Positions 1-19,027 of a stretch of 19,027 bases of DNA are shown here, in pieces (the stretch's first letter is position 1; each line of letters starts with the position of its first letter). Position numbers and translations under genes: made by a program. Source of the DNA: Chlamydiota bacterium. GTDB lineage: Bacteria; Chlamydiota; Chlamydiia; Chlamydiales; SM23-39. The stretch lies in contig JBEHXF010000039.1 of the NCBI GenBank assembly GCA_048498835.1, forward strand, positions 1 to 19,027, read 5' to 3'. The notes under the pieces were generated by a model that worked only from the letters and a program-made list of their open reading frames with translations, was not told the origin of the DNA and made no database searches.

Positions 1-204
1 CAATTGGAAAAATTATATTTTGACGAGAGTGACTCAATCTCTTGAGTCCTCAAACAAACTTTAACTTTCCCGCACTTTTCTCTTCTTCTACTGTCAAAAC
101 AACTTTCGGTGATCTCAGTCACCGCTTTTTTCGTTTTCGCTTTTCTTTCGATTCGCGTTTCAAACGAAGCTAAGAACATACAAAAAACGGGATTTTCTCA
201 GCAA
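1..204 (-). promoter_or_regulatory. Putative sigma66/70 promoter and leader of a stable-RNA (probably rRNA) operon that continues beyond the left edge
   Basis: Minus strand reads TTGCTG(204-199)-N18-TATGTT(180-175), then hairpin CGGTGA/TCACCG (124-107) directly followed by boxA-like TGTTTTGACA, then hairpin GACTCAA/TTGAGTC (48-31). It ends in ...TTTTCCAATTG, which resembles the bases before the 16S 5' motif AGAGTTTGATC. No ORF. The RNA gene itself is not in the window. Confidence 0.35.
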
Positions 205-398
205 CTTCTTTCAAATTTCACTCTTTAGACCAGATCCTAATCGATTGAAATAGAGAGATTTACGTGCAAAATAAATCCCCTAATCTTCTTACAATATTTA
301 CAATCGCCTTTACACGTTCCCCTGAAGCCCTCAAAAACTGCTCTCATTAAAATTTTTATTGCCAAGATCTAGCCCCTATATTTATTGTTGCGAATGAA

Positions 399-510
399 AA
401 ACTCTCTTTGTGAAAAAGTCATTTGAAGACAGCTGTTTTTCAATGCCAATTTCATAGGGAGTTTCGAAGAGAGCTGGCCCTGACCAAAATGGGAACACTA
501 GCTAACTCTT
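399..510 (+). promoter_or_regulatory. Structured 5' leader of the porin gene (two long imperfect hairpins)
   Basis: AAACTCTCT..GTGAAA (399-415) pairs with TTTCATAGGGAGTTT (450-464), with an inner CATT/AATG stem. AAGAG-AGCTGG (467-477) pairs with CTAGCT-AA-CTCTT (498-510). The RBS GGAG (524-527) lies just outside. Confidence 0.4.
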
Positions 511-533
511 AAATTGGAAAATTGGAGAAACGT

Positions 534-1688
534 ATGCATTTCAAATGGAATCTTTCCATAAATAGGGTGCTAGCGTCCTCAGCTCTTGCCGTTTTAGCGG
601 CAACGAGCCTGAACGCCCTCCCAAAAGGTCCTTGCGACACGCAGGCACCACAAGTGTGCTGTGATGAGCCGAAACCCGGACCATTCGCTTTTGCTTATCC
701 CATGGACATGGGCATTTCTTGCCCAAGAGACTTCGTCGTCCATATCGACGGCCTTCTCTTGCAAGCAAAGTCAGATGGGATGGAATTTGTCATTACCGAT
801 ACTAACGGCACTGGCGATTCCCCAGCTCCCATCACGCAAGGGCAAGTTCTAGGGTTTTCGAATGACCATTCCGATTTCGACTACAATCCTGGCATGCGCT
901 TCGGCATCGGTTTTTTCCTTGATCACGATGCTTGGAACCTCGATTTCAACTGGACTTGGTTGAATATCACCAACTACAAACACGCCAACCAAACAACTTC
1001 AGGCGGAATTTTGATTCCCCTCTGGTTAACTGGCGCTGGCATGCCAACAGAATCGTTTGGCACACGTTCAAGCGCAGTCTGGAAAGCGAGCTACAACACG
1101 TTAGATGCTGCAATGGGTAAACCTTTCCATGTTAGTCGTTACCTCGTGTTAGCTCCCTTCTTTGGCTTACGCGCAGGCTGGATCGACCAACACTTCTCCG
1201 TTGACTACGGCGGAGCTGCTGCTGGCGGACCAAACCGTACGATCGCTCACGGCGACAACGATTTCTGGGGTATCGGTTCTAGAATCGGTATGAACACAGA
1301 TTGGATTCTCGGCAAAGGCTGGTGCCTCTTTGCAAATAGCTCTTTCTCGATGCTATTTGGAAAGTTTGAAATCGATCAGAGCATGACCATTCCTAACGGC
1401 GTTGCCGATGGTTTTGACATCGAGTACGATTTCTACCAAAACGTACCCAACATGGAATTGATTCTCGGTCTCGGCTGGGGACGTTATTTCGATAAAAATC
1501 GCTATCACGTAGGCCTGAAAGCCGCTTATGAATTCCATGAGTGGTTTGATCAGTTCAACATGAGAAGATTCTTCAGCGGTTCTGAATCTCTGACAGACAC
1601 AGCTGCTGCAGCTTATGCTAACGATACAGCAAGCCGTGGTAACTTGACTCTGAACGGATTCTCACTCAGACTGCAACTAGATCTCTAA
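534..1688 (+). CDS. MOMP-like (Lpg1974-family type) beta-barrel outer membrane porin
   Basis: Signal peptide (RVLASSALAVLAATSLNA), alternating aromatic/Gly beta-strand pattern (PGMRFGIGF, PFFGLRAGWIDQ, DFWGIGSRIG, AYEFHEWFDQ) and C-terminal strand GNLTLNGFSLRLQLDL. Start moved to ATG 534, 6 nt after GGAG. Confidence 0.8.
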   Translation: MHFKWNLSINRVLASSALAVLAATSLNALPKGPCDTQAPQVCCDEPKPGPFAFAYPMDMGISCPRDFVVHIDGLLLQAKSDGMEFVITDTNGTGDSPAPITQGQVLGFSNDHSDFDYNPGMRFGIGFFLDHDAWNLDFNWTWLNITNYKHANQTTSGGILIPLWLTGAGMPTESFGTRSSAVWKASYNTLDAAMGKPFHVSRYLVLAPFFGLRAGWIDQHFSVDYGGAAAGGPNRTIAHGDNDFWGIGSRIGMNTDWILGKGWCLFANSSFSMLFGKFEIDQSMTIPNGVADGFDIEYDFYQNVPNMELILGLGWGRYFDKNRYHVGLKAAYEFHEWFDQFNMRRFFSGSESLTDTAAAAYANDTASRGNLTLNGFSLRLQLDL

Positions 1689-1715
1689 TCGACTCTAGTT
1701 GAACGAAAAAGTTGG

Positions 1716-1744
1716 GGGCTCTGGCGAAAGCCAGAGCCCTTTTT
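1716..1744 (+). terminator. Rho-independent terminator, possibly bidirectional
   Basis: Perfect 10-bp stem GGGCTCTGGC-GAAA-GCCAGAGCCC followed by TTTTT. An A-run at 1706-1710 lies on the other side, between convergent genes. Confidence 0.9.
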
Positions 1745-1747
1745 GTT

Positions 1748-3034
1748 TTAGACGATGAGAGCGTGTTGCAATAAATAAAAACCTACTCCGGAAAGATAGC
1801 TGATCAAAGCGATCAAACTCACCTTTCTCAAATACCATAAGAAATCGGCTTTCTCCATGCCCATAAAAGCAACACCGGCTGCAGAACCGATGATTAAAAT
1901 ACTACCCCCAGTTCCTGCGCAATAGGCAAGCAATTGCCAAAAATTGGAGTCCATCGGATAAGACTGCAAATCGTACATCCCCATTCCCGCAGCAACGAGA
2001 GGAACGTTATCGACTACGGCAGAAACTAAACCAATGAGCGTCGCAATCACAGTGAGATTATGAACGTAATGATCGAGCCCTATAGCCAATTCTTTTAAAA
2101 TCCCAACTGCATCGAGAGCCCCAATGCAAAGCAAGATACCTAAGAAAAACAGGACGCCCGATGTATCAATCCGCGTTAAAATATAAGGCACACGAAGATG
2201 CGACCGATTTTCGTAAGGATGATGCATCAAATCGGTAATCACCCAAAGAACGCCCAGTGAAATCAACATCCCCATGAAAGGAGGCAATCCGGTTAGAGCT
2301 TTAAAAATGGGAACAAAAATCAACGCACCGAGGCCGCAATAGAAAATAATGCGATTTCCTGGCTCAGGAGCCTCTTCTTCCGCTCGACGAACAAGTTGAG
2401 GATAAAACCCTTTTAGGCCAATACCGAACAAAAGAAGGGCCACTACAAGCGAGAGAATACTCGGAATGAAAAGCGCCTTCATAATAGAAATGGTGCTAAT
2501 ATTTCCATTGATCCAGAGCATGGTCGTTGTTACGTCGCCAATCGGCGTCCACGCCCCCCCTGCATTTGCCGCAATCACGACCATAGCCCCGAGCAAAAGT
2601 CTCTCTTGACGGTCGGGCACTAGTTTTCTGAGCAGTGAAATCATCACGATTGTCGTCGTCAAGTTATCGAGAATGGCCGATAGGAAAAAAGTGACAAAAC
2701 CCATTAGCCAAAGCATCTTTTTCTTCGACCCGCTCTGGATTAAATCGGTAATCACCTTGAAACCGCGGTGGCTATCAATCAGCTCGACTAGTGCCATAGC
2801 TCCAAGCAAGAAAAAGATAATTTGACTCACTTCATTGAGATGTTCACCGAGAAGATGAACATCTGTGCCATGCGTGTGGCCTTTGATGAGAAACACAAAC
2901 ATCCAAGTGAGCACGGCCATCAACAGAGCTGACGCCGTCTTGTTGACCTCTATCTTTGATTCAAAAATGATCGCTAGATACCCAAGCGCGAAAACTAAAA
3001 TAATCAAACCATTTGCAAATGCACTTTCCAGCAT
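1748..3034 (-). CDS. nhaD: Na+/H+ antiporter NhaD
   Basis: Multi-TM protein with motifs FFLLGAM..VELID.H.GF, LDNLTTTIV, AANAGGAWTPIGDVTTTMLW, VDNVPLVAA, GTGGSILIIGSAAGV. GGGAG RBS. Confidence 0.92.
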   Translation of the reverse strand: MLESAFANGLIILVFALGYLAIIFESKIEVNKTASALLMAVLTWMFVFLIKGHTHGTDVHLLGEHLNEVSQIIFFLLGAMALVELIDSHRGFKVITDLIQSGSKKKMLWLMGFVTFFLSAILDNLTTTIVMISLLRKLVPDRQERLLLGAMVVIAANAGGAWTPIGDVTTTMLWINGNISTISIMKALFIPSILSLVVALLLFGIGLKGFYPQLVRRAEEEAPEPGNRIIFYCGLGALIFVPIFKALTGLPPFMGMLISLGVLWVITDLMHHPYENRSHLRVPYILTRIDTSGVLFFLGILLCIGALDAVGILKELAIGLDHYVHNLTVIATLIGLVSAVVDNVPLVAAGMGMYDLQSYPMDSNFWQLLAYCAGTGGSILIIGSAAGVAFMGMEKADFLWYLRKVSLIALISYLSGVGFYLLQHALIV

Positions 3035-3092
3035 GAGACTCCCTTTGTTTTTTATTAATTTTCAGTTGAGAGCGGATATCTCGCAACGGAAA

Positions 3093-4049
3093 TCAAAGGT
3101 TAGACTGGAGAATATCGTGCATGCGAAGAAGCCCAACAACAATACCTGCTTCTAAAACGGGCAAAACAGTGACCGGATGCCCCTCTTCCATCACTCGAAT
3201 CGCTTCATGCGCAAGACAGTTTGGTTTAATGGATTTAGGATTTTGGCTCATCAAAAGTTCTAAAGGCAAATCCAAAGCCTTAGGTCCATTTTCTTGAACG
3301 GCACGGCGCAAATCCCCGTCAGTAAAAATGCCAAGCAACTTTTTATCGCCGTCCACGACAAGTAAACAGCCGCACCGTTTGCCGCTCAATTCATGAAGAA
3401 CATCGATGAGTCGATCCGTTCTTTGACAAAAGGGTATTTCCTCCCCTTTCAACATCCGGTCAGCCACCCGAAGCGTGATCTTCCGACCCAACAGTCCCGC
3501 CGGGTGATTCGCCGCAAAATCATCGACCGAAAAGCGCTTGGCCTCCATCAACGAAATCGCCAATAAATCACCGAACAACAACTGAATAACGGCCGAGGTA
3601 GTCGGCGCCAAATCATACGGGCATAACTCTCGTTGAACAGGCAAGTGAATCGCTTGGTCGCACGTCCGTTCCAGTCGCGAACCTTTTTTTGAAACGACGG
3701 CGATTGTTTTCGCCCCCTTCTTCTGAACATAGGGCAGCAAATCAAGCAACTCTTGCGACTCCCCGCTTTTGCTAAAGGCTAAAAAAACATCATTCGGTCC
3801 AACTAGCCCCAGATCCCCATGAAGCGCATGAGCGGGAGAGAGATAATGAGCCGCCGTCCCTGTCGAAATGAGTGTCGCCGCAATTTTTTGCGCAATGAGT
3901 CCGCTTTTCCCAACACCGGACAAAATGACCGAGCCGGTGCACTCTCTTACCGTCTCGACGAGTCGCTCCAATTCAGCCAAATCGACCGATTGAAAAAAAT
4001 GATTGAGGGATTCGCGCTGCCTCTCAAAAAGCGTTTGGATCGTCTGCAT
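3093..4049 (-). CDS. kdsD: KpsF/GutQ-family arabinose-5-phosphate isomerase (SIS domain plus CBS pair)
   Basis: SGVGKSG, HGDLG, SKSGES.E, LAPTTS, NHPAG.LG, and C-terminal CBS domains (GIFTDGDLRR). Confidence 0.93.
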   Translation of the reverse strand: MQTIQTLFERQRESLNHFFQSVDLAELERLVETVRECTGSVILSGVGKSGLIAQKIAATLISTGTAAHYLSPAHALHGDLGLVGPNDVFLAFSKSGESQELLDLLPYVQKKGAKTIAVVSKKGSRLERTCDQAIHLPVQRELCPYDLAPTTSAVIQLLFGDLLAISLMEAKRFSVDDFAANHPAGLLGRKITLRVADRMLKGEEIPFCQRTDRLIDVLHELSGKRCGCLLVVDGDKKLLGIFTDGDLRRAVQENGPKALDLPLELLMSQNPKSIKPNCLAHEAIRVMEEGHPVTVLPVLEAGIVVGLLRMHDILQSNL

Positions 4050-4124
4050 GTCCGAATTTTATCTCGCTCTTTGCTTGAAGTCTTCTAAAAAATTGCCTAC
4101 CCTGAATGATAAACAGAGGTATCG

Positions 4125-5555
4125 ATGAAAACTCCCATTGCAGTGGCCTACGGCGACGGAATTGGTCCCGAAATCATGGAAGCCACTCTTTCCATTCTCC
4201 ACGCAGCAGGCGCCGACATTGATCCAAAAGTTGTAGAAATTGGCGAGAAAATGTACCTCAAAGGATTTCCAACCGGTATGGATCCCGATACTTGGGAAAT
4301 CATCCGTAAAACGAAAGCTTTTCTCAAGGCTCCGATCACAACTCCTCAAGGCGGCGGCTTTAAAAGTCTCAATGTCACCATCCGCACAACTCTCGGCCTT
4401 TACGCCAATATCCGCCCCTGCGTTTCTTACTCTCCTTATGTCGATACCAAACATCCGGAAATGGATGTGGTCATCGTCCGAGAAAATGAAGAAGATCTCT
4501 ACGCCGGCATTGAATATCAGCAAACCCCAGACGTCTGTTCTTCCATCAAACTGATCTCTCGCGCTGGTTCTGAAAAAATCATTCGCTACGCTTTTGAATA
4601 TGCCAAACACTATCAGCGGAAAAAAGTGACTTGCTTTGTCAAAGATAACATCATGAAATTTTCCGATGGGCTCTTCCATAAAGTCTTTGAAGAAATTGCG
4701 GCCGATTATCCAGATATTCTCCACGAAAGTTGGATCGTCGATATCGGCGCTGCCAAACTCGCTGACACTCCCGAAATCTTCGATGTGATCGTGATGCCGA
4801 ATCTCTACGGTGATATCCTCTCAGATGTCGCCGCGCAAATCTCCGGTTCAGTGGGCCTTGCCGGCTCTGCAAATATTGGCGATCATGGCGCCATGTTCGA
4901 AGCGATCCATGGATCTGCTCCGCGGCGCGCAGGTCAAAACGTAGCCAATCCTTCAGGACTTCTCCTCGGCGCTATCCAAATGCTCGTGCACATTGGACAA
5001 GCCGATGTCGCCTCACGCATTCATAACGGCTGGCTTCGCACTCTTGAAGATGGGATTCATACCTACGACATCTACAAAGAAGGTGTCAGTAAGAAAAAAG
5101 TAGGAACCCGCGAATTCGCCCAGGCCGTCATCCACAACCTCGGCAAAAAACCCGAAACACTTAAGGCTGTTTCATACGAAAAAGCCCGCACCAACGACTC
5201 AGCCAAACTCACCACGACAAAACCCCTCCGACAACTTGTCGGCGTCGACGCATTCATCTTTCATCGTGGCAAACTCTCTGACTTTCAGTCGAAAATTTCC
5301 CACATCAACATGGGGAATCTCCGCCTAAAAATGGTTTCCAACCGCGGCGTCCGCGTCTGGCCCGGCGGCCAGCCTGAAACATTCTGCATTGAACAGTGGC
5401 GATGCCGTTTTCAAGCAGACGACAATCGCCCTTGCAGCCAAAATGACATCATCCAGGTACTCCACGCACTCGACCGAATTCAAATGGATATCATCAAAAC
5501 AGAAAATCTCTACCTCTACGACGGTAAGCCCGGCTTCTCTTCCGCCGAAGGTTAA
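4125..5555 (+). CDS. icd: Isocitrate dehydrogenase (long type with C-terminal extension, likely NADP-dependent)
   Basis: GDGIGPEI, KAPITTP, SLNVTIR, RENEEDLY, KDNIMK, NLYGDILSD, FEAIHGSAP, plus a C-terminal VSNRG domain as in Thermus/Rickettsia-type IDH. GAGGT RBS. Confidence 0.93.
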   Translation: MKTPIAVAYGDGIGPEIMEATLSILHAAGADIDPKVVEIGEKMYLKGFPTGMDPDTWEIIRKTKAFLKAPITTPQGGGFKSLNVTIRTTLGLYANIRPCVSYSPYVDTKHPEMDVVIVRENEEDLYAGIEYQQTPDVCSSIKLISRAGSEKIIRYAFEYAKHYQRKKVTCFVKDNIMKFSDGLFHKVFEEIAADYPDILHESWIVDIGAAKLADTPEIFDVIVMPNLYGDILSDVAAQISGSVGLAGSANIGDHGAMFEAIHGSAPRRAGQNVANPSGLLLGAIQMLVHIGQADVASRIHNGWLRTLEDGIHTYDIYKEGVSKKKVGTREFAQAVIHNLGKKPETLKAVSYEKARTNDSAKLTTTKPLRQLVGVDAFIFHRGKLSDFQSKISHINMGNLRLKMVSNRGVRVWPGGQPETFCIEQWRCRFQADDNRPCSQNDIIQVLHALDRIQMDIIKTENLYLYDGKPGFSSAEG

Positions 5556-5603
5556 CAAAGATTTAGTAACTTTAATAAGGCTACCCAAAAACAATGAACA
5601 CAA

Positions 5604-5798
5604 TTATCGAAGCCATCCGCTAAGAACTGCTAACAAAAAAAACAATCCGCAACAGGCAAGCCATTTTTTTCTCCGGATACTTGTTTTCCAAGCTTTCTCA
5701 AAATTTTCAGCGCACAACATGATTCCCCATCCCATGATCGGTGTGGCTATAAGAGTACCGATCAATTTTATGAGGAAAATTCTCAATTCGGGATTCAT
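5604..5798 (-). CDS. Small (64 aa) two-TM membrane protein of unknown function
   Basis: GAGGTGAGGT directly upstream of ATG. Two hydrophobic segments separated by a basic loop (KAWKTSIRRKK). Overlaps no other real gene. Confidence 0.55.
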   Translation of the reverse strand: MNPELRIFLIKLIGTLIATPIMGWGIMLCAENFEKAWKTSIRRKKWLACCGLFFLLAVLSGWLR

Positions 5799-5873
5799 AC
5801 CTCACCTCAGTAGGAAAAAGTTATAAACTTTCAAATAATTAAATGGAAAAAATTAACATAACGGGAATTTTTA

Positions 5874-5951
5874 AACGAAAAGACGCAAAGAAAACTGAAA
5901 AATGTAGAGAAGCGTCTACTCAATAATTAAACAACTTTGCGCCTTTGCGTT
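5874..5951. repeat. REP-like inverted repeat built from CTTTGCG units
   Basis: AACGAAAAGACGCAAAG (5874-5890) versus CTTTGCGCCTTTGCGTT (5935-5951): 15/17 complementary. The 44-nt loop contains an inner GTAGA/TCTAC stem. Confidence 0.7.
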
Positions 5952-5974
5952 AAACTGTTTAATTAGCTTGATAT

Positions 5975-7114
5975 CTAGGATTCGGAAGTGCTTTCGAGCT
6001 GCTTCTTCAATTCGTTGAGGAAGCCGCAGCCATAGAGACCGTCTAGGACACGATGGTCGAATGTGAGGGAAATCATCATCACAGAACGGATGGCGATTGA
6101 ATCGTCAGGCATTGCAGCGACTTTCTTGGTGATCGCGCCAAGACCGATGATCGCCACTTCTGGATAACGGATGATCGGAATGCCGATGAGAGTACCGGTC
6201 ATGCCGAAATTGGTCATGGTGATGGTGCCGTCTTGCACATCTTGCGGAGAGAGGCGGTGCTCGCGAGCTTTGAGAGCCAGTGCGCCAATTTGTTTAGCAA
6301 TGTCCGGCAGAGTGAGGTTGTGGCAGCTGCGAATCACAGGAACCATCACGCCTTGATCGACGCTCACTGCAACGCCTAAGTTGACGTAACGCTTCATGAC
6401 AATTGTGTCAGTGTCGAGAGAAGAGTTAATGAGCGGGAAAGCTTGAAGAGCGCGGGCGATAGCGCGGGCAACGAAGGCGGTAATGGTGAGTTTGACGCCA
6501 TGTTGCGCTAGGAATGATTGCTTTTTTTCTGCAATCAACTTCACCAAATGAGTCACATCGACTTCGGTGATGAGCGAAGCGTGGGGCGCTTCATAGAACG
6601 ATTTGACCATATTGTCGGCAATCGCTTTGCGCATGCCGCTCATTTTCACTCGCTCCACATCCGAAGCGACTTGAACCGGTTGGTATTGCTCAACGTCTTG
6701 TTTAGTGAGTCGCCCACCTTGGCCCGTGCGTGGAATCTGGTCGATGTCTGTTAAAGGGATTTTTCTCTCCTGTAAAAGGCGGAGTACGGCCGGAGAGAGA
6801 GTTGTTTCTTGCGCTGAACAAACTGGAGCTGCTACGCAAACTGGAGCCGCTGCCTGTACAGGAACAGCCTGCTTGGAGGCAATCGATGCTAAGGGCTCGC
6901 CTACTTGAATCTCTTGATCCACTTGAGCTAAGATTTCATGCAGAACTCCCGAAATTGGGGAGGGAATTTCACTATTTACTTTATCAGTTGAAACTTCTAA
7001 AAGCGGCTCATCGCGCTCGATCCGATCGCCCACCTTTTTAAACCATTGGACTACGGTAGCGCTTACGATGCTCTCGCCCAGCTTTGGTAAAGAAATTTTT
7101 ACAGTGTCTTCCAT
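5975..7114 (-). CDS. 2-oxoacid dehydrogenase E2 dihydrolipoamide acyltransferase (chlamydial sucB-2 / branched-chain type likely)
   Basis: Lipoyl domain with STDKV, E3-binding domain (LSPAV..GTG-like RTGQGGRLTK.DV) and catalytic DHRVLDG. Start at ATG 7114, 7 nt after the lpxK stop. Confidence 0.9.
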   Translation of the reverse strand: MEDTVKISLPKLGESIVSATVVQWFKKVGDRIERDEPLLEVSTDKVNSEIPSPISGVLHEILAQVDQEIQVGEPLASIASKQAVPVQAAAPVCVAAPVCSAQETTLSPAVLRLLQERKIPLTDIDQIPRTGQGGRLTKQDVEQYQPVQVASDVERVKMSGMRKAIADNMVKSFYEAPHASLITEVDVTHLVKLIAEKKQSFLAQHGVKLTITAFVARAIARALQAFPLINSSLDTDTIVMKRYVNLGVAVSVDQGVMVPVIRSCHNLTLPDIAKQIGALALKAREHRLSPQDVQDGTITMTNFGMTGTLIGIPIIRYPEVAIIGLGAITKKVAAMPDDSIAIRSVMMISLTFDHRVLDGLYGCGFLNELKKQLESTSES

Positions 7115-7121
7115 AAGTGCA

Positions 7122-8084
7122 CTAATTATTAAGCCTATCGTCGATTTTTGCAATGAGCTTTTGCCAATCTTCTTGCCCGTTTATTACCTCAGCTTCAATC
7201 TCAACCCAAATCAGCGGAAGATCGGAAGCGGGTAATTTGACGAAATCCTTTTCTGTGCAAATTAAGTATTTAATATCGAGCTTCTTGCATTCCTCAAAAA
7301 AAATTTCGATGCCTGTAAAAGGCTCATGATCCGAGAGAATTTTTTCTGCGACGATCTGAGCCCCTAAATCGACAACTGTTTTTTTGAATCGATCTGGGTA
7401 GCCAATTCCGCAAAAAAGAGCTACTCTTTGACCTCGAATAGAAGAAATATTTTGACCCTGCCGATCGACAATCCGAGTCGGTCGACTCTGCAACAAAGTC
7501 GCCGGATAATCGATCGGCGTGTAGGAAAAAACCGCCGTCGCTTCTAACAGTCGCTTAGGCGAGTCACGCAAGCGCCCGCGGGGTAAAAAAAAGTCGATCA
7601 AGTCGCGTGGCCTGACCACCACTAAATCGAAATCTCGGTTTAATCTCCGATGTTGAAATCCGTCATCGAGCAACAGTAACTCAGCCCCATCTGACACAGC
7701 AAGCTTGGCCAATCGAACCCGATCAATTCCTTGATACAACCGAGCCGTTGGAACATGGCGCGCAATCACCTTCATCTCATCGTTTAGCTCTCCTCTTTTC
7801 GCACCGTAACCCCGCGCTAAGATCGCGACTTTACGATTGGAAAAATGCTTGGCTAAAAGAATGACTAATGGAGTTTTTCCTGTACCGCCAACTGAGATAT
7901 TTCCCACGCTGATAACAGGAACCGGCGCCGTATAGGTCGGAAAAAAATGGGCATCATAGAGATAGTTGCGAAGAGCTGCTATAAAACGCCACATCCAAGC
8001 AGCTGGCGCAAGAAGCCAAGAAAAAGGAGTAGTTACGAGTCGCGAACCAAAATGGAGCGCTCTAAAGCGAAGAAATTGCAGCAT
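7122..8084 (-). CDS. lpxK: Tetraacyldisaccharide 4'-kinase (lipid A)
   Basis: VGNISVGGTGKTP, LARGYG, LLDDGFQH, LP.G.LRD, TEKD. Start codon uncertain; ATG 8084 chosen. Confidence 0.92.
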   Translation of the reverse strand: MLQFLRFRALHFGSRLVTTPFSWLLAPAAWMWRFIAALRNYLYDAHFFPTYTAPVPVISVGNISVGGTGKTPLVILLAKHFSNRKVAILARGYGAKRGELNDEMKVIARHVPTARLYQGIDRVRLAKLAVSDGAELLLLDDGFQHRRLNRDFDLVVVRPRDLIDFFLPRGRLRDSPKRLLEATAVFSYTPIDYPATLLQSRPTRIVDRQGQNISSIRGQRVALFCGIGYPDRFKKTVVDLGAQIVAEKILSDHEPFTGIEIFFEECKKLDIKYLICTEKDFVKLPASDLPLIWVEIEAEVINGQEDWQKLIAKIDDRLNN

Positions 8085-8667
8085 GGAGAGACTTGTTCGC
8101 AAATAATACTTTTTCCAATTGCTCGATGATCAAATGAATCGCCGCCATATGCGCCTCTTGCACCCGATCGGACCATAAGAATCCGCCAACAATCCATTCT
8201 AAATCGGCCTCACCTTTCAATTGCCCACCTGTTTTCCCGAGAAAAGCAATCGTTTTAAGACCCCGCTCTTTGGCTGTTTTAACGGCACGTACGATGTTGA
8301 TCGAGTTACCGCTTGTGGTTAAGACGATCAAGATATCGCCAGGTTGTCCTAATGCTTCTACGCTTCGCGAAAAGACTTGATCATACCCAACATCATTGCC
8401 CACACAAGTTAAGTGTCCCGGTTCAGAAAGAGCAATCGCGGGAAGAGCGCTCCGTTTTTCGCGATAATAACCCGTTAACTCTTCAGCAAAATGCATGGCG
8501 TCGCATAAACTCCCTCCGTTTCCACAAATCAGAATCTTATTCCCATTTTGAAAACAGGAAGCGAGCATGCTCACTGCCGCTTGCATAAAAGTTAGAGCAG
8601 GTTCCGTGCGCAAACACTCTGTAGCGCGGATGCAATCGCAAACGGATCTAAGAATCGCTTCTCTCAT
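8062..8667 (-). CDS. gmhA: D-sedoheptulose-7-phosphate isomerase
   Basis: CGNGGS.CDAMHFAEELTG, CVGND.GY, TSGNS, DRVQE.H...H. Start reassigned to ATG 8667 (alternative 8694), because the longer ORF-track N-terminus is antisense to asd. Confidence 0.9.
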   Translation of the reverse strand: MREAILRSVCDCIRATECLRTEPALTFMQAAVSMLASCFQNGNKILICGNGGSLCDAMHFAEELTGYYREKRSALPAIALSEPGHLTCVGNDVGYDQVFSRSVEALGQPGDILIVLTTSGNSINIVRAVKTAKERGLKTIAFLGKTGGQLKGEADLEWIVGGFLWSDRVQEAHMAAIHLIIEQLEKVLFANKSLHAAISSL

Positions 8668-8716
8668 ACACAATCTCTCTGTTAGACTGAACATTGATAG
8701 ACGAAGAGGATAATAA

Positions 8717-9730
8717 ATGCAAACCGTAGCTATCATTGGCGCAACCGGCGCCGTAGGAAATGAAATTGTCAGACTCTTAGCCGAACGTCTTTTTCCGGTG
8801 AAATCTCTCCGCTGTTTTGCCTCACCGCGCTCTATCGGTCGATCCATCTTCTTTCGCGATAGAAAAATTCCAATTGAACTTCTGACAAAAAAAGCGCTGC
8901 AAGAAATCGATCTCGCTTTTTTTGCTGCAGGATCGGCCATTTCAAAAGAATGGATCCCGCAAACAAAAGCGCTCTGCATCGATTCGAGCTCCGCCTTCCG
9001 AATGGATCCATCCGTTCCTCTTGTCATTCCCGAGATCAATCCAGAAGCTCTAAAACATCACAAACGAATCATTGCTTCTCCAAACTGCACAACGACCATG
9101 CTTCTGATGCCGCTGGCTCCCCTACACCGCAACTTTCGCGCAAAACGGATCATCGTCTCTTCTTATCAAGCCGCAAGTGGCGGCGGCGCCCAGCTCCTTA
9201 AATACCTCACAGAAGAGTCAAAAGCCACGCTACAAGGAGAAACGATCCCCTCTCAACTCCCCTTTCCTTACGCCTTCAACGTCTTTCCACACAACTCAGC
9301 GCTCCACACTAATGGTTATGTCGAAGAAGAGATGAAAATGGTCCATGAGACGCGCAAGATCCTCGGCGATGATTCCATTCGCCTTACAGCGACCTGTGTC
9401 CGCGTTCCCGTTATGAGAGCTCATAGCCTTGCCGCCAATGTCGAATTCGGCAAAGCATTTACACTCGAAGAAGTTTATCAAGCAGTGAACTCCATGCCCG
9501 GCCTAAAAGTCTTTGAAGATAGAAAGAATAATCGATTCGCAACCCCATCCGATGCAACAGGGCGCAATGAGGTACTCTGTGGTCGATTCCGCCTGGATCT
9601 AACCCAGCCGAACACGCTCGAATTCTGGAGTGTCGGCGATCAACTCCTAAAAGGGGCTGCTCTCAACGCTGTCCAAATCGCCGAAACCTGGCTCGCTCTC
9701 AACCATTCCTCTCTCGAATCCAGCATTTAA
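8717..9730 (+). CDS. asd: Aspartate-semialdehyde dehydrogenase
   Basis: IIGATGAVG, DSSSAFRM, PEIN, catalytic PNCTT, SYQAASGGG, TCVRVPV..H, DQLLKGAALNAVQIAE. GAGG RBS. Confidence 0.95.
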   Translation: MQTVAIIGATGAVGNEIVRLLAERLFPVKSLRCFASPRSIGRSIFFRDRKIPIELLTKKALQEIDLAFFAAGSAISKEWIPQTKALCIDSSSAFRMDPSVPLVIPEINPEALKHHKRIIASPNCTTTMLLMPLAPLHRNFRAKRIIVSSYQAASGGGAQLLKYLTEESKATLQGETIPSQLPFPYAFNVFPHNSALHTNGYVEEEMKMVHETRKILGDDSIRLTATCVRVPVMRAHSLAANVEFGKAFTLEEVYQAVNSMPGLKVFEDRKNNRFATPSDATGRNEVLCGRFRLDLTQPNTLEFWSVGDQLLKGAALNAVQIAETWLALNHSSLESSI

Positions 9731-9756
9731 AATGTACGTACACTTTGTTCTAGTTT

Positions 9757-9788
9757 CGGGCACGGGCACGCACACGGGCTCGGGCACG
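9757..9788. repeat. Short intergenic hexamer tandem repeat (CGGGCA)n
   Basis: CGGGCA CGGGCA CGCACA CGGGCT CGGGCA CG, in an otherwise AT-rich gap between convergent genes. Confidence 0.85.
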
Positions 9789-9800
9789 AATTTCTTAGAA

Positions 9801-10862
9801 TTAAGTAATCTTAGGGACGACGATGGGGGTGTTTCGTTTGAAGGGCCAAAAACTATCCATGTAGAATGGAATCGCGTTTGCACCAGCGAGGAAAAAGTTA
9901 TTCGTCGCATTGACTTTTCTCTGATTCACTTTCGGCAAGAAAGCTGATAAGCCAGCGAAAAATGATAAAAGATAAAGAATTTGCTGTCCTAGTCGCACAT
10001 ATTGCGCGTGATTCCATTCGGCCACAGCATTTTTCATTCTTTGTTTCTGGGCAATTCCTTCCGCGGTCTGCTCTTTTTTATCGACGATGAGCTTCATGAA
10101 TTTAAAGGTTTCTATCGCCGCTATCACACCGATGTTCGCCTGAAGTATTTCCATTCGATCGCTCAGTGCTGCAGCAACATCTGTTTCTTTTCTCAATTGC
10201 TCAATCTGCTGCTTGAGCTGAGACTCATCGAGTTGAGAACCGAGGTCTTGTTTACACCAGATCTGTTTGATGCGGCTCGCAACTTCTGTCAAAACGGGAA
10301 TAGTCGCAATAAAGAAAAGCACTGGCAGAAGCCAAGGATTCGCTGCGAAGAAGGTGCCAATTGCTGTCAGAGCTGCTACTTTCATCGCTAATGATACGAG
10401 GATCATGATCACGCCAATCGAAAAGAAGCAAATAAAGTCGAGAGTGAGTCGAAGCCCTAGTTTCGTATCTCCATTTTTAAACGCCTGGCAAGCTTCCATT
10501 AGAGAAACGAGGGCGACCCCAATGTTGATCAGTCCCGCTATTTCTCCGCAAATGAGGGCGCTAAAGGCCACTCCGCTGAGATGTGTGATCGCGGGCTTGA
10601 GAGCTTGAACGCCCTGAAATCCGAGATAACCCGTCGTAAAGACGTCTCCGCCGATCAAAATGCTTTCGGGTAGAGTTCTTTTCCCTGTCCTCTCTTGAAG
10701 CGCTGCTTCCATAGCCGCTTGCTTTTTGATGATGAGATCTTGCATAAGGTCAGAAACCTTATCTCTTAATGGGACAGCAGCAGGCTCTTGAGACAATTCG
10801 GTTTTTGAAAAACCGAGCAGTCCCCAACTCATATCTTTAAATCGTTGACAAATCCCATTCAT
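9801..10862 (-). CDS. Hypothetical multi-pass membrane protein (Inc-like long hydrophobic hairpin plus coiled coil)
   Basis: 353-aa ORF filling the gap. About 50-aa hydrophobic stretch LDFICFF...IPVL, further TM segments, heptad-like LDESQLKQQIEQLRKE, and no obvious signal peptide. Confidence 0.75.
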   Translation of the reverse strand: MNGICQRFKDMSWGLLGFSKTELSQEPAAVPLRDKVSDLMQDLIIKKQAAMEAALQERTGKRTLPESILIGGDVFTTGYLGFQGVQALKPAITHLSGVAFSALICGEIAGLINIGVALVSLMEACQAFKNGDTKLGLRLTLDFICFFSIGVIMILVSLAMKVAALTAIGTFFAANPWLLPVLFFIATIPVLTEVASRIKQIWCKQDLGSQLDESQLKQQIEQLRKETDVAAALSDRMEILQANIGVIAAIETFKFMKLIVDKKEQTAEGIAQKQRMKNAVAEWNHAQYVRLGQQILYLLSFFAGLSAFLPKVNQRKVNATNNFFLAGANAIPFYMDSFWPFKRNTPIVVPKIT

Positions 10863-11016
10863 AGCCTTCTATTATAATTAAATTATTAATAATAAACAAT
10901 AAATCGCAAATAACTTAAATTCAACACGTAACAAAAAATAATTAAAATAATTAATTTAATTGAAAACCTAGTCGTTGGTTCATATAATCCCCCCACTTTT
11001 ATTGTGGAGAAAACCA

Positions 11017-11580
11017 ATGCATAAAATTACGAATAGTCCAACCTATCAAACAATTTCCGATTGGGCAAACTATGCTCAAAAAAAGGGCATTGAGATTAAA
11101 AATTACGTGTGGCTAAACGTATCGAATCGCCTGGAACTCGATCCCACCACGAAAATTTTATTGGATCCGACAGAAAGCGGAGAGAAAAAAAGACTCGCTA
11201 TTGCAGACGCAGCTTCTATCACTAAATTTGTTTCGATGGGATTGGGCGCCTGTTTTGCTACCGCTCTCCTTGTTTCAGCAATCGCTCTGGCCGCCTTTCC
11301 TATGACAGGAATGGTGAGTATTCTCTGCTGCGTTCTTGGCACGATTCTATCCCACGATCTCTATCAAATTTCTGCGAACGTCGAAACATTGATGAGCGGC
11401 GTGGGGAAATTGGGAAATATTGGACAGCGGATCAGCTGTGCTTGGAGCAATTATAAATTGGCAAACGATCTATTGAAAAACACAGTCGCTTTTGAAAAGC
11501 TCCTCAGACCATGGGTCCAGCGCGAAATCGGTCATACGTTGAAACTCGACCGAGCTCTTTTTTTCATACCGATTAGCTAA
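11017..11580 (+). CDS. Hypothetical protein with a bilobed hydrophobic domain (Inc-like candidate)
   Basis: GGAG RBS at 11006-11009 before ATG 11017. About 42-aa hydrophobic stretch FVSMGLGAC...AAFP...VLGTILS with a central Pro, and a hydrophilic N-terminus. Confidence 0.75.
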   Translation: MHKITNSPTYQTISDWANYAQKKGIEIKNYVWLNVSNRLELDPTTKILLDPTESGEKKRLAIADAASITKFVSMGLGACFATALLVSAIALAAFPMTGMVSILCCVLGTILSHDLYQISANVETLMSGVGKLGNIGQRISCAWSNYKLANDLLKNTVAFEKLLRPWVQREIGHTLKLDRALFFIPIS

Positions 11581-12232
11581 AAAATGGGGCGCTCTGATAT
11601 CGAAGCGCCTCTTTTGTTACGGGATGTGAGAAGGAAAGTTCGGTGCAAGCCAAATGGATCTCCTCTCCATCCCCTCTCTTTGATCCGTATTTTACATCGC
11701 CAATAATCGGATGGGCCATCGCAGAAAACTGCGCACGGATTTGATGGTAGCGTCCCGTTTCCAACTCAATAGAAACGACAGTTGTATGTTCTTTTATGTC
11801 TAAAACTCGATAATGCAAAACTGCTTTTTTGGCCTCTTTGTGACTCTTATCGGCGACGATCGCCCGATGTTCACCATGCACGAGATAATGTTCTAACGTC
11901 CCCTCTTTCTTTCCGATGATTCCCTGCACTTCAGCTGTGTAGAGACGATTGATTTCGTGAGAGCGGGAGAGTTCATTGAGTCGCGTCAGAGCTTTTGAGG
12001 TGCGGGCAAAAAGAACAAGACCGAAGACGGGTCGGTCGAGTCGGTGAATGCAGTGGAGAAAGACGTTGCCCGGTTTCTGATATTGCTGTTTGACCCAAGC
12101 TTTGCAAAAAGTCTCTAAAGAGTCGCGTTCCGACTCGTCAGGTTGAGTCAGCCAACCGCATGGTTTAACCGCCACTAAGAGATGGTTGTCGCAAAAAATA
12201 ATCTCAGGAGCGCCGCTGGCGGACGACTTCAT
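11573..12232 (-). CDS. RluA-family RNA pseudouridine synthase (no S4 domain)
   Basis: DNHLLVAVKP.G, catalytic HRLD, LETGRYHQIRAQ, HPIIGDVKYG. Confidence 0.9.
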   Translation of the reverse strand: MKSSASGAPEIIFCDNHLLVAVKPCGWLTQPDESERDSLETFCKAWVKQQYQKPGNVFLHCIHRLDRPVFGLVLFARTSKALTRLNELSRSHEINRLYTAEVQGIIGKKEGTLEHYLVHGEHRAIVADKSHKEAKKAVLHYRVLDIKEHTTVVSIELETGRYHQIRAQFSAMAHPIIGDVKYGSKRGDGEEIHLACTELSFSHPVTKEALRYQSAPFFS

Positions 12233-13004
12233 AGAGCACCAAAGTTGTAGCTGAGGCGACGTTGAGCGAATCAGCTACGCCAAACATCGGAATCCGCACC
12301 TGGATATCAGCTTCATTCATCCAAGCCTCCGATAATCCATATTGCTCTGTTCCGACGGCAATCGCAACAGGAACTGTGAGATCCACTTTTGTAAACTCGC
12401 TTTTTGCATGAGGAGTTGCCGCCATAATAGCGATCTTATGCTCTTTTAAAAACCGGAGCATTTCAGCGCTATCGGCTTCAAAGACAGGCAAGGTAAACAG
12501 TGTGCCGACGCTGGAGCGAACCACATTCGGATTGTGGATATCTGTCGTTGGATCGCAGACAATCACTGCATCGACCCCTGCCGCATCGCACGAGCGCAAA
12601 ATCGTGCCCAAATTCCCCGGCTTTTCAATGCTCTCGGCAATGACGAGAAAAGGAGACTGCTTCTTTTTTAATAAAGTCTTCAGATCTTCCATTGTTTTGT
12701 GCATCTGCGGCGCGATGCCGAGCAATCCATCGGGACGATCGCGATAAGAAATCTTCGCAAATACTTCAGGCGTACACTCGATTCGCTCTGCGCCAGATTG
12801 CTCAATTAGGGCTCGTTCATTTGAACCCAAAAAGAGCTCCGGACAAAAGAAAATCGTCTCGATCTTATGATGAGAATCGATCGCCCGCTTTAACTCGCGG
12901 TAGCCCTCAATCAAAAATCGGTCGGTCTCATCGCGCGCTTTTCTCTCGCGCAACTTCACCGTCTCTTTGATTTTTGGATTTTGAAGGCTCGTAATTTTAA
13001 GCAT
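12204..13004 (-). CDS. TrmH/SpoU-family (SPOUT) RNA methyltransferase
   Basis: ITS.QNP.IK, EKPGNLGTILRS, GTEQYGLS, IPM.G.ADSLNV. Start reassigned to ATG 13004 (8-bp overlap with the upstream stop). Confidence 0.92.
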   Translation of the reverse strand: MLKITSLQNPKIKETVKLRERKARDETDRFLIEGYRELKRAIDSHHKIETIFFCPELFLGSNERALIEQSGAERIECTPEVFAKISYRDRPDGLLGIAPQMHKTMEDLKTLLKKKQSPFLVIAESIEKPGNLGTILRSCDAAGVDAVIVCDPTTDIHNPNVVRSSVGTLFTLPVFEADSAEMLRFLKEHKIAIMAATPHAKSEFTKVDLTVPVAIAVGTEQYGLSEAWMNEADIQVRIPMFGVADSLNVASATTLVLYEVVRQRRS

Positions 13005-13809
13005 AGAAAACCTTGACGAAAGAGCCGCTTGGAATCGGGAGGGCACCATCTGATGCGAGAAGCATCTCGCCCGTCTCGATTTTCGCACCTGCAAACATCT
13101 GTTTCGCTACGTTTTCCAATGCAATGGGCGTTACGCCCGGTGTGTGGCAAGAGAGAACGAGAAAACGGGGATTTTTGGATAATACAGTTCGGCAAAGCTC
13201 AAGCAATGGAATCAGATCTTCTTCGATCTTAAATACTTCTCCTTGGCTTCCTCTTCCAAAGGTTGGCGGATCGAGCAAAATGCCGTCATAGCGCACGTCG
13301 CGTTTGATTTCGCGGCGCAAAAACTTCATCGCATCGTCGACAATCCAGCGGATTGGCGCTTTTTCCATCCCATTGCGCTTCGCATTTTCGCGCGCCCAAT
13401 CGACCATTCCCTTTGAAGCGTCGAGATGGCACACTTTTGCCCCCTCTTGGGCAAATCCAAGAGTCGCTCCACCCGAATAAGCAAATAGATTTAAGATATT
13501 CGCTTCTTTGCAAAGAGGTCTTAAATCGTCCCAGAGTTTCGCATGCTCGGGAAAAACACCGAGGTGACCAAAATCGGTTGGGGAGATTTTAAACTTCACT
13601 CCTCCCACTTCCGCTTCCCATTCTTGGGGCAATTTAGTTCGGATATTCCATCCGTTTTTATGTTCGCGAGAAAACGTTGCGTCAGCTTCGCCCCACTTCG
13701 CGGGGTGTTGTTTTTTCCATAACGCTTGTTGGCATGGTCGGATAAGAGAATATTTTCCAAAGCGCTCGAATTTGAGCCCTTCGCCACTGTCGATCAATTG
13801 ATAAGTCAT
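12997..13809 (-). CDS. Class I SAM-dependent methyltransferase (RlmI/RlmK-like catalytic domain)
   Basis: GHLGVFPE, LNLFAYSGG, HLDASK, LLDPPTFGRG. ATGA overlap with cinA. Confidence 0.88.
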   Translation of the reverse strand: MTYQLIDSGEGLKFERFGKYSLIRPCQQALWKKQHPAKWGEADATFSREHKNGWNIRTKLPQEWEAEVGGVKFKISPTDFGHLGVFPEHAKLWDDLRPLCKEANILNLFAYSGGATLGFAQEGAKVCHLDASKGMVDWARENAKRNGMEKAPIRWIVDDAMKFLRREIKRDVRYDGILLDPPTFGRGSQGEVFKIEEDLIPLLELCRTVLSKNPRFLVLSCHTPGVTPIALENVAKQMFAGAKIETGEMLLASDGALPIPSGSFVKVFYA

Positions 13810-14924
13810 AAACTCATTTGGTTATGGGCTAGGCGCCGCCAGAGAGCCGCAAGAGCCGTTTGAACAGCTTCTTCGATAGCTGATGCTCGATCGGAGCGGG
13901 CTTGAATCCGGCCGACATCGACAAGGCCGCCGCGCCTTGCAACGGCGATGTAAATCGTTCCCACCGGCTTTTCTTTTGTCCCGCCCGTTGGACCCGCTAT
14001 ACCGGAGACGGCGATAGCCCAATCGGCCTCTGTCCGCTCCAATAGCCCTGCCGCCATCTCTTCGACCGTTTCCCGGCTGACAGCGCCCTTCGTTTTTAAG
14101 GTCTCCGAGGATACCCCAAGTAGCCTTTCCTTCCAAGGATTGGAATAAGCAACCACACAACCCAGCAAAAATTTCGAAGCGCCCGCCAAAGCTGCCAATC
14201 GAGCGGAGATCGCTCCCCCTGTACACGATTCAGCGAGTGCCAGCGTTTCTTTGCGCCCGATCAGCTCTGCGTGTACCGCCTCAGCCAACGTCCCCTCAAA
14301 TGTATGGGTCGGAAAAGTCTTGGCGATTTCATCATTCAATTTTTTTAATTCATCAAAATGAGGCCCTACAAATTCGACGCGGACCGAACCGAGAGAGGGG
14401 TAAATACCAAAGCTCACTTCCGGGTGGGTTTCCTGCATTTGGCGCAAGAAGGGATCGATTTCGACCTCCTTGAATAGACAAAGCGATCTGCTGACAACAT
14501 ATCGTCTAGGAATTTTTTCAAACAACTGCTCGATGAGGGGTGACGCCGACTCCTCGAACATGCGGATCATTTCTCGCGGAACGCCTGGAAGGGCGATGAC
14601 CGCTCGAGCTTTATTGTGGAAGTAAGCACCTTGAGCAGGCCCTACAGGATTATCCAAAAGCTTTGGAGCGGAAGAAAAGATCGGTTTGAGCGCGCTCAGA
14701 GTTAAATCATCGATGGTTGGCCCCAATCCACCTGTTGTGATGATGAGGCTGCTCGATGAGTTGCGTATCGCTGCTTGAATTTCGGTTGGCTGATCTGGAA
14801 TAACTGTATGACGAGAGACGATCAGACCCATCTCGGCGAGTTTACGCGAGAGATAAGCGGCGTTCGTATTGACAGTTTGACCGCTGAGAACTTCATTGCC
14901 TATCGAAAGAATTTCTATCTGCAT
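13806..14924 (-). CDS. cinA: CinA family protein (molybdopterin-binding-like domain plus PncC NMN deamidase)
   Basis: IGNEVLSG..VNTNA, TTGGLGPT.DD.T, LPGVPREM; C-terminal AESCTGG, YSN..K, GAVS, SGIAGP.GG. Start reassigned to ATG 14924. Confidence 0.9.
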   Translation of the reverse strand: MQIEILSIGNEVLSGQTVNTNAAYLSRKLAEMGLIVSRHTVIPDQPTEIQAAIRNSSSSLIITTGGLGPTIDDLTLSALKPIFSSAPKLLDNPVGPAQGAYFHNKARAVIALPGVPREMIRMFEESASPLIEQLFEKIPRRYVVSRSLCLFKEVEIDPFLRQMQETHPEVSFGIYPSLGSVRVEFVGPHFDELKKLNDEIAKTFPTHTFEGTLAEAVHAELIGRKETLALAESCTGGAISARLAALAGASKFLLGCVVAYSNPWKERLLGVSSETLKTKGAVSRETVEEMAAGLLERTEADWAIAVSGIAGPTGGTKEKPVGTIYIAVARRGGLVDVGRIQARSDRASAIEEAVQTALAALWRRLAHNQMSL

Positions 14925-15606
14925 AATGCAACTGTAACACAGAAAGGTTTTTCGCAAGCAATTGTGGATGGCGATTGATCCAGGAAAAACATGTTTTGCC
15001 CAACCGAATCGGGATGTTATTTCGCTTTCCATCGACCATCATCGGCGTGGCGATCGTGTTCTCTCGGATCCAGCGCCGAATCATCTGGAAAAGTTCGGCA
15101 TTGAGCCCCTCTTCCACTTCTAATAATTCCATTGTCTTCGGGTGCTGATAAATCTGCGGAAAAGAAAATTGCAGCCCCCAAAAAATGCTCTCTTTACTCA
15201 TCATCATGGGACGAAATACGTGATCTACCGTGGAATAACCCATCTGATGCACTTGAATTTGAACAATCGGTTCACGGGGCTTCACCATGTAGCGCTGACC
15301 GGGAACTTCCTGAAGCCAAAGTGAATCGCTCGAGCAGGTCCATGCGATCGCCGCAAATGAGCGAAGCTCCGATTCAGAAGGGACCTTCCCCTCTTTTAAC
15401 CCTTCTATCCAAGAAGAATAGGCAGAAATAAATCGCTCTTTAGAAAGAGGAAGTTCGTCCAAACGGAAAAGACCGGACAGAGGAAAAAGGAGAGCGTCTC
15501 CTAATAAGTTAGCTAACGCTTCCCCATCGAGAAGAGCTTGCACTTTAAGCCATTTTGCAGCCTGAAAAAAACCCTCAGCAGAGGGAGTCGAAATAAGAGG
15601 GGTCAT
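14893..15606 (-). CDS. Hypothetical protein (237 aa) within the operon
   Basis: ATGA coupling to lspA and overlap with the cinA start. Globular-looking sequence (FWGLQFSFPQIYQHP) with no motif I can name. Confidence 0.8.
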   Translation of the reverse strand: MTPLISTPSAEGFFQAAKWLKVQALLDGEALANLLGDALLFPLSGLFRLDELPLSKERFISAYSSWIEGLKEGKVPSESELRSFAAIAWTCSSDSLWLQEVPGQRYMVKPREPIVQIQVHQMGYSTVDHVFRPMMMSKESIFWGLQFSFPQIYQHPKTMELLEVEEGLNAELFQMIRRWIRENTIATPMMVDGKRNNIPIRLGKTCFSWINRHPQLLAKNLSVLQLHYADRNSFDRQ

Positions 15607-16094
15607 GATTTTACGATGCGAAGCCTATCCATGCGTGAAGCGATCAGAAGGGTGATGACTCCAATTGTAATGCAGCTATCGGCCACGTTAAAAATGGGAA
15701 ACGAATGGCCCCAGAAAGAAAAATGAAGAAAATCAACCACAAAGCCATAGGCCCAGTAGTCGATTGCATTCCCGATTGCTCCCGTTGTAATCAACCAAAG
15801 AGGAAGGGCTGGAGATTGCCCGCGATTAAAAAAGAGGAGGTAGACAAACAAAGAGGCAATCACAATCGAGCGGAAAAGGAATAACAGTCCAGAGTAGCCC
15901 TGAAAAAGACTCCAAGCAGCTCCTGTATTACCTACGACATTGAGAGAAAAACTCACACCGCTCCAATGAAAAACCGGGACGCCTCCATAAGGATAAGATC
16001 CCGATTGAAACGGAGGAATCGATTCCAAAGCAAAGTGCTTGGAACCGATATCCAACGCCAATAGGAAAGCAAAAAAGAGAACCCACTTTTTCAC
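15603..16094 (-). CDS. lspA: Lipoprotein signal peptidase II
   Basis: D..SK, NTGAAWS, GAIGNAID, VVDF, FNVAD. GTG start in a GTGA overlap with dksA. Confidence 0.95.
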   Translation of the reverse strand: MKKWVLFFAFLLALDIGSKHFALESIPPFQSGSYPYGGVPVFHWSGVSFSLNVVGNTGAAWSLFQGYSGLLFLFRSIVIASLFVYLLFFNRGQSPALPLWLITTGAIGNAIDYWAYGFVVDFLHFSFWGHSFPIFNVADSCITIGVITLLIASRMDRLRIVKS

Positions 16095-16459
16095 TGAACG
16101 AGCCCTTTTTCAAAACGCTCTTGCGCTTTCACGGTCATAGTCGCATAGGGAATCGCCTCTAGTCGTTTGATCGGGATCTCTTCGCCCGATAAATCGCAAA
16201 CGCCATAGGTGTCTTCTTCAATTTTCTCTAGTGCTCGGTCGATTTGGCGCAAGACGACGAATTCTTTATTGGTCACTTCGAGATTGATGTTCTTGACGAA
16301 ATCATCTGTCCCCTCATCAGCAGCATGTTGCGAATAACCCTTCGCTTCATCCGGAGAAGTGACCTCTTTTTTACTCCCTTCAAGAGCGCGCATCACTTGT
16401 TTACGTAATTCTTGCAAACGAGTTTTAAAGTGGGCAACGTCACTTTTCTTCAGGGGCAT
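16091..16459 (-). CDS. dksA: DksA/TraR family RNA polymerase-binding factor, chlamydial type
   Basis: Coiled coil with HAADEGTD tip, then IDRALEKI...YGVCDLSGEEIP..RLEAIPYA. Start ATG 16459 fits the GAGGA spacing (alternative 16465). Confidence 0.9.
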   Translation of the reverse strand: MPLKKSDVAHFKTRLQELRKQVMRALEGSKKEVTSPDEAKGYSQHAADEGTDDFVKNINLEVTNKEFVVLRQIDRALEKIEEDTYGVCDLSGEEIPIKRLEAIPYATMTVKAQERFEKGLVQ

Positions 16460-16949
16460 GGGCATGTTCCTCTTGTTCAAGTTCTTTTAGAGCTGCGCCT
16501 CCAGTTGGCGCAATCGACTGAATCGCTTCTACGAGTTCCTTAATATGCTTAAACCGCTTGTATACGCATGCAAAACGGATGTAAGCGACTACATCGATTG
16601 CAAGCAAACTCTGCAGGACAATCTCTCCGAGTTCTTGACTTCCGATCTCCCGAATCCCTTTTGCCAAAAGATCCGCCTTAATCTTATACGCCAACGCTCG
16701 TACTTGGTCATGACTCACTCGCGTGTGACGGCAAGCAGCGTCCAAACCATTGATCAATTTTTCCTGTAGAAAGTCCTCATAAGTGCCATCTCGCTTCTTA
16801 ACCTGTAGACTCAAATCGACTGTTTCAAAAGTCGTAAATCTACGCATGCATTGACCACACTCCCTTCTTCGCCGGATCGCATTGAGATCCGCAGCAAAAC
16901 GGGAATCGGTCACCTTAGAATCTTCGTGGTTGCAAAACGGACAGCGCAC
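16440..16949 (-). CDS. nrdR: Transcriptional repressor NrdR
   Basis: MRCPFC, V.DSR, IRRRREC..C..RFTTFE, ATP-cone V.KRDG, VAYIRFACVY. GTG start. Confidence 0.96.
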   Translation of the reverse strand: MRCPFCNHEDSKVTDSRFAADLNAIRRRRECGQCMRRFTTFETVDLSLQVKKRDGTYEDFLQEKLINGLDAACRHTRVSHDQVRALAYKIKADLLAKGIREIGSQELGEIVLQSLLAIDVVAYIRFACVYKRFKHIKELVEAIQSIAPTGGAALKELEQEEHAHAPEEK

Positions 16950-17035
16950 GTCTTCAGCCTTTTTTCAGCTCGTCTGCCATCTTTTAGATGGTTAAGATAT
17001 TTTTGTGAACTTCTTTCAATCGGTCAGGATGGAAG

Positions 17036-17044
17036 ACTATAGCA
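17036..17044 (-). promoter_or_regulatory. Candidate extended -10 promoter for the nrdR operon
   Basis: Minus strand TGCTATAGT (TGn-TATAGT) about 90 nt upstream of the nrdR start. No well-spaced -35. Confidence 0.4.
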
Positions 17045-17484
17045 AAAAGGGGTATCTCAAGAAAGATTTAAGTGACAATCGTTTATTTCTAAATAATTTA
17101 TTACCAAATATCCTGCATCTTTTAAAATTAAATTATGATGAAAACATTTATAACAAACAGATACTTAAACATAAAAATTGATAACAAAGCTGAATTTAAT
17201 TCTATTACTATAGAATTCAATCAAAAGCTCGTATAACGCAAGATTTCCCCTACTTTGTCACTAGCCAGAGCGAATTCGATGGAGACCGGAAAGCTTTGAA
17301 AGAAGAAGAAAAACCCTTCCTCATCAATTAAAACTATAATCATATAAATTCCGCATTTTAATTCTACCCTCTTATAAACATGAATTTTTTGCTTATATGC
17401 AATAAATTCATTAGCATTGTTTTATTAACATAATATTAATAAAATAGATGGCCAGGGTAATAAAAATAATAAAACAGGGCTAAT

Positions 17485-18081
17485 ATGATTAAAGTAACGC
17501 ACAATTTAAACGAACTAACAACCCACTTTAATTACAATCAACGAATCCTGCTAAATTCAATTGAAAAATTTAAATCAGCTGATGCAGGTGAAATATTTTT
17601 TGATAAGCAAGGACGCCAATATACAAAGTGGAATCCCTCTTCTCGGTTTCTTCAGATTTTTGCTAAAGCTGTAAACTTTTTTATTCAGCTCGCCAAAGAG
17701 GGATTTGGAGAGAAAACACGAATGTCGAATCGACAAGTGAACGTATTTCACTATCGACAACAAATTCTTGCAGACATGACCGAACTGATGAAGGACAGTT
17801 TGGAAGTACTCAAGACCGCTAACGAAGAATTCCCCCAAGAAATTTCTCTACTCAGCGGCCTTGGCCCTGTAAGCGTTCAGAAAAATTTATTAAAGCATCT
17901 AGAGGACTTTATTCTCAGAGATGCGCCAACAAAATTTGATAAGGTCCCATTCCGCTTTCAGCTCCATCGGCTCCAAGAGCAGGCTTTGAGTCTTATTCAT
18001 CAAATGCCCATCCGGCACGGAATGACGCCGGAATGGTTTGTTTCATCAAGAAAACGTGAAATTGAGCAATTAATAAAATAA
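17485..18081 (+). CDS. Hypothetical protein, paralog A of a tandem pair
   Basis: 198-aa ORF with AGGG RBS. Shares G.I..DK.GR.Y and NFFI...KEGF with the next ORF. Confidence 0.8.
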   Translation: MIKVTHNLNELTTHFNYNQRILLNSIEKFKSADAGEIFFDKQGRQYTKWNPSSRFLQIFAKAVNFFIQLAKEGFGEKTRMSNRQVNVFHYRQQILADMTELMKDSLEVLKTANEEFPQEISLLSGLGPVSVQKNLLKHLEDFILRDAPTKFDKVPFRFQLHRLQEQALSLIHQMPIRHGMTPEWFVSSRKREIEQLIK

Positions 18082-18109
18082 TCTTAATAATAAAATAGGG
18101 AATTTAATT

Positions 18110-18628
18110 ATGGGTTCAAAAATTAAAAATCACACATTTTATACAGATCACATTAAAATCAAATCGGAGATCGAAGCTCTCCAATCTGAAATAAAAGAAT
18201 TTGATCGAGTGACAGATGGCAACATCCATCTGGATAAACACGGTAGAGAATACTCTTTATTCCAAGGCCAAAACAAATTTACTAAGCTATTTGAGGGAGT
18301 CATTAATTTCTTCATTCGGGTGTATAAAGAGGGGTTTAATCAAGATCGAGCATTGAAAAGAGTGATTGATTATCAACAAAACATTCTAGATTCAATGGCA
18401 AAGAGAGTTCACACCTGTGTAGAAACCATGCATAGAGTCTACCGAAACTTCCCTCAAGATGCAGTCACCCATGAAATCTACAGCGCTAAGGGTATCATCA
18501 AAAACTTGATTGAACCTTTGAACAATTTATTAATTCATAATGATTTGAATCAGGAATTATTCAAAAAGAACTTTGATGAACTCGATGATTTTCATGACTT
18601 TGTATTGACCGAGTTAGCAATGAGATAA
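18110..18628 (+). CDS. Hypothetical protein, paralog B of a tandem pair
   Basis: 172-aa ORF with AGGGA RBS. Similar to paralog A along its length. Confidence 0.8.
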   Translation: MGSKIKNHTFYTDHIKIKSEIEALQSEIKEFDRVTDGNIHLDKHGREYSLFQGQNKFTKLFEGVINFFIRVYKEGFNQDRALKRVIDYQQNILDSMAKRVHTCVETMHRVYRNFPQDAVTHEIYSAKGIIKNLIEPLNNLLIHNDLNQELFKKNFDELDDFHDFVLTELAMR

Positions 18629-18654
18629 AAAACTTTAGGTTTAGGTGAGGTCGG

Positions 18655-18691
18655 ATGGCAATTTGCATAACGCAGGTTGCCATTTTTTTTT
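18655..18691 (+). terminator. Rho-independent terminator after the paralog pair
   Basis: ATGGCAATTTGC-ATAAC-GCAGGTTGCCAT (12 bp with two G.U pairs) followed by a T-run to 18691. Confidence 0.85.
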
Positions 18692-18696
18692 GGAAA

Positions 18697-19027
18697 GAAG
18701 CCGCATTGGCGGCTTCCGATCGCAGGTTTTCAAGTTTCGGAGGTGGCTGCCCCGCAGGGGCATGAGAAAAGGCCACACCTTTTCTCGCATGCGCTACTTA
18801 ACGTGCGCATGGGATGCCCTCGCGGATCCGGTTCGCGCCAGAGGCGCTTCACGATCAATCATCACGCAAGCCAAACTGTTGGCTTGCTCCTTTTCGATGC
18901 GAAAAGGATGATTGAACCCAGGCCGGCGGTCTCGCTCGGTTTTTCGAAACGAAAAACATCGAACTCAACTCGACTCCCACCTTCGGAAGCCGCATTTGCG
19001 GCTTCCGATCGCAGGTTTTCACGTTTC
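18697..19027 (+). repeat. 42-bp direct repeat (289-nt period) enclosing a densely structured non-coding element; candidate ncRNA or palindromic mobile repeat, truncated by the window edge
   Basis: 18697-18738 and 18986-19027 match at 40/42. Each begins with a GAAGCCGC/GCGGCTTC hairpin, and at least seven further stems plus a closing helix lie between them. Confidence 0.75.

Follow-up and report, generated by a model that had tools for sequence, protein, structure and literature searches.

A tRNA-linked repeat unit, probably a tiny mobile element, at the tRNA-Ser(GGA) locus of a Chlamydiota bacterium

The locus and the layout of the unit

The window analyzed here, a stretch of 19,027 nt from a Chlamydiota bacterium (GCA_048498835.1), is the complete contig C39, and it ends within a 42-nt direct repeat (18697-18738 and 18986-19027, 95% identical, period 289) that was overlooked when a stand-alone structured RNA was predicted at 18735-18988. 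Because the contig stops inside this repeat, the feature spans 18697-19027 and further. Judged by its sequence, the element is a tRNA-linked unit of 289 bp that follows tRNA-Ser(GGA) immediately and reads on the minus strand; a second unit begins after it, so that the window holds one full and one partial copy. The features of the locus, in window coordinates, are as follows.

16440..16949, minus: nrdR, the synteny anchor
17485..18081, plus: cargo ORF of 198 aa, low GC (39%), paralogue of the 172-aa ORF (27% identity, E 1e-12)
18110..18628, plus: orphan cargo ORF of 172 aa, low GC (34%), between the unit and nrdR
18653..18685, plus: terminator-like hairpin (consensus scan only)
18697..19027, minus: whole feature to the contig end, the 289-bp unit and the start of a second; the tRNA gene is outside the window (C48:1-79, minus)
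18697..18737, minus: truncated second unit, trailer and arm hairpin (from the direct repeat)
18738..18746, minus: putative direct copy, now decayed, of the 3' end of tRNA-Ser(GGA), with T-stem and shortened acceptor strand (from the family layout and relatives' tRNA ends)
18748..18825, minus: distal three-hairpin module, partly common to the tRNA-Ser(CGA), tRNA-Ser(TGA) and C18 units
18828..18852, minus: small hairpin module, also in the unit behind tRNA-Ser(TGA)
18855..18917, minus: nested three-way junction, in which a tRNA-Ser-like pseudo 3' end and its complement are accompanied by another copy of the arm hairpin (32.6 bits)
18918..18928, minus: GC-rich palindromic linker common to sister units
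18929..18969, minus: bulged T/A-tract hairpin module that covaries in the family
18969..18984, minus: antisense arm for the T-stem and T-loop of tRNA-Ser(GGA) (compared with the C48 tRNA; family test)
18985..19006, minus: conserved arm hairpin of 9 bp with a 4-nt loop, which in this copy is merged with the shortened acceptor-complement
19007..19027, minus: trailer after the tRNA 3' end, without a U-tract terminator (sequence inspection)

The boundaries originally proposed thus cut through the 289-bp repeat. The 3'-end copy in this unit is a 9-nt decayed remnant, the genuine tRNA 3' end falling in an assembly gap, and we infer that it pairs with the antisense arm to give what had been taken for the closing helix of an RNA. 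Although no tRNA hallmarks had been recognized, the element contains both sense and antisense pieces of a tRNA T-arm. Two ORFs that run over the element (18645-18911 and 18677-19027) were taken as chance frames in GC-rich repeat DNA. When compared by eye, the trailer at 19015-19026 (minus) matches the variable arm of tRNA-Ser(GGA) from G002, a genome of the same genus, at 12 of 12 nt. Separately, the genome carries a second dispersed family of modular, REP/ERIC-like palindromic repeats, none of them beside tRNAs (contigs C58, C66, C62, C69, C42, C13, C38, C36, C37, C24 and C40), one hairpin of which equals window positions 18989-19002 over 14 nt.

The host gene is missing among the 36 ARAGORN calls for this genome; it occupies positions 1-79 of contig C48 (minus strand) and is broken off just past the T-loop. 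A guessed tRNA-end pattern matched in none of 61 genomes, and the gene was placed through synteny. Among relatives' loci, taken from 30 of 61 matches of which one was that of the genome itself, tRNA-Ser(GGA) is no more than 1.5 kb away from nrdR in 16 of 29, with 14 on the nrdR strand, and C48 genes match those upstream of tRNA-Ser(GGA) in all five relatives tested. C39 and C48 do not overlap, so the join between them follows from this synteny, and additional units may be present in the gap. Units of this kind break short-read assemblies at tRNA genes, the C39/C48 interruption being an example.

Within the same genus the site is patchily occupied. In G001 and G003 tRNA-Ser(GGA) abuts nrdR with no unit between them, while G004, G010, G017 and G020 have both a unit and cargo at this position, and G074 has cargo without a unit. 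Neither cargo ORF of the window has a Pfam match, the one at 18110-18628 matches itself alone among 39 candidates of similar length, and the nrdR side of the cargo has no copy of the tRNA end (best 10/17). The hairpin at 18653-18685 would end plus-strand transcription of the cargo ahead of the unit. The paralogous cargo ORFs (17485-18628) have similar AT-rich upstream sequence with a 22-nt repeat. Copies of tRNA-Ser(GGA) with one or two acceptor-stem mismatches were seen at L053 (G005), L062 (G074), L064 (G002) and L026, possibly because their 3' ends have been swapped by insertion events.

Folding, covariation and strand

All ten stems named in the original prediction are present where it had placed them; eight are perfect Watson-Crick helices, and the closing helix and the stem at 18821-18837 contain two G.T pairs each on the plus strand. 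None of 200 shuffles folds as well as the stretch 18735-18988 on either strand (z -7.16 for plus, -6.47 for minus), and the minus strand of the whole 331 nt (18697-19027) gives z values of -6.96 as RNA and -9.05 as DNA. Perfect stems occupy 107 paired nt per 250 at the element, the genome mean over 77,895 windows being 8.1, which makes it the third-ranked non-overlapping peak of stem density in the genome; both denser peaks correspond to sister loci that follow tRNA-Ser genes. Consistent with the claim that the element belongs to no Rfam family, there are no matches at gathering score, and a search up to E 10 returned only five chance matches (best E 0.16). The longest match to the stretch in any relative covers about 96 of 388 query bases, and the entire 250 nt is kept nowhere.

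Covariation was assessed in an alignment of 32 copies, these being 38 candidates less six, with all copies from the genome itself among those dropped. Pairing is retained in 90.9% of 859 cells, compared with 72.4% in shuffled and 31-48% in slid controls, although these figures are overstated because the copies are related and were chosen by invariant core letters. The arm hairpin is paired in every cell, with 47 double changes and no G.U cell. The prediction of a selected structure stands, its stems being far beyond shuffles, covarying in relatives and without an Rfam family.

The proposal that selection acts on the plus-strand fold is not supported. Exact 12-mers that the window unit has in common with sister loci run in the minus-strand direction in seven of seven rows, none being inverted. 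Counted on the tRNA-sense strand, G.T and A.C cells number 15 vs 11 in the family and 3 vs 7 and 0 vs 5 in unit bodies, and point clearly to neither strand. In the family, A.G mismatches on this strand outnumber those of C.T by 37 to 10, which favors the transcribed strand. Neither strand energy nor loop type clearly separates DNA from RNA folding: the sense strand has the lower folding energy in 28-29 of 50 cases, and triloops make up 51 of 120 loops, the figures for a small control set of terminators being 8 of 26.

These observations bear on whether 18735-18988 might be an independent structured ncRNA made from the plus strand. The strong plus fold, its four G.T pairs and a small surplus of A.C over G.T in unit bodies, as read on the tRNA-sense strand, all agree with such an RNA. 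The minus strand, however, folds as well, the boundaries cross the 289-bp repeat, no relative conserves the whole 250 nt, the plus strand has a terminator-like site a short way upstream, and promoter-like sites occur at chance level. The reading is largely refuted and we regard it as very improbable; in place of a stand-alone ncRNA, the locus holds a repeat unit tied to a tRNA gene.

Sister units and the family across genomes

BLAST searches of the genome against itself place pieces of the unit on C20 (two places), C29, C18, C70, C5 and C23, and inspection of the 36 ARAGORN RNA genes shows a unit directly downstream of seven: tRNA-Ser(GCT, TGA, CGA), tRNA-Leu(CAA, TAG), tRNA-Lys and tmRNA. Their order is constant, with the 3' end of the gene followed by a short trailer, an antisense arm and hairpin modules, after which the 3' end is in many cases repeated directly. 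Sister arms complement the acceptor strand and T-arm, interrupted by the insert A-[9-bp hairpin]-G, and the hairpin modules are held in common but vary in order. The nested module at 18855-18917 lies in either orientation within host units of other genomes, where its two strands change together. With 15 places in the genome matched by the family model at E<=0.01, the suggestion that the element might be a repeat of the MITE kind comes near the truth, except that a classical MITE, with terminal inverted repeats and a short target duplication at scattered sites, does not fit: copies cluster at tRNA and tmRNA ends and carry a 17-nt repeat anchored in the T-loop. Elsewhere in this genome (C15:28999-29073 and downstream), the 3' half of tRNA-Thr(CGT), from the anticodon loop on, is repeated twice in tandem behind the gene, with a palindrome before each copy.

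A model made without copies from the genome itself finds the window on the minus strand at 76 bits (E 8e-18) and has matches in 47 of 103 genomes of the bacterial family. The exact 25-nt pattern of the arm hairpin occurs in at least 120 places in GTDB genomes, and the 80 matches examined come, by their titles, mostly from Patescibacteria but also from Chlamydiae, Elusimicrobia, Verrucomicrobia and Proteobacteria. A tRNA or tmRNA gene precedes the match on the same strand within 450 nt in 52 of the 80 and within 100 nt in 47, two of the calls being doubtful permuted tmRNAs. In the host phylum, a looser pattern gives 122 distinct matches, 66 of them behind a tRNA or tmRNA; all nine pairs of the arm hairpin are perfect in 64 of these 66, compared with 29 of the other 56. 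The long arm pattern has no match in viral contigs, and blastn against plasmids and phages likewise found none. Among the examined loci are those of Cupriavidus isolates (L130, L134), cultured proteobacteria with the same arm hairpin behind tRNA-Ser(GGA) that are possible laboratory models.

The arm follows the tRNA that it stands behind. For the 50 GTDB loci with a readable T-loop, the mean arm score is 11.0 against the unit's own tRNA and 7.7±0.2 when tRNAs are swapped, and a second test (n=53) gave 11.7 and 7.8, respectively. Even within a single isoacceptor, the arm fits its own gene end better in 108 of 130 pairs, another end in 8 and neither in 14, these pairs being non-independent. A downstream direct repeat is present at 25 of the 50 GTDB loci and at none of 50 controls. 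Among 53 first units it is found in 29, running for about 17 nt from T-loop position 57, and is absent or decayed in 24. Identity to the gene is 0.03, 0 and 0.03 at positions 54-56 and 0.76-1.0 from 57 onward; the repeat was scored from 57 only, but the below-chance identity at 54-56 is not caused by that choice. Tandem arrays reach approximately four units in G020, and such arrays are seen in a relative assembled in six contigs.

One explanation of such an arm is that it acts in RNA. A co-transcribed arm that competes with the cloverleaf could gate maturation or decay of the tRNA, with a small RNA being cut out at the downstream copy, as has been proposed for RrB of E. coli. Units are co-oriented with their tRNA without exception, the excess of A.G mismatches favors the transcribed strand, the window copy has no terminator ahead of its arm, and E. 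coli repeats behind 5S genes are transcribed and processed according to the available text of PMC8144298. Moreover, a thermodynamic folding model, which ignores tertiary structure, modification and co-transcriptional processing, predicts that at 42 of 51 loci the arm captures the 3' half of the tRNA, mean pairing within the tRNA dropping from 0.90 alone to 0.15 with the arm. Patchy occupancy of the same site within one genus is difficult to reconcile with this role, however, as are tandem arrays, copies left behind cargo islands far from intact genes, an arm hairpin with no G.U cell at all, modules that flip orientation, and a T-run that precedes the arm in 35 of 53 trailers. On balance we find a cis-acting trailer doubtful; if the arm does act on precursor RNA, it would represent an unrecognized control of tRNA maturation.

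Known systems and the case for a mobile element

Repeats linked to stable RNA genes (TLRs) have been known in E. coli since 1978 (Egan & Landy 1978; Rudd 1999, as cited in PMC8144298). They are found immediately downstream of tRNA or rRNA genes, end in a repeat of the last 18-19 bp of that gene, and include RtT/rttR (Rfam RF00391) and rrA/B/F; they are described as non-coding, 100-370 bp long and present in one to five copies, three of them give transcripts that bind CsrA and Hfq, and their function is, in the available text, still to be established (PMC8144298). The window family is likewise non-coding, situated behind tRNA genes, single or tandem, and in 29 of 53 first units terminated by a copy of about 17 nt of the gene's 3' end, of which the window unit has just the 9-nt decayed remnant. 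The window unit itself lies immediately downstream of tRNA-Ser(GGA), given the C39-C48 join inferred from synteny, and with one full and one partial copy it falls within the copy number of E. coli TLRs. The tyrT repeats of E. coli also restart within the T-loop (16/20 match) and hold a partial antisense T-arm (10/12; acceptor strand 5/8). In the window family, in contrast, the antisense arm covers the acceptor strand as well and is split by a conserved 9-bp hairpin, modules are nested and invertible, and tmRNA is also targeted. The RtT model finds neither the window at gathering score nor any of 19 related loci at E<=1, whereas the E. coli control scores 133-138 bits, and the family model has no match at the E. 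coli locus. By these sequence comparisons, the element fits the broad definition of a TLR and resembles one in its apparent workings, but it is not an RtT member.

The T-loop is also a known sublocation for integration by integrases, as set out in the accessible parts of bioRxiv 10.1101/2020.11.02.365908 and PMC4383910. Like tyrosine-integrase islands and their integrase-less derivatives, the units would insert in a tRNA gene and leave the displaced 3' fragment as a direct repeat, but they are gene-less and the islands have no antisense arm. The cargo of the window does not have the makings of such an island either, with no Pfam domain in its ORFs and no tRNA-end copy on the nrdR side. At the tmRNA of G020, three cargo junctions duplicate from position 53, whereas seven unit junctions begin at about 57 (one more being degenerate); the two positions at the same gene imply that islands and units take different routes and that units are not the attachment sites of islands. 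This difference also weakened the idea that units are attC-like cassette borders. Islands displace older units at this gene.

Integron attC, CTXphi attP, the ends of IS200/IS605 elements and REP/REPIN sequences are folded single-stranded DNA sites, characterized by long imperfect hairpins with fixed extrahelical features, and a unit target set by base pairing would parallel the guides of IS200/IS605. Sites of attC type border cassettes, however, and the units do not bound cargo; the Y1 transposase (PF01797) associated with IS200/IS605 and REP/REPIN was not found in the 97%-complete genome of the host. TATA-ended dispersed elements that have one module in common with the units were seen in G221 only: at L225, L238 and L284-L287, seven elements of about 250 bp with terminal inverted repeats carry the same nested module away from tRNAs, and their sequences suggest module exchange between a MITE-like family and tRNA-linked units. 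The available text of PMC9897764, which deals with tRNA fragments from islands and CRISPR, does not mention such units. No description of the window family was found in a literature search for which subscription papers were mostly out of scope; the supplements of PMC8144298 may show structures of TLRs.

Hairpin modules are swapped between loci of one genome. Unit bodies from the same genome but behind different tRNAs are more alike (38.9) than those that come from different genomes but follow the same tRNA (30.5, p 0.03), and the latter differ little from unrelated pairs (28.5, p 0.24), with kinship inflating the significance of both comparisons. In this comparison of 50 units, the nearest neighbor is from the same genome in 11 cases, behind the same tRNA in two, and neither in 18. 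Taken with the empty and filled sites, the tandem arrays and the fixed junction, this likeness within genomes points to units that spread within genomes by way of a single-strand fold. The element is probably a tiny mobile element and not a stand-alone RNA gene.

The explanation that we consider best, and to which we would give about an even chance, is a non-autonomous tRNA-linked element, folded in its single-stranded form and inserting at the T-loops of tRNAs. In single-stranded DNA the arm would fold back onto the tRNA tail to create a double-stranded site at a three-way junction, where a hypothetical recombinase or nuclease supplied in trans would cut between T-loop positions 56 and 57. 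The unit would be inserted or amplified at the cut with duplication of positions 57-73, could be removed by recombination between the direct copies, and would have its arm kept matched to the tRNA by inverted-repeat correction.

A mobilizer for such an element has not come to light. No recombinase or mobilizing gene is present among 23 ORFs around two arrays, no integron integrase was found, reverse transcriptase is not found in the 97%-complete genome, and no circular or excised form of a unit was seen. The genome does encode three tyrosine recombinases. At L247 (C3:21.9-23.2 kb), a 422-aa tyrosine integrase lies directly behind tRNA-Asn and has relatives in 54 of 103 genomes; this local family of tRNA-island integrases was rejected as the mobilizer for lack of association (25/47 vs 29/56 genomes, p 1.0).

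These negative searches would be expected if the units were an enzyme-free by-product, that is, hairpin-rich DNA behind highly transcribed tRNA genes that expands through template switching, unequal recombination and gene conversion, with inverted-repeat correction keeping the arms matched and with neither a dedicated function nor a mobilizer. Palindrome correction and conversion yield wobble-free perfect stems and mosaic modules, both of which are observed, and the second palindromic repeat family of the genome has a hairpin in common with the window copy. A specific factor is nevertheless indicated by the same arm hairpin, in the same register, across many phyla and tRNA types, by the junction fixed at position 57, and by a three-way junction whose covariation persists where the module has no tRNA next to it; together these point to recognition by such a factor. 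We judge an enzyme-free origin to be unlikely.

The mobile-element explanation has a bolder form, which we advance only tentatively. The units might be self-programming elements that cross phyla, their arm being rewritten for each target so as to act as an internal guide for a putative trans-acting enzyme that cuts tRNA and tmRNA genes at 56/57; a single gene-less scaffold could then colonize most tRNA genes, and the tRNA-linked repeats of E. coli would be relics. If true, an insertion enzyme guided by base pairing would constitute a new programmable recombination system. The junction at position 57, the arm that tracks its tRNA, the covarying three-way junction, and the empty and filled alleles in one genus provide handles on the question of TLRs.

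Islands at tRNA genes were encountered in other settings. At L276 (G100) and L254 (G017), islands of 2-3 kb duplicate tRNA-Tyr from the anticodon loop, with a unit behind both tRNA halves, and they offer a possible route for horizontal spread of the units. Stacked integrase-less cargo islands occur at L060 (G020 tmRNA, 15.5 kb) and L059 (tRNA-Thr); every full T-loop repeat in them is preceded by a conserved motif, and their cargo includes GNAT, LysR, AraC/GyrI-like, P450, DUF2442 and BrnT proteins.
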